A stretch of DNA of 64,000 nucleotides from an uncultured delta proteobacterium (GCA_963841435.1 CAWJCS010000005.1:1408001-1472000), one strand, 5' to 3'. Counted from the first letter of the stretch, positions 1 to 64,000 are shown. Translations and numbers: made by a program. The notes: generated by a model from the sequence alone, not told the origin.

Positions 1-686
1 TCGAACAGACGGTGGGCGATGTCCTCGACGCGCTCACGCCTCACGGCCTTGACGAGGCGGGATCCGAACCTGGCGATCAGCCGAATGCCGGCGCTCCTGA
101 GGCGCCGGATCGTCACACTCGCGACGCCCGCGATGAGCACGCCCAGGAGCACCGCCGCACCCACCTGCAGGCTCGACTGCTGTGTCTGCCGGGCCAGGAG
201 CGCCCCCGTGACGACGATCATCGCGCAAACGACGATGAGGTCCAGGATGCGTTCGATCGCGACCAGACCCAGCCCCACGGCGCGGCGAACGCCAAAAGCC
301 TTGAGCAGCTCCGCCTTCACGACGTCGCCCGCGCGGGCCGGCGTCGCCAGGGAGGCGCTCAGTCCGAGTAGAAAGATGCGGAAGCCGTCAGCGACCCCGT
401 AGCCCTTGGCCCCGGCTCGCACGGCGAGAGCGTGGTAGCGGAGACCACGCGACACCAGGTGCGCTCCGATCAGAGTGAAAACGGCGCCGAGATCCGTGGC
501 GTCGAGCCGCGACAGCACGGAGACGAAGCGCTCGCGGTCGATCGTGCGAGCCGCCAGCACGACGATCGCGAGGTAGCCCGCGACGGCCACGAGCAAGCGG
601 ACGTACCGGCGGCTGGATCTCGCTCCAGCGGTCCGGGTTGCCGCCGCCTCGTTGCCGGCCGGTGGGTCTTCGGACGGAGTCACCAC
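1..686 (-). CDS. Lysylphosphatidylglycerol synthase TM / UPF0104 flippase-like membrane protein (3' end runs off the window)
   Basis: Manual minus-strand translation from GTG 686 gives hydrophobic helices and the motifs TPARAGDVVKAELL and GLVAIERILDL typical of this family; absent from the ORF track because it has no stop in the window. Confidence 0.7.
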   Translation of the reverse strand, partial: MVTPSEDPPAGNEAAATRTAGARSSRRYVRLLVAVAGYLAIVVLAARTIDRERFVSVLSRLDATDLGAVFTLIGAHLVSRGLRYHALAVRAGAKGYGVADGFRIFLLGLSASLATPARAGDVVKAELLKAFGVRRAVGLGLVAIERILDLIVVCAMIVVTGALLARQTQQSSLQVGAAVLLGVLIAGVASVTIRRLRSAGIRLIARFGSRLVKAVRRERVEDIAHRLF

Positions 687-799
687 GTCGCCATGCCGAC
701 GCGTACCAGATGCGTCGCCGAAAATGAACGAGCATCGGGGTTTTTCGCCCGGCAGGAACGCGAGCCCGGCGGGGGCGTCGAAAGCCCCCGCCGGCCAGG

Positions 800-2185
800 T
801 CAATGCGAGCAGTCGTTCAGCTCGGGGACCGGAACGGCGCGGAACCAGAACAGCTTGGCGAGAATCGGGTTCGGGGGTTGACCGAGCAAGGGGTCGTCGC
901 CTACGCGGGGCGCGACGTGCCGTACCCCGCGATATTCGTAGACGAGCTCGAGGTCGGGGCTGAAGGCCGCGAGCTGCTGCATCGCGAAGAAAGTGTACCG
1001 GGTCCCCTGGCGGCCCGACTCACTGAGGTCGTGGTCGCTCGACGAAACGATGCTCACGAGATCGTCCTGAAAATGGAACACGCGCATGGCGCGCGGCATG
1101 ACGAAGTGGTTCCAGAGCTCGCCCTCGGTCTGCACGTTGCTGAACATGGTGAAGCTCGATTCGGTCTTGAGTCCGAGGAAGGGGCAAAGGGCGTTGAGCG
1201 TCACCAAGATGGGCGTGATCCAGAGCCACCCGTTCATCGGCCTGAAACGCACGGGGGGCGCCACGAGCCGAGGCATCTTCAGCCACGCGAGCGCGACCAG
1301 CGTCACGAGACCGAGCGTGAAGGCGGCCCAGATGGCCTTGAAGAGAAGCAGGGTGAAGCGGCGGCGGAATGCGTCGTCCGGCACGACGAAGGGGAACACG
1401 CCGACCACGACGACGACCGCGGCGAGCACGATCGCCGCGCTGGCACGCCCCCGCGCGAGCCTCTGCACGAGGGCTACCACCCGACGGGACGCGCGCGAGC
1501 GAACGAGGACGTCACGCGCGCGCTCGACCAGCTCCGGCGGCGCGAACAGCGCATAGAGGGGGAGCAGCGACGCCGAGAAGTTGAAGAAGCCGTTGATGCC
1601 GAGAATCATATGGAAGAGCGTGCCCAAAATCAGCGTGATCGGGCGGGTCTTGCGCCAGAGCAGGGCGACCGGCAAGAGGCCCTCGACGACGAGCACCTGG
1701 TAGATCGAAAGCTCCCCTGCCCACGCTCCCTTCGGCAAAAACGGCAGCTTGTGCGCGAGCCAGTCGTACATCGTCCTCGAGCAGCTCACGTCGGGGTTGA
1801 AAAACCCTGCGTTGAGCTTCGCGAGCGTGACGCACACGTAGAGAATCACGAGATGCACGCGCAGCGTGGGTGCGAAGGTCTCGAACCAGTGCTCGCCGTC
1901 CAACTTCGCGCCACCCCGGCCGACGAGGCAGAGCGCCGCGATCAGGATCGTCAGGTCGCCGAAGCTGAGCAGCCACCAATGGTTCGTCTCGAACGGCAGG
2001 TGATACGCGAACGTCGCCAGCTGCACGCCGGCGAGCAGCACCGCGCTGCTCGGCAGCGGTCGAAGCAGCATCCAGAGCGCGGCGAGGTCGAGCGCGATGT
2101 CAACCGAAATGCCCGCGAAGTGCCCCGCCCGACCCTGGTGGATCAGGATCGCGAACGCCCAGAGAAACGTGAAGAGACGAAACAT
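800..2185 (-). CDS. Polytopic membrane protein, HTTM-like
   Basis: 461 aa with many TM segments; NH motif, AKLNAGFF..C and FHMILG resemble the HTTM domain; soluble C-terminal tail. Confidence 0.6.
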   Translation of the reverse strand: MFRLFTFLWAFAILIHQGRAGHFAGISVDIALDLAALWMLLRPLPSSAVLLAGVQLATFAYHLPFETNHWWLLSFGDLTILIAALCLVGRGGAKLDGEHWFETFAPTLRVHLVILYVCVTLAKLNAGFFNPDVSCSRTMYDWLAHKLPFLPKGAWAGELSIYQVLVVEGLLPVALLWRKTRPITLILGTLFHMILGINGFFNFSASLLPLYALFAPPELVERARDVLVRSRASRRVVALVQRLARGRASAAIVLAAVVVVVGVFPFVVPDDAFRRRFTLLLFKAIWAAFTLGLVTLVALAWLKMPRLVAPPVRFRPMNGWLWITPILVTLNALCPFLGLKTESSFTMFSNVQTEGELWNHFVMPRAMRVFHFQDDLVSIVSSSDHDLSESGRQGTRYTFFAMQQLAAFSPDLELVYEYRGVRHVAPRVGDDPLLGQPPNPILAKLFWFRAVPVPELNDCSH

Positions 2186-2318
2186 CCGTGTGGCGAGAAG
2201 CAGCGCTCGTACCGCAGACCGTCCCGCGCCTCAAGTGCGGACGACGGCGATCGCGGCGCAAAATCCGTCTCGCGTGCGCGGCACCGCGCATGAAGTGCGC
2301 GGCCGTTGGCTTTGCCCT

Positions 2319-3869
2319 ATGCTCGGCCGCCCCGTGCTCGGACAAACGACTTCGACAGCGCCGCCAGCCAGCGACAGGACGAGCAAGCACAAGCTGACCA
2401 GGGATCTCAAGCGCGGATCCTTCTGGGTGCTCGCCGGCTACGGGGGCGGGCAGGCCCTTCGCCTCGGCAGCAACCTGGTGTTGTGGCGACTGCTCTACCC
2501 CGAAGCGTTCGGTCTGATGGCGCTCGTGAACACGTTCCTACAGGGGCTGCACATGTTCTCGGACGTCGGAATCGGCCCGAGCATCGTCCAGAGCCCACGA
2601 GGTGACGAGCCCGAGTACCTGAACACGGCCTGGACCATTCAGGTGGCACGAAGTCTCGTGCTTTTCACGATCGCCTGCGTCGCAGCCCGCGCCGTGGCGC
2701 ATTTCTACGACGCTCCCCCGCTCGCCACGCTCATCCCGCTGGTCGCGCTGGTGACCATCATCTCCGGGTTCAATTCCACACGCCTCGTGACGGCGAAGCG
2801 CCACGTGGCGCTGGGCCGCGCAACGGCCATCGATCTGATCTCGCAGGCATCGGGCATCGCCATCGTGATCCCATGGGCGTACGTCACCCGCGACGTGATG
2901 GCGTTCGCCGTCGGCGCCGTCGCGTCGGCGATCGTCAAGCTCGCTCTGAGCCACACCTTCCTACCGGGCGTGCAGAATCGCTTCACCTGGGATCGACCGA
3001 GCGCACACGCCCTGCTCCGCTTCGGGCGCTGGGTCTTTCTGAGCACGCTCTTGACGTTCGCGGTGCTGCAGTCGGACCGACTGATCTTCGGCAAGCTCGT
3101 CTCGCTCCAGACGCTCGGGGTCTACAGCATCGCCACGGTGTGGGCGACGATCCCCGTCACGGTCGTCTCGCAGGTCGCAAGCTCCGTGATCTTTCCCTTG
3201 CTCAGCCGCGTGCACAACGCCAGAGGCGACTTCGCCGGCGCGCTCAAGCAGACGCGCACGACCTGGCTCGTACTGGCGGGCTGGATGGTGGCGTGCCTCG
3301 GAGCAACCGGGCCGACGCTCATCAGGTTCCTCTACGACCAGCGGGCCAAGGACGCCGGATGGATTCTCCAGTTTCTCTCCGTCGGGACCTGGTTCGCGAG
3401 CCTCGAGATGCCCAACCGAATGGCGCTCCTGGCGCGCGGCCGTCCACTGTGGATGTCCGTGGACAGCAGTGCCAAGCTCGTGGCCATGGTGGCCCTGATT
3501 CCGACCGGCTACCTCCAATTCGGGTTTCCGGGCGCGGTCGCGGGGTTCGCGGGCGCAGAGCTGTTTTCCTATCTCGCCTCGCTCGTCGGGCTCGCGCGTG
3601 CAGGCGTCTCTGGGCTGCTGGTCAACGCGTCGCTTTCCGCCCTGGTGCTCGCAACGACCGTCGCGGGCGATTTCTTGCGCTGGCCGGTGCGACAGCTGGT
3701 CCAGCGCGTGGGCCTGCCCTACCGGGCGACCGCCTTCGTCGAGGGGATGCTGCTCGTGCTCGCCATCTCGAGCGTCTGGGCTGCCGCCTACTTCGGCTAC
3801 CGGCGCTTCTCACGCACACCGACCTCGAGCCCGACGACGGCGTCCTTCCCCCCTTCGGTGAGCCCCTGA
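2319..3869 (+). CDS. wzx: Oligosaccharide flippase (Wzx/PST family)
   Basis: Motifs RLLYPEAFGLMA, FSDVGIGPSIVQ, LNTAWTIQ, DRLIFGK..LGVYSIA; start taken at ATG 2319, in frame with ORF 2097..3869. Confidence 0.85.
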   Translation: MLGRPVLGQTTSTAPPASDRTSKHKLTRDLKRGSFWVLAGYGGGQALRLGSNLVLWRLLYPEAFGLMALVNTFLQGLHMFSDVGIGPSIVQSPRGDEPEYLNTAWTIQVARSLVLFTIACVAARAVAHFYDAPPLATLIPLVALVTIISGFNSTRLVTAKRHVALGRATAIDLISQASGIAIVIPWAYVTRDVMAFAVGAVASAIVKLALSHTFLPGVQNRFTWDRPSAHALLRFGRWVFLSTLLTFAVLQSDRLIFGKLVSLQTLGVYSIATVWATIPVTVVSQVASSVIFPLLSRVHNARGDFAGALKQTRTTWLVLAGWMVACLGATGPTLIRFLYDQRAKDAGWILQFLSVGTWFASLEMPNRMALLARGRPLWMSVDSSAKLVAMVALIPTGYLQFGFPGAVAGFAGAELFSYLASLVGLARAGVSGLLVNASLSALVLATTVAGDFLRWPVRQLVQRVGLPYRATAFVEGMLLVLAISSVWAAAYFGYRRFSRTPTSSPTTASFPPSVSP

Positions 3870-3912
3870 GCCTCCTGGCCAGCGAAGACCCGCCGGGCTA
3901 GGGACCTCTGGC

Positions 3913-4862
3913 ATGGGTCGCCGCTACCTGCTCGTCTCACCCTGCCGCGACGAAGCGGCGTACCTGGAGACCACCCTCGAGACGGTCTGCGCGCAAAGCG
4001 TCAAGCCGACCACCTGGCTCATCGTCGACGACGGGTCGACGGACCAGACACCCGAGATCCTCGCGCGCGCCGCCGCGAAGTATCCCTTCATTCAGGTCGT
4101 GCGCCGCGACGATCGCGGACACCGCTCCGTCGGCCCCGGCGTCATCGACGCGTTTTACCACGGGCTCGGCCACGTGCGGCTCGAGGACTACGACTACCTC
4201 TGCAAGCTCGATTGCGATCTCGAGCTGCCCCCCGGTATTTCGAGCGGCTCATGGAGCACTTCGAGGGTGATCCGTGGCTCGGCACGCTTTCGGGCAAGCT
4301 CCACGTCCGCTTCGGCGATCGCCTGGTGCGGGAGCGAACCGGCGACGAAAACTCGGTGGGGCCCGCGAAATTCTATCGCGTCGGATGTTTTCGAAGCATC
4401 GGCGGCTTCGTGCGCGAAGTGTGCTGGGACGGCATCGACGGACACATGTGCCGCATGAAGGGCTGGGTCGCTCGTTCGATCGACGAGCGCGAGCTCGCCA
4501 TCGTTCATCTTCGACAAATGGGCTCTAGCCACGTCAACATTTGGACCGGCCGCACGCGGTGGGGTCGCGGGAAGTACTTCATGGGCTCCACGCCGTATTA
4601 CATGGCCGCGGTCTGCCTCTACCGAATGGTCGAGCGACCCTACGTGCTCGGCGGGCTCGGCATCCTGTGGGGTTATGCCAAGGCGGCACTGGACGGCAAC
4701 AAGCGCATCACGGACGAGGAGTACCTGGCGTTCGTGCGTCAGTTCGAGCGCGACTCGCTGATCTTCGGCAAGAGGGGCGCGGTCGATCGCTACGACGAGA
4801 AGCTCCGCGAGCGCCCACCGCCTGCGTCCATCGCGGTGAGCGAGCGCGATCGGAGCGGCTAG
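3913..4862 (+). CDS. GT2 glycosyltransferase, frameshifted at the C-run 4228-4233
   Basis: VSPCRDE, IVDDGSTD and KLDCD in ORF 3913..4458; continues in ORF 4212..4862 (GGF..WDGID); adding one C joins the two. Confidence 0.85.
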
Positions 4863-4863
4863 G

Positions 4864-7148
4864 GTGCGCGCCCGTGCCGCAGCGCCCTGGGCACTCTTGC
4901 TGGTGGCCCTCGGTGTCGGCGCCGCCGTGTTCCGAGGTTTCGAAACGAGCGCGACTCCCGGCGCGAGCCCACCGGTCCCCGCACCGCACGTCGAGGCCGT
5001 CTCGACGCGCGCGGCGCTCGAGGGCTCGTGGGGTCCGGACGCCGTGGCGAGGGACAACGGCGATGCCTGGCTCGACTTCGAGCCCCCGCCCGACGACTTC
5101 GAACCGGCCGAGCTCGACCTCCGCCCGTGGAACGAGAAGCGCGCCGGGGATTTCGGCACCGTCGGGACCGCGGCGGGGGCCCTGACGACCGGTCCCCTCG
5201 GCCTTCCCTGGCGTTTCTGGGGAGTCAATGCGGGACAGCGCGTGCTCGACCTCGACGACGAACAGATGCACGTGTTCGCCGGCACGCTCGCCAAGCGCGG
5301 CGTGAATCTCGTGCGTCTCCACGTGCAGTACTGGCTCGACAAGGACATCACCCGAGTCGAACGCGAAGCTGGTCGAGCGGACGCATCGTCTGGTTCACGA
5401 GCTCGACGACGCGGGTATCCGTACGGCGCTCTCGATCTTCTTTCCGTACTGGATGCGGGTGCGCGCCAAGGACTTTCCCGGCTACGACGGAGAGGAGCGG
5501 GCGTTCGGCCTCATCTACACGGACGAGCGGTTCAGAACCATCTATCGCGGTTGGTGGCGTCAGCTGCTCACCCCCCCGAGCCCCTGGACCGGGCAACCGC
5601 TCGTCGCCGATCGGGGCCTTGCCTTCGTCGAGCTCGTCAACGAGGACTCGACGCTGTTCTGGACCTTCGACCCATACGATCGCCTGCCGGCAACGCAGAC
5701 GCACGCGCTCGAGCGCGCCTTCGGGCGGTTCGTCGCCAGCCGCTATGGCAGCGTGGAAGCGGCCTTGGCTCGCTGGGGCGGAGGCCGCGTGCGGGGCGAC
5801 GACCCAAAGGACGGCCGTGCGGGAGTGCTGAGTCTGCGCACCATCGCCCGTGTCACCACGGCGCGCACACGCGATACGGCTGAGTTTCTCGCGCGACACA
5901 TGCGCGACGTGTACGAGGGGCTGAGGACTTACCTACGCGACGAGCTCGGCTTGCGGGTCCCGGTCGTGTGCTCGAATTGGGTCACCGCGAGCGCCGTGCG
6001 CCTCGGTCCGCTCGACAAGTGGGCGAACACCGCCTGCGACGTGATGGACCAGCACGGATATTTCTCCGGGCCCCACGAGGGAACGCATGCCTCGTACCGG
6101 ATCGTCGCGGGTCAGCAGTACGACGACCGAAGCGCGCTCGTCCTCGATCCAGCAACGGGGGCGAGCGCCGTCGCGGATCTGCCCACGAACGCCATGCGCT
6201 TCCAGGGCAAGCCGAGCATCGTCTCCGAGGTCAACTGGCCGGAGCCCAATCGCTTCCGCGCGGAGGCCCCCTTTCTGGCCCTCGCTTATGGATCGCTGCA
6301 CGGGACGGACGGCTTTGCATTTTTTGCCACGCAGACCCCTGGATTCGCCGAGACGCTCAGCAAGTTCGTCATCGCCGATCCCACCGTGCTCGGAATGTTT
6401 CCGGGCGCAGCGCTCGCGTTTCGCCTCGGGTACCTGGCCGAAGCGAAGCCCGCCGCGAGCGTCAACCTCTCCACGGGTTCTCTCTTCGAGCTCCGCGGCA
6501 GCTCGTTGTTCGAGACACGCTCGGGGGACCCGCTGCGTCGGCGCGAGCTCGGGGGCGACGCCTCGCGCGGCGCGGCGCTCGATCCGCTCACCTTCCTCGT
6601 CGGTCCCGTCAACGTGAGCTTCGACCGCTCGAACCCGACAGAGGTTTCACCGCCAACCGGGCTCTACGGCGCGGACGCAGTCCGTTCGTCGAACGGGGGA
6701 GCTCGAGATGGACTTGCGACGCGGAGTGCTCACGCTGAACGCACCGCGGGCAGAGGGGGCCGTGGGGTTCCTCTCGCGACGGAGCCCGATCGAGCTCGGC
6801 GTGCTGCGCATCGAGACAGGGCTCGAGTACGGTGCGCTGCTCGCGGTACCCCTCGACGGAGAGCCGCTCGCGCGCTCGAAACGCGTGCTCGTCGAGGTGG
6901 TATCCGAGCTTCAGAACACGGGCTTTCTTGCGCGCGGCGCGGGGAAGCGAACGATCTTGAACGTCGGCCACGCGCCGATCCAACTGCGGCGACTGGACGG
7001 AAGGGTCACGCTGCGGCGCCCCAACGTCGCCCGCCTGCAGGCCATCGCCCTCGACGCCAACGGGCGCCGTCTGCGGGAAGCTCGCGACCTGACGAACGGC
7101 CTCGTGCTCCTGCCGGACGCGCTCTATTACCTGCTCGTGGCGGAATGA
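4864..7148 (+). CDS. Exported clan GH-A-like (GH5-like) glycoside hydrolase, split by two frameshifts (about 5360 and 6692)
   Basis: N-terminal hydrophobic segment; RFWGVN, GVNLVRLH, ELVNEDS (NE acid/base), DQHGY, IVSEVNW (nucleophile Glu); three consecutive frames join if one base is removed at each site. Confidence 0.6.
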
Positions 7149-7151
7149 ACG

Positions 7152-7811
7152 CTACTCGACGACGATCGCATCGCCGTCACGCAGCCGGAACCGCACGCTC
7201 GCGGCCTCGGCAGCGACCAGGTCCGAGTAGCGAAAGCGCACGCGAGGGCTGGACCTGTCGTGTCGAATCACGAAAATCGAGTCCTCGTCGGCAAATGTGC
7301 TGAGCCCGCCCGCCCTCGCGAGCACGTCGAGCACGCCCTCGTCACCGGTCAACGCGTACCTGCCGGCCGTCTTCACCTCCCCGAGCACGCTCACGGTCGG
7401 AGGGGGGCGCACGGCGATGAGGATCGTGACACGGGGGTCGGCGAGCACGCCCCGCAGCCGGTTCGTGACTTCGGCCGCCAGCGCGTCCGCGGTCCTGCCG
7501 GCGGTATTGAAACGTCCAGCGGTCGGCAAGACGACTTCGCCGCCCGGTCGCACGTCGAACTCGCCCGACATCTCCAACTGATTCGCGACCACCACCTGCA
7601 GCTTGTCACCGGGGAGGATCACCTTGTCTTCGTTGGGATCCGGGGGCGGCAGCTGACTGGCCCAGACGTAGGTGCGTGACGTGCCGCAAGCGAGCGCGAG
7701 ACCCGCCGCGAGAACGAGCGATGAGCGCCGCGTCACGCGCGATGGGGCGGCATGCGCGGCGCCACGGACGGCGACTCCACGCGGCACGTTGCGGGAGCGA
7801 TGCGTTGTCAT
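7152..7811 (-). CDS. Short polysaccharide export lipoprotein (OPX/Wza family: PES plus one SLBB domain)
   Basis: Lipobox LALAC; ILPGDKLQV, VRPGGEVVLP, VSVLGEVKTAG, LARAGG, LRDGDAIVVE. Confidence 0.9.
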   Translation of the reverse strand: MTTHRSRNVPRGVAVRGAAHAAPSRVTRRSSLVLAAGLALACGTSRTYVWASQLPPPDPNEDKVILPGDKLQVVVANQLEMSGEFDVRPGGEVVLPTAGRFNTAGRTADALAAEVTNRLRGVLADPRVTILIAVRPPPTVSVLGEVKTAGRYALTGDEGVLDVLARAGGLSTFADEDSIFVIRHDRSSPRVRFRYSDLVAAEAASVRFRLRDGDAIVVE

Positions 7812-7945
7812 TCGGAGACCACAGTGCTACCGGGAAAATCGCCGCGCCGCATCCCGCAACGCGAGCCCGACGCGGCTCGCACGATACCATACGAGCGCGC
7901 TCGGCAATCCCGAACCACCGCCGCCCCGCCGAGTCCGCACGGCCC

Positions 7946-9166
7946 GTGAGCCAGCCCCGTCCCCAACCCGACCGATCGGTGCTCGTGCGAGCGCTTTCAC
8001 GGCCGCTCGCCGTGGGGCTCCTGCTGCGCCTCGCGTGGATTCTCGTTTGCCCGAACGAGCCGACCTCCGACCAGGTCGTCTATCACGATTCTGCCCGCTG
8101 GCTCGTCGAGCGCTTGTCGTACGTCAACGCGACCGGCAACCCGGCGGGGTACTGGCCGGTCGGTTACTCGGCGCTGCTCGCTCCGTTCTACGCTCTCTTC
8201 GGCCCCCATCCTGCGGTTGCCTTCGTCGTCAATGCGTTGCTCGGGGGCCTCACGATTGTGACGACCGGGGGACTTGCCGCGACGCTTTTCGGAATCAGGG
8301 CGGGTCGCGCCGCCGCCTGGGTGGTGGCGCTCTTGCCGACCGGCGTCCTCTACACGACCTGCATCGCCTCCGAGAACGCCGTGCTTCCCGGTCTCATGGG
8401 AGCGATGTGGCTGATGGCGACGCCAGGCGAGGGCAAGCGGCGGATCGGGCTCGACATCATGGCCGGGGTCGTCCTCGCCGCGACGACGTACGTGCGGGGA
8501 ACCGCGCTCCCCTTCGCGGCAATTCCGCTGGCACTGTCGTTCCGGACTCCGTGGCTCGCGGTGCGCCGTGCCGCGACGGTCGGCGCGTGCCTACTCGCGC
8601 TCACCCTGCCCTGGGCTTTCCGCAATCACGCCGATTTCGGCACCTACTCACTCACGTCCATCAACGCCGGAGCGAATCTGTGGATGGGCAACCGCGAGGG
8701 CACCGACGGAATGGCCGCGTCGCTGCCACCGGACCTGCCAGACGACCTTGCGGTGCGTGACGCCGAGCTCAGGCAGAGGGCGATCGGAATCATCCTCGCA
8801 GACCCGGTCCGGTCCGCGCGCCTCGCGTTCCTTCGGAGCTGGGTCACGCTGCGCTCGGACACGATCGCGGCGAGCTGGAACGTGGTGGGACTCGAAGCGC
8901 GCTTCGGTAAGCGGGCCGTCACTGTCGCCAAGGTGGCGTGCACGCTCGGGTATTTTGCGCTGCTCGGCGCCGCGGCCCTCGGCCTTTTCGCGCGTTTCCG
9001 AGCCAGATTGCTCGATCGGGGTGACGCCGTCCTGGCGCTCGGCTGCGCACTGATTGCGCTGCCCTTCGTCGTCATCGTGGGCGGCAACCGCTACGGCCTA
9101 CCCTTGCAGCCACTGCTTTCGTGCTGGGCCGGGTTCAAGCTCGCCCAGTCGCGAAATTCTTACTAA
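7946..9166 (+). CDS. ArnT/PMT-like (GT-C) membrane glycosyltransferase
   Basis: D..YH in the first loop, YWPVGYS, SE motif, LPWAFRN...G, GANLWMGN, RY near the C-terminus; many TM helices; start at GTG 7946 is inferred. Confidence 0.7.
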   Translation: MSQPRPQPDRSVLVRALSRPLAVGLLLRLAWILVCPNEPTSDQVVYHDSARWLVERLSYVNATGNPAGYWPVGYSALLAPFYALFGPHPAVAFVVNALLGGLTIVTTGGLAATLFGIRAGRAAAWVVALLPTGVLYTTCIASENAVLPGLMGAMWLMATPGEGKRRIGLDIMAGVVLAATTYVRGTALPFAAIPLALSFRTPWLAVRRAATVGACLLALTLPWAFRNHADFGTYSLTSINAGANLWMGNREGTDGMAASLPPDLPDDLAVRDAELRQRAIGIILADPVRSARLAFLRSWVTLRSDTIAASWNVVGLEARFGKRAVTVAKVACTLGYFALLGAAALGLFARFRARLLDRGDAVLALGCALIALPFVVIVGGNRYGLPLQPLLSCWAGFKLAQSRNSY

Positions 9167-9325
9167 CCAGTTGCTGCGCTCGGAGCGTGTCGCAGTGATA
9201 CAACTGTCGGGGCTTCGGCAAGAGCGCCGGAGTTGTCACCTGGTGCCGAGCGGCGCTAAGCCTCGAAGCGAGAGCCGCGCCATCACGCCCCGCCCTGACC
9301 GAACGGGCATTTCGCGCAACACTCT

Positions 9326-11114
9326 ATGGAGCGCATGACCGACACGCCGTCCGACCAGAAAAAACAAGTCCTCACGGTCAACGTCGAAGACTACTTCCAC
9401 GTCTGGGCGATCAGGAATTCGGATGCGGTGCGCCGCAAGCATTGGGATCGACTCGACCCACGCATCGAAAGCAGCGTGAACGCAACGCTGGAGCTCTTGC
9501 GAGAACACGACGCCAAGGGAACCTTCTTCGTATTCGGTTGCATCGCCGATGCCTTTCCCGCGCTCGTTGCGAGCATCGTCGCCGACGGTCACGAGGTCGC
9601 CAGCCGCGGCTACCTTCCTCGCAGCCTGATCGGGCTCGGAAGGGCGGAATTCGTCGAACGACCTCGGCCAGGCAAAGCTCGCGCTCGAGCGGGCCGGCGC
9701 CAACCGGGTCATCGGCTACCGCTCACCCGTGTGGATTGGGCAGAGCCATCTCTGGATGCTCGATGCGCTTGCGGAAGCGGGCTACGTGTACGACTCGAGC
9801 GTCAACCCCGTGCTGCGGCGCTTCGCCGAACGACCCGAGTTCTTCGGCGTCCGCGAACACGATACGTTGGGCGGCAAGCTCTGGGAGTACCCGATCACGA
9901 CGGCCGGAGCCCTCGGCGTGCGGCTGACGATTTCCGGGGGCAACTACATCCGCCAGCTGCCTCACAGCGTGCTTTCGCGCGCCTTGGCCCGGCGCATCGA
10001 GTCCGAAGCGGAGCCCGTCGTCTTCTATTTCATGCCGTGGGAGCTCGACGTGGGTCAGCCGCACATCTCCGGTCTCTCCGTGATGAGCAGCATGCGGCAG
10101 TACCGCAATCTTGCGAAAACGCGCTGGGTTCTCAAGCAATACCTGTCTCGCTACTCGTTCCATTCCATTGCCGACGACCTCGGCCTGGCCCACCCCGCCA
10201 TGAGCGACGCGGAGCGTCCGCCGCGGCTGGTCGACGAGATCATCGAGCCGATGCCGGAGAGCGGGCCCAAGCGCGAAGCCACGCTGGTGATCCCGATCTT
10301 CAATGAAGAGCAAAACGTCCGCTACCTCTACCGGACCTTGTCCGGCTTCAGGGCTCGCCTCGCGCGGCGCTATCGCCTGCACCTCGTGCTCGTCGACGAT
10401 GCGAGCACCGATCAAACCTGGGAGCTTTTGAACGAGCACTTCGGGCCCGCCACCGACACGATACTCGTCCGCCACGACCACAATCGCGGGGTGGCCGCCG
10501 CGATCCTCACGGGCATCCATTCCGCGCCGACGGAGGTGGTCTGTTCGATCGACTGTGACTGCTCGTACGATCCGGACGACTTGGGCGGCATGCTGCCTCT
10601 CATCGATCAGGGAGATCTCGTGACGGCCTCGCCGTACCACCCCGACGGCAAGGTGATGAACGTACCCAGCTGGCGGCTGTTCCTCTCGAAAACCCTGTCG
10701 AAGATGTACTCGGCCATGCTGGGCGAGCGCTTTTACACGTACACGAGCTGCTGCCGCGTCTACCGCAAGGACTCGCTCGACAACGTCGAGATCACGAACG
10801 GCGGCTTCCTGGGCGTCGCCGAAACGCTCATCGAGCTGAAACGCCACGGCGGGAAGGTCATCGAGTACCCCGCCACCCTGGAGTCGCGCCTGTTCGGGGA
10901 GTCGAAGATGAAGGTCGCCCGCACGATCGGTCGGCACCTCGGCATGTTGAGCAAGCTTGCGCGCATTCGCCTGAGCGGTCACGGCCTCGCGTACGCGCCG
11001 AGCACGCGTGCCCCGCGCGAGCACAGCTCGGCTCACTGGTGGCGCAGCGCCCCCCCGGCCGCCACGAGTGACCCCCCCAAGCCACCGCCCTCGACCACGA
11101 GGGTCGCTTCGTGA
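9326..11114 (+). CDS. Polysaccharide deacetylase (DUF3473/XrtA-type) fused to a DPM1/ArnC-like GT2 domain; frameshift at about 9657
   Basis: TVNVEDYFH, TFFVFG, GYRSP, YVYDSS, GGNYIR, YFMPWELD, followed by VIPIFNEE, VDDASTD, IDCDCSY, R.FGESK. Confidence 0.8.
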
Positions 11115-12091
11115 GCGGCGCGCGACCACTCGCCAGCCTTTCGCTCGACCTCGACAACGTGTGGTCGTACATGAAGACCCACGGCGACGAAGGCTGGCAG
11201 GACTTTCCGACCTATCTCGACCCGCTCGCCAACGTGCTGCTCCCGCGCCTGGCGCGCCACGGCTTGCAAATCACGGTGTTCGTCGTCGGACAGGACGCCG
11301 CCTTGGCGAAGAACGAAGGCGCGCTGCGACGCATCGCGGAGGCGGGGCACTCGCTCGGCAATCACTCGTTTTCTCACGAGCCATGGTTTCACGTGTACGC
11401 GCCCGAGAAGGTGGAGCAGGAGATCCGCCTCGCGGAGGAACACATCGAGCGTGTCACGGGCAAGCGGCCGCGCGGCTATCGCGGCCCCGGCTTCTCGCTG
11501 ACACCGGAGACCCTGCGCGTGCTGCTCGGGCGGGGCTACCTCTTCGACGCCTCCACGTTCCCGACCTTTCTCGGGCCCGTCGCGCGCGCTTACTATTTCT
11601 TCAAGAGCAAGAACCTCAGCAAGGCGGACCAGGAGCAGAGAAACCAACTTTTCGGCTCGGCCAAGGAGGGGCTGCGCGGCATCCACCCCTACCTATGGCA
11701 GGTCGGCGGCAGCCCCGCGGGCGACCGTCTGCTGGAGATCCCGGTGACGACGATGCCGGTCATGCGGGTGCCGATTCACATGAGCTACCTGCTCTATCTC
11801 GGCATCCGCTCCAAGGCCCTCGCGCTCTCGTACTTGAAGACGGCGATCGGCTTGTGCAAGCTCCGTGGTGTGGGCCCCTCCTTCCTCCTGCACCCCCTGG
11901 ATTTCCTGGGCAAAGACCTGGAGGAGCGCGTCGGCTTCTTCCCGGGCATGAACCTCGACACCGAGGTGAAGCTCGAGCTATTCGACAGCGTGATTGCCGA
12001 GCTCGGACGAAACTTCGAGCTCGTCGATATGTACACGCACGCACGCGCGCTGCTGGCGGGCGGGGACCTGTCGATCAAGGACGCAGCGTGA
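11111..12091 (+). CDS. Polysaccharide deacetylase (NodB fold)
   Basis: SLDLDN, TVFVVG, GNHSFSH, GYRGPG, LLEIPVT, LLHPLD; GTGA overlap with the upstream gene. Confidence 0.85.
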   Translation: MSGARPLASLSLDLDNVWSYMKTHGDEGWQDFPTYLDPLANVLLPRLARHGLQITVFVVGQDAALAKNEGALRRIAEAGHSLGNHSFSHEPWFHVYAPEKVEQEIRLAEEHIERVTGKRPRGYRGPGFSLTPETLRVLLGRGYLFDASTFPTFLGPVARAYYFFKSKNLSKADQEQRNQLFGSAKEGLRGIHPYLWQVGGSPAGDRLLEIPVTTMPVMRVPIHMSYLLYLGIRSKALALSYLKTAIGLCKLRGVGPSFLLHPLDFLGKDLEERVGFFPGMNLDTEVKLELFDSVIAELGRNFELVDMYTHARALLAGGDLSIKDAA

Positions 12092-12140
12092 ACCGAGCGG
12101 TGGGCGACGCGCGCACCGGCGCGCTTCGCGGGAGCAGCAC

Positions 12141-13487
12141 ATGAAGGTCGCCATCGTCGGCGGCGGCGTGCTTGGTCTCACGCTGTCTCATCGGCTCGCG
12201 CGACAGGGACACCGGGTCGAGCTGTTCGAGGCCCAACCCGAGCTCGGGGGCTTGGCCGCCTCGCAACGCTTCGGTCCATTCGTCTGGGATCGCTTCTACC
12301 ACTGCATCCTGCCCCACGACTCGAACCTGCTCGGCGTGCTCGGCGAGCTCGGCCTCGGCGACGAGCTTCGCTGGGCGAAGACGGGCACGGGCTACTACGC
12401 CGGGGGCAAGTTCTATTCGATGAGCGGCAACGCGGACTACCTCAAATTTCCGCTGCTTTCGCTGCTCGACAAGGTGCGTCTCGGGGCCACCGTCCTTCAC
12501 GCCACGCGGACGGCGCGGCCGCATGATCTCTACCGCATCACCGCAGAGGCGTGGCTCACGCGCTGGTGCGGTAAGCGCGTCTACGAGACCTTCTGGCGAC
12601 CGCTCTTGAAGGCCAAGTTCGGCCCCTACCATGATCAAGTCGCCGCCGTGTTCATCTGGGCCACGCTCACGCGCCTCCAGGGCGCGCGGAAGGGCGCTAC
12701 CGCGCGCGAGCACCTCGGCTACGTCCATGGCGGCTACGCGCGCATCCTGGGCGCGTTCCAGAGCGCGCTCGAGAAGGCGGGCGCCATCTTGCACACGGGC
12801 GCGCCGGTGCGGTCCATCGAGTCGCTCGCGGAACGAAAGGGCGTACGCCTCGCCTGGGAGGGCGCCGACCCCGGCACCGCCGAGTTCGATCAAGTCTTCT
12901 TCACGGGGCCCACGCGGCTCGCGCGACGCGCCGTGGCAGCGGACCTCTTGCCCGTGGTCGAGGCGGCCGAACGCCGCTACCCGACGGCGGGCTCCTACCT
13001 CGGAGTCGTCTGCCTGACGCTGGTGCTCAAGCGCCCACTTACCCCCTACTACGTGCTCAACATCGCCGATCCCGCGGTCGAGCTGACGGGCCTCATCGAG
13101 ATGACGAACCTCGTGGATCGCGCGGCGGAGACGGAGGGGTTGAGCCTCGTGTACCTGCCACGTTACCTCGACAGCGGCGATCCTGCTTTCGGCAGCAGCG
13201 ACGAGGAGCTCGTCGAGAGTTTACTCGGGCGCGGCGTGCGGAGGCTGTTCCCGGACCTCGCGGACGACGACATCGTCGATCGGCAGATCCACCGCGCCCG
13301 CTTCGTGCAACCGCTGCCGCTCGTGCGGCACGGCGCCGTCGGCGCCGAGCCGCCCGAGCACACGCCGCCGTTCACGATCCTGAACACCTCGATGCTCGAA
13401 TGCGCGACGCTGAACAACAACGAGGTAGTGGGGCTCGTCGATCGAGCCGTCACGCGCTTCGCGCCCGTGCTCGGGCGCGCGAGCTAG
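12141..13487 (+). CDS. FAD-dependent oxidoreductase (amine oxidase/protoporphyrinogen oxidase-like)
   Basis: MKVAIVGGGVLGL, ELGGLA, DRFYHC, LGYVHGG. Confidence 0.8.
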   Translation: MKVAIVGGGVLGLTLSHRLARQGHRVELFEAQPELGGLAASQRFGPFVWDRFYHCILPHDSNLLGVLGELGLGDELRWAKTGTGYYAGGKFYSMSGNADYLKFPLLSLLDKVRLGATVLHATRTARPHDLYRITAEAWLTRWCGKRVYETFWRPLLKAKFGPYHDQVAAVFIWATLTRLQGARKGATAREHLGYVHGGYARILGAFQSALEKAGAILHTGAPVRSIESLAERKGVRLAWEGADPGTAEFDQVFFTGPTRLARRAVAADLLPVVEAAERRYPTAGSYLGVVCLTLVLKRPLTPYYVLNIADPAVELTGLIEMTNLVDRAAETEGLSLVYLPRYLDSGDPAFGSSDEELVESLLGRGVRRLFPDLADDDIVDRQIHRARFVQPLPLVRHGAVGAEPPEHTPPFTILNTSMLECATLNNNEVVGLVDRAVTRFAPVLGRAS

Positions 13488-13501
13488 GGCAGGGAGCGAC
13501 C

Positions 13502-14086
13502 TCACGCGCTCTCGGCGCGTGCTTTCATGTATTGCGTGAGGACGTGGATGAGACTCTGGTGGGCGTCCTCCACGATTCCGTAGTTCTCGACGGGGATCCA
13601 CACGACGTGGCGCGCGAGCTCGGCGAGCTTCCCACCCTTGAATCCGACGAAAGCGATGGTCGGCACACCCCGCTCGTTCGCGTAGCGGCACGCCTCGAGG
13701 ACATTGGGCGAGTTGCCGCTCGAGCTCACGAGGAGCACGGCGTCGTTCGGGCCGAGGTAGTACTTGAGCTGCTCGGAGAACACGCGCTCGTAGGCGATGT
13801 CGTTGGCGAGCGCCGTGATCATCGGGCCGTTCGCGGCGAGCGACACGGAGCGGACGGGCGGCTTGCCGTGAACGTGCGTCCCCTTGGACACGTCGCACAC
13901 GGTGTGGTCGGCGATCGCCGCGCTGCCGCCGTTTCCGGCCACCCAAAGGGTTCCGCCCGCGGCCGTCACGCCGTCGAGGACACCGAGCACTCCCGGGAGC
14001 GGCCCCTTGTCGAAATCGAGGAGCGCTGCGGCGAACCTCTCGTAGTACGCCTTGACGAATCCGGGGAAGTCACCAGGTGATGCCAT
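13502..14086 (-). CDS. gmhA: Phosphoheptose isomerase (SIS domain)
   Basis: GNGGSAA, TALANDIAYERVFSEQL, SSSGNSPNV, EDAH. Confidence 0.85.
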   Translation of the reverse strand: MASPGDFPGFVKAYYERFAAALLDFDKGPLPGVLGVLDGVTAAGGTLWVAGNGGSAAIADHTVCDVSKGTHVHGKPPVRSVSLAANGPMITALANDIAYERVFSEQLKYYLGPNDAVLLVSSSGNSPNVLEACRYANERGVPTIAFVGFKGGKLAELARHVVWIPVENYGIVEDAHQSLIHVLTQYMKARAESA

Positions 14087-14238
14087 GGGCTCGGTTCGCG
14101 GCCAGCCGGGGACGCGAACACGGAGCTTGTCTCGGGGAGGCGGCCCGTCAAGCAATCGGAGCGTCCGGCACGCAGGCGTCCTCGGCATGGCGCTCGCTAC
14201 GGCGTCTTGCCCGGGGCGCCCGGATGCGCTTAGGTCGC

Positions 14239-14266
14239 TTGCCGCGCCGAGGCGCGCGCTTATACT
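14239..14266 (+). promoter_or_regulatory. Candidate sigma70-type promoter for the GT4-heptose operon
   Basis: TTGCCG-16 nt-TATACT, 20 nt upstream of ATG 14286. Confidence 0.45.
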
Positions 14267-14285
14267 GCGCGGCCGCGCACGATCG

Positions 14286-15509
14286 ATGGCGATGATTCAC
14301 TACGTGACGACGAATGGGGTGGGCAACGCCTGGGTGGCGCAGGAGCTCCGCGGCCTCGAGCGCGACGGCATTCCGTTCGTGCTGCACTCGCTGCGTAGTC
14401 CCGGGGTGAGCTTCTTCGGCGCGGAGGACGTCGGCAAGATCGACCGCGAGACACGCCTGCTCTATCCGATGCCCGTGGTGGGCGGTCTGCTGTCGGGGCT
14501 CACCGCGCCTTTCCGCTATCGGTCGCGCTTCGTCGGCGCGTTGTGGAACGCCCTGACGAGCGAGCGTGAATCGGCGCGCGTGCGCGCCGCCGGGATCTGG
14601 CATTTGTTCGTGGCCTGCCACCTCGCCGATACGCTGCGGAAAGAGAGCGTGACGCAAATTCATTCGCAGTGGATCCACTCCGGCGGCACGGTCGCGATGT
14701 ACGGAGCCTGGCTGCTCGGTGTGCCGTTCAGCTTCACCGGCCACGCCGCGGACCTGTTCCGCGAACGCGCCGCCCTGCGTGACAAGATCCGACGCGCTGA
14801 CTTCATCGTGTGCATCTCGAGCTTTCACCGAGCTTTCTTTCTGGAAAACGGCGCGCGCCCCGAGCAGCTCGTCACCGTCCACTGCGGTATCGACACGTCG
14901 CTCTTTTCTCCGGGCACGCGGCAGCGAGCAGCGGGCGAACGTTTTCGCATCAGCTCGGCCGGCCGCCTCGTCGACAAGAAGGGCTTCGACGTGCTGATCC
15001 GCGCCTGCGCGCTCCTTCGCGAGCGCGGACGCGATTTCGAGTGCGTGATCGGGGGCAGCGGCCCGCTCGAGGCGGCGCTGCGGCGCCAGATTGCGGAGGC
15101 CAATCTGCAAGGTCACGTCACGCTGACGGGCGAGGCCTTGAAGCAGGAGGACATCCCCGAGTTCATGCACGCGGGTGACGTCTATTGCTTGCCCTGCGTG
15201 TGGGCCGCGGACAACGACGTCGACGGCCTGCCGCAGATGTTGATGGAAGCGATGGCGTGCGGCGTGCCCGCCATCTCCACGCGTCTGGTCGGCATTCCGG
15301 ACCTGGTCGAGGACGAAAAGACGGGACTGCTCGTCGAGCCGAACCAGGTCGAGCCGCTCGCCGACGCGCTCGAGCGCCTGATGGATGATCCCGTGCTTTC
15401 ACGGCGCCTGGCCGAGGCAGGTCGCCTCCAGGTGCTCGAGAAGTTCAACATCGAAACTTGCCTGACACCGCTCCTCGAGCGGTACCGGGCCCAGCTGGAG
15501 GCCCCGTGA
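14286..15509 (+). CDS. GT4 glycosyltransferase (WcaL-like)
   Basis: FSFTGHAAD, GRLVDKKG, DGLPQMLMEAMACG, GIPDLV. Confidence 0.9.
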   Translation: MAMIHYVTTNGVGNAWVAQELRGLERDGIPFVLHSLRSPGVSFFGAEDVGKIDRETRLLYPMPVVGGLLSGLTAPFRYRSRFVGALWNALTSERESARVRAAGIWHLFVACHLADTLRKESVTQIHSQWIHSGGTVAMYGAWLLGVPFSFTGHAADLFRERAALRDKIRRADFIVCISSFHRAFFLENGARPEQLVTVHCGIDTSLFSPGTRQRAAGERFRISSAGRLVDKKGFDVLIRACALLRERGRDFECVIGGSGPLEAALRRQIAEANLQGHVTLTGEALKQEDIPEFMHAGDVYCLPCVWAADNDVDGLPQMLMEAMACGVPAISTRLVGIPDLVEDEKTGLLVEPNQVEPLADALERLMDDPVLSRRLAEAGRLQVLEKFNIETCLTPLLERYRAQLEAP

Positions 15510-16492
15510 TCATCACCCAGACCCCGTACCGCGTCAGCTTCGCGGGCGGAGGGACCGACCTTCCCGCGTTCTACGAGCGCGAAGCAGGCGCTGTTCTGTC
15601 CGTGGCGGTCAACCACCACATGTACGTGACCGTCAGCCCTCGATTCGAGCGCACGACGCGCGTCGCCTACACGCGTGTCGAAATCAGCGAGACGCTCGAC
15701 GAGATCGAGCACACGCTGGTGCGTGAGGCGCTGCGCATGACCGAGCTCGGCCCCTACACCGAGATCACGACGGTCGGCGACGTGCCGGCCGGCACCGGCA
15801 TGGGCTCGAGCAGCAGCCTCACCGTCGGGCTATTGAACGCGCTCTACGCCTACAAGGGTCAGGTCACGAGCGCGCGCAAGCTCGCCGAGGAAGCCTGCCG
15901 GATCGAGATCGACATCCTGAAGAAGCCGATCGGGCGCCAGGATCAATACGCGGCTGCCTTCGGCGGCGTGAACTACATCCGCTTCAACTCGAACCACAGC
16001 GTCAACGTGGAGCCGGTACCTTGCCGCCCGGTGAACCTGCGCGGGCTCGAAGATCGGGTTTTACTGCTCTACACGGGCAAGCGCCGCGACGCCGACACCA
16101 TCCTCAAGGCGCAGAGCGAAGGCACGGCCTCGCGCTTTTCCACGCTCTCTCAGATGCGCGACCTCGCCGCCGCGATGCGCGACGCATTGACCGGGGAGGG
16201 GAACCTGGACGAATTCGCCCGGCTCCTGCACGAGGGCTGGGAGCTCAAGCGCTCGCTCGGCTTCGGCATCACGATGCAGGAGGTCGACGAGTGGTATCAG
16301 GCCGCGCGCCACGCCGGTGCGCAGGGCGGCAAACTGCTCGGCGCGGGCGGCGGCGGCTTCCTGCTCGTGATGGCTCCACCGGAATGCCACGAGCAGATCC
16401 GCGCGGCGCTCGGGCGACCGCGCGAGCTGCCCTTCGAAATCGATCGACGGGGGAGCCGAGTCATCTTCATCAGTGATCGCTACGCGTTTTAG
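15506..16492 (+). CDS. hddA: GHMP kinase, D-glycero-alpha-D-manno-heptose-7-phosphate kinase
   Basis: PYRVSFAGGGTD, PAGTGMGSSS, GRQDQYAAAFGG, KLLGAGGGGF. Confidence 0.85.
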   Translation: MIITQTPYRVSFAGGGTDLPAFYEREAGAVLSVAVNHHMYVTVSPRFERTTRVAYTRVEISETLDEIEHTLVREALRMTELGPYTEITTVGDVPAGTGMGSSSSLTVGLLNALYAYKGQVTSARKLAEEACRIEIDILKKPIGRQDQYAAAFGGVNYIRFNSNHSVNVEPVPCRPVNLRGLEDRVLLLYTGKRRDADTILKAQSEGTASRFSTLSQMRDLAAAMRDALTGEGNLDEFARLLHEGWELKRSLGFGITMQEVDEWYQAARHAGAQGGKLLGAGGGGFLLVMAPPECHEQIRAALGRPRELPFEIDRRGSRVIFISDRYAF

Positions 16493-16520
16493 CGCAGCGT
16501 CGGAGCAAGCGCTTACCTCC

Positions 16521-17642
16521 ATGAACGTTCTCATCACCGGGGGCGCGGGCTTCATCGGCTCCCACACGGCAGACGCACTCCTTTCCCAGGGCCACGCCGT
16601 ACGCGTGCTCGACAGCCTCGAAGAACCAGTTCACCCGGGTCGTCGCATCCCGGGCTACCTCGACCCGCGCATCGAATTCGTGAAGGGCGACGTCCGCGAC
16701 GAGACGACCTTGCTCGGTTGCCTGCGTGGCTCGGACGCCGTCTTTCATCTGGCCGCGTTCCAGGACTATCTCCCGACGTTCAGTCGCTTCTTCGACGTGA
16801 ACGTCACCTCGACGGCGCTCATCTACGAGCTCGCCGTGCGCGAACGACTGCCCCTGAAGAAGGTGATCGTCGCGAGCAGCCAGGCCACGCTGGGCGAAGG
16901 CCGCTACCTCGACGCGGCGGGGCGTGAGGTCCTGCCCGGCCTGCGCCCGGACGCTCAGCTCGCGCGCGGCATCTGGGAGATCCAGCCCGGCCCCGGCGAA
17001 AAGGGGCCCCTTGCGTACCAGCCCACCGACGAGAGCATCGCGAATCCGCAGAACACCTACGGCATGTCGAAGATTGCCGAGGAGCGCGTGGCGCTGAACC
17101 TGGGCAGACAGTACGGCATTCCGAGCGTGGCGATGCGCTACTCGATCGTCCAGGGCCCGCGGCAAAGCTTCTTCAATGCGTACAGCGGCGCCTGTCGCGT
17201 GTTCTGTCTGAGCTTTTATCTCGCCCGCGACCCCGTCATCTACGAGGATGGACGGCAGGTGCGTGACTTCGTCAACATCATGGACGTCGTCGACGCCAAC
17301 GTGCTCGTGCTCTCCGATTCGCGCGCCGACAACCAAATGTTCAACGTGGGCGGTGACCAGGCCATCACCGTTGCCGAGTTCGCGAAGGCGGCCGCCGAGG
17401 TCTTCGGGCGCGAAGGCTACGAGCCCAAGCCGAGCGGCCAGTATCGGTACGCCGACACGCGCCACATCGTCAGCGACGTGAGAAAGCTCAAGGCACTGGG
17501 CTGGCAGCCACGGCGCGGTATCCGCGACAGCCTGCTCGCGTACAAGGCGTGGCTGGAAAGCGAGGGCGCCGCCGCCGACATCCTGGACTACTCGAACCGG
17601 ATGATGAAAAGCTTGGGTGTGGTTCGTGACGTGACCGGATAG
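16521..17642 (+). CDS. NAD-dependent nucleotide-sugar epimerase/dehydratase
   Basis: ITGGAGFIG, YGMSK (YxxxK), EDGRQVRDF. Confidence 0.9.
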   Translation: MNVLITGGAGFIGSHTADALLSQGHAVRVLDSLEEPVHPGRRIPGYLDPRIEFVKGDVRDETTLLGCLRGSDAVFHLAAFQDYLPTFSRFFDVNVTSTALIYELAVRERLPLKKVIVASSQATLGEGRYLDAAGREVLPGLRPDAQLARGIWEIQPGPGEKGPLAYQPTDESIANPQNTYGMSKIAEERVALNLGRQYGIPSVAMRYSIVQGPRQSFFNAYSGACRVFCLSFYLARDPVIYEDGRQVRDFVNIMDVVDANVLVLSDSRADNQMFNVGGDQAITVAEFAKAAAEVFGREGYEPKPSGQYRYADTRHIVSDVRKLKALGWQPRRGIRDSLLAYKAWLESEGAAADILDYSNRMMKSLGVVRDVTG

Positions 17643-17648
17643 CGCGCG

Positions 17649-18374
17649 ATGACGGCTCGCTCGAAGGCGCTCCTGCTCGCCGGTGGGCTCGGTACCCGGT
17701 TGCGGCCCATCACGCTCACGCTGCCGAAGTGCCTAGTGCCCGTCGCGGGCCGCCCGATGGTCGACTATTGGTTCGATCGGCTCGAGCTCGCCGGCGTGAG
17801 GGATGTCCTCATCAACACCCACCACCACGCGCCGCTGGTGCGCGCTCATCTCGCCGAGGTGATGAAGACTCGCCCCCTCCGGCTCTCGGAAACCTACGAG
17901 CCGGAGCTGCTCGGTTCGGCAGGCACCGTGCACAACAACCGCGCCTTCGCCGACGACGCCGACGAGGTCCTGATCATCTATGCCGACAATCTATCGAACG
18001 TCGATCTGGCACGGGTGCTGGCCTTCCACCGCTCGCACGCCGATCCGATGACGATGATGCTGTTCCACACGCCCTACCCCGAGCAGTGCGGCATCGCCGC
18101 GCTCGACGCGAGCGGCCGCATCGTCGAGTTCGTCGAGAAACCCAAAGAACCGAAAAGCGACCTCGCGAACTCGGGGCTGTACGTCGTCAACGCCGATGCC
18201 TACCGCGAAATCGCCGACCGGAACGTCTTCGACTTCGGCTTCGACATCCTGCCGAGCTTCGTGGGGCGGATGAGCGGCTTCGTGTTCGAGGGCTACCATC
18301 GTGACATCGGCAATCTCGAAGCGCTCGAGCAAGCGAACCGCGACGCGGTGCGCATTTTCGGGAGCACGATGTGA
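17649..18374 (+). CDS. Sugar-1-phosphate nucleotidyltransferase (HddC-like guanylyltransferase)
   Basis: LAGGLGTRLRP...PK, LLGSAG, FVEKP, DIG; adjacent to hddA and gmhB. Confidence 0.8.
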   Translation: MTARSKALLLAGGLGTRLRPITLTLPKCLVPVAGRPMVDYWFDRLELAGVRDVLINTHHHAPLVRAHLAEVMKTRPLRLSETYEPELLGSAGTVHNNRAFADDADEVLIIYADNLSNVDLARVLAFHRSHADPMTMMLFHTPYPEQCGIAALDASGRIVEFVEKPKEPKSDLANSGLYVVNADAYREIADRNVFDFGFDILPSFVGRMSGFVFEGYHRDIGNLEALEQANRDAVRIFGSTM

Positions 18375-18955
18375 AGCGGGCGGTGTTTTTGGATCGCGAC
18401 GGCACGCTGATCGAGCTCGTTCACCACCTGGCCGATCCGAAGGCCGTGCGCCTCTTGCCCGGGGCCGGGGCCGCGGTCCGGGCATTGCGCGAGCAGGGCT
18501 ACGCCTGCGTGCTGGTCACGAACCAGTCGGCGATTGGGCGCGGGCTCTTGAGCGTCGAGGGGCTCGGCGAGGTCCACGCCGAGCTCATGCGGCAGCTCGC
18601 GTTCGAAGGCACGACGCTCGACGGCTTCTATTTCTGCCCTCTGGTGCCGAAACAGAGGGACCCGACCGTCATCGAGCATCCCGACCGGAAGCCGGGTCCT
18701 GGGATGCTGCTCCGAGCGGCGAAAGAACTCAGTCTCAACGTCGCCGAGTCCTGGATGGTAGGGGATACGATGAGCGACCTCATGGCAGGTCGCAATGCCG
18801 GCTGTCACAGCACGATCCTGGTACGCACTGGCTACGGCCGCGACCTCGCGGAGCCCGGGCCCGCGGCGGACCACGTCGTCGAGGACGTTCGCGAGGCAGG
18901 TCGGTTGATCCTGAATCACGTGGGGAACGAGCGAGAGGAAGCGAGGAAAACATGA
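18371..18955 (+). CDS. gmhB: D,D-heptose 1,7-bisphosphate phosphatase (HAD IIIA)
   Basis: FLDRDGTL, VTNQS, RKPGPGML, MVGD...D. Confidence 0.88.
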   Translation: MKRAVFLDRDGTLIELVHHLADPKAVRLLPGAGAAVRALREQGYACVLVTNQSAIGRGLLSVEGLGEVHAELMRQLAFEGTTLDGFYFCPLVPKQRDPTVIEHPDRKPGPGMLLRAAKELSLNVAESWMVGDTMSDLMAGRNAGCHSTILVRTGYGRDLAEPGPAADHVVEDVREAGRLILNHVGNEREEARKT

Positions 18956-19938
18956 GGATCCTGGTGACTGGCGGGGCCGGCTACGTGGGCGGTGCGTGCC
19001 TCAGGTACATCGGGCGGCAAGGTCACGAGGTGCTCGCCTACGACAATCTCTGTGAAGGCCACCCGACGGCGGTCGCCAACCACGAGCTCGTCGTGGGCGA
19101 CATCGCCGACACGCCGAAGCTGACCGCCGTGTTGCGCGAGTTCCGTGCCGACGCGGTGATGCACTTCGCGGCCGCCACCTGCGTCGGCGAGTCGGTGGAG
19201 GACCCGGAGTATCACTATCGCAACAACATCGGCGGCACGCTCAGCCTGCTCAATGCGATGCGCGAGGCCGGTGTGAAGCGCATGCTATTTTCCAGCACCT
19301 GCGCGACGTACGGCATGTCGCAGAAGGTGCCGATGGGGGAAGACACGCCGCTCGATCCGTTCAGCCCCTACGCTCGGACCAAGCTCGCCGTAGAGTGGAT
19401 GATCCGCGACTTTTCGCACGCCTATGGGCTCGGCTTCACGCTGCTCCGCTACTTCAACGCGGCGGGCGCCGAGCCCGACGGCAGCTACGGCGAATGCCAC
19501 ACGCCCGAGACCCACCTCATCCCGCTCGTGCTCGCGGTGGCGCTCGGGCAGCGCCAAAGTCTCAAGGTGTTCGGGACCGACTACCCGACGCCCGACGGCA
19601 CGTGCCTCAGAGACTACATCCACGTTCACGATCTGGCGTCCGCGCACCTGCTTGCCATCGAGAAGACGGCGCTCGACACCAGGCAGGTGTTCAACGTCGG
19701 TACGGGCAACGGCAACTCCGTGCTCGAGATCGTGGCCGCTTGCGAGCGCGTCACCAAGAAGGCCGTCCCGCTCGAACACGTCGCTCGCCGACCGGGTGAT
19801 CCGCCGGCGCTCGTTGCCGATCCATCGAAGCTGATGCGGGAGCTCGGCTGGAAACCGACTTACACCTCGATCGAGAAGATCGTGGAGACGGCCTGGAGCT
19901 TCCACCAGCGCCACCCGAACGGCTACGCGGAGCGCTGA
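18952..19938 (+). CDS. galE: UDP-glucose 4-epimerase
   Basis: VTGGAGYVG, HFAA..VGESV, LRYFNAAGA, ETHLIP, DYPTPDGTCLRDYIHV. Confidence 0.92.
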   Translation: MRILVTGGAGYVGGACLRYIGRQGHEVLAYDNLCEGHPTAVANHELVVGDIADTPKLTAVLREFRADAVMHFAAATCVGESVEDPEYHYRNNIGGTLSLLNAMREAGVKRMLFSSTCATYGMSQKVPMGEDTPLDPFSPYARTKLAVEWMIRDFSHAYGLGFTLLRYFNAAGAEPDGSYGECHTPETHLIPLVLAVALGQRQSLKVFGTDYPTPDGTCLRDYIHVHDLASAHLLAIEKTALDTRQVFNVGTGNGNSVLEIVAACERVTKKAVPLEHVARRPGDPPALVADPSKLMRELGWKPTYTSIEKIVETAWSFHQRHPNGYAER

Positions 19939-19939
19939 T

Positions 19940-20764
19940 TCAGCCGCCGCCGTTCGAGCTGCGCCCGCGCCACTCGCGCAAGACGAGCCGAGGGAAGTGC
20001 AGCGCGTCGGCGGCGTAACGCGGTCCGAGACGCTTGGGCTCGGTGAGCACGCGGTGCACCCACTCGACGCCGGCGCGGCGCATCCAGAGCGGAGCGCGCG
20101 CCTTGTTGCCCGCGAGAAAATCGATGGTCGCTCCAGCACACAGAACCACGGGCACGCCGAGAACCTCGCGGAAGCGATGCACCCACAGCTCCTGCTTGGG
20201 CGCCCCCAAACCGACGACCAAAAGGTCTGGTGCGGCCTCGGCGATCTGCCCGAGGATGCGGTCATTGAGGGCGGTGTCGCGCTCGAACCCGAGCGGAGGG
20301 CTCAGCGTCCCGACCACGCGCACGCCGGGGAAACGCTCTTCCGCGACTCTGGCGGCCTGCTCGGCGACGCCGGGGGCGGCGCCCAGGAGGAAGACGCTGA
20401 GACCTTCGGCGAGCCGCTGGGCCGAGCCGAGCAGCGCCGGAATGAGGTCGCTGCCGGCGACGCGCGCAGGCACGCCGACACCGAGCAGCCACGACGACCA
20501 CACGAGCGGCGCGCCGTCGACGAGCACCATCGAGGCATGCTCGTAGGCGGAGCGAAACTCGGAGCTACGCTGAAAGAGCAGCGCGTGCTGGACGTTCGGC
20601 GTGACGACATAGTGCAGCGTGCCGTCGGGCGTCTTGATCCAGCGCAGAATGCGGTCGACGGCCTCGTGCTCGCGGACCGCGTCCACCTCCATCCCGAATA
20701 GGCGAACGCGTTGCATCAGTGGCCAGTCGGCAGCAAAGGGGGGCGGCAGGTAGGGCTGGGACAT
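19940..20764 (-). CDS. WecG/TagA/CpsF family glycosyltransferase
   Basis: VVTPN, DG, RVAGSDL, VGLGAPKQE, RAP.WM...G.EW.HR...EPKRL..RY. Confidence 0.92.
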   Translation of the reverse strand: MSQPYLPPPFAADWPLMQRVRLFGMEVDAVREHEAVDRILRWIKTPDGTLHYVVTPNVQHALLFQRSSEFRSAYEHASMVLVDGAPLVWSSWLLGVGVPARVAGSDLIPALLGSAQRLAEGLSVFLLGAAPGVAEQAARVAEERFPGVRVVGTLSPPLGFERDTALNDRILGQIAEAAPDLLVVGLGAPKQELWVHRFREVLGVPVVLCAGATIDFLAGNKARAPLWMRRAGVEWVHRVLTEPKRLGPRYAADALHFPRLVLREWRGRSSNGGG

Positions 20765-20787
20765 GTTTCTCCCAAGGTAAGCTTGTC

Positions 20788-20816
20788 ACTTAACCGTCCC
20801 GAAAGGCCTCTGTCAA
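20788..20816 (-). promoter_or_regulatory. Candidate sigma70-type promoter for the TagA-family gene
   Basis: Minus strand TTGACA-17 nt-TTAAGT; perfect -35 but weak -10. Confidence 0.4.
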
Positions 20817-20945
20817 ACGGATGCGACATGCAACGCGCGGCCCCACGCTCACGCGACCCCGTACGCCAAATGATCCTGACCGAGTCTATCAAGACGGTCG
20901 GGTCCAGCGACTTTTGCAAGCAACCTTTGGATTGTAGAACGATTG

Positions 20946-22589
20946 TCAGCTATTGGCGACGGAGAGCACCACGCCGAGGCGCTCCCCGGAAAAGGGCGCC
21001 AACGTTCGCGCCGACTCAGGCACGTTTTGTGGGTACGCGGCCACGACGCCATCCACCACGTCGCTCACGGCTCGGCACGCGACGTCTTCGGACAACGGGG
21101 GAGCGTTGACGATGATCACGTCGTAGTAAGGGCGCAGGGCAGCAACGCAATCTTCGAAGTGTGTCGAGAGGATCAGCTCGGGCGCCGTACGCGCCGACGG
21201 CAAGACGTGCAATGCCGGCGAGCACTTGAGAACGTACCAGTGCCCGTCGGCCGAACCGTCCACGCGGGCGGATAGCTGGGTTGCGAAGTCCGTTGCGGGC
21301 AGCACCACCAAGCCCAGCGCCGTCCCGAGACTGGGCTTGGCGAGATCCGCCTCGACGAGGAGCACTCTCGATGAATCGTCCTCGGCGAACGCGGCCGCGA
21401 GGCCCGCGCTGATTTCAGCCTTGGCCGCCGCGACAGCCGGCGTTGCCGTGACCCCGACCACGAAGCAATCCCCTTGAGCTAGGGCGCGCAGCTGCTCGCG
21501 GAGGGCATAGTACCGCTGCCGCCCGGGCACCGCCTCGGGACGCCAGGGCGTCGGGTAGGCCATCACGGGCGATTCGCCGGGAGGCGGCCCGCTCCCCGGT
21601 GCCCCGCTCGAGGGTCGAGCTTCGGCGCGTGGCGGCGGCGGCCCCGAGTCGAGCTCCGGGGAAGGCGGCACGGCGGGCTCGCCACCGGCCAGTCCGTCCA
21701 CGCTCAGCACCTGCGGCGCCTCCGCGACAGAAGACGGCGACAACGAGGGACTCGGCGGGGGCCGCGAGACCGCCGTGCCGGCACGTCGTGGCTCGAGCGA
21801 CGCTCGCCTGCGCGAAGCCGAGCGCTCGGCCCGCGGCGAACCCGCTGGCAAGAGCGCCACGATGAGCGAAAGCGCCAGCCCGATGCCGTAGAGCAGGGAG
21901 CGCTGCGGCTCGGACGGCGGCTGCTGCAGGCGGGCCTCGATGACCGGAGGCGTCGTCGGCTTGGTCGCGGATGGGGCCGCGGACGGCGGCGGCAACGCTT
22001 CGATGAGCTTCTGCAACTCGGGGAGCCCCGTCGTCGTCACCCCCTGGCGCGCGCGAGCCACCGATGCGAGGGAGCTGTCGATCTCGGCCAGCCGCCGCTT
22101 GAGCACGAGCGCCCGCGAGGGACGTGCCCGCTCGGAGTCGGCGAACGGATTGTCCGAGCCGGACGCGTCGCCACCACCTGGCCTCAGCCCATCGAGCTCG
22201 GCCTGGACGCGTTGGCGTTCCTGCTCGAGCACGACGCGATCGGTCGACGCGCTCTTCTGCGCGGGCTCGGCGGAGCGCGCGAGGTCCGGATGGCTCACGA
22301 GGTAGCTCACGAGCTGATCCTCGGCCTCCGCGGCGGGCGCGGGCTCGGCAGCCCGCGGGGCCGCGAGCGCCTCTGCACGCACGAAAGTGCGCTGGGCCGC
22401 GGCTCTGCACAGCTCCTCGGCGCGCGCCGCCGTGCGGTCCCGTCCGACGATGGGCACGCCATCGCCGCCCACGAGTGGAACGACCGCGCGCGCTGCGAAG
22501 ATTTGCGGCGACGTTTGGGCGAACGCGGCGAAAGCGCCGAAGGCGACCACCGCCCTGAGCACCCGCACGGCGACCCCCGCAGCCGTCAC
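20946..22589 (-). CDS. Wzc/PCP-like protein: TM, coiled coil, TM, Pro-rich linker, degenerate CpsD/CapB (BY-kinase-like) domain
   Basis: Two hydrophobic segments; C-terminal VVGVTA, RVLLVEADL, LHVLP, YYDVIIVNAPP, VDGVV. Confidence 0.65.
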   Translation of the reverse strand: MTAAGVAVRVLRAVVAFGAFAAFAQTSPQIFAARAVVPLVGGDGVPIVGRDRTAARAEELCRAAAQRTFVRAEALAAPRAAEPAPAAEAEDQLVSYLVSHPDLARSAEPAQKSASTDRVVLEQERQRVQAELDGLRPGGGDASGSDNPFADSERARPSRALVLKRRLAEIDSSLASVARARQGVTTTGLPELQKLIEALPPPSAAPSATKPTTPPVIEARLQQPPSEPQRSLLYGIGLALSLIVALLPAGSPRAERSASRRRASLEPRRAGTAVSRPPPSPSLSPSSVAEAPQVLSVDGLAGGEPAVPPSPELDSGPPPPRAEARPSSGAPGSGPPPGESPVMAYPTPWRPEAVPGRQRYYALREQLRALAQGDCFVVGVTATPAVAAAKAEISAGLAAAFAEDDSSRVLLVEADLAKPSLGTALGLVVLPATDFATQLSARVDGSADGHWYVLKCSPALHVLPSARTAPELILSTHFEDCVAALRPYYDVIIVNAPPLSEDVACRAVSDVVDGVVAAYPQNVPESARTLAPFSGERLGVVLSVANS

Positions 22590-24436
22590 GTTCCTGTCCC
22601 GCCCAGCACCACGGGCACCGTGCGCGCGAGGACGTAGAGGTCGAGCCAGGGCGACCAGTTGCGCACGTACTCAACGTCCATCTGCAGGCGCTGCTCGAAG
22701 GTGGATTCGTTGCGCCACGTCACCTGCCAGATGCCGGTGATGCCCGGCTTGACGCGCAAGATGATGGCTTCCTTCTGCTCCATGTCCGGGATCTCACGCT
22801 CGAGATACGGGCGCGGTCCGACGAGGCTCATCTCCCCGACCAGCACGTTCCAAAGCTGGGGCAGCTCGTCGAGGCTGTATTTGCGGAGAAAACGGCCGAT
22901 GCGCGTGACGCGAGGATCGTTGTTCAGCTTGTGAAACTGCTCGTATTCGACGGCGAGCATGGGATCGCGCTCGAGGATGCCGGCGAGGCGCTGCTCCGCA
23001 TCCTCGAACATGGTGCGGAATTTGAGCGCCGCGAAGCGGATCCCGTCCTGTCCGAGCCGCTTCTGCCGGTGAAACACCGGGCCCTTGGAGTCCAGCCGGA
23101 TCACGAACGCGAGGAGCATGAGGAGCGGCCACGTGATCAACAGCCCGATACTGGTAAGCGCCAGATCCATGGCGCGCTTGGCCGCCCGCGGACCGCGCAA
23201 CAAGAGCTGGCGCTGCACTTCGATGCCAAGCGCACCGCCGAGATAGCGCGTCGGCGCGCCGAAGTGCGTCAGGTTGAACAGGTCCGGAATGACCAGCACG
23301 TTGTGGTAGCTGTCCGCGAAACGCTCGATCACGCCGAGCATCGTGGACGCGTCCATTTCGGGCATGGCGAGCACGGCCGTCCGCACCTTGAGCCGCTGCG
23401 ACAGCGCGGGGGCAAGCTCCAGCCCGCCCACGATCGGAACGCCCTCGACCTCCGAGAACTGCTCGAGCGCGGATCGCTCGGACGGTGATTCCGCGTCCTC
23501 GGCATCGAACTCGCGGACGGGCTCGATCACGATGTCGTTTTCGCCCCAGGTGGCGCGCACCGTGCCCTGGCGCGCCGGATTGTCGTCGAGGATCGCGACG
23601 GGCTTCAGACCAAGCTGCGGACGCGCCTGCAGCATGGTGACGACCGCGCGCCCCACCTTGCCGGCGCCCATCACCACCACGGGCTGACCCCACCAGGGAG
23701 TGCGCGCCAGCGACGAGCGCAGAATGCCGCGCAACGTCGGCACGAGCACGATGGCGATCAACCACCCAATCGCCCAAGCCTCGTGGGAGACCGCGTAGAA
23801 CGAGACGACGCGCGTCAGCACGACGGCCATCCAGCAGCCGGCGTAGACGAGCGTGATCGAAGCCACCGAGCTGCGGATCTCGTCCGGCGGGCTCGGTGGC
23901 GTGACCGCGTACAGGCGAGACGCCGAGAACGCGGCCAGGCACAGGGGAACCACGGCGGCCAGGACGTAGATGGCGGCGTTCGACAGTCGATCGTGTGCGA
24001 CCAAGAACCAGAGCACGGCGGTGCCGAGCCCGAGCGACACGAGGTCGGACAGGACGAGCACGAGGCTGACGAGCCTTGGGCGGCAGCTCACCTGCAGCCA
24101 GCCAATCGACGGGTTCTCGCGAGCGCGCCGCGCGATGCTGCGGGCCTTGCCGCGAACGCGCGCGGTGTGCACTTGCTCGATCAGCGCTTCGGCGACGGCT
24201 CTCGCGTCGCACGCGCCGAGCCGACGCAGGATGGCGCCGATGTGCCCGCCGTTCTCGGCCTGGACGTGCAGCGCGTGACGGAGCTGTTCGGGCGTGATGA
24301 CACCCTTCCGGAGCAGCACCTGCCCGAGCTCGTTGTCTCGCCTCCGCCGACGGCGGTAAAAGGCGGGACTACTGTCCCTCGACTCCCGGGGCGCGTCGGG
24401 GGGCTGCACGAGCGCCGATGCCCGCCGCTTGCTCAC
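22586..24436 (-). CDS. wbaP: Priming undecaprenyl-phosphate phosphoglycosyl transferase (WbaP-like) with N-terminal MshEN-like domain
   Basis: [55 protein letters not shown]; four N-terminal TMs and a Rossmann-like domain. Confidence 0.9.
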
Positions 24437-24672
24437 GCAACGTCGAGACGGCCAACCCAGCTCGTCTTGGCCCCCTGGATGGCCGCGCGCGCGATAGCGA
24501 GCATGAGCCCCTCGTCGATACCCTGAACCTCGACAGAAACGGGGGGGACGCTGCGAAAGGTTCCAACCTTCACGTCGTCGAGTAGCCGGACCACCTCGTA
24601 GTGCCCCTCCGCAAGGCGCACCACGCGGTACGTCGTGCCGGCAACTTGAACCATACCCTTAACGACGCGCAT
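24433..24672 (-). CDS. Small hypothetical protein (79 aa), paralog 1
   Basis: 42/79 identical without gaps (manual count) to 36872..37111; its stop overlaps the wbaP start (GTGA). Confidence 0.85.
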   Translation of the reverse strand: MRVVKGMVQVAGTTYRVVRLAEGHYEVVRLLDDVKVGTFRSVPPVSVEVQGIDEGLMLAIARAAIQGAKTSWVGRLDVA

Positions 24673-24911
24673 GTGATTACTCTGCCTCGCCGAGCCATGG
24701 TCGTAGCTCGCATCATCTGCTTTGGGAAGGGGTACTTTTCGCTTTCTCCGAAACAGAACAGCCGAAACCGGAAACGCCCCAGTGCCGCTACCGGGTTGCG
24801 ACGCGCGAGAAATGAGCGCGCCACTCGGGACGGGCCGCGACGCTTTTCACCAAGCCTGCGGGTTGACACTGCCAGCGTATTCTCGCCGCCGGCCTATAGG
24901 CCGATCCGCCC

Positions 24912-26967
24912 ATGAGCCCCGCCCCGCCCCCACCGAGCTTCATGAAGTCGCTGCTCCGGGCAGTCGCCGCGGGTGCGGTCGTGTTCGCGGGCTTTCTTGG
25001 CTACGGCTACAGGGATCCTCCCGTTTTCGAGACGGGGGGCGAGCTCCGCGTCAGCGGTGCCCTGCCGAGCGAGGGGATGAATGCCGTCGTTGACCGGCTC
25101 GAGCGGACCATTTTCGATTCCGCGTTGCTTTCCCGCCTAGCGGCGGAAGCAGGCCCGCAGAGCGGGCAGGTCGCGGGGCTCAGGGTCGCGAGCGGCATCC
25201 GCTTCGAGCCTCGTCCGCCGGACCGAGTTCGCATCGTCTGCCGCAACCCCGACCCCGAGCGCCTCAAGTTCCTGTGCGACGCCGTCCTCACGGCCGTCAC
25301 CAAACGGGGCGCTGTGGCCGTCGCCGGAACCCAGTCGTCCTCCACGGCGCTCACCTCGAGCGTCGCCGATTCTGGCCGCCTACGCGCGCGCGCACCCGGA
25401 GCTCTTCCTGAGCGCCCGAAAGCCCCCGCCAAAGCCGGAATCCCTGGAGGAGCTGCGCCAAAAGACGGATGCCGTGCGCTCGGCGCGAGCGTCCAGCGTC
25501 CCGACGATCCCGACGCTGTCGTTCGAGGTGGCGATCCCAGTGGGCGGCGCCAAACCGCTCGGGGTGCCGCGCTCTGCCGTGCTGTTTGCGGGATTGTTCG
25601 GGGCGCTCGCGACGGCCTTCATCACCCTCATGGGCGAGTTCTTCCTGCTCCGGCGAGCTCAGGCGGCCGCGGCTCGCGAGAGCTTCTTGCTCGACGACGA
25701 GGACGACGAGCTCTCGAAGCCTTTTGCGCTCGCCCCCGCCCCGGAAACACAGCCGCCCCTCGCACTGCCACCCCGTTCAGTCCCGCCGCCGGCGGCGGCT
25801 GCCACTCCGGCCTCCGCGCCTCCTCCCGACACGTCAGACCCGCAGGTCGAATTCTCGGTCCCCCCGCCTGGCGTGACGGAGCCGACTTCTTCGGCGCCGC
25901 CGGGCGCCCCGCCCCGACCCGGCTCCTCGGCGCCGCCCGGCGCGCTCGCATCACCGATTCTACGCCGCGCACCAACCACGCCCGTCGTCGCCGTGCCGCC
26001 CGGCGGCGGGTCGTTCGTGCCACCATCCGCGCCGCCGGTCCCGGCCGTTGCCCCCACGGCAAGTGGCGAAAGTCCGGCTGAGGGACCCTCGACGATGCTT
26101 CCGCCGGCCAAGTCGAGCGACTCGGGTTTCCACGCCACGGTGACGTACGACGCGACCAACCTCGATGCGCGCCACCGAGAGCGCGGGGTACCCGTCACGC
26201 GCACCACGCAAATGCTCGGCTCACCGCTCTCGCCCGAGGCTCAACCCGTTTCGCGACCCTCCGGGCGAGTCCGCCAGGGCTCCGCCACGACTCGCTACAG
26301 CTTCGTGAGCACGCCACCACCAGCCGGGGGCGAGCCGGTGCGACCGCACGACGTGGGTCCGGATTGGAGCCCCGATCCGAGCATCGATCCCGCACCTTGC
26401 AGGCCGCTTTGTCGCGAGCTCTTCGCCTTCGGTGTCGAGCACTGTTTTGTGGTGGGCGTGACGGCGGTGCCCGGCCTCGATCGAGACAAGGCCGAGTTTT
26501 CCGCCGCGCTCGCGCTCGCGCTGTCCGCGACCGGTCACGCGCGCGTGTTGCTCGTCGAGGGTGACCTCGATGCCCCGCAACAACACACGTTCATGCGCGC
26601 CGAGATGCCCGAGGGGGAGAGCTTCTCGCGCCAGCTACAGGCGCACATGACGCGTCAGGCGGGCGAGCATTGGAGCGTGCTGCGCTGCACGAAGTCGCTG
26701 CACGTGCTCGTGGACGGCGAGGAGCACACGCCGGGGCTCATCCTCTCCCGCACGTTCGAGGAGTGCGTGCGGGCGCTCCGCGCGTACTACGACTTCATCG
26801 TGCTCGACGGTCCGACGGGCGCACGGGAATCGGAGTGCCGCGCGCTCGACGGCGTCATCGACGGGCTCATCGTGGTGTGCACCGAGGAAACACGAGCCAC
26901 CATCCCCGAAACGTCGCGCTACTTCACCACGAAGCGATTTTCCAAGGCGATCCGCGCAACGCGCTGA
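24912..26967 (+). CDS. Second Wzc/PCP-like protein with Pro-rich linker and degenerate BY-kinase-like domain; frameshift at about 25300-25370
   Basis: TM1 in ORF 24912; TM2, linker and CFVVGVTA/RVLLVEGDL/YYDFIVLDGP in ORF 25474..26967; C-terminal domain clearly paralogous to 20946..22589. Confidence 0.65.
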
Positions 26968-27058
26968 GCGGGCCCCGCGCCGTGAGGGCGGGTCCGAACG
27001 GCGCGCACGGACGCCTGGCCTGACGCCCCCGGGCGCCAGAGAGCGCGCGGTGCGTGCG

Positions 27059-28126
27059 TCACGTCGCGCGTTCGAGCGCCTCGACGATGCGCGAGGAAAC
27101 GCCAGGCGCCCCGTAGAGCTCCGGATGGTCCGTCGGGGGCGAGAGTGCGGCGCGCACGCCCGCTGCCAGACCTTCGGGGTCGACCAGGCGGTTCCAGCCC
27201 GCGTCGACGGTCTCGACCCACTCGGTCGTGTCCCGGACCGTGACGCATGGGCGCGCGAGCATGTACGCCTCCTTTTGCAGGCCGCCGCTGTCGGTGACGA
27301 CGACGCTCGCGGCGTCGAGCAGGGCGAGTAGGTCCAAAAAGCCCAGCGGCTCGAGTGCGCGCACGTTGGGACCGAACGAAACCCCGACCTGAGCGAGCAT
27401 CTTGCCGAGCCGCGGATGCACGGGAAGCACGACCGGGACGTCGAGCCGGCTGAAGGCGCGGGCAATCGCGCTCAGACGCGCGGGGTCGTCGGTGTTCGAG
27501 GCGCGGTGGATCGTAGCGAGAGCGAAGGGCACGCCGGGCGTGAGCCCCGTCTTCGCGAGCAGGGCGGGGGCCCGCTCCCTCGCCTTCGGAACGAACGTCC
27601 GGAGCACGTCGACGCGTACGTCGCCGACGTTGACGACGCCTTCGCTGATTCCTTCGCGCTCGAGATTTCCAAGCGCAGCCGTGGTCGGGGCCAAAAGCAG
27701 CGTCGAGAGATGGTCGGTGAGGACGCGATTGATCTCCTCGGGCATCTCGCGGTCGAAGCTGCGAAGCCCCGCCTCGATGTGCGCCACGCGGAAATGCAGC
27801 TTGGCGGCCGTGAGAGCGGCTGCGATCGTACTGTTCGTGTCGCCGAAGACGATCACCCAGTCCGGTCGCTCGCGAAGGAGCAGTGGTTCGAGCTTCACCA
27901 TCACCGCCGCCGTCTGCTCGGCGTGGCCGGCGCCAGCCGCCCCCACCTCGAGGTCGGCGTCGGGCTTCGGAATCTCGAGCTCCCGAAAGAAGACACGCGA
28001 CATTGCGTCGTCGTAGTGCTGGCCCGTATTGACGAAAATCTCGCGGTGCCGCTCGCGAATGACGTGACTGACGCGCGAGGTCTGGATGAACTCGGGTCGC
28101 GTGCCCGCGATCGTCACGCACTTCAT
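27059..28126 (-). CDS. wecB: Non-hydrolysing UDP-GlcNAc-type 2-epimerase (WecB/WbpI family)
   Basis: GTRPE, NTGQHYD, GDTNS, HIEAGLRSFD..MPEEINR, TDSGGLQKEA. Confidence 0.9.
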   Translation of the reverse strand: MKCVTIAGTRPEFIQTSRVSHVIRERHREIFVNTGQHYDDAMSRVFFRELEIPKPDADLEVGAAGAGHAEQTAAVMVKLEPLLLRERPDWVIVFGDTNSTIAAALTAAKLHFRVAHIEAGLRSFDREMPEEINRVLTDHLSTLLLAPTTAALGNLEREGISEGVVNVGDVRVDVLRTFVPKARERAPALLAKTGLTPGVPFALATIHRASNTDDPARLSAIARAFSRLDVPVVLPVHPRLGKMLAQVGVSFGPNVRALEPLGFLDLLALLDAASVVVTDSGGLQKEAYMLARPCVTVRDTTEWVETVDAGWNRLVDPEGLAAGVRAALSPPTDHPELYGAPGVSSRIVEALERAT

Positions 28127-29142
28127 GCGACGACCGACGACCGCGCGCCACCGAACGTAGCCGGCATCCCGTCGGCTCCGGATTTGACGAACGCGAGCGC
28201 GATGCGCAGTGTCTCGAGCCCGTCGGCGCCCGTCACCGTGGGCGGCCGCCGGTCCCGGACCGCCGCCACGAAGTCCGCGATCTCGGCGACGAGCGGCTCG
28301 TGGCGCTGGATGCGAATCCCGAGCACGTTCCCTTCGGTAACGCCGCGAAGCACGCTCAACGTGTCCCACTGGCTCGGTGCGCTCTCGTTCTCGTAAAAGA
28401 AGAGCTCCTGCGAGAGCAGGTTGCACTCGAACAGGCCGCGCGCCCCCGTGACGGTCAGGCGGCGCACCTTGGTCGGCGTCATCCAGTTCACGTCGAGCAC
28501 GCCGAGCGCGCCACCCTGGAAGCGCAAAAGGCCGTCGAACATGTCCTCGCGGTCGGAATTGATGCCCTGCAGCGTCTCGCCGTACAAGCGCACGATGGGC
28601 TCGGGCACGAGGTAGCGCATCAGGTCGATGTCGTGCGACGCGAGGTCGATCACGACTCCGGCGTCGCGAATGCGCGGCGGGTAGGGGCTGAGGCGCTGCG
28701 CCAGCACCTTGTAGATGCGCCCCGCCATGCCCTCGCGGAGGCGCCGCCTGAGCTCCATCACCGCGGGGTTGAAGCGCTCGATATGGCCCACGGCGAGCAC
28801 GACGCCCTTTTCCTCGGCGCGCGCTACGAGCTCTTCCGCTTGCGCCACCGTGCTGGCGATGGGCTTCTCCATGAGGACGTGCACGCCCTTGTCGATGAGG
28901 TGCATGCCGATCTCGTGATGCAGGCCGGTGGGCACCGCGACGCACACCAGATCGGGCGACGTGCTGTCGAGCAGCGCGTCGAGCGAGGGGAAAGAGGGCA
29001 CGTTGTGCAGGCCCGCCACGCGCGCCGCGGCCGCGGCATTCGTGTCGGCAACACCGACGAAGCTGACGCCATCCATGCCGTGCAACACGCGCGCGTGGTT
29101 CTGGCCGATTGCCCCAACCCCAATGACGGCTGCTTTCAACAT
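28123..29142 (-). CDS. Gfo/Idh/MocA oxidoreductase (WbpB/WlbA-like)
   Basis: IGVGAIG..H, VLMEKP, GHIERFNP, DLASHDID. Confidence 0.85.
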   Translation of the reverse strand: MLKAAVIGVGAIGQNHARVLHGMDGVSFVGVADTNAAAAARVAGLHNVPSFPSLDALLDSTSPDLVCVAVPTGLHHEIGMHLIDKGVHVLMEKPIASTVAQAEELVARAEEKGVVLAVGHIERFNPAVMELRRRLREGMAGRIYKVLAQRLSPYPPRIRDAGVVIDLASHDIDLMRYLVPEPIVRLYGETLQGINSDREDMFDGLLRFQGGALGVLDVNWMTPTKVRRLTVTGARGLFECNLLSQELFFYENESAPSQWDTLSVLRGVTEGNVLGIRIQRHEPLVAEIADFVAAVRDRRPPTVTGADGLETLRIALAFVKSGADGMPATFGGARSSVVA

Positions 29143-30218
29143 GCGGCATTCACCTCCGCCACGACGTACGCCCGCTCCTCGTCCGTGAGGCTCGGATGCA
29201 CGGGTAGGCTCATGACCTCCCGCGTGGCGCGTTCGGTCTCCGGTAAATCGAGACCCTGGTACGCGGGGCGGCGCGCGAAGACCGGCTGGCGATGGATCGG
29301 CAGCGGGTAGTAGACGCGTGCCCCCACGCCGCGCTCGTTGAGCCGCTCGAGAACGGCGTCCCGGTCGACGCCCTCGGGAACGCGAACCGTGTACTGGTGA
29401 TACACGTGGCCGTAGCCTGCCGGCACGCTCGGCACGCGAACGCGCTCGAGGTGGGCGTCGAAGTAGCGCGCGTTCTCGCGCCGCTTCTCCTGCCACGCCG
29501 GCAGTCGACCGAGCTGCACGAGACCGATCGCCGCGGCAGGATCGGTCATGCGGAAATTGTAGCCGACCACTTCGTGCAGGTACTGCGTGCTCATGCCCTG
29601 GTGGCGGATCATGCGAAGGAGCTCGGCAATGGCGTCGTCGTTGGTGAGCACCATGCCGCCCTCCGTCGTCGTCATGTTCTTCGTTGGGTAGAAGCTGAAC
29701 GACGCCGTACCGAAGGTGCCCACCGAGCGCCCGTCGAGCGTCGCCCCGTGAGCCTGCGCTGCATCCTCGAGCAGCACGAGCTTTCGCTCGCGACACAGCG
29801 CTTCGAAGCGTGGCATGTCGGCCGGCAGCCCATAGAGATGGACGGGCATGATGGCGCGGGTGTGCGGCGTGATCGCCGCTTCGGCAGCCGCGGGGCTCAG
29901 ACAGAACGTCGTCGCGTCGATATCGGCGAAAACCGGGGTGGCGCCGACGCTCAAGACGCACGACGCCGTCGCGAAGAAGCTGAAGGACGGAACGATGACC
30001 TCGTCACCGGGGCCGATTTCGTGCGCCATGAGGGCCGTGGTGAGCGCCGTCGTGCCGTTGCTCGTGGCGACGCCGTGTTTCGCCCCGTGATAGGCGGCGA
30101 ACGCGCGCTCGAACTCGGCGACACGTGGCCCCTGCGAGAGCTGGCCACTCGAGAGCGCGGCGAGCGCGGCCGCCTTTTCCTCTTCCCCCAAGAACGGACG
30201 TGCGATCGGAACTTGCAT
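29136..30218 (-). CDS. DegT/DnrJ/EryC1/StrS PLP aminotransferase (WbpE/WlbC-like)
   Basis: SNGTTAL, PVHLYG, EDAAQAHG, SFYPTKNMTTTEGG, GYNFRM; alternative start at 30257. Confidence 0.9.
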   Translation of the reverse strand: MQVPIARPFLGEEEKAAALAALSSGQLSQGPRVAEFERAFAAYHGAKHGVATSNGTTALTTALMAHEIGPGDEVIVPSFSFFATASCVLSVGATPVFADIDATTFCLSPAAAEAAITPHTRAIMPVHLYGLPADMPRFEALCRERKLVLLEDAAQAHGATLDGRSVGTFGTASFSFYPTKNMTTTEGGMVLTNDDAIAELLRMIRHQGMSTQYLHEVVGYNFRMTDPAAAIGLVQLGRLPAWQEKRRENARYFDAHLERVRVPSVPAGYGHVYHQYTVRVPEGVDRDAVLERLNERGVGARVYYPLPIHRQPVFARRPAYQGLDLPETERATREVMSLPVHPSLTDEERAYVVAEVNAAC

Positions 30219-30253
30219 GCGACGCCCCTCAGTACGGTGTGGGGCGGAGGGTG

Positions 30254-30808
30254 TCAACGAGCGTCATCGAGCGCTTCCTCCAGGGTGCGCACCGGTTCTC
30301 CGGAGCGCGTCACGAAGCCCACCTGGCGTGCGGGGTTGCCGATGACGAGCGCGTGATCGGCGACGTGGCGCGTGACGACGCTTCCCGCCCCCACCATCGC
30401 CCAGAGCCCGATCGTGACGCCGCACACGATGGTGCTGTTCGCACCGAGCGAAGCCCCGCGGCGCACGACGGTCTCCTTGAGCACCCAGTCGTCCGCCGCC
30501 TTGAGGCTATGATCGGGGTTGATGGCACGCGGCCTGAGGTCGTTCGTGAAACACACGTGCGGGCCGACGAAAACACCGTCCTCGAGCGTCACGCCGTGGA
30601 ACACGGAAACGTAGTTCTGGATCTTGACGCGGTCGCCGACGCGAACCCCGGCGTCAACGAACACGCCGCGGCCGAGCACGCAATCTTGCCCGATGCGAGC
30701 CCCGCGCCGCACGTGGCAAAGGTGCCAAATCTTCGTGCCTTCGCCGACCTGGGCCCCTTCCTCCACCTCGGCGCTCGGATGAACGAACATGGTCTTCTCG
30801 ACTAGCAC
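30254..30808 (-). CDS. Hexapeptide-repeat N-acetyltransferase (WbpD/WlbB-like)
   Basis: IWHLCHV, KIQNYVS, VFVGP...FTND..PR, GANSTIVCG, GNPAR; ATG alternative at 30790. Confidence 0.88.
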   Translation of the reverse strand: MLVEKTMFVHPSAEVEEGAQVGEGTKIWHLCHVRRGARIGQDCVLGRGVFVDAGVRVGDRVKIQNYVSVFHGVTLEDGVFVGPHVCFTNDLRPRAINPDHSLKAADDWVLKETVVRRGASLGANSTIVCGVTIGLWAMVGAGSVVTRHVADHALVIGNPARQVGFVTRSGEPVRTLEEALDDAR

Positions 30809-30891
30809 GCCGGAACGGTCGCCGTCATGGGTACCAATTCCGGCCCCCGAGGTCCGGCTCCCATCCGGCGACCTGAGTCAGCGTGACCCAT

Positions 30892-32203
30892 TCAGCCGCC
30901 GAGCAGCGGAGGATCAACCCGTCCGATGCGCTGCACGAGGTACGCGACGCCGGCCAGAATCCACAGGAACTGGGCCACCTGGTCAACACGCGGTCGCGCT
31001 CCACGGATGCTGCGAGCCACCAGCATCACGAGCAGCGGAACCTCGTAGTATTTTTGGTAGCACATGCGCACGCTCGCAAACGAGAGCCCGAACAGCACGA
31101 CGTACGCCACGTAGACAACGTCGCGCTCGACGACGCCCTCCCAGAACGTCGGAAAGCCCCACGGCGAGCAACCCCACGAGCAGCGTGCTCGCGCCGAATA
31201 GCTCGGGGAACCGGTCGCTGATGAACCAGATGAACCCGCCGTCGGTGAACAGCGACTCGTGGCGCAAGCCGCTCACGATGCCCACGAAAAGCGCGACGGG
31301 AGCCACCACGGCGAGCCGCCGCGGCGCGCAGAGCCGTGGCAATCGCGAAGGGCCCACCACCAGCAGGTACAGGCCGAGCAGCGCGAAAGAGAACGCGATG
31401 GCCTTCGCGTTGAGGCCACGCGCTTGGTTCACGTCGTGCCAGTTTTGCGGCACGAAGCCACCCCATACGACGAAGAACGGCAGGCACGCCGCGATCGGCA
31501 AGAGGAAGGGCAGCGCCGTTCGGACGGGAAAGCCCGAAAGCCCACCGGCCAGGCGCCCGCCGCTCGCGAGGCGCGGCGCCCAGAAGTCGCGCGTCGCGGC
31601 GAGGGCCAAGAACGGACAGGCCCAAAGCCAGCTTTGCCGGGTCAATGCCGCGAGCGAGAGCAAGACCGCCGCGACGAGCGGCGACCGGGGGCCACGCGAC
31701 CCGGGCAGGAGCCAAGGACGCGCGGCCAGCCAGAACCAGAGGTACGAGTAGTTCTCCGTCAAGAGCACGAAGCCACGCGCCGCCATGTACGGCGACGCGA
31801 CCACGGTCCCCGTGCCGAGCCATGCCACGACGCGTCCGCCCGCGCGCCTGAGATCCGCGAAGACGATCGCCGAGAAGACGAGCACGATCGAAAGGTTCGC
31901 GAGGCGCAGCACCCAGCGGCTCGCGCCGAGCGCATCGAGCGGCGCGAGCGTCAGGTGGAAAAACGGCGTCGTCGCGGACGAGTAAGCCTTGCCGTCGACC
32001 GGGAAGCGCCCCTCGGCATATTCGTGAATCAGGCCGTAGTGGAGGCGTTCGTCCGTGTAATGAAGAACCTGCAGGGGCTCGCCGCGCGACCACGTGTAAA
32101 AGAAGATCGGCAGGAGGACCGCGGCGACCGCGGCGGCAAAGAGCAGGGTCTCGCGCTCCGGCCAAAGCGACGCTTCTACCCGCGGCGTAACGAGCGCGCT
32201 CAT
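30892..32203 (-). CDS. GT-C-like polytopic membrane protein; frameshift at about 31150
   Basis: YTDERLH and TTP in the first loop, LR..N, LTEN, RQ; C-terminus (YQKYYE) continues in ORF 30892..31110. Confidence 0.55.
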
Positions 32204-32286
32204 GCTCGGGAGGTTACTCGTCTCGGAGCGAAACGAAGAGCCTTGCGGTCGAGCGGTAACCCGCCTACGAGGTGGCTTTACGCGTC

Positions 32287-33156
32287 ATGAAGGGCATCAT
32301 CCTCGCTGGCGGGAGCGGCACTCGCCTCTATCCCTTGACCCGGGTCGTGTCGAAGCAGCTTCTGCCCGTCTACGACAAGCCCATGATTTACTACCCACTC
32401 TCGGTGCTTCTGCTCGCCGGGATCCGGGACATCCTCGTGATCTCGACGCCCACCGATCTGCCGCTCTTCCAGCGGCTGCTCGGCAGCGGTGCCGACCTCG
32501 GCGTGAGCTTCAGCTACGCCGAGCAACCCCAGCCCAACGGGCTCGCGGAGGCGTTCATCATCGGGCGATCGTTCGTCGGGTCGAGCCCGGCAAGCTTGAT
32601 CCTCGGCGACAACATCTTCCACGGCGCGGGCCTCTCGTTGCTCTTGCGCGAGGCGCGCGCCGCCATCGACGGTTGCGTGCTCTTCGGATACCGCGTGGAC
32701 GATCCCGAGCGCTACGGCGTTGCCGAGCTCGACGCGAAGGGCAACGTCCTCACGATCGAGGAGAAGCCGAAGCAGCCGAAATCCGAGATCGCCGTCACTG
32801 GCCTCTATTTTTACGACAACGACGTGTGCGATATCGCGCGTACCCTCAAGCCTTCGGCACGGGGCGAGCTCGAGATCACCGATCTGAACAACGTGTACAT
32901 CGCGCGGGGCAAGGCGAAGCTCCGCGTCATGGCCCGCGGCATGACCTGGCTCGACACCGGCACGCCGGCGAGCCTGCTCGAAGCCGCGCAGTTCGTGCAC
33001 GTGCTCGAAGCGCGGCAGGGAACGCACATCGCGTGCCTCGAGGAGATCGCCTACCGGATGGGCTTCATCGACGCGGCCGGCCTCGAACGGGTCGCCACCA
33101 CGCACGGCAAGAGCCAGTACGGCGCCTACCTCCGCTCGCTGCTGCCACGGAGCTGA
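32287..33156 (+). CDS. rmlA: Glucose-1-phosphate thymidylyltransferase
   Basis: [46 protein letters not shown]. Confidence 0.96.
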
Positions 33157-33166
33157 AGGGCGCCCC

Positions 33167-33724
33167 ATGCAGGTCGAAGCGCTGTCCTTGCCCGGGCTCG
33201 TCCTGATCCGTCCGCGCGTCTTCCGCGACGAACGAGGTTTCTTCCTGGAGAGCTACCACGCGCCTCGCTTTCACGCGGCGGGCATCGATTGCCAGTTCGT
33301 ACAGGACAACCATTCCCGCTCCGTGAAGGATACGCTGCGCGGCCTCCACTACCAGTCGTCGCCGGGGCAAGCGAAGCTCATGCGCGTGGCGAGCGGTCGC
33401 ATCTTCGACGTCGGCGTGGACATCCGCCCCGGCTCACCCACCTTCGGCAAGTGGGAGGGCGTGTACCTCGACGCCGAGGAGCACGCCCAGCTCTTCGTGC
33501 CCGTCGGTTTCGCACATGGATTTTGCGTCGTGAGCGACACCGCCAACGTCACCTACAAGGTGAGCAGCGTGTACGAGGCAACCACCGAGTGCACCCTGAG
33601 CTGGGACGACCCGGACATCGGCGTGCGCTGGCCGACGGCCACCCCGCTGCTTTCCGCACGTGATCAGCGGGGCGAGAGCTTTCGCGACTATGCCGCCCGA
33701 ATGGGGAGCCCCCTCGATGCGTAA
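33167..33724 (+). CDS. rmlC: dTDP-4-dehydrorhamnose 3,5-epimerase
   Basis: DERGFFLE, QDNHS.S, LRGLHYQ, GFAHGF. Confidence 0.95.
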   Translation: MQVEALSLPGLVLIRPRVFRDERGFFLESYHAPRFHAAGIDCQFVQDNHSRSVKDTLRGLHYQSSPGQAKLMRVASGRIFDVGVDIRPGSPTFGKWEGVYLDAEEHAQLFVPVGFAHGFCVVSDTANVTYKVSSVYEATTECTLSWDDPDIGVRWPTATPLLSARDQRGESFRDYAARMGSPLDA

Positions 33725-34766
33725 CCCGAAATCCCTCCTCGTTACCGGCGGCTGCGGCTTCATCGGCTCGGCGTTCGTGCGCCAGCTGTTCGGCGCGCTC
33801 GGCTTCGCGGGCCGCGTCGTGAACCTCGACCTTTTGACGTACGCCGGCAATCCCGACAACGTGAGCGGCGCCGTCAACCCCGCGCGCTACTTCTTCCAAA
33901 AGGGCGACATTGCGGACCAGGATCTCGTGGTCAAGCTCATCGAGGACCACGGCATCGACACCATCGTGAACTTCGCCGCCGAGTCCCACGTGGACCGCAG
34001 CATCGTCGCGCCGGGCTCGTTCATCGAGACCAACGTGGTCGGCACTTTCAAGCTGCTCGAGGCGGTGCGCAAGCAGCCGCAGGTCCACTTCCACCATGTC
34101 TCGACCGACGAGGTGTACGGCTCACTCGGCGCCACGGGCGCCTTCCGCGAAGACACGCCGTATCACCCGAACTCCCCCTATTCCGCCTCGAAGGCGGCAT
34201 CCGACCATCTCGTGCTCGCCTACGCCCACACCTACGGGCTCTCGGTCACGATCTCGAACTCTAGCAACAACTACGGCCCGTTCCAGTTCCCGGAAAAGCT
34301 CGTTCCGCTGATGATTTTGAAGCTTTTCGCGGGTGAGTCGCTGCCCGTGTACGGGGACGGGATGAACGTGCGCGACTGGCTCTACGTCGACGACCACGTG
34401 GAGGCGATCTGGACCATCCTCTGCCGCGGCCGTTCGAGCGAGACGTACAACGTCGGAGGCGAAGGCGAGCGCACGAACCTCGACGTGATTCGCGAGCTCA
34501 TCGACGTGGTGTCGCGGGAGACCGGCAAGCCGCGCGACGAATTCCAGAAGCTCGTCACCTTCGTGAAGGATCGGCCGGGCCACGACCAGCGCTACGCCAT
34601 CGACTTTTCGAAGCTCGAGAGCGAGCTCGGCTGGACGCCGCGCCATGACCTGGCCGCGGGGCTCGCGAGCACGGTGAGCTGGTACCGCGAGAACACCACC
34701 TGGCTCGAGCGCGTGCAGACCGGCGCCTATCGCGAGTGGCTGGCCAAGAACTACGACGGGCGCTGA
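33717..34766 (+). CDS. rmlB: dTDP-glucose 4,6-dehydratase
   Basis: TGGCGFIG, FAAESHVDRSI, STDEVYG, PYSASKA, NNYGP.QFPEK, DRPGHD.RY. Confidence 0.96.
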   Translation: MRNPKSLLVTGGCGFIGSAFVRQLFGALGFAGRVVNLDLLTYAGNPDNVSGAVNPARYFFQKGDIADQDLVVKLIEDHGIDTIVNFAAESHVDRSIVAPGSFIETNVVGTFKLLEAVRKQPQVHFHHVSTDEVYGSLGATGAFREDTPYHPNSPYSASKAASDHLVLAYAHTYGLSVTISNSSNNYGPFQFPEKLVPLMILKLFAGESLPVYGDGMNVRDWLYVDDHVEAIWTILCRGRSSETYNVGGEGERTNLDVIRELIDVVSRETGKPRDEFQKLVTFVKDRPGHDQRYAIDFSKLESELGWTPRHDLAAGLASTVSWYRENTTWLERVQTGAYREWLAKNYDGR

Positions 34767-34813
34767 GCGCGCGAGCCGGGCACCAGAGGACTGCGCGCCC
34801 GGAGGGTGCGCCC

Positions 34814-36625
<1,812 letters not shown>

Positions 36626-36640
<15 letters not shown>

Positions 36641-36686
36641 ACAGTTCGATCAGATTGTGCAAGGCGTCAAGGATCAAACTGTGCAA
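36626..36686. repeat. Three direct 15-bp repeats, GATCAAACTGTGCAA (candidate enhancer/UAS)
   Basis: Exact copies at 36626-36640 and 36672-36686; GATCAGATTGTGCAA at 36648-36662. Confidence 0.85.
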
Positions 36687-36791
36687 CCCGTGCCAGTCCT
36701 CGTTGACCGTATTTCCAGGTTCCTAGATAAACTCATTGGAATCAACGCCCTGCTGGAATTAGGCCGGCCAGTCGTATGCCACTAACCCACG

Positions 36792-36807
36792 TGGTATGGA
36801 ACCTGCT
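36792..36807 (+). promoter_or_regulatory. Candidate sigma54 -24/-12 promoter
   Basis: TGGTATGGAACCTGCT has correct GG-N10-GC spacing; lies 65 nt upstream of ATG 36872 and divergent from an enhancer-binding protein gene. Confidence 0.6.
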
Positions 36808-36871
36808 ACTCAACGTCGCGTGCCGCCCAGAGGCACAGATTCGAAAGATTCGAAAGGAAGAGCGAGAAGCG

Positions 36872-37111
36872 ATGCAGGCAGTTAAGGGCATGGTTCAAGT
36901 CGATGGCGTCACCTACCGGATCGTCCGGGTGGGAGCGGCCCGCTACGACGTGATCCGCGTCCTGGACGACGCCCGAGTGGGCTCGTTCCAGAGCGCGCCG
37001 ACTTTCGAGCTGAAGGCCGAGCGGATCGAGGAACCGACGCTGCGCGAGGTCGCGCGAACCGCCATCCAGCGCGCCAAGACGAGCTGGGTCGGCCGGCTCG
37101 TGCTCGCTTGA
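36872..37111 (+). CDS. Small hypothetical protein (79 aa), paralog 2
   Basis: Same length as, and 42/79 identical to, 24433..24672; purine-rich sequence upstream. Confidence 0.85.
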   Translation: MQAVKGMVQVDGVTYRIVRVGAARYDVIRVLDDARVGSFQSAPTFELKAERIEEPTLREVARTAIQRAKTSWVGRLVLA

Positions 37112-37195
37112 GACGGCGGGCCCTCGGGGTTCCGCCGAGGCTGTTCGGGGGAGCGCGGCTCTGCCGCGCTGGGGCGAAAAGGTTTGCCCCGTGGA

Positions 37196-38305
37196 TCAAC
37201 GCGGCGTGAGCGTGGCGACGCGCTCGGCAAGCGCGAGCGCCGCCGTGAGTCCCGGCGACTCGATGCCATAGAGCGCCACGAGGCCGGGAACGCCGTGCGC
37301 GTCGGGGCCCTCGATGACGAAATCCTGCACGGGGCTCCCCGCCGGTCCGAGCTTCGCCCGGATGCCCGTGTACCCGGGCTCGAGCTGGCCGTCGCGGAGC
37401 GCCGGGTAGTACCGGCGAATGCTGTCGTAGAACGCGGGCGCGCGCGCTTCGTCGAACGCGTAGTCAACCGCGTCGACCCACGACACATCTGGGCCGAAGC
37501 GCGCGACGTTTGCGAGATCCAGTGTCACGTGCACGCCGAGGCCTCCCGAAACGGGGACGGGGTAGACCAGATGCCGAAACGGTGAGCGTCCGCCGAGCAC
37601 GAAGTAGTGGCCTTTGGCGTAGTGGGCTATCGGCACGCCCGCGTCGTCGCCCGCGATCGAGCGCGAAACACCGGGCGCGAACAGACCGGCCGCGTTGACC
37701 ACCGCGCGGCAGCGAACCTCCACCGGATCCACGCCGCCGAGTGACAAGCACAGACCCGCTCGGTCGGGCGTGCCCCCGAGGACGGGCGTCGAAAGCAGCA
37801 CGTGCGCGCCCGCCTCGACGGCCTCGCGCCGCAATGACTGCATGAACGCGTCGCTATCGACGATGCCCGTAGAGGGCGACAGAAAGCCGCGCACCGCGGC
37901 GACCTCCGGCTCGAGCGCCCGCACCTCGGCGGCGTCGAGCCACGTCAGGTCGTCGACGCCGTTCGCGCGCGCCTGCACGACGATACGCTCGAGCGTGGGG
38001 ATCTCTTCGTCCCGGGCCGCCACCACCAGCTTGCCGACGCGGCGATGCGGGACGCCGTGCTCCCTGGCGTACTCGTAGAGCGCTCGGCGACCGGCGACGC
38101 AAAGCTCCGCCTTGAGCGAGCCGGTCGGATAGTAGAGGCCCGCGTGGATCACCTCCGAGTTGCGCGAGCTCGCGTGCGCACCGACCACGGGCTCGCGTTC
38201 CACCACGACGACCTCGCGGCCGCCCCGCGCGAGCGCGCGAGCGACGGCGAGCCCGACGACCCCGGCGCCGACGACCACGGCGTCGAGCTCGAGCTCAGGG
38301 TGCAT
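37196..38305 (-). CDS. FAD-dependent oxidoreductase, L-2-hydroxyglutarate oxidase-like
   Basis: VGAGVVG, SSRNSEVIHAGLYY, SPSTGIVD, GLGVHVTLD, GIESPGLT. Confidence 0.88.
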   Translation of the reverse strand: MHPELELDAVVVGAGVVGLAVARALARGGREVVVVEREPVVGAHASSRNSEVIHAGLYYPTGSLKAELCVAGRRALYEYAREHGVPHRRVGKLVVAARDEEIPTLERIVVQARANGVDDLTWLDAAEVRALEPEVAAVRGFLSPSTGIVDSDAFMQSLRREAVEAGAHVLLSTPVLGGTPDRAGLCLSLGGVDPVEVRCRAVVNAAGLFAPGVSRSIAGDDAGVPIAHYAKGHYFVLGGRSPFRHLVYPVPVSGGLGVHVTLDLANVARFGPDVSWVDAVDYAFDEARAPAFYDSIRRYYPALRDGQLEPGYTGIRAKLGPAGSPVQDFVIEGPDAHGVPGLVALYGIESPGLTAALALAERVATLTPR

Positions 38306-38323
38306 GGCGCCCTCGCCCGGCGG

Positions 38324-38636
38324 TCATTCGAACGAGCACAGGTACTCGGTGATCCCTTCGGCAACCTCGATATCGAATCCCGAGCTCGGCGGGACGTTCG
38401 AACGAGGCCCCCTGCGGAACCTCGCGCCACGTATCACTGCCAGAAAGCCGCACGCGACACCTTCCGGCAACGATCTGCATGCGCTCCGCGCGGTCGGTAT
38501 CGAAGTGGAAGGAGCCCGGGTAGATGAGCCCGAGCGTCTTTCGCTGGCCGTCCGAAAGGAGCAGCGTGTGGGAGACCACCTTACCTTCGAAGTAGACGTT
38601 GGCCTTGGCGAGGGCGGTAACGTTCTCGAGCTTCAT
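38324..38636 (-). CDS. ppnP: Pyrimidine/purine nucleoside phosphorylase (DUF1255); frameshift at about 38398
   Basis: KANVYFEGKVVSH, KTLGLIYPG; removing one A gives FDVPPSSGFDIEVAEGITEYLCSFE-stop, 103 aa. Confidence 0.85.
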
Positions 38637-38726
38637 GAAGGGCGTGCTACTCGCGGGTATGCCGAAAGACAAGACCGAGGCGGCGGCTCGATATTTGTTC
38701 GGCCCTGTGCCATAGTCGATGAAGTA

Positions 38727-39677
38727 ATGACGGGTGGCCGCAAGCGTTACCGCGTGCTGATGGTCGAGGACAGCCGCGTCAGCCTCGAGGTATACGCGCA
38801 GCGTCTCGAGCGTCGGGGCTACATCGTGGCCACGGCAATTTCGGCGGAAGAGGCACGTGCGGAGCTCGAGAACGGCATCCCTGATCTCGTGCTGCTCGAC
38901 GTCTTCATGCCGAAGGTGAGTGGGTTCGACTTCTTGCGTGAGCTGCGCAGCGCCCCTCGCACCGCCACGGTCCCCATCATCCTCATTTCGGCGCTCTCGG
39001 ACACTCAGCACATCGTCGAAGGGCTCGAGCTCGGCGCAAACGACTACGTCACGAAGCCGATCGTCATGCCCATCCTTACGGCGCGCATGGAAGCGCTCCT
39101 GCGCGCGAGTGAGCTCGTGCGGCGCCTCGAGGTGCAGACCGAGCTCCTGTCGAAGCTCGCGGCGTTCGACGACCTCACGGGGGTCTACAACCGCCGCTCG
39201 ATGTTCCACCACCTCGAGGCCGAGCTCAGCCGCTGCCGGCGCTACGGGCGAAGCCTCGCCGTCTTGATGGTGGATATCGATCATTTCAAGAAGGTCAACG
39301 ATCAGCACGGGCACCTGATTGGTGATCAGGCACTGCGTTGGGTGGCCACGACGCTGCAGAACGAGCTTCGTTCGATGGACTTCCTGTGTCGCTACGGCGG
39401 CGAGGAATTCTGCGCCATCCTGCCGGAGACCAATCAACCGGGAGCGGCGCGTGCCGCCGAGCGGTTGCGCGCCTCACTCGATCGGCAAGCGTTCGCGACC
39501 GATGACGTGAGCCTCGGCATCACGGTGTCGGTAGGCGGCGCGAGCTGGACGCCGATTGCCAAGGAAGAGGTCCCAGACCTTCTCGCGCGCGCCGACCGCG
39601 CCCTTCTGGACGCCAAGCGCTCCGGAAGGAACCGGGTACAGATCGCCAACGACGAGCAGACGATCTCCGCGAGCTGA
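38727..39677 (+). CDS. Response regulator diguanylate cyclase (REC-GGDEF)
   Basis: VEDS..LLDVFMP..DYVTKP; D.LTG.YNRR, DIDHFKKVND.HGH, RSMD (I-site) then GGEEF, AKRSGRNR. Confidence 0.93.
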   Translation: MTGGRKRYRVLMVEDSRVSLEVYAQRLERRGYIVATAISAEEARAELENGIPDLVLLDVFMPKVSGFDFLRELRSAPRTATVPIILISALSDTQHIVEGLELGANDYVTKPIVMPILTARMEALLRASELVRRLEVQTELLSKLAAFDDLTGVYNRRSMFHHLEAELSRCRRYGRSLAVLMVDIDHFKKVNDQHGHLIGDQALRWVATTLQNELRSMDFLCRYGGEEFCAILPETNQPGAARAAERLRASLDRQAFATDDVSLGITVSVGGASWTPIAKEEVPDLLARADRALLDAKRSGRNRVQIANDEQTISAS

Positions 39678-39681
39678 GGCT

Positions 39682-40872
39682 TCAGCGGCTCTGGTCGGTC
39701 GGCTCGACGCACTCGACGAGGTCGAGTCCGTAGCCGTGTAGGGCGGGGATGCGCCTGGGATGGCTCGTGAGCAGGCGGATCTGCCGCACGCCGAGCTCGC
39801 GGAGCACCTGGGCGCCGAGCCCGTATTCGCGCAGCGTGCCACCGCGAGGGCGACCCGTGGCCTCGGCGGCCGTCACCGAAAACGGCGCGGCATCATCGGG
39901 CGTGACGAGCTCCTGGCCCGGCGCGTCGTCGGGCGGCAGGTAGACGACGACACCGACGCCGTCTCGCTCGATGGCGTCGAGGGACGCTTCGAGCATGCGA
40001 CCGCCGGCGCCGAGCGAGGAGCTGAACACGTCCGCGAGCAGCGAGCCGCGGTGCATGCGGCACAGAGTGGGCCGAGCCGGCGAGGGGCTCCCCTTGACGA
40101 AGGCCATGAGCCGCCGCCCGTCGAGCTCCGACTCGAAAAGCAGTGCGCGCCAGGGCGTGCCCGTGTGATCGAGCACCATTTCTCGCTCGCCGAGGAGGCG
40201 CACCAGGCGCTCGGTCTGGAGGCGATGGGCGATGAGGTCGGCGACGGTGAGGATGCGCAGACCGTGGCGTTCGGCGAACGCCTCGAGATCGGGAAGGCGC
40301 GCCATTTCGCCGTCATCACGGATGATCTCGCAGATGACGCCAGCGGGATTGAGACCGGACAGACGGGCGAGATCGACGGACCCTTCGGTCTGGCCGGCGC
40401 GCACGAGCACGCCGCCGCGGCGCGCCTGAAGCGGGAACACGTGGCCGGGAACCACGAGGTCCTCGGGGCGCGCCGCGGGGTTGGCGGCCACGCGGATGGT
40501 GTGAGCACGGTCGGCCGCGCTGATGCCCGTCGTGACGCCTTCGCGCGCCTCGATGCTCACCGTGAAGGCCGTGCCGAGCCGCGGACCGTGGCGCCCGGGC
40601 GCCCCCATCATCGGCAGATCGAGACGCTTGACCTGCTCTTCGGTGAGCGTGAGGCACACGAGCCCCCGCCCGTGTACCACCATGAAGTTGACGGCCTCCG
40701 GTGTCACCAAATCCGCAGCGAGACACAGATCGCCCTCGTTCTCGCGATCCTCGTCGTCGACGAGGATGACGAGCTTGCCGGCGCGCACGTCGGCAAGTGC
40801 TTCCTCGACGCGCCGCTTCTGCTGCGCGAGGGGCGCGCTGTCGGCGGGGGGCAACGGCACCTGCTCGCTCAC
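39682..40872 (-). CDS. ribB: 3,4-dihydroxy-2-butanone-4-phosphate synthase fused to a degenerate GTP cyclohydrolase II-like domain
   Basis: DDEDRENEGD, TAFTVSI, TTGISAADR, PGHVFPL, GQTEGSVDL; C-terminal YGLGAQVLRELG. Confidence 0.9.
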   Translation of the reverse strand: MSEQVPLPPADSAPLAQQKRRVEEALADVRAGKLVILVDDEDRENEGDLCLAADLVTPEAVNFMVVHGRGLVCLTLTEEQVKRLDLPMMGAPGRHGPRLGTAFTVSIEAREGVTTGISAADRAHTIRVAANPAARPEDLVVPGHVFPLQARRGGVLVRAGQTEGSVDLARLSGLNPAGVICEIIRDDGEMARLPDLEAFAERHGLRILTVADLIAHRLQTERLVRLLGEREMVLDHTGTPWRALLFESELDGRRLMAFVKGSPSPARPTLCRMHRGSLLADVFSSSLGAGGRMLEASLDAIERDGVGVVVYLPPDDAPGQELVTPDDAAPFSVTAAEATGRPRGGTLREYGLGAQVLRELGVRQIRLLTSHPRRIPALHGYGLDLVECVEPTDQSR

Positions 40873-41459
40873 GAAGCCTCCACCTGACGCAGCCGCTCCA
40901 CGTAGCGCGCCACCAGATCGACCTCGAGATTTACATCCATTCCCGACTCGAGGTCGCCGAAGGTCGTCATGGTGAGTGTGTGCGGAATCAGGAGCACGGA
41001 AAATCGAGCGCCGTCCACGGCGTTGACCGTCAGGGAAACCCCGTCGAGCGACACGGAGCCTTTTTCGGCGACGTAGCGCGCGAGGGCGGAGGGACACTCG
41101 AGCGCGACGCGGCGCATCTCACCCAAGTCTTCCATCGACACGACGGTCGCCCGGCCGTCGACGTGACCCGTTACGAGGTGCCCGCCGAGGCGTGAGCCGA
41201 GCGCGGCGGCGCGCTCCAGGTTGACGCGCGCACCGACGGCGAGGCGGCCGAGCGTGGTCCGCTCGAGGGTCTCGGGGGAGAGATCGGCCTCGAACGCGTC
41301 CTCGGTCGGAGTGACGGCGGTGACGCAGGCGCCGTTCACGCTCACCGATTCGCCCTCGACGAGCCCGGTGAAGGGCACTTGCACACATAGACGTACACCC
41401 GCGCCGCGGGGCTTCAGGCCGCGCACGCGGCCCGTGCCTTCCACGAGCCCGGTGAACAT
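40869..41459 (-). CDS. ribE: Riboflavin synthase
   Basis: MFTGLVE, SVSVNGAC.T, VNLERA, GGHLVTGHVD, KGSVSLDGVSLTVN, VNLEVD. Confidence 0.95.
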   Translation of the reverse strand: MFTGLVEGTGRVRGLKPRGAGVRLCVQVPFTGLVEGESVSVNGACVTAVTPTEDAFEADLSPETLERTTLGRLAVGARVNLERAAALGSRLGGHLVTGHVDGRATVVSMEDLGEMRRVALECPSALARYVAEKGSVSLDGVSLTVNAVDGARFSVLLIPHTLTMTTFGDLESGMDVNLEVDLVARYVERLRQVEAS

Positions 41460-41574
41460 GGCCTTATCTGATAGCACGTGGGAAAAACGCCGCTCGTGTG
41501 TCGAAACGGCGCGATGAATTCGTAGCAAAGACGATACTTGCAAGGCGCTCCGTGCGGGTTGACGATGCTCGACA

Positions 41575-42165
41575 ATGCAAGAAAGAGCGGCCCGGCCGCC
41601 GAGCTTGCTGCGACGCGCGCTTTGCGCGGCCGGATGGGCCGTGCTCTCGACAGCGGCGTGCGGGCCCAGCCTGACCACCGTTCACGAGGGGACGATCCGC
41701 TTCGAACATTGCTACCGGCTCGATCTCGAGCCGGGCGCGAACGCGGCGCAAAGGACGGGCTGCTGGAAGCTCTGGCTCGCTTCGTATACCTACGGGCAGC
41801 AGCGCGATCGCATCGACCACGCTCGACAACGCCTGACCGCGCTCTCAGGCGGCGACGTGGCGCACGCCGAGCTCAGGGTCGCGGGCGATCCGAGGCCTGA
41901 GGAACGCCAGTTTTACCTCGTAGTTCCGGGCCCCACGAGCGTGCACGCTACCCCTCCTCCCATCGCCACCGTCCTCAGCCCCAGCGTCGCCGAAACGCGT
42001 GCTGCCGAAGCGGCCGGCCGCAATGCGCCCCCGTCCGAAAGCTGCGCCGGCAGCTGCCGGAGCGCGTGGCGTTCGTGCGACGCCTCGTGCAAAGAGGGCT
42101 CCGCGCTGGGGTGCGACGGCTGCAGAGCCGATTATTCGACCTGCATGCGCGGCTGCTTCGAGTGA
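41575..42165 (+). CDS. Cys-rich putative lipoprotein
   Basis: Hydrophobic N-terminus ending TAAC; C-terminal CxxxC repeats. Confidence 0.6.
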   Translation: MQERAARPPSLLRRALCAAGWAVLSTAACGPSLTTVHEGTIRFEHCYRLDLEPGANAAQRTGCWKLWLASYTYGQQRDRIDHARQRLTALSGGDVAHAELRVAGDPRPEERQFYLVVPGPTSVHATPPPIATVLSPSVAETRAAEAAGRNAPPSESCAGSCRSAWRSCDASCKEGSALGCDGCRADYSTCMRGCFE

Positions 42166-42347
42166 CATCGGTCGGGGCCGGCGTGGCCACGGGGACGCAG
42201 CGCCGTGGCCTCATCCCCGCGGGTGACGCCCGGACGGAGGCGTAACTCCAGGATTTTGCTGGATCGCTTGCCCGAGCATGCCGCTTGCTGAATCCCCAAT
42301 TTGTTGACGCCGCCGTCAAGGCAGCGCTACCGAAGGAAGGTCAACGC

Positions 42348-43574
42348 ATGACACCACGGCATCAGGCACTCCGCGCGCTCGGTGCGACCAGCCCGGGCGC
42401 AACGCCGTTGCCTCGCGTTCTCAGGCCGCAGCGGGCCCTGCCCTCCGACGCCGTCCGGCCGACGCGAGCCGAGGTGAACCTGGCGAGCCTGCGCCACAAC
42501 CTCAGGGTCGTGCAGCGGGCCGCACGGGGCCGCCCGGTCTGGGCGGTGCTCAAGGCGGATGGCTACGGGCACGGTGCCAAGGCCGTGGCCAGGACCCTCG
42601 AGCGCGCCGGAGCGAGTGGAATGTGCGTTTCGCTGCTCGAGGAGGGGGTGGAGCTCCGCGAGGCAGGCATCAAGACGCCCATTCTGGTGACCGGCGGCCA
42701 CTATGGTCGTGCCTGGGGCGAGATCCTCCGCCACCGGCTCGTGCCCGTCCTGCACGACCCGGGTCAGGTCGAGGCACTCGCCGACGAGGTGCGCTTCGCC
42801 AGCTCCGAGCCCGTTCTCGTCCACGTGAAGATCGACACGGGCATGAGCCGGCTCGGCGTGAGCCTTGCCGACCTGCCGCGCCTCGCGCGCGCCTTCGAGA
42901 AGCATCCCGAGGTTCGCCTCGACGGGCTCATGACCCACTTTGCCTGCGCCGACTCGGGCGAGCACCCCTCGATTGACGAGCAGCTCGACCGCTTCGACGA
43001 GGCGACGGAAGCGCTGCGCGCCCACGGCCTCGTTCCCAACCTGCGCCACGCGGCGAACAGCGCCGCGCTCCTCTGCTCGGAACGCTCGCTGCTCGACATG
43101 GTCCGCCCCGGGCTCGCGCTGTTCGGCGTCGAGCCGCGCGCTGGCCTCGCAGGCGACCTTCGCCCCGTGATGCGCGTGCGCAGCGAGGTCGTCGCCCTGC
43201 GCGACCTGCCAGTTGGCGCGGGCGTCGGCTACGGTGCAACCTGGGTCACGGCGCGCCCCAGCCGCATCGCGACGGTACCGATCGGCTACGCCGACGGACT
43301 GCCGCGCGCGCTTTCCAACCAGAGCTCGCTGCTCGTGCGCGGCAAACGCGCCCCGATCGTCGGTGCCGTCAGCATGGACATGACCATGATCGACGTGACC
43401 GACCTCGAGGGCGTGCGGCCCGGCGACGAGTGCGTGGCGCTCGGCCCCCAGAAGGGTCCCCTCGGCGAGGACGTCATCAGCGCCACGGAGCTCGCCGAGG
43501 CGCTCGGCACCATCCCCTGGGAGGTGCTGACGAACGTTTCGCGGCGCGTTCCCCGGTTCTACCGCGAGCCCTGA
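42348..43574 (+). CDS. alr: Alanine racemase
   Basis: AVLKADGYGHG, KIDTGMSRLG, MTHFA, ANSAA, PIGYADG, VSMD, GTIPWE. Confidence 0.95.
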   Translation: MTPRHQALRALGATSPGATPLPRVLRPQRALPSDAVRPTRAEVNLASLRHNLRVVQRAARGRPVWAVLKADGYGHGAKAVARTLERAGASGMCVSLLEEGVELREAGIKTPILVTGGHYGRAWGEILRHRLVPVLHDPGQVEALADEVRFASSEPVLVHVKIDTGMSRLGVSLADLPRLARAFEKHPEVRLDGLMTHFACADSGEHPSIDEQLDRFDEATEALRAHGLVPNLRHAANSAALLCSERSLLDMVRPGLALFGVEPRAGLAGDLRPVMRVRSEVVALRDLPVGAGVGYGATWVTARPSRIATVPIGYADGLPRALSNQSSLLVRGKRAPIVGAVSMDMTMIDVTDLEGVRPGDECVALGPQKGPLGEDVISATELAEALGTIPWEVLTNVSRRVPRFYREP

Positions 43575-43640
43575 GGCGGCGACCCGGCCGAGCGGCGCCC
43601 GGGCCGCTGCCCGCGCGCTTGCTCAGCGTTGCTCAGCACG

Positions 43641-45836
43641 TCACTTCACCGGAGGCGGCGGAACCGGCACGGGAGGCGGCGGAGGCGGCGGAGGCGTGGC
43701 ACCCGGAGGCGGCGACCCGGCCGGCGGCGGGGGCGGAGGCGGCGGCACGGGCTGCGAGGTATCGGGCTGCACACAGGCGGAGAGGTCGAAGAACATGAAC
43801 TCGAGCGCCTTCATCTGCGGCGACATCTCGTTCGTGAGACACCCGCCGCTCGGGAAGGGCTTCCTGGGATCGGAATCGTCGCCACCCATGCCGTTGACCT
43901 TCTCCTTGAGGTGAAGGTCGGTGAGCACCGTGCGGCCGCACTGGTTCGCTTCCTCGACACCCACGGGGGTGTTGAACGTCATGTACTGAATCGACGGGTC
44001 GTCGCTCTCGTTGGGGTTGTGGGCGACGTGGATCCAGCTCTGCGTGGGCGGTGTGACGGCCGTGACCGAATGCTGGCCGCCGTGGATCTCGAGCTGCCCG
44101 CGCGTGGGTGTGGCGCCGACCGCGACGAGCCAATCCGCGAGTGCGTTGCCCTTCGGGAAGTTGGTGTCGATGAGGCCCATCGTGGGGTCGGGGAGCTTGG
44201 CGCCGACGCCGATGTAGTTGGCGGTGCTCTGGAGCGTCGCCGAGCCGCTGCGGAGCCAGTAAAAGTGCAAGTGGCTCAAGAAGAGTCGCCCACCCGCGTT
44301 CATGTACCCCTCGATGTTGCCGAGGTACGCTTCCTTCTCGTCGGGGTACTGGCCGCCCTCGCACGAGTACACCTGGATGTCGTAACCGGCCATCTTGGTC
44401 GGGCTCGACCAGAGGGTGCTCGCGTGGGGGAAAGTGCCCCCGCTGTCGAAAACGTCGGCGCCGCGCCCCTTGTCCGACGCGAGCTCACCACCCACGTACA
44501 TGTGAACCCGGCCGTTGCCCGCGTCCGTCGTGAACTCGGAGTCGTCGATGCCGATCCGACGAAGCAAGCACTCGAGCGCGTCGGAGCCGCCCGTCACCAT
44601 CGCGATGTGCGGGATGTTGCCCTCCGACTGCGTGCGCGGGAGGCGCGTGAGATCCGGATCGTCGAGGGGTGTATCGACACACGAGCGGACGTTGGGGATC
44701 GTCACCTCGCGACGCCACTTGCCGACCTGGATGACGAGCGGAACGTCGGTACCCGTGGGCACGCCCGTGAGCCGAAAGCGACCCTGCGTGTCGGTGAGCG
44801 TGACCGCGATGGGGTCGCCCGACGCCACCGCGCCGCAGCGGTCGCAAGACGCGCCCGTGGGGATCGGGTCGAGCGGAGCGTTCGGAACGTAGACGACCGC
44901 GTTGTAGACGGGGTTGACGCCCGCGGGGTCGTAAACCGTGCCACTGAGCGACGTCGTGGAGCCGCCCGTGCACTGCTCGACCTGGCACGCCAGCCCCGTG
45001 CACACGGGGCCCCCGGTGCCGGGACACACGTGCGCGATGCCGTCACCGCCACACGTGTCGCCGCTGTCGCAGTCGCCGCAGTCGAGCACGCCGCCGCAGC
45101 CGTCGCCGATGGTGCCGCAGTACTGCGCACCGCCGTCGGGACTGCAGCCGACGCGCACGCAGTCCGGCGCGCCGCCGCACACGTGCTCGACGCCGCCACC
45201 GCCGCAGGTCGCTCCGCCGGCGCAGTCACCGCAATCGAGCGAGCCACCGCAGCCGTTGCCGATGACGCCGCAGAACGTCCCGCCGGTCGTCTCGCAGGTG
45301 AGCGGAACGCAGCCGGCCGCCACGCAGACGCCGCTCGTGCAGGATTCTCCGTTCGCGCAGTCGCCGCAGTCGAGCGCGCGACCGCAGCCATCGCCGATCA
45401 TGCCGCAGTAGCTCGCTCCCTCGGCGCTGCACGTCTGAGGGGTGCAGCTCGGCCCGCCGACGCAGACGTTGTCCTCACAGGTCCAGTCGCCGGAGCACGC
45501 GCCGCAGTCGAGCGTCAGTCCGCAGCCGTCCCCAATCTCTTCGCAGTACCGACCGCCGGTCGGCGTGCACGAGACCGCCGTGCACGATCCGCCGTCCGGC
45601 ATGTCCATCGGGTCGATGGGCACCGTGCCCGCCAATCCCCCCGAGGAGCCTCCGGCACCCGACCCGCCGCCGCCCGTGGCGCCGCCTCCCGACGCTCCCG
45701 TGGCGCCCCCGGTTCCCTCGGGGGTCGCGTCCCCCAGGCTATTGGTCGAGCCAGCGCTGCAGGCAGAGGCGAGGGCGGCGCCCAACCCGAACACGACGGC
45801 AGCGAGGAGGGTCCGAAAGTAGGCGCGGCGATGCAT
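43641..45836 (-). CDS. Large myxobacterial Cys-rich repeat lipoprotein with carboxypeptidase-regulatory-like domain and Pro-rich tail
   Basis: Lipobox ASAC, Gly-rich linker, four repeats C.P/V..C...G..YC/FC..IG(D/N)GCG..LDCG.C, then LSGTVYDP, GKWRR, DALECLLRRIG. Confidence 0.8.
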   Translation of the reverse strand: MHRRAYFRTLLAAVVFGLGAALASACSAGSTNSLGDATPEGTGGATGASGGGATGGGGSGAGGSSGGLAGTVPIDPMDMPDGGSCTAVSCTPTGGRYCEEIGDGCGLTLDCGACSGDWTCEDNVCVGGPSCTPQTCSAEGASYCGMIGDGCGRALDCGDCANGESCTSGVCVAAGCVPLTCETTGGTFCGVIGNGCGGSLDCGDCAGGATCGGGGVEHVCGGAPDCVRVGCSPDGGAQYCGTIGDGCGGVLDCGDCDSGDTCGGDGIAHVCPGTGGPVCTGLACQVEQCTGGSTTSLSGTVYDPAGVNPVYNAVVYVPNAPLDPIPTGASCDRCGAVASGDPIAVTLTDTQGRFRLTGVPTGTDVPLVIQVGKWRREVTIPNVRSCVDTPLDDPDLTRLPRTQSEGNIPHIAMVTGGSDALECLLRRIGIDDSEFTTDAGNGRVHMYVGGELASDKGRGADVFDSGGTFPHASTLWSSPTKMAGYDIQVYSCEGGQYPDEKEAYLGNIEGYMNAGGRLFLSHLHFYWLRSGSATLQSTANYIGVGAKLPDPTMGLIDTNFPKGNALADWLVAVGATPTRGQLEIHGGQHSVTAVTPPTQSWIHVAHNPNESDDPSIQYMTFNTPVGVEEANQCGRTVLTDLHLKEKVNGMGGDDSDPRKPFPSGGCLTNEMSPQMKALEFMFFDLSACVQPDTSQPVPPPPPPPPAGSPPPGATPPPPPPPPVPVPPPPVK

Positions 45837-45900
45837 GTTTTTGGTGAGTGGGCGACAGGGGCTCGGTGTTCGAGGTGGGCTCCCCGCGTCTCGAGGTAAA

Positions 45901-45916
45901 TGCATCAGGCAGGCCA
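45901..45916 (-). promoter_or_regulatory. Candidate sigma54 -24/-12 promoter for the Cys-rich lipoprotein
   Basis: Minus strand TGGCCTGCCTGATGCA (GG-N10-GC), 65 nt upstream of ATG 45836. Confidence 0.45.
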
Positions 45917-46045
45917 GCCGATCACGGGATACGACTCCCGGGGGTGAGATTCAGGCTCGCGGGCCGGTTTCTCGCTTGCTTCCCAGGAAAGCCGCGCGAT
46001 AACTTCCCGCCCCCCGTTCGCCGAGGGGCGAGGAGACCAACCTGC

Positions 46046-48433
46046 ATGAAGTTCGGGCATTTCGACGACGAGGCGCGCGAGTACGTGGTGACGCGCCCCG
46101 ACACCCCCCGCCCCTGGAGCAACTACCTCGGCACCACCGAATATGGCGCGATCATCACCAATCACGCCGGCGGCTTCAGCTTTTATAGGAGCGCCGCAAA
46201 GCACCGTTTCTTGCGCCTGCGTGGCAATTCTGTCCCGCTCGACCAACCGGGCCGGTATTTCTACCTACGCGACCGCACGAACGGCGACTACTGGAGCGCG
46301 AGCTGGCAGCCCGTCGGAAAACCGCTCGACCGCTACGAATCGGTCTGCCGTCACGGCACCGCCTACACCGTCATCACGTCGAAGTACGACGGCATCGAGA
46401 CCGAGGCGACCTACTTCGTCCCGCTCGATCAGCTCTTCGAGTATTGGCGTCTGCGCGTCACCAATCGCACGGACAAGAAGCGCTCGATCTCCGTCTACAC
46501 GTTCTGCGAGTTCACGAGCGTCGGCCACCTCTACAACGACCTCGTCAACCTGCAGTATTCCTGCTTCGCCAACAAGGCGGACTGGGTCAACGACATGCTC
46601 GCGGTCGCGTCGCATCCCTACGAGCCATTCGACCCCAAAAAGCTCGACGAGCTCGGCCGTTACTGGATGAAGGTCGTCGGCGCGCCCATCGCCGGGTTCG
46701 AGACGCTGCGCGAAAACTTCATCGGCAACTACGGCAGCTACAAGGAGCCCGAGGCGCTCGTCACCGGCAAGCTCTCCGGCTTCCAGACGGAGGGTGAGAA
46801 CGTCGTCGGGGTGCAGCAGCTGGACCTCGAGCTTGCGCCCGGCGAGACGCGCGAGCTCATCGTGCTGCTCGGCCTCGGCACACCCGCTTCGCACGGCAAG
46901 CGCACCATCGCCGAGTTCGGCACGCCCGAGCGCTGCGAGAAGGAGCTGACGGCACTCAAGCGCCACTGGCACTCCATGCTCGGCGGCGTTCGCGTCAAGA
47001 CGCCGGACCCCGAATTCGACAGCATGGTCAACGTCTGGAACGCGTACAACGCGCTCGTCACGTACGCCTGGTCGCGCGCCGCCTCGCTCATCTACAACGG
47101 CGAGCGCGACGGGCTCGGCTACCGCGACACCGTACAGGACTTCCTCGGCGTCACGCCGCTCCTCAAGGACAAGATGCGCGAGCGCCTCGAGCTGATGCTC
47201 ACGGGGCAGGTCGAGTGCGGCGGCGCCATGCCGCTCGTGCGGCCTTTCACGCACCGGCCGGGCCACGAGAAGGCGCCTCCGAAAGAGGACTTCCGCAGCG
47301 ACGACGCGCTCTGGCTCTTCAACGCCGTCCCGGCGTGGATCGCCGAGACGGGCGACGAGAGCTTCTATCGCAAGGTGCTGCCCTACGCCGACCACGGCGA
47401 GGCCACGGTGCTCGGACACCTGCGCCGCGCGCTCGAGTTCAACCTAGAGCGCAGCGGCAGAAACGGCCTGCCGTGCGGGCTCTCCGCGGACTGGAACGAC
47501 TGCTGCAACCTCGGCTACACGGGCGAGAGCGTGATGGTGGCGTTCCAGGTGCGCTACGGGCTCGGCGTGTATGCCGAGATCGCCGAGCGCCTGGGCGAGA
47601 AGGCCGAGGCGAGGTGGGCGCTCGAGCAGCGTGACGCGCTCGACACTTCCATCCAGAAGATCTGCTGGGACGGCGAGTGGTTCATCTGGGCCACGGGCCA
47701 CGACGGCACGATCTTCGGCACGAAAAAGATGGAAGAAGGCAAGGTGTACATCAACACCCAGGCCTGGGCCGTGATCAGCGGCGCCGCGACGCCCGAGCAA
47801 GCGCGCCTCGCGATGAAGTCGATGAAGGACTACCTCGCGACGCCTTACGGGCTGATGCTGAGCGCGCCGCCCTTCGAGAAGACGCCGAAGTCCGTGATGG
47901 GTGGCGTCGTCTACAACAAGGGCATCAAGGAAAACGCGGGCATCTTCAACCACCCACAGGGCTGGGCCGTCATGGCCGAATGCCTGCTCGGCAACGGCGA
48001 CCAAGCCTACGAGTACTACCGGGCGTACATGCCGTCCGCGTACAACGAGCGCGCCGAGATCCGCCAGATCGAGCCCTACGTGCACAGCCAGACGACGTAC
48101 GCGACGGTCAACCGCAACGCCGGAAAATCCAGGGTACCTTGGCTCACCGGCACCGTGTCGTGGAGCTACTTCGTGGCTCTGCAGAGCGTGCTCGGCATCC
48201 GTCCCGAGCTCGACGGCCTGCGCATCGACCCGTGCATCCCCTCGACGTGGCCCGGTTACGAGATGGAGCGCGAGTTCCGAGGCAAGACGCTCAAGATCGT
48301 GGTCAAGAACCCCGGCAAGAAATGCAGGGGCGTGACCGAGCTCTCGCTCGGCGGAAAGAAGATTGCCGGAAACCTGCTCCCGGTCGCCGAGCTTCGTGAC
48401 GGTCTCGTGGTCGAGGCAACGCTTTCCGGCTGA
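46046..48433 (+). CDS. GH94 glycoside phosphorylase (chitobiose/cellodextrin phosphorylase-like)
   Basis: FDDEAREYVVT.P.TP.PWSNYLG, GLGYRDTVQD, ADWNDC, KENAGIFNH, WLTGT. Confidence 0.92.
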   Translation: MKFGHFDDEAREYVVTRPDTPRPWSNYLGTTEYGAIITNHAGGFSFYRSAAKHRFLRLRGNSVPLDQPGRYFYLRDRTNGDYWSASWQPVGKPLDRYESVCRHGTAYTVITSKYDGIETEATYFVPLDQLFEYWRLRVTNRTDKKRSISVYTFCEFTSVGHLYNDLVNLQYSCFANKADWVNDMLAVASHPYEPFDPKKLDELGRYWMKVVGAPIAGFETLRENFIGNYGSYKEPEALVTGKLSGFQTEGENVVGVQQLDLELAPGETRELIVLLGLGTPASHGKRTIAEFGTPERCEKELTALKRHWHSMLGGVRVKTPDPEFDSMVNVWNAYNALVTYAWSRAASLIYNGERDGLGYRDTVQDFLGVTPLLKDKMRERLELMLTGQVECGGAMPLVRPFTHRPGHEKAPPKEDFRSDDALWLFNAVPAWIAETGDESFYRKVLPYADHGEATVLGHLRRALEFNLERSGRNGLPCGLSADWNDCCNLGYTGESVMVAFQVRYGLGVYAEIAERLGEKAEARWALEQRDALDTSIQKICWDGEWFIWATGHDGTIFGTKKMEEGKVYINTQAWAVISGAATPEQARLAMKSMKDYLATPYGLMLSAPPFEKTPKSVMGGVVYNKGIKENAGIFNHPQGWAVMAECLLGNGDQAYEYYRAYMPSAYNERAEIRQIEPYVHSQTTYATVNRNAGKSRVPWLTGTVSWSYFVALQSVLGIRPELDGLRIDPCIPSTWPGYEMEREFRGKTLKIVVKNPGKKCRGVTELSLGGKKIAGNLLPVAELRDGLVVEATLSG

Positions 48434-48929
48434 GCCAAGCGCTGGAGGGTACGTCACCGCGTTCTTTCAACGGCTCGGAGAGCCCAGCGACGACGCCGGC
48501 GCGCTGGCGTCGGAGACGCTCCGCACGCTCGTACGACAACGCGCCTTTTTCCCGCGTGGGGCGAGCGCGCTTCACTTCGCGTACGCCATCGCCGTACGAC
48601 AACACGCCGACCGGGCGAGCACCCGTCCCCACACCAGCGCTCGCAAGCTGCCCGAGGCCACGGTGGCGCGTCCGCTCGGTGGTCGTGCAGGCGCCGTGGC
48701 CGCGGGGCTGGGTGCCCTCGAACCCGCCGAACGACTCGCATTCGTTCTCGTCCGCTACGAGCGGCTGAGCTTCGCCGACACGGCCGAGGTGCTCGGCGCG
48801 TCGGAGCGGCAGGTGCGGGCACGCGCCGATCGCGCGCTCGTCGCGCTCCGGTCCGCGCTCGGTGTGAGCGCGGGAGTGTTGAGCGCGTCGCCCTCCCCGC
48901 TCGTGGCGCCGGAGGCGACCCAAGCTTGA
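48363..48929 (+). CDS. Protein with a sigma70 region 4-type HTH only; start uncertain
   Basis: LEPAERLAFVLVRYERLSFADTAEVLGASERQVRARADRAL; no convincing region 2; the TTG start overlaps the GH94 3' end. Confidence 0.45.
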   Translation: MPETCSRSPSFVTVSWSRQRFPAEPSAGGYVTAFFQRLGEPSDDAGALASETLRTLVRQRAFFPRGASALHFAYAIAVRQHADRASTRPHTSARKLPEATVARPLGGRAGAVAAGLGALEPAERLAFVLVRYERLSFADTAEVLGASERQVRARADRALVALRSALGVSAGVLSASPSPLVAPEATQA

Positions 48930-48945
48930 CCGAGCACGCCGGTCC

Positions 48946-49284
48946 CTAGCGCAGCGCGCCGAGCGCCTCGAGGTGCGCGGCGCAAATGAAGTCGTTCTCG
49001 CTAACTCCGCCGACCGTGTGAGTCCAGTAGACGACCCGGCAGCGCTTGTAAGAAACCTCGAGATCCGGATGGTGATCCTCGCGGTGCGCCACCCACGCGA
49101 GAGCGTTCACGAACGCCATCGTCTCGTGGAAATTCTCGAACCCGTACGTTTTGGCAATGCGCTTGCCGTCGGGCTCGAGCGCCCAACCGGGGACCTCCGG
49201 CAAGAGCGCCGCTATCTCGGAGGCGGACAGCGCGGGCGTGCCCGCCGGCAGGTCACGACAATGGCGATCGACCAAACGCGACAT
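48946..49284 (-). CDS. Pterin-4-alpha-carbinolamine dehydratase
   Basis: EDHHPD, WTHTVGGVSENDFICAA. Confidence 0.92.
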   Translation of the reverse strand: MSRLVDRHCRDLPAGTPALSASEIAALLPEVPGWALEPDGKRIAKTYGFENFHETMAFVNALAWVAHREDHHPDLEVSYKRCRVVYWTHTVGGVSENDFICAAHLEALGALR

Positions 49285-49328
49285 GCGGGCGACTTTACGC
49301 GCGAGCGCCGCGGACGCAAGGTCCGAGC

Positions 49329-50045
49329 TCAGCTTTCGGGCTCGAGCAGCAGGCGAGCTTCGTTCACGGCCGCGGCCACGGGCGCCAACCGTTCGTCGCC
49401 GCGCACGAGGGCGAGCAGCCCGCGCATCGCCGTGAGGTAACCCTCGCGCTCGAGCTCCCCACGCAGCAGCTGGACGCGCAGGAACACGCCGGCAGTCTGG
49501 ACGACATCGCACAAGCAATAGTTGCGAACCTCTTGCACGCGCCCCGCGTGGACGAGCGGCCCCACGTCCTTGCCCTCGACTCCCACCTTGCCGGGCATGC
49601 CGCACAGCTTGGCGATCACGTCGAGGCGCGACGACTTCGCCGCGCCGAAGTCCGCCACGTAGTCCATCAGGTCGAGGTGACCGTCGGCGGAGAACCGGTA
49701 GCGGACGTCGCGAGATCGATAGTAGTGGCGGAGTGCGATGCCGTACCGCAGGCACCGCGTGGCGATCACCGGCATGTCGAAGGACCGCCCATTGAACGTC
49801 ACGAGGCACGGCCGGCGCTCCTCGAGCAGCTTCGCGAAGTCGTTGAGCATGCCCGCCTCGTCCTTGCCCTCGCTGACGACCCCGAGCCGCTTCACCTCGT
49901 AGGCGGAGTCGAGCATCAACGCGCCGATGACGACGACGCGGTGATGAGGGGGCGCCGGAAGGCGCTCCGTATCGGCGGCCTGCACAATCGGCAGCTCTGC
50001 GTCGAGCACGGTTTCGATGTCGAGGACCAGATACGAGGTGGACAA
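49329..50045 (-). CDS. Stand-alone PolB-related 3'-5' exonuclease (DEDD)
   Basis: LDIET, TFNGRSFDMP, H.DLMD, PGK, YCLCDV. Confidence 0.85.
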   Translation of the reverse strand: MSTSYLVLDIETVLDAELPIVQAADTERLPAPPHHRVVVIGALMLDSAYEVKRLGVVSEGKDEAGMLNDFAKLLEERRPCLVTFNGRSFDMPVIATRCLRYGIALRHYYRSRDVRYRFSADGHLDLMDYVADFGAAKSSRLDVIAKLCGMPGKVGVEGKDVGPLVHAGRVQEVRNYCLCDVVQTAGVFLRVQLLRGELEREGYLTAMRGLLALVRGDERLAPVAAAVNEARLLLEPES

Positions 50046-50273
50046 CGCTCTTCCCGTTAGCAGGTTCCCGCGGCGGAAGCGCTCGGTTGCGCCGGGGCCG
50101 AGAACGCCAGGCCGTCGTCTAACCCCCGGTAATTGCCGCGATATTTTGCAGGAAACGAGCGCAGTGGGCGCCCCGCGTGGTAATTGCCGAAGCTAGACGC
50201 GCACGGCTCGCGGACGGCAGCCCATGGGTGGGTGGCCGCGCAGCGAATCGAGCGTCGCAAGCTTTTTTCCACA

Positions 50274-52493
50274 ATGGCTCGAAACACACTCGTCATCAAT
50301 TGCGACATCCGGGAAACCCGGGTCGCGCTCATCGAAAACGGCATCATCGCGGAGCTCCAGATCGAGCGCGCCTCGTCGGCGGGCACGGTGGGCAACATCG
50401 TGCTCGGGCGCGTCACGCGCGTGCTCCCCGGGATGCAAGCAGCCTTCATCGACGTAGGCCTGGACCGGGCCGCGTTCCTTCACGTGGAGGACCTGATCCG
50501 CCCGGACGACTTCGAGGCGTACCTCTCGGGCGCTCGGAGGAACGAGACGGACGAACAGTACCAGAAGGGAGAGGGAGGCAAGCGGCACGGCGCCCAGACC
50601 AAGGCCGTCGGGGAAGTCGGGGAAGTCGGGGAAGTCGGGGAAGCGAGGGGAGCCGACGACGACGACGAGCCGGTGCTCGGCGTGGCCGCGGTCGTTGCGG
50701 CCGCGCTCGACGACGAGGGCGTCGAGGATGACGAGGACGACGAGGACGACGAGGACGACGAGGACGACGAGAGCGATCCTCAGGCGACCGGCGCAGCGGT
50801 CAACAGTGACCCCGCGGCGACCGGCAACGGGGACGAGGACGAGGACGACGAGGACGACGAGGACGACGAGGACGACGAGGACGACGAGGACGACGAGGAC
50901 GACGAGGACGACGAGAGCGATCCTGCGGTGAGCGGCGCGGCGGTCGACGGCGACGCTGCGGCGGCCGTCGAAGCGGTCGACGGCGACCCCAGCTCCGCGA
51001 CCGGCGAGGTCCCGGACGAAGACGACGAAGACGACGAGCCCGATTCCGAAAGCGACCCGGGCGCAGCCTCACCTGCCGGCGGCCCCATCGAGGAAGAGGA
51101 GGAGGAGGAGGAGGCTGGCGGTGGCTCGGGGCGAAAACGACGACGACGGCGCCGCGGCCGCGAGGGTCGCGGCAACGAGCGAAGCGCGGGCACCGCGCCG
51201 GCGGAGCGGGGACGCGGCGAGCGCCCTGCTCGCGATCGCGATCGTACCCGCCGCGCTGGCCGGCCGACGTCGCGCGTCTCGCGCTCCGTGCCCATCACCG
51301 AGGTCGTCAAGGAGGGCGACGAAGTGATCGTGCAGATCTCCAAGGAGCCCATCGGCACCAAGGGCGCCCGCGTGACGAGTCACGTCTCGCTGCCCGGCCG
51401 CTATGCGGTTTACCTACCGACCGTCGACCACGTCGGTATCTCGAAGCGAATCGGCTCCTCCCGCGAGCGGGCACGCCTGCGCGAGGTGGTCGAAGGGCTG
51501 CGCCCGCCCTCGGGAGGCTTGATCGTGCGCACCGTCGCGGAGGGCCTCACCAAGAAGAGCCTCAAGGCCGACATCGGGTATCTCGTCAAGCTTTGGGAGG
51601 ACGTTTCCAAAAAGCGAGAGAACGCCAAGCCACCCTGCGTGCTGTACACCGAGCTCGATCTCGTACTGAAGACGGCCAGGGATCTGTTCACCGACGAGAT
51701 CGAGAGCATCGTGATCGACGACAGGGAGCAACACGCGAGGCTGCTCCGATTCGTCGAGATGTTCATGCCGGCGCGCGCCAAAGACGTGCAGCTCTACGCG
51801 AGCGACGAGCCGATTTTCGACGCCTACGGCATCGAGGACGAGATCTCCCGAGCGCTCGGACGCAAGGTGCAGCTGCCGAGCGGCGGGCATCTGATCCTCG
51901 ACCAAGCGGAAGCGCTCACGGCCATCGACGTGAACACGGGTCGCTACGTGGGCAAGGGCAGCCGCGACCTCGAGGAAACCGCGCTCAAGACCAATCTCGA
52001 AGCCGTCGATGAGATTGCGTACCAGCTCAGGTTTCGCAACATCGGCGGCCTCGTGATCCTCGATCTCATCGACATGGACGCGCCCCAGAACCGCGAGAAG
52101 GTCTGGCGCGCCCTCGAGCAACGCCTCGAGCGCGACAAGGCGAAGACGACCATCAATCGCATCAGCGAGCTTGGGCTCATCGAGATGACGCGCAAGCGCA
52201 CCCGCGAGAGCCTCGGACGCACGATGCACGAGACGTGCTTCTACTGCGACGGCACGGGCCAGGTGCAGTCCAAGACGACCATCGCCTACGAGATCCTGCG
52301 GCAGATCCGCCGCGAGCGACAAAACCTGCCGGGCTACTCGGTGCTCGTGAACGCGCACCCTGCCGTCGTCGATCTCATGCAGGGCGAGGAGCGCGCGGCC
52401 GTGCAGGAGGCCGAACGCCGATACATGCGACGCATCGAATTCAACCCGCGCACCGAGTATCACATCGAGCAATTCGACCTACATGGGAAGTGA
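50274..52493 (+). CDS. Ribonuclease E/G family with a large low-complexity insertion in the S1 domain
   Basis: ETRVAL, VLPGMQAAFIDVG, QISKEPIGTKGAR, LTAIDVNTG, IGGLVILDLIDM, IEMTRKR, CFYCDGTG. Confidence 0.93.
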   Translation: MARNTLVINCDIRETRVALIENGIIAELQIERASSAGTVGNIVLGRVTRVLPGMQAAFIDVGLDRAAFLHVEDLIRPDDFEAYLSGARRNETDEQYQKGEGGKRHGAQTKAVGEVGEVGEVGEARGADDDDEPVLGVAAVVAAALDDEGVEDDEDDEDDEDDEDDESDPQATGAAVNSDPAATGNGDEDEDDEDDEDDEDDEDDEDDEDDEDDESDPAVSGAAVDGDAAAAVEAVDGDPSSATGEVPDEDDEDDEPDSESDPGAASPAGGPIEEEEEEEEAGGGSGRKRRRRRRGREGRGNERSAGTAPAERGRGERPARDRDRTRRAGRPTSRVSRSVPITEVVKEGDEVIVQISKEPIGTKGARVTSHVSLPGRYAVYLPTVDHVGISKRIGSSRERARLREVVEGLRPPSGGLIVRTVAEGLTKKSLKADIGYLVKLWEDVSKKRENAKPPCVLYTELDLVLKTARDLFTDEIESIVIDDREQHARLLRFVEMFMPARAKDVQLYASDEPIFDAYGIEDEISRALGRKVQLPSGGHLILDQAEALTAIDVNTGRYVGKGSRDLEETALKTNLEAVDEIAYQLRFRNIGGLVILDLIDMDAPQNREKVWRALEQRLERDKAKTTINRISELGLIEMTRKRTRESLGRTMHETCFYCDGTGQVQSKTTIAYEILRQIRRERQNLPGYSVLVNAHPAVVDLMQGEERAAVQEAERRYMRRIEFNPRTEYHIEQFDLHGK
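50607..50642 (+). repeat. Tandem repeat (GTCGGGGAA)x4, coding VGE
   Basis: Read directly from the sequence. Confidence 0.9.
50724..50912 (+). repeat. Two tandem arrays of GAGGACGAC (EDD): 5 copies at 50724-50768 (first has one mismatch) and 8 copies at 50841-50912
   Basis: Read directly; both arrays are followed by GAGAGCGATCCT. Confidence 0.9.
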
Positions 52494-52867
52494 CGCGGGT
52501 GACTGACGGACGAAGGTCCGAAAAGGACGGCGAGCCAGGCGCCGACCCGCCCGAACGCCGCCACGGCGAGCGCGTGACGCTCAACAAACAGTTCGATTCG
52601 TTCGAGCAGTTCGTCACGGAGTACGTGACCGATCTCTCGGGCGAGGGCGCGTTCATTCGCACCGATTCGCCCTTGCCCGTCGGGACGGAGGTCAACTTGA
52701 AGTTTTCCGTGTTGCTCGATCAGGTGGAAGTCGTCCAGGGGGTCGGGGTCGTGGTGCGGGTGGGGACCAATCCCGCTGGCATGGGGGTCGTCTTCAAGCG
52801 GCTCGAGACGTACTCGGAGCGGCTCATCGAGCGCTTGTTGGTCGGAAGCAAGCGGACCCGCGAGTGA
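52490..52867 (+). CDS. Stand-alone PilZ-domain protein (myxobacterial type)
   Basis: RxxxR (ERRHGERV) and DxSxxG (DLSGEG), GAFIRT, GMGVVF; start GTG 52490 or 52499. Confidence 0.8.
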   Translation: MTRVTDGRRSEKDGEPGADPPERRHGERVTLNKQFDSFEQFVTEYVTDLSGEGAFIRTDSPLPVGTEVNLKFSVLLDQVEVVQGVGVVVRVGTNPAGMGVVFKRLETYSERLIERLLVGSKRTRE

Positions 52868-52967
52868 AGCGCTTGCGAGATCCCGGACAGCAGGGTAGCC
52901 TCCGCCACTCTTCGAGCACGAAGCGCAGACCCGATCCGCGGGAACGCGCCCGGCCCGCCTCCCCTCC

Positions 52968-53357
52968 ATGAGCTCCTTTCGATCGAGAAACCGCGAGGCA
53001 GCGCAGCTCGCGGCCGAGCGAAGGGCCCGCGAGGACCAGGCGCCACGCCTCACTGCCGAGGTTCCGGGGCTCAAGTCGCTTCGCCTCGAGATCGAGGAAC
53101 GGCGCTCGGGCGCTACGGTGCCGGAGACCCAACATGTTCGCCACGTGTCGGTCCCCCACGCGCCGGCGCTCTTCGATTTGCCCTGCCGCGAGCCCTCCTG
53201 CACGGGCGGCGGCCACGACATGACGGCGGCCATCATGCGGGCGCTCAAGGCCCGCTCAACGCAGTTCGACGGCGAGCACGCCTGCCACGGCACGACGCGC
53301 GACGCGGAGTGCACGCGGGTGCTGCGCTTCGTGGGCATCGCCGAATACGAGGACTAG
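52968..53357 (+). CDS. Hypothetical protein with Cys/His cluster
   Basis: 129-aa ORF filling the gap between plus-strand genes; C-x4-C-x4-H and C-x8-C. Confidence 0.7.
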   Translation: MSSFRSRNREAAQLAAERRAREDQAPRLTAEVPGLKSLRLEIEERRSGATVPETQHVRHVSVPHAPALFDLPCREPSCTGGGHDMTAAIMRALKARSTQFDGEHACHGTTRDAECTRVLRFVGIAEYED

Positions 53358-53411
53358 CGCTCCTCCGCCGGGGCCCTCGCCGGCCACGGGGGCGGTGTAT
53401 GGTCGGCCGGC

Positions 53412-54149
53412 ATGCGGCACGCGCTGATCCTCACTCACGTCGCGCACGAAGGCCCCGGGCGGCTCCTTCACGCGCTCGAGCGCGCGGGTGTCACGAGCGA
53501 GGTCCGGCGGCTCGAGGCGGGCGACGCGGTGCCGACCTCGCTCGAGTCCTTCCATCTGCTCGCCGTGATGGGCGGTCCAATGGGCGTCAACGATGTGGGC
53601 TCGGAACGATTCCCGTTCCTTTCGCCCGAGCTCGAGCTCTTGAAGCAGGCGATCCGAAGCGGTTTCCCCGCACTCGGCACGTGTCTGGGCGCGCAGCTCA
53701 TGGCCGCCGCCGCTGGCGCCCGCGTGTACCCGAACGTCACCGGGGAACCGCCGCGGCCCGCACGCGAGGTTGGCTGGGGTGCCGTACACTTCGTGCGCAC
53801 GGCCAACGAGGAGCCCGTGCTTCGCGGTCTCGATACCTCCGAGCTCGTGCTGCACTGGCACGGTGACACCTTCGACCTTCCGAAAGGAGCGACGCTCCTC
53901 GGCTCGAGCCTTGCGTGCGAAAATCAGATGTTCCGCCTTGGTGATCGCCAGTTCGGGTTGCAGTTCCACGTCGAGATCGACGAGGACGATGTCGTCGCCT
54001 GGCTCCGAGCCGGCGCGGACTACGTGCGAGAGTCGCTGGGCGCGGAGGGCGCAATGCGTATCCTGCGCGATACCAAGCGTCTCTTGCCGCGCGCGAGCGT
54101 GCGAGGCGATCGCTTGCTCGACAACATCGTCAGCGCACTTTGCGCGTAG
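53412..54149 (+). CDS. Class I glutamine amidotransferase (GuaA-like GATase)
   Basis: MGGPMG, GTCLGAQL, WHGD, QFHVE. Confidence 0.9.
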   Translation: MRHALILTHVAHEGPGRLLHALERAGVTSEVRRLEAGDAVPTSLESFHLLAVMGGPMGVNDVGSERFPFLSPELELLKQAIRSGFPALGTCLGAQLMAAAAGARVYPNVTGEPPRPAREVGWGAVHFVRTANEEPVLRGLDTSELVLHWHGDTFDLPKGATLLGSSLACENQMFRLGDRQFGLQFHVEIDEDDVVAWLRAGADYVRESLGAEGAMRILRDTKRLLPRASVRGDRLLDNIVSALCA

Positions 54150-54196
54150 GACGCGCGTTTCGCGCGTGAAGTCGGTCCACCGAGCGGGATCGATCT

Positions 54197-55996
54197 ATGC
54201 TGTTAGGGATGGGTCCGGACGGACGGGTACCGGAGCAGGCGAGTGAGCACGCCGCCTGGCGCGACAATCTGTCGCTCAGCCTGCTGCGCGCCTTCTTCGC
54301 GTTGTTCGTGCTGGCGGCCGTCGTCGTCTGGACGGCGCTACGCGGGCCCTGGGACCGCGCCGTCCTCACGACCGTGTCAGTGCTCGGCGCCGCCTTGCTC
54401 GTCGTTCCCGCGATCACGGGCCGCCCCCGCGGCGCAGCGCGAAGTTGGATGGTGGTCGCGCCCGCGGCGCTCTCCGCCGTACTGGGCTTCGCGACGGTCG
54501 GCTACCTCGCCGGCCCGGGCGCGCTGCTCACCGTCACGCTCATGCTCATCGGTTTGTTGCTCGGGCGACGCGCGATGATCGCCATGACCCTGATGACCGC
54601 GCTGTGCATCGGCGCGGCCGGTTGGGCCATGGTCCACGGCATCCTGCCGGCGCCCGACCCGCGCGACACGTCGATGACCAACGGGCTCGCCTGGGTGCGC
54701 TCGGTGGGCATCACGTACCTCGCCGTGGCGCTCTTCGGCGGCTTGATGGTCACGATGGTGGCGCGCATCGAGCGTGCTCTCGAGCTCGCCCACACCGAAA
54801 CGCGGCGGCGTGAGCTGGCCGAGCGCGCGCGCGCAGACGCCGAAATCATGGCGCTCGAGGCCAAGCAGCTCGAAACCGTGGGGCGGCTCTCGGCGGGCGT
54901 GGCGCACGATTTCAACAACGACCTCACGGCGATCATGGGGGCCGCCCAGCTCCTCAAGCACGAGCTTTCGGAAGGCGCCGAAGGGCGCGAGCTCGCGGAA
55001 GACATCCTCCAGGCCGCCAAGCATTCCGCCGATCTCACCCGGCAGTTGCTGGCGTATTCGCGCAAGGCCCAGATGCAAAAGGCGCCCACCGATCTCCACG
55101 AGGTGATCACCGAGGCGCTCTCCCTCTTGCGGCACTCGGTCCGCCCCGAGCTGCGCATCACCGTCGACCTCGCCGCGGAGAGCTCAGTGATCCTCGCGGA
55201 CGCTTCGTTGATGCAGAGCGCCATCCTGAATCTCTTCGTCAACGCCGCAGACGCCATGCCAGAGGGCGGGACGCTCACGGTCAAGACCGCCTCCCTCTCC
55301 GCAGTCGAAGGCGGGAGCTACAACGTGGCCGCGCCTTTCGTGTTAATAGAGATTCGAGACACGGGGCACGGCATCGAACGCGCGCTCCTGCCCGAGATCT
55401 TCAGTCCCTTCTTCACCACGAAACCGCTCGGCAAAGGGACGGGGCTCGGTCTTGCTGCCGTCGCCGGCACCATCAAGGCGCACGCCGGGACCATCACCGT
55501 GGATAGCAGCGTCGGTGTGGGCACCGTGTTTTCGATTCGGCTACCGGTGGCCACGAACCCGCCGTCCGAGCTGGCAGTCGACGACGACGAGGTCGTCAAC
55601 GGGCACGGCGTCGTGCTGCTCGTCAACGACGACGCCATGGTCGCCGCCACCGCCAGCGCAACGCTGCAATCGTTCGGCTACGAGGTCGTTCATACGCCGG
55701 GGGGTGCGGCTGCGCTGGAGCTCGTTCGCGCCGCGCCGGGTCGCTTCGGCCTCGTCGTCTTGGACCTCAGAATGCCTGGCATGAGCGGTGAAGAGACCTT
55801 CGAAGCCTTGCGAGCTCTCGACCCCGATCTTCCCGTCGTGCTCTGGTCCGGCTACGGCGCCGAGCAAGACGTTGAAGGAATGCTGCGCCGAGGTGCCGCC
55901 GCGTTCGTGCAGAAGCCGTACCGAGCCGCGGAGCTCAGCCGCGTCGTCGCTCGCGCCATCCGGGCTCCACTTTCAACCGCCCGTCCCAGCAGGTGA
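54197..55996 (+). CDS. Membrane-bound hybrid sensor histidine kinase/receiver
   Basis: Multiple TMs; GVAHDFNN, NLFVNAADAM, DTGHG, FFTTK..GKGTGLGL; receiver domain VLDLRMP..KP. Confidence 0.92.
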   Translation: MLLGMGPDGRVPEQASEHAAWRDNLSLSLLRAFFALFVLAAVVVWTALRGPWDRAVLTTVSVLGAALLVVPAITGRPRGAARSWMVVAPAALSAVLGFATVGYLAGPGALLTVTLMLIGLLLGRRAMIAMTLMTALCIGAAGWAMVHGILPAPDPRDTSMTNGLAWVRSVGITYLAVALFGGLMVTMVARIERALELAHTETRRRELAERARADAEIMALEAKQLETVGRLSAGVAHDFNNDLTAIMGAAQLLKHELSEGAEGRELAEDILQAAKHSADLTRQLLAYSRKAQMQKAPTDLHEVITEALSLLRHSVRPELRITVDLAAESSVILADASLMQSAILNLFVNAADAMPEGGTLTVKTASLSAVEGGSYNVAAPFVLIEIRDTGHGIERALLPEIFSPFFTTKPLGKGTGLGLAAVAGTIKAHAGTITVDSSVGVGTVFSIRLPVATNPPSELAVDDDEVVNGHGVVLLVNDDAMVAATASATLQSFGYEVVHTPGGAAALELVRAAPGRFGLVVLDLRMPGMSGEETFEALRALDPDLPVVLWSGYGAEQDVEGMLRRGAAAFVQKPYRAAELSRVVARAIRAPLSTARPSR

Positions 55997-56576
55997 TCGT
56001 GCTCGGCTCGAAAGGACCCGACTCGAGGGCGCGCGCCGGCGCTTCGGGCGTCCCGGCCGAAAGCCCTTCGCGAGGGTCCCAGTCGGGCGCGTCTCCAGGT
56101 GCAAGGCAATGCAAGCCGCTCTGCCAGAAGCCGATCACGTACGTGTGGCCCGCGATCCTCGCACCCATGAAGTCGCCGAGCGCGCGCGCGAAATCCTGAC
56201 CCGGCAACGCCCCGAGCGTCTCGCAGGTCCGGAACCAGACGAGCGCGTGCGGCACGAGCCTTTCGCGAAGCGCTTCGAGCTTCGGCCGCAGCGCATGGGC
56301 GGGCGCGAGCGCCGAGCGATCGAAGCTCTCGCGATCGATGAGGGCACGCCCCCATTTCCCGTGCCCCCAAAACTGGACCTCGCCGATCGGTCGCCCTTTT
56401 TCCACGCGGGCGGCCCAGTCGAGCGCCTCCGCGAACCCCGCTGCGCCGAAGTACGCATCGACGAGCCGGCGCGCGCGATAGAGCCGCGCGCCGACGCTCC
56501 AGCACAAGCCGAGCGCGCGCGGTGCACGCGCGGTCTGCGTTCGGTCGTAGACCACGAGTCGGAGGGGCGCCGCCAC
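55935..56576 (-). CDS. Hypothetical protein, DUF4347/clan-CD-like
   Basis: EVQFWGHG and VWFRTCET pattern; convergent overlap with the kinase 3' end. Confidence 0.55.
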   Translation of the reverse strand: MAAPLRLVVYDRTQTARAPRALGLCWSVGARLYRARRLVDAYFGAAGFAEALDWAARVEKGRPIGEVQFWGHGKWGRALIDRESFDRSALAPAHALRPKLEALRERLVPHALVWFRTCETLGALPGQDFARALGDFMGARIAGHTYVIGFWQSGLHCLAPGDAPDWDPREGLSAGTPEAPARALESGPFEPSTITCWDGRLKVEPGWRERRRG

Positions 56577-56616
56577 GGTGGAAGCTTAGCGCGCGCACCG
56601 GGAGCAGTCGCGCGTC

Positions 56617-57022
56617 TTGCAAGCACGTATCGTCGTGTCAGAGGACGCCAAAGAGGTGGGCGCCGAGGCCGTGTACAAGATGGGGAAGGACGAGTTCAAG
56701 GAGCCTCTTCAAAACGGAGCGGGAAAGCCGCATCGCTCAGCTGCCGGTCGGCTTCGGCGAGGGCTACCCGCGCGCGCTCTTCAACAAGGGCATCGTGCTC
56801 GTCCGCGGCAAGCGCTGCCCGGTCGTCGGGCGCGTCTCGCGCAACGTCGTCACGGTCAACGTGACGGATCTTCCCGAGGCGGCGCCCGGCGACGAGGTCG
56901 TCCTGATCGGCAGCCAGGGCAACGACCATGTGAGCTTCGAGGAAATGGCCGACGAGTACGCGAGCGTCCATACCGACATCAACCTGATGGCGGGTCAGTA
57001 CAACCGCATCACGTCCGTCTGA
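56617..57022 (+). pseudogene. Alanine racemase C-terminal domain fragment
   Basis: RIAQLPVGFGEGYPRALFN..VLVRGKRCPVVGRVS...GDEVVLIG resembles the C-terminus of alr at 42348; no PLP barrel upstream. Confidence 0.6.
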
Positions 57023-57066
57023 GCCCGCACGCCGCCGACGACGACGCGCCTTGGCTCCGCCTGGCC

Positions 57067-57433
57067 TCACCAAACTCCGGGAACGAGACGGAGCCGGGTC
57101 TGCTTGCGGTACTCGCGGTAGCCAGCAAGCTCACGCGTCAGCACCGCATCCTCGAGGTGCGTCCGCACCACCAGCCCGATGGCGGAAAGTCCCGCCGGGA
57201 CGAAGCTCCAAATCGATTGAAAGAGAAGGGGGAAGCCCAGCGTGCCGACAATCATCCCCAGATTCCCTGGATGCCGTACGAAGCGGTAGGGACCCGTCGT
57301 GCAGACGCTGTGTCCCCGGTCGGTCTGAATCCGAACGACGGCAGATCCCCACGAAGACCAGGGTGGCGACAAGACTTCGCAGGAAAGGACGAACGCTCCC
57401 GGTCAACTTCTTGCCGTCGGACAGGCTCGCCAT
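57067..57433 (-). pseudogene. Truncated isoprenylcysteine carboxyl methyltransferase (ICMT/PEMT) family gene
   Basis: VVRIQTDRGHSVCTTGPYRFVRHPG..ED..L..EL.GY.EY..RLVPGVW; a short N-terminus (ATG 57433) lies in another frame and the middle TMs are missing. Confidence 0.65.
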
Positions 57434-57558
57434 CGAACTCGGTAGGCGTAGCGGGAACGGGCCCGGGGCGCGCGCGCAACGTTAGCGTGCACGTCGCACC
57501 CTGATGCAGGTCGTGCGCCGAACGCCTGCTCAATCGACCTGTGGCGAGGCCACCCGCC

Positions 57559-57574
57559 TGGCACGGAGGCTGCA
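57559..57574 (+). promoter_or_regulatory. Candidate sigma54 -24/-12 promoter
   Basis: TGGCACGGAGGCTGCA: perfect TGGCACG and correct spacing, just upstream of ATG 57588. Confidence 0.55.
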
Positions 57575-57587
57575 CGAAGCCACGGGC

Positions 57588-58481
57588 ATGCGTCACAAAG
57601 AGCTCATCCTGCCCTGGGTGCTGATTCTCGGTTCGACAGGCTGCGTGTCGACCGGCAAGTACGATGCTGCGGTCGCCGACGCGACGCGCGCGCAGCAGGC
57701 CCTCGCGGCCTCGCGCAACGACGCCGCGCGCCTCGCGGCGGCAAAGGCCAACGCCGAGCAGCAAGCGCGCGAGGGCTCGGCGCGCGCCGCGGCGGAGCTG
57801 GAAGCGGCACGCGCCGACGCTCTCGTTTGCCAGCATTCCCTCGACGACGCGACCGCCGTCAACCAGCAGCTCCAGACCGAGCTGCAGCGCTACGGCAAGG
57901 ACGCCGATCAGCTCTTGGCCGCCAAAGGGGCGCTCGCGAGCTCGCTCGAGCAAGCGCGAGCGCGCCTGGAGGAGCTCCGTAAGGCGCAGGCAGCCGCCGA
58001 GGCGCGCTCCGCGCTTTACCGCGAGCTTGCCCTGAAGCTCAAGCGCATGATCGATGCGGGGGATCTCCAAATCACGCTGAGGAGCGGCCGCATGGTGCTC
58101 GTCCTGCCGAATGACGTCTTGTTCGATTCCGGTAAAGCGATCCTCAAGCCGCGCGGCAAGGAGACCTTGGGGCGAGTCGCCGCCGTGCTCGCCACGATTC
58201 AGGGACGGCGCTTTCAAGTTGCCGGGCACACCGACAACGATCCCATTCGCTACTCCGGCTACGCGTCGAACTGGCAGCTGTCTTCCGCACGCGCCCTCGA
58301 GGTCGTCGGTCTGCTCGTGCAGAGCGGCATGAAGGCGGACTCGCTCTCGGCGGCGGGCTACGCCGAGTTCGATCCCGTAGCCAGCAACGACACGCCCGAT
58401 GGGAAGCTGCAAAACCGCCGCATCGAAATCACCCTGCAGCCCAACATCGACGAGCTCGTGGCCGTCCCGCAGCGCGGCTGA
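57588..58481 (+). CDS. OmpA/MotB-family lipoprotein with coiled coil
   Basis: STGC lipobox-like, coiled coil, VLFDSG, VAGHTDN, NWQLSSARA, NRRIEI. Confidence 0.88.
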   Translation: MRHKELILPWVLILGSTGCVSTGKYDAAVADATRAQQALAASRNDAARLAAAKANAEQQAREGSARAAAELEAARADALVCQHSLDDATAVNQQLQTELQRYGKDADQLLAAKGALASSLEQARARLEELRKAQAAAEARSALYRELALKLKRMIDAGDLQITLRSGRMVLVLPNDVLFDSGKAILKPRGKETLGRVAAVLATIQGRRFQVAGHTDNDPIRYSGYASNWQLSSARALEVVGLLVQSGMKADSLSAAGYAEFDPVASNDTPDGKLQNRRIEITLQPNIDELVAVPQRG

Positions 58482-58500
58482 AGCGCCGTCGCGAGCCCGT

Positions 58501-59427
58501 TCACGACGCTTCACGCGCGACGTGCGCCCGCAGGGCATGCACGAGGTGGTCGAACATGAGGCGGACGCGACGGCTCGACTTGAGATCCTCGTGCATCACG
58601 ATCCAGACGCCGAGGTCGAAGTCGAGCGCGCCGGGCAGCACCGGCACGAGGCCGTCTCGCTTGCCGAGAGCAACCTGGCACACGCCGATGCCGAAGCCCG
58701 CTCGCAACGCCGCGTACTGACCCAGGTCGCTGTCGCAACGATAGGCGAAAAGCTCACGCGACAGCGGGATGTCGGTCGCGGGCAGGCGCCGCACCGACGC
58801 TTGGCGGTCGAAGCCGATGAGCGGATGCTGCCGCAGATCCTCGAGCGTCCGCGGGGTACCGTGCGTCTTCAGGTAATGCGGGTGGGCGTGAAACCCCAGG
58901 TGCAGGATGCCGACCTTCTTCGCGAACAGGGCGCGCTGCGTCGGCTTGACCATGCGCACGGCGATGTCCGAATCGCGCCTCAAGAGATCTTCCGACCGAT
59001 TGGAGAGCACCACTTCGACGTCGATGCGCGGATGCAGCTCGCGGAACGCCGTGAGCGCCGCAGGCAGCACCTCGGCACCGATCATTTCGCTCGCCGTGAT
59101 GCGGACGGCGCCGCGCTCCTCCTCTGCTTCACCGGACGCGGCGCGTATCAGAGCGCTCGCAGCGCTCGCCATCGTCTCGGCGTACGGCACGAGCGCCGTC
59201 GCGGCAGCGGTCGCGGCGAGGCCGGCCTGCGAGCGCGTGAACAGGGAAACGCCGAGCGCCGCCTCGAGCGCGTCGATGTGCCGCCCGACCGTCGGCTGCG
59301 TGAGCAAGAGCGCGCGCGCCGCGCCGGACAGGCTCTGCTCGCGAAAGACGGCGAGGAACGAGCGATAGAGCTCCCAGCCGGGTTCCTCGTGAGCTTCGCT
59401 GCGGCGGGCGCTGGGCTCGGTTGTCAT
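58501..59427 (-). CDS. LysR-family transcriptional regulator
   Basis: SLSGAARAL.LTQPTVGRHIDALE..LG..LF.R; DIAVR. Confidence 0.93.
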   Translation of the reverse strand: MTTEPSARRSEAHEEPGWELYRSFLAVFREQSLSGAARALLLTQPTVGRHIDALEAALGVSLFTRSQAGLAATAAATALVPYAETMASAASALIRAASGEAEEERGAVRITASEMIGAEVLPAALTAFRELHPRIDVEVVLSNRSEDLLRRDSDIAVRMVKPTQRALFAKKVGILHLGFHAHPHYLKTHGTPRTLEDLRQHPLIGFDRQASVRRLPATDIPLSRELFAYRCDSDLGQYAALRAGFGIGVCQVALGKRDGLVPVLPGALDFDLGVWIVMHEDLKSSRRVRLMFDHLVHALRAHVAREAS

Positions 59428-59545
59428 ACAAACTCATCGCGTTCCTCGGCCGGGAGCCGCACACGCCGCTCGACGAGGCGCTCCGTGCGACGCTCTCGGG
59501 GCTCGGCTGCTTGCCCGAGCGCGCGTCAGTCGCGCCGCCAGCCGT

Positions 59546-60223
59546 TCAACTCGACGCAGCGAGCGCGAGCCGAGCGGCGCATTCGGCGTGACCGGCCGTG
59601 GTCGCGAGATCGCGCGCCGTTTCGCCCTTCTCCGTCAACAACGACGGATCGGCGCCGAGGGAAAGCAGCTCCTCGAGGCTCTGGAGGTTCCCGTTGCCAG
59701 CGCATTCCATCAGCGCCGTGTGACCGCTTCCCTGGCGCACGTTCACGTCGGCGGTGGCACGAGCAATGAGCCTGATCGCGCCCGTCAACCGCACGCCACC
59801 GGCACAAGCGGCGTGCAGGGCGAGATTGCGCTCGAACGCCCGACCCCACACGGCCGTGTCGGCGCCGGCTTCGAGTAGCGCAGCGGCAGCGTCGGTATGC
59901 CCGAAGAAACCTGCGAGGTGCAGCGCCGTCCAGCCGTCGGGCGACAACGTATCGATCGCCCACGGCGCGCGCTCGACGAGCGCCCGGCATTCGGCAGCGC
60001 GGCCCGTCGCGGCTGCCTCGTGCAACGTGTACTCGCTCGCGCGGTTGCCCAAAACGTCCAGGCAACGCTTGCTCTGCCGGTAGACGCACATCAAAACCAG
60101 GCTCGTCCCGTCTCGATTTCGGACGCGAGCGAGAGTCTTCACCTTCGCGAGCGCCTCGGCGAGCCGGACGGCGTCGTCCTCGGCTGCCAGCAGAAACAGG
60201 GACTCCCAGTAGTCGTGGCTCAT
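59546..60223 (-). CDS. Ankyrin-repeat protein
   Basis: LHEAAATG, DGWTALHLA.FFG, ALHAA, GHTALM, GETA.DLA. Confidence 0.88.
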   Translation of the reverse strand: MSHDYWESLFLLAAEDDAVRLAEALAKVKTLARVRNRDGTSLVLMCVYRQSKRCLDVLGNRASEYTLHEAAATGRAAECRALVERAPWAIDTLSPDGWTALHLAGFFGHTDAAAALLEAGADTAVWGRAFERNLALHAACAGGVRLTGAIRLIARATADVNVRQGSGHTALMECAGNGNLQSLEELLSLGADPSLLTEKGETARDLATTAGHAECAARLALAASS

Positions 60224-60248
60224 CGCGTTCCTCGAAGCACCGTTCTCA

Positions 60249-60728
60249 TCAGCCGCACAGGCCGGCATTCGCCGGATCGGCGCAGTAGCGCTCGAAGCAG
60301 CAATCGAGTGCCGCATACTCCTCGGTGCAGGTCCCGGCTACGGTGCGCTTGGGGGTGTTGCACGCCTCGTTCAGGGTCTCGAAGCACGAGTAAAGAGCGC
60401 CGACGAGCTCGGTACAATGTCCGTTGACGGACTCGTTCTCGAGACCCGTGCAAAATTGGACGCAGGCGTCGTAGTCGTGGCCGACGCAGCTTGCGTCCCG
60501 GGCGCTTCGACACAAGGCCTCACAGCGGTGGTACTGGGCCATGCCCTCGCTCAGGGGATCGGCGCTCGTGCTCATCCATGCTCCGACGCCCGACGGGCAG
60601 CGGCTCGTGCCAGCGGCCGCACCGCCGGCACCTCCCCCACCGAAAGCGCCAGCGGGAATGTCGTTCGAGCCGCGGCTCGAGCCGCACGCGACGACCAGCA
60701 AGAGGCCCCAAAGCACCCTCGTCATCAC
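60249..60728 (-). CDS. Cys-rich putative lipoprotein
   Basis: LLVVAC lipobox, Gly linker, many Cys. Confidence 0.65.
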   Translation of the reverse strand: MMTRVLWGLLLVVACGSSRGSNDIPAGAFGGGGAGGAAAGTSRCPSGVGAWMSTSADPLSEGMAQYHRCEALCRSARDASCVGHDYDACVQFCTGLENESVNGHCTELVGALYSCFETLNEACNTPKRTVAGTCTEEYAALDCCFERYCADPANAGLCG

Positions 60729-60810
60729 GCCGCCTCAGCCCTCGCATGCATTGGCGACCACAACTTAGCACGCGAGCTAGGTGCACGACCCGCGGGGCGC
60801 CCGGGCCGGC

Positions 60811-62637
60811 TCAGCGCGGCTCGCATGACGGATCGGCGAGGTCGATCTGCCCGTCGCCGTCGTTGTCGATCCCGTCGTTGCAGACCTCGCCAGTGACGCA
60901 GTCGTCGATGACGCAGTTGCAGTCGTTGTCAACGCCGTCTCCGCAGATTTCGTGAGTCTCGCAGCTCGACAGGCAGTCCGGCTCGTCAACGTCGCCGTCG
61001 CAATCGTCGTCCAGACCGTTGTCACAGACCTCGACGCAGCCGCAAGCCGTGGGCGTTGCGTCGTCCGTGAAGAAGGCGCGATGGTTGCCGTGATCGAGGC
61101 TCTGAAAGGGGGCCCAGAACGCGGCATAGCCGGGGTCGGCGAGGCTCGGATCGACGGCGGCGAGAAAGAGCTGGTCCACCTTCTTGTCGGCGGGGCGGAC
61201 GTCCGCGTAGGCGCGCAGGCTCGAGAAGGCGACGAAATACGGTGGCGCGTCTCCGTGCGCGGAAACGAAGACGGGCATCGAGTTGCCGAGCGGCATGGTC
61301 GAGTCCTCGTCGTTCACGCGCTGGTTCAAGCGTGGAAGGTCGAAGAGCGCACCCGTTTCCGTGTCGAGCAGGCGCAAGCTTGCCTTGTCGGCGTCTCGCG
61401 ATTTTCCCTTCGCCTCGACGAACGCAAGGTAGCGACCATCCGGGCTGAACGAAGGAAAGAAGTCGCTTTGGTCCGGCGCGTCGCCCGTGACCAAGATCTG
61501 CGCCTCGCCGAAGCTTTCACCGTCGTAGGGCAGCACGGCGATGGACCCGCCTTCGACCTCCTTGGCGTTCCCCTTGGTGGCAAACGTGGCGGCCAGTCGG
61601 TCCCCCTTCGGCGACCAGTCCGGATGCGTGGCGAACGTTTCGTCGGGCAGCACGATGGTTCCGTCGTCGCTACCGACGGGCTCGCCCGTGGTCGCCGAGA
61701 GGAGGCGGAGCTTGCCGTGACTCGAAACCACGAGCCTGTTGCCATCCGGCGAGAACGAGGCCCACGCCGCCTCGAAGGCCGGATCCGGCATCGTGCCCGG
61801 CATCCCAGCCATCGGATCGGGCGTGTCGCCCGCAGTTCCCGTCCCTTTCATCGCGCGCACGCCGAAGAGCGAGCGCCGCTCGGGAACCGACACCACTTCG
61901 AGCTCTTCACCTTCGTAGATGACGGCGAGCTTCTTGCCGTCGCGCGAAAGTGTATGGCAGCCGGCGCACTCGCTCGTCGTCAACAGGGGCTCCGGATAGA
62001 ATTTCTGCGGTACGTCGTCCGACGTGCGCGCGGACGTGATTCCCTCCGCACCGGTCAACCAGTAGTAGACGCTCGAGGGCAATGGCTGCTCGCTCACGTA
62101 GAGCGTGATGCGTTCCGAGCGAAACGCCTCGTCCGGAGCTTTCGGATCCAGACCCCGGACGCTCACGCTGAGTTCTCCGCCGGCGTTTTCACCGGCGATG
62201 TAGCGCCACTGTTCCTCGGTCGGGTCGAGCGCGGGGTCCTTGGTGTAGATCCTCACCTTGGCGCGCGGGCCCACGATCTCGACCTCGAACAGGTGGTTCT
62301 TCTCGCCCGGGGTCCATGCGTGACGTACGCGCCAGACGTTCGGAGCGAGCATCGTCTCGTGGCAGGGATAGACGAGGTGTGGAGAGCGCTTCGGATCGGG
62401 CTCCGGAGCTTCGCTCGCGGCCGCGAAGCGGGCGGGCGCGTCGTCCCCGGCGCCGCTTTCGATGAAGACGTGAGCGCCGTCCGCGGCCGTGCCGCCGCCC
62501 GGCTTGCGCGCAGCATCGAGCTGCCCGAGGTCGACGATGCGGTCGCTCGTGCAAGCCGGGGCGCCGATGACGACACCGACGAGCGCCGCGCGAATCGCCG
62601 CGGCACGAAACCCACGCTCGGCAGCGCGAGGCCTCAT
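60811..62637 (-). CDS. TolB-like (PD40) beta-propeller lipoprotein with C-terminal Cys/Asp-rich repeats
   Basis: APAC lipobox-like; SFSPDG, PDWSPKG, PSFSPDG; three E.C..G.D.D..G/C repeats. Confidence 0.8.
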   Translation of the reverse strand: MRPRAAERGFRAAAIRAALVGVVIGAPACTSDRIVDLGQLDAARKPGGGTAADGAHVFIESGAGDDAPARFAAASEAPEPDPKRSPHLVYPCHETMLAPNVWRVRHAWTPGEKNHLFEVEIVGPRAKVRIYTKDPALDPTEEQWRYIAGENAGGELSVSVRGLDPKAPDEAFRSERITLYVSEQPLPSSVYYWLTGAEGITSARTSDDVPQKFYPEPLLTTSECAGCHTLSRDGKKLAVIYEGEELEVVSVPERRSLFGVRAMKGTGTAGDTPDPMAGMPGTMPDPAFEAAWASFSPDGNRLVVSSHGKLRLLSATTGEPVGSDDGTIVLPDETFATHPDWSPKGDRLAATFATKGNAKEVEGGSIAVLPYDGESFGEAQILVTGDAPDQSDFFPSFSPDGRYLAFVEAKGKSRDADKASLRLLDTETGALFDLPRLNQRVNDEDSTMPLGNSMPVFVSAHGDAPPYFVAFSSLRAYADVRPADKKVDQLFLAAVDPSLADPGYAAFWAPFQSLDHGNHRAFFTDDATPTACGCVEVCDNGLDDDCDGDVDEPDCLSSCETHEICGDGVDNDCNCVIDDCVTGEVCNDGIDNDGDGQIDLADPSCEPR

Positions 62638-63453
62638 CGGCCGTTCGAGAGCCGATCGAGCTGCGGCAGGTAGGCGGAGCGTGGATAGCGCGCACGGAAG
62701 GTCTGCTCACGCTGCTTGGCTTCCTCGCCCCGGCCGAGGCGGGCGAGCGCGGCGATGGTCAGAAATTCGCGTTCCTGTCCGAAGGCGCTGTTCGGGAAAC
62801 GCTGTCGAGCCTGTTCGACGAGCGCGAGCGTCTCCGCCGGGGTCGACCCGAGCGCGTTGCGGGCGCGCTTGAGGAGCTCGAATCTCGTTCCCCGCGAGTG
62901 GCGCCACGGCTCGCTGAGCCATGGCGGAGCCCGGTGCCGCCTCACCCGAAGCGCGTGTCCCAAAAGGCTCAGGGTCGATACGCTTCTCCGATGCGCGGGG
63001 TTTGCCAGACTCGGCAGGCTCGACCGGCTCGCCGAGCTCCAGCGGATCGGCGGGCGCGGCGCCGGCGCGCGGCGAGTCGTTTCGAACACTCGCCGTGGGC
63101 GACACGACCCCGGGATCACGCCTCCGCACGGATGGCACTGGCGACGCACCCGCGCGAGCGGCCGCTCGAAACGCATCGCTCTGGCGCGAAGAGCCGCCGC
63201 CGAACAGCACGAAAGCCGCGACCGCTGCCGCGCCCACGACGCCGAGCGCGAGCCACTTCGCACCCGCGACGCCGTGAGCCGGAGCCCCCGAAAGCCGCGG
63301 CGAAGGAGCGTCCGAGAGCACGATGCCGGCGTTCGTGAGACCACGAGCCACGCTGCGCAGGTTCTCGCGCGTCGCAAGCTTGCGCCGCGCCGCTCCGATG
63401 GCCTGACCGAGCTCGCCACCGTCCTCGAAGAGTCGTTTGGGCTCGCTGATCAC
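62634..63453 (-). CDS. Putative anti-sigma factor (single TM, Pro/Ala linker, C-terminal TPR-like helices); frameshift at about 62883
   Basis: Directly downstream of an ECF sigma; TM KWLALGVVGAAAVAAFVLF; C-terminus FELLKRARNAL..RFPNS..EREFL.I.AL..FRARYPRS in the next frame. Confidence 0.65.
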
Positions 63454-63456
63454 GCT

Positions 63457-64000
63457 TCAGCCTCCCTTCGTCGAAACGTTGGCACGCGCGAAACACTCGC
63501 GCACGTGCGCGCGCGCGGCATGAAGCCGCGAGTAGATCGTCTGAATCGGCGCTCCCGTGACCTCACCGACCTCGCGCAGCGAAAGCTCCTCGATCTCGTA
63601 GAGGACGAATGCGGCACGCTTGTCGGTGTCGAGCGTCTCGAGCGCTTCGAGCAAGCGTCGAAAGAGCTCGCGCGATTCGACCGTCTCGAGCAAGCCGCTG
63701 TAGGAAAGCGTGTCGGGAAACGTAGCGACGGGGACCTCACGGCGAACACGCGCGCTCCGCCGGTAATCCGAGGCCACGCGCAGGCAGATCGCGTAAAGCC
63801 AGGTTCTGATCGCGCGCCCGTCGAAGTCGGGCAGGCGCCGGTGCACGAGCAAAAACACGTCCTGGCAAACGTCGTCCACGTCGCCGCTCCGTACGCCGAG
63901 CCCCAGCAGCACGCGCCAGAGGTACGGCGCGTGGTCGCGAAAGACCCCTTCGAAGTCGAGTCGCCCTTTTTCGGGGGGCAGGGGTTCGCTGGCCGAAAGC
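63457..64000 (-). CDS. ECF RNA polymerase sigma factor (5' end beyond the window)
   Basis: FEGVFRDHAPYLWR, DDVCQDVFL, RTWLYAI..RVA.D.RR, RAAFVLYEIEELS, TIYSRLHAAR. Confidence 0.92.
   Translation of the reverse strand, partial: LSASEPLPPEKGRLDFEGVFRDHAPYLWRVLLGLGVRSGDVDDVCQDVFLLVHRRLPDFDGRAIRTWLYAICLRVASDYRRSARVRREVPVATFPDTLSYSGLLETVESRELFRRLLEALETLDTDKRAAFVLYEIEELSLREVGEVTGAPIQTIYSRLHAARAHVRECFARANVSTKGG

Follow-up and report, generated by a model that had tools for sequence, protein, structure and literature searches.

The genes described here are best read as the part of a Wzx/Wzy-dependent polysaccharide locus in which synthesis is started and controlled. In this soil myxobacterial sugar-polymer cluster, predicted sensors of c-di-GMP sit on both the first enzyme, WbaP, and a nearby sigma-54 activator. 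For this explanation as a whole, including the inferred mechanism of a c-di-GMP-wired start module, the probability is estimated at roughly one in two. To judge by the source labels of homologs, the host belongs to an uncultured, Polyangiaceae-like genus, and the locus was analysed within a window of 64,000 nucleotides, the whole stretch of DNA under study, from whose first letter all positions are counted. An earlier note on this DNA had listed an operon with overlapping genes, two Wzc-like pseudokinases, a sigma-54 activator with a degenerate GGDEF domain, a second copy of a 79-residue gene and an intact REC-GGDEF cyclase. Every item on that list is present in the sequence, with some amendments: an FHA domain in the activator had been overlooked, the start of that protein moves to 36532, and the gene for the second pseudokinase is split by a frame change.

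The initiating enzyme is encoded on the minus strand between small1 (24433–24672), the gene for a 79-residue protein of an unnamed family, and PCP1 (20946–22589), whose GTG start overlaps the stop of the WbaP gene (22586–24436). All three are translationally coupled through GTGA start/stop overlaps, found as previously reported at 24433–24436 and 22586–22589. WbaP scores 444.5 bits against TIGR03022 (cut-off 403) and 221.8 bits against Bac_transf (PF02397), and transmembrane prediction together with an AF2 model gives four membrane segments, a cytoplasmic domain and a re-entrant helix. The catalytic domain, the four segments and the family score above the cut-off identify it as a WbaP-type large monotopic phosphoglycosyl transferase; its long start is backed by a conserved N-terminus in 59 orthologs.

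Before the first membrane helix WbaP carries a conserved, cytoplasmic MshEN_N-like domain, a predicted c-di-GMP site. Residues 37–88 (24173–24328, minus strand) comprise the two 24-residue motifs and linker of about five residues that define such domains; NF053729, a curated NCBI model named 'cyclic di-GMP-binding domain, MshE-related', scores them at 49.7 bits, above its cut-off of 38. A phmmer search of the PDB retrieves PilF (E 4.1e-15), the 'c-di-GMP binding domain of PilF' (E 3.3e-4) and MshE (E 0.0064), so that the MshEN-like nature first ascribed to this enzyme is upheld. The AF2 model of the region consists of four helices with a pLDDT of about 80, and among the 13 motifs of this kind in the genome only two score better. 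Across the 59 WbaP orthologs the motif region is near-invariant, and the hydrophobic, Gly and Gln residues expected at c-di-GMP contacts are preserved. Inspected by eye, motif 1 fits the MshEN consensus except for Glu at position 1; in motif 2 that position is His, and two further ones hold non-hydrophobic residues (Arg, Cys). Position 1 is Glu/His, not Arg/Lys, in all orthologs covering it, and these residues fall outside even the relaxed motif, [RKPN], of PMC5013675.

The second predicted receptor is part of a sigma-54 enhancer-binding protein (34814–36532, minus strand; the start at 36532 is taken from the deposited gene call and orthologs) that is composed of an FHA domain, a degenerate GGDEF domain, an AAA+ domain with the GAFTGA motif and HTH_8. 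Pfam recognises Sigma54_activat at 216 bits, together with HTH_8 and FHA. The classification draws on this domain with its GAFTGA motif and the Fis-type HTH, on the presence of rpoN in the genome, and on a -24/-12 promoter and upstream sites described below. The degenerate GGDEF domain, residues 128–255 of the 608-residue reading (35876–36259, minus strand), gives a Pfam E-value of 1.5e-4 and 22.1 bits, under the cut-off of 23.8. A profile of this domain matches solved GGDEF domains in the PDB (best E 2.4e-9); in the alignment RxxD falls on the I-site and AADEY on the GGDEF motif. The GG[DE]EF motif of active cyclases is replaced by AADEY, and homologs show A/S/G-x-x-E-Y variants. RxxD precedes the GGDEF position by exactly five residues and is retained in 59 of 62 activator homologs, down to 32% identity; this spacing, combined with homology to the GGDEF fold, predicts an I-site receptor. 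Both receptor-like domains proposed earlier are thus genuine and conserved, with the reservation that position 1 of the MshEN motifs departs from the expected residues. Another FHA activator, without a GGDEF part and flanked by two kinases, is found near small3.

A candidate source of the ligand is encoded at 38727–39677 on the plus strand: a REC-GGDEF diguanylate cyclase of PleD/DmxB type (Response_reg 90 bits, GGDEF 161 bits), in which both GGEEF and the RxxD I-site are intact. The genome contains 17 GGDEF genes above the cut-off in 7.78 Mb, and a rough calculation gives a probability of about 1% that one of them lies within 3 kb of any chosen position, so chance is a poor explanation for the position of the cyclase.

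A less probable reading, although one that deserves weight, is that neither receptor-like domain senses c-di-GMP any longer: the MshEN_N helices would serve as a protein–protein or dimerisation module and the GGDEF part as a spacer or dimeriser, the activator would answer to Ser/Thr kinases through its FHA domain only, and the cyclase would be unrelated. The substitutions at position 1 of both MshEN motifs point in this direction, as does the loss of binding in many MshEN domains recorded in PMC5013675. So do the sub-threshold Pfam score of the activator's GGDEF part, its FHA domain, the GGDEF-less FHA activator with its kinases, and a genome, G013, in which the cyclase lies beside RibBA and the module is missing. 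Against this, the contact positions are near-invariant and the NF053729 cut-off is passed. Moreover, Arg at motif position 1 is not obligatory, because a solved c-di-GMP-binding PilF domain has Lys and Leu at its two first positions, and charged-residue MshEN variants change affinity no more than fivefold (PMC5013675). The persistence of RxxD in its exact register to distant homologs, and linkage of the cyclase in 7/8 genomes, likewise argue for retained sensing.

The regulatory DNA points to a narrow transcriptional output. Upstream of small2, three direct repeats GATCARAYTGTGCAA (36626–36686, plus strand), with spacings of 22 and 24 bp, form a candidate enhancer (UAS) for the activator. They are the sole cluster of the motif in the 7.78-Mb genome, in which the 9-mer core of the repeat occurs 21 times, three of them at this site. 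A sigma-54-type promoter, GG-N10-GC, is found at 36793–36808 on the plus strand and agrees with 8/11 consensus positions. The arrangement recurs in all six orthologous loci, each with 2–4 repeats at 21–24 bp spacing and a GG-N10-GC element 49–80 nt before the small2 ATG; the orthologous promoters agree with 9–10 of the 11 positions. Apart from these elements, no sigma-54 promoter or repeat cluster turned up in the locus, the region upstream of small1-WbaP included. The activator, which is adjoined by the repeats, the small2 promoter and the REC-GGDEF cyclase and is separated by about 12 kb from the operon of small1, WbaP and PCP1, therefore most likely drives small2, likely as its sole target, and not the biosynthesis operon. 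The suggestion of the earlier note that c-di-GMP may gate transcription is not sustained by this layout for the biosynthesis genes.

The small2 gene (36872–37111, plus strand) is divergent from the activator, and its product is a paralog of small1: the C-terminal 79 residues of the reading frame 36776–37111 share 42/79 identities with small1 (53%, E 6e-30). The start is placed at 36872 because orthologs and the position of the promoter indicate so. The AF2 model of small1 shows five strands and one helix (pLDDT 84), and no Pfam or NCBIfam model, that of a receiver (REC) domain included, matches the 79-residue protein even at E 10. Among the genomes searched, the family is confined to this genus, with 1–6 matches per genome in varied contexts. 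In 24 genomes of the genus, the co-occurrence survey that had been proposed found the family and MshEN-WbaP together in 17, neither in four and the small family only in three (completeness 63%, 67% and 93%), so that presence and absence agree in 21/24. The two are separable all the same: MshEN-WbaP fusions also exist in two sister genera without the small protein, and paralogs of the latter adjoin NUDIX, DsbA, PMT_2, Ser/Thr kinase and other genes. The small proteins can accordingly no longer be called dedicated accessory factors, as had been supposed.

This promiscuity of context invites the view, unlikely but on a par with the loss of sensing, that the 79-residue proteins serve the genus as small regulators or adaptors of general use, for instance as transcription factors or in partnership with a range of envelope enzymes, and are often first in an operon with no specific role at WbaP. 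The number of matches per genome, the fusions found without small proteins and the tree of the family, on which context-specific subfamilies are resolved (WecG-adjacent, support 100/99; NUDIX-adjacent, 99/82), speak for it. On the other side, 17/28 small-family loci in relatives adjoin WbaP, WecG or an activator of the kind that marks this type of locus, and five 'WecG-type' genomes carry MshEN-WbaP on the same contig at a distance of about 5 kb. The stop/start overlap of small1 with WbaP and the shared absence of family and fusion from four genomes favour a specific partnership, and that no DNA-binding fold was recognised in the 79-residue protein counts weakly against a transcription factor.

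The remaining genes are those of the co-polymerases and the sugar cargo. PCP1 has the PCP-2A architecture of Wzc, with two transmembrane segments (residues 1–24 and 229–251) around a periplasmic domain, a Pro-rich linker and a cytoplasmic P-loop domain, and weak but specific matches to TIGR03018/TIGR01007 and, in the PDB, to BceF (E 9e-4), CapA1/CapB, VpsO and Wzc. Its C-terminal domain is distantly BY-kinase-like (TIGR03018 E 4.5e-9, far under the cut-off). Active BY-kinases possess an intact Walker A GK[ST], acidic residues in Walker A' and B, and a C-terminal Tyr cluster. Neither PCP1 nor the second PCP-2A-like gene, PCP2 (24912–26967, plus strand), encodes this set: inspected by eye, GK[ST] is replaced by AKA in PCP1 and DKA in PCP2, Walker A' is ExD and Walker B of PCP1 has Asn. 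A count finds a single Tyr among the C-terminal 40 residues of either protein. Family scores reach 34–36 bits against cut-offs of 108–231. By these motifs PCP1 is a kinase-dead Wzc-like co-polymerase, as the earlier note held. PCP2 is real and also degenerate, and occupies two frames as assembled, the change falling between 25328 and 25372; in G005 a single 697-aa reading frame encodes the ortholog, and the split is probably an assembly error. Between 27059 and 34766 lies a variable sugar cargo, not assigned to one strand, which Pfam and transmembrane counts resolve into UDP-GlcNAc 2-epimerase, a GFO/IDH/MocA-family oxidoreductase, DegT aminotransferase, hexapeptide acyltransferase, an eight-segment reading frame that is possibly Wzy, an unknown reading frame, RmlC and RmlB. 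At orthologous loci this block is shorter or absent.

In 5/5 genomes that have an activator ortholog and WbaP on one contig, the window included, the genes follow the order REC-GGDEF, DAO, small2, activator, variable cargo, small1, WbaP, with 0.3 to 10 kb separating small1 from the activator. The full module is confined to one subclade, because orthologs of the activator occur in 6/47 and those of the cyclase in 8/47 genus genomes; close kinship may account in part for the conserved order. In seven of these eight the cyclase lies within 5 kb of a small gene, and G636 has small1-WbaP near the cyclase without activator or small2. That there is no functional module, and that a polysaccharide island was inserted by chance in one subclade beside housekeeping neighbours (cyclase, DAO, ppnP and riboflavin genes), is the least likely of the three alternatives: RibBA adjoins REC-GGDEF in 8/8 genomes, G013 with no island within 8.6 kb among them, the cargo varies freely and the compared genomes are close kin, but the activator and small2 with its private enhancer and promoter always lie between the cyclase and small1-WbaP, c-di-GMP-type domains occur on both activator and WbaP, and no gene of the block is better conserved than the cyclase (79–82% identity versus 62–74% for RibBA).

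In the proposed c-di-GMP-wired start module, phosphorylation of the receiver domain would cause the cyclase to make c-di-GMP, which would bind the retained RxxD site of the activator, with FHA adding a phospho-threonine input. Both inputs would license the repeat-bound activator to fire the sigma-54 promoter of small2. The same second messenger would also bind the MshEN_N domain of WbaP and tune the first committed step. In the most speculative step, the small proteins would act on the WbaP/co-polymerase machine by analogy with EpsW on EpsZ in Myxococcus, small1 being made together with the enzyme and small2 serving as its signal-induced paralog.

The earlier note did not recognise this combination from characterised systems; the overall logic is already known, from EpsI/Nla24 with DmxB, EpsW-EpsZ and NfrB, and the parts are new variants. 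As PMC4877007 describes, EpsI/Nla24 of Myxococcus xanthus is a c-di-GMP-binding, NtrC-like sigma-54 activator in a Wzx/Wzy exopolysaccharide locus, supplied with c-di-GMP by the REC-GGDEF cyclase DmxB. It has a receiver domain, and c-di-GMP is thought to bind its AAA+ domain, whereas the present activator has FHA and a degenerate GGDEF domain with RxxD, and its evident promoter target is the 79-residue gene only, not eps-type genes. EpsW, according to PMC12802240, is a small cytoplasmic single-domain protein that acts post-translationally at the first committed step by activating EpsZ, a large monotopic transferase of the WbaP type. EpsW is a phosphorylated receiver domain, unlike the 79-residue protein with its different predicted fold and no family model. 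MshEN-type domains are likewise fused to a polysaccharide-pathway enzyme or tyrosine-kinase-like partner in NfrB (GT2-MshEN, Escherichia coli) and EpsG (MshEN_N-AAA_31, Methylobacillus), as reported in PMC5013675 and PMC8669469. Here, in contrast, the domain is joined to a Bac_transf/WbaP phosphoglycosyl transferase of the Wzx/Wzy pathway, an architecture that does not appear in supplementary Table 4 of PMC5013675, and the first motif residue is Glu/His. A text search found no literature joining MshEN with WbaP or a phosphoglycosyl transferase. Catalytically dead GGDEF domains with an I-site act as c-di-GMP receptors for polysaccharide output in PelD-type proteins, and sigma-54-type activators of the FleQ/VpsR kind respond to c-di-GMP; here both features reside in one polypeptide behind an FHA domain, a combination for which a limited full-text search returned no published description.

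A bolder version, which is a long shot, holds that in the 79-residue proteins large monotopic phosphoglycosyl transferases have regulators of a new class: a sigma-54 activator gated by c-di-GMP and by kinases, with a single private promoter, would make small2, which would join small1, the partner translated along with the enzyme, or take its place on WbaP, the latter being a c-di-GMP receptor in its own right. If true, this would be the first case of post-translational control by c-di-GMP of the initiating enzyme in a Wzx/Wzy pathway, and would constitute a two-tier feed-forward switch.

The Wzx/Wzy-type polysaccharide locus spans approximately positions 800–34800 of the window, whose GC content is 68%; the genome that harbours it amounts to 7.78 Mb in 6 contigs, and the source labels of homologs point to uncultured Polyangiaceae-like bacteria. 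A gene map built from GC3 frame plots together with Pfam and NCBIfam models revealed a Wzx flippase, an OPX exporter, GT2 and GT4 transferases, a deacetylase and WecG, accompanied by nucleotide-sugar genes for a UDP-GlcNAc 2-epimerase, an oxidoreductase, a DegT aminotransferase, a hexapeptide acyltransferase, RmlB and RmlC. Two multi-TM open reading frames on the minus strand, 30983–32203 with ∼8 hydrophobic segments and 800–2185 with ∼10, match neither Pfam nor NCBIfam; each may serve the locus as a Wzy polymerase or an O-antigen-ligase-like protein.

Three minus-strand genes of this locus are translationally coupled. The gene for a 79-aa protein, small1 (24433–24672), shares a GTGA overlap with the gene for the phosphoglycosyl transferase WbaP (22586–24436), which shares another with that for PCP1 (20946–22589), a Wzc-like co-polymerase: the overlapping operon described in the earlier note is present in full. 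WbaP scores 444.5 bits against TIGR03022 (cut-off 403), and the claim that it is MshEN-like is borne out by residues 37–88, which reach 49.7 bits (cut-off 38) against the NCBI model 'cyclic di-GMP-binding domain, MshE-related'. In a phmmer search of the PDB the N-terminus matches the MshEN domain of Thermus PilF (E 4.1e-15), Vibrio MshE (E 0.0064) and an entry titled 'c-di-GMP binding domain of PilF' (E 3.3e-4). Whereas the NCBIfam model matched this region, Pfam T2SSE_N did not, and DUF4388 stayed below threshold. The deposited gene call is 577 aa and starts 39 residues downstream; the longer N-terminus is kept nearly residue for residue in 59 orthologs (575–651 aa), and the region is shared by 61 database proteins, every one of them a Bac_transf protein. 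In the AlphaFold2 model the MshEN_N-like region forms four helices (pLDDT ∼80) that precede four predicted TM helices; residues 293–326, inspected for the dimerisation β-hairpin discussed in PMC12802240, have pLDDT values below 50. Among 13 MshE-type c-di-GMP motif matches in the genome, 6 of them above cut-off, that of WbaP ranks third. Binding of c-di-GMP by the MshEN_N domain of WbaP is about as likely as not, or slightly likelier.

PCP1 and its divergent counterpart PCP2 have two TM segments each, and their C-terminal domain resembles BY-kinases weakly but specifically in NCBIfam and PDB searches. BY-kinases were judged by their Walker motifs and C-terminal tyrosine cluster. In these proteins AKA or DKA stands where the P-loop should read GK[ST], some of the acidic Walker residues are substituted and the tyrosine-rich tail is absent, so that 'pseudokinase', the term chosen from the sequence alone, is a fair description. 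The PCP2 frame is interrupted: similarity to the ortholog in genome G005, which is intact at 697 aa, runs in frame 3 up to 25328 and resumes in frame 1 at 25372. A ppnP-like gene (pyrimidine/purine nucleoside phosphorylase; 38327–38636, minus strand), located between a DAO gene and the cyclase gene, is also broken, at ∼38397, just past a G5 run: its N-terminal part covers Pfam Ppnp positions 2–71 (E 6.8e-24) and its C-terminal part, in another frame, positions 71–92 (E 0.024). This second broken frame makes indel errors in the assembly the likelier cause of both frame changes.

At 34814–36532 on the minus strand lies a standard sigma-54 enhancer-binding protein, characterized by a Sigma54_activat domain (216 bits), a GAFTGA motif and HTH_8; orthologs place its start at M37 of the first reading, position 36532. 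Its middle domain scores 22.1 bits against Pfam GGDEF, just below the cut-off of 23.8. A profile of this domain built from 18 class-wide homologs retrieves GGDEF domains among solved structures, mostly diguanylate cyclases (best E 2.4e-9), and the alignment places RxxD opposite the I-site and AADEY opposite GGDEF. Of 62 homologs, with identities as low as 32%, 59 retain RxxD and none the canonical GGDEF motif. The degenerate GGDEF domain proposed earlier is thereby confirmed, and the N-terminus carries in addition an FHA domain that the proposal had not included. That the RxxD site binds c-di-GMP is about as likely as not, or slightly likelier. The FHA plus cryptic degenerate-GGDEF module is common in the class: 77 of 251 genomes contain it, with at most nine matches per genome (loci L054–L072 included), in open frames typical of sigma-54 activators. 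None of the listed source labels mentions the FHA/cryptic-GGDEF/sigma-54 architecture, and in the window protein the GGDEF part escapes Pfam; these proteins may constitute a large family of c-di-GMP-responsive activators that has been overlooked.

Between the activator gene and small2, the divergent second copy of the 79-aa gene, lie three direct repeats, GATCARAYTGTGCAA, at 36626, 36648 and 36672. This intergenic region is the sole site in the genome with at least two near-matches to the repeat within 80 bp, and it accounts for three of the 21 occurrences of the repeat's 9-mer core in 7.78 Mb. The repeats are followed by a GG-N10-GC element on the plus strand (36793–36808; 8/11 consensus positions), whose first base lies 80 nt before the small2 ATG. 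The small2 gene opens with the ATG at 36872 and encodes 79 aa, not the 111 aa of the longer open reading frame: its orthologs begin at this position, and the promoter falls within the longer frame. Both elements are conserved in all six orthologous intergenic regions: TGTGCA repeats are present in 2–4 copies at 21–24 bp spacing, and a sigma-54-type element (8–10/11) starts 49–80 nt before the ATG, which by subtraction puts the repeats ∼90–160 bp upstream of it. The genome contains rpoN. Repeats and promoter element together have the arrangement typical of an enhancer-dependent promoter, which argues that small2 is the direct target of the activator, and probably its sole target in this genome. 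Binding of the activator to the repeats, with sigma-54-dependent firing of small2 as the outcome, is held with moderate confidence, at a probability of about 0.75. A sigma-54 consensus scan of the window returned 36 matches against 56 expected, and no conserved sigma-54 promoter was found upstream of small1-type genes. A conserved block, in which CCCTTCCCAAA is followed after ∼17 nt by GCTA, is located ∼40–70 nt upstream of small1 (24700–24760, minus strand) and is shared by 4–5 of the six orthologous loci, where it may act as an operator or as a promoter of non-sigma-54 type. An Rfam search over the whole window gave no match, and no c-di-GMP riboswitch was found.

The two 79-aa proteins are paralogs, as had been surmised (42/79 identities, E 6e-30), and two further copies are present in the genome. 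One of these, at L005:6863–10228 (∼187–191 kb on the same contig), lies upstream of a Ser/Thr kinase gene with a second kinase near, and convergent to it is an FHA sigma-54 activator that lacks the GGDEF-like domain; the remaining copy is near a PP2C phosphatase and a large membrane protein. No Pfam or NCBIfam model matches the family. It has 289 homologs in a set of 5.8 billion proteins; the 120 listed are 73–108 aa long, mostly 77–81, and carry no Pfam domain. A profile search of 1.84 billion representatives retrieved 266 clusters, and the 150 matches listed are all small (60–246 aa), with no function-revealing fusion. The AlphaFold2 model (pLDDT 84) comprises five strands and one helix, followed by a nearly invariant, unstructured C-terminal tail. 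Structure searches gave nothing below E 0.3 with Foldseek against the PDB, a best Z of 6.0 with VIA-align wide (parts of acetyltransferases, inside the stated noise range), and scores of at most 0.80, chance level, with a homolog in the ESM Atlas. Complex prediction for small1, full-length WbaP and the PCP1 kinase-like domain yielded scores of 0.25, 0.35 and 0.27 (mark 0.32), which weigh neither way on binding.

Of 24 other genus genomes, 20 have the family, against none of 16 from other families of the order; a profile search that scored 13 first-look candidates per genome found it absent from 400 further genomes of the phylum, 29 of them of the same family. Among 28 loci in relatives, eight copies lie directly upstream of MshEN-WbaP, seven hold the same position relative to WecG and are accompanied by a convergent PCP-like gene, two are divergent from the activator and eleven are elsewhere. 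In five genomes with a WecG-adjacent copy, WbaP is found ∼5 kb away on the same contig. Neighbours were scanned at ten of the eleven: two copies are upstream of NUDIX, three adjoin DsbA, one lies by a PMT_2 glycosyltransferase and one by a Ser/Thr kinase, with single cases by DUF4388/TPR plus MutS or by HXXSHH, and one facing a second small gene. In that last arrangement, at L027 (G022:C812:6308–6780), the two genes sit head to head on opposite strands, ∼20 bp apart, and have no recognisable neighbour. Forty copies gave a short tree with poor resolution: WecG-adjacent (100/99) and NUDIX-adjacent (99/82) groups stand out, activator-adjacent copies cluster weakly (74/76) and those next to WbaP make up an unresolved backbone. 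Glycan-initiation genes are enriched among the neighbours of the family without being its only ones, and the view of these proteins as dedicated accessory factors is not supported, given the eleven loci elsewhere. Action of the small proteins on WbaP or the co-polymerases is speculative and rather unlikely.

Of 47 genus genomes, 37 carry MshEN-WbaP. In 24 genomes of the genus, which are kin and hence do not provide independent counts, the small family and MshEN-WbaP are found together in 17; three (63%, 67% and 93% complete) have the small family alone and four have neither. Co-occurrence in relatives holds within the genus. Outside it, two sister genera carry full-length MshEN-WbaP in four genomes, none of which has a small-protein match. 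Orthologs of the activator were detected in six of 47 genus genomes and of the cyclase in eight. The cyclase gene (38727–39677, plus strand) encodes an intact REC-GGDEF protein, as the earlier note stated, with GGEEF and RxxD, in a genome with 17 GGDEF genes above the Pfam cut-off. The order RibBA, REC-GGDEF, DAO, small2, divergent activator, variable sugar genes, small1, WbaP is kept in all five cases with sufficiently contiguous contigs (the window, G005, G637, G642 and G649), and the distance from the end of the activator to small1 extends from 0.3 kb in G649 to ∼2.4 kb in G637 and G642, ∼6.4 kb in G005 and ∼10 kb in the window. Partial arrangements comprise a short contig of G014 with activator, small2, DAO and cyclase; G636, with cyclase, a GH9 gene, DAO, small1 and WbaP and neither activator nor small2; and G013, with RibBA and cyclase alone. 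The module is real and conserved in a subclade, and the observation that first singled it out was accurate.

The control logic has a precedent. In Myxococcus xanthus, EpsI/Nla24 and DmxB link c-di-GMP, a sigma-54-type activator in an exopolysaccharide locus and a REC-GGDEF cyclase (PMC4877007), the logic proposed for the window. Activation of a WbaP-type transferase by a small protein is established for EpsW-EpsZ (PMC12802240), and MshEN is fused to polysaccharide proteins in NfrB and EpsG (PMC5013675, supplementary Table 4, a source that refers to Pfam's architecture pages for further combinations). Open-access full text yielded no report of MshEN fused to a phosphoglycosyl transferase or WbaP and no description of an FHA/degenerate-GGDEF/sigma-54 activator, and among the titles and abstracts listed for papers on c-di-GMP, receptors and WbaP none concerns such a fusion. 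The statement that the combination is not recognised from characterised systems stands for the fusion and the activator architecture but not for the logic: this is known c-di-GMP/sigma-54 exopolysaccharide control in a new form, not a new kind of system. Three elements merit testing: the fusion of MshEN to WbaP, the family of activators with a cryptic GGDEF domain, and the private circuit that leads from activator to small protein.

Control by c-di-GMP is well known for synthase-dependent pathways. Wzx/Wzy-dependent pathways are the most common type of polysaccharide pathway, and their first committed step consumes undecaprenyl-phosphate. Their post-translational control has been described as incompletely understood (PMC12802240). 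With an MshEN domain built into an initiating enzyme of the WbaP type, c-di-GMP control would reach this first committed step, and an activator that acts through one private enhancer and promoter on a 79-aa gene would provide a compact, testable circuit.
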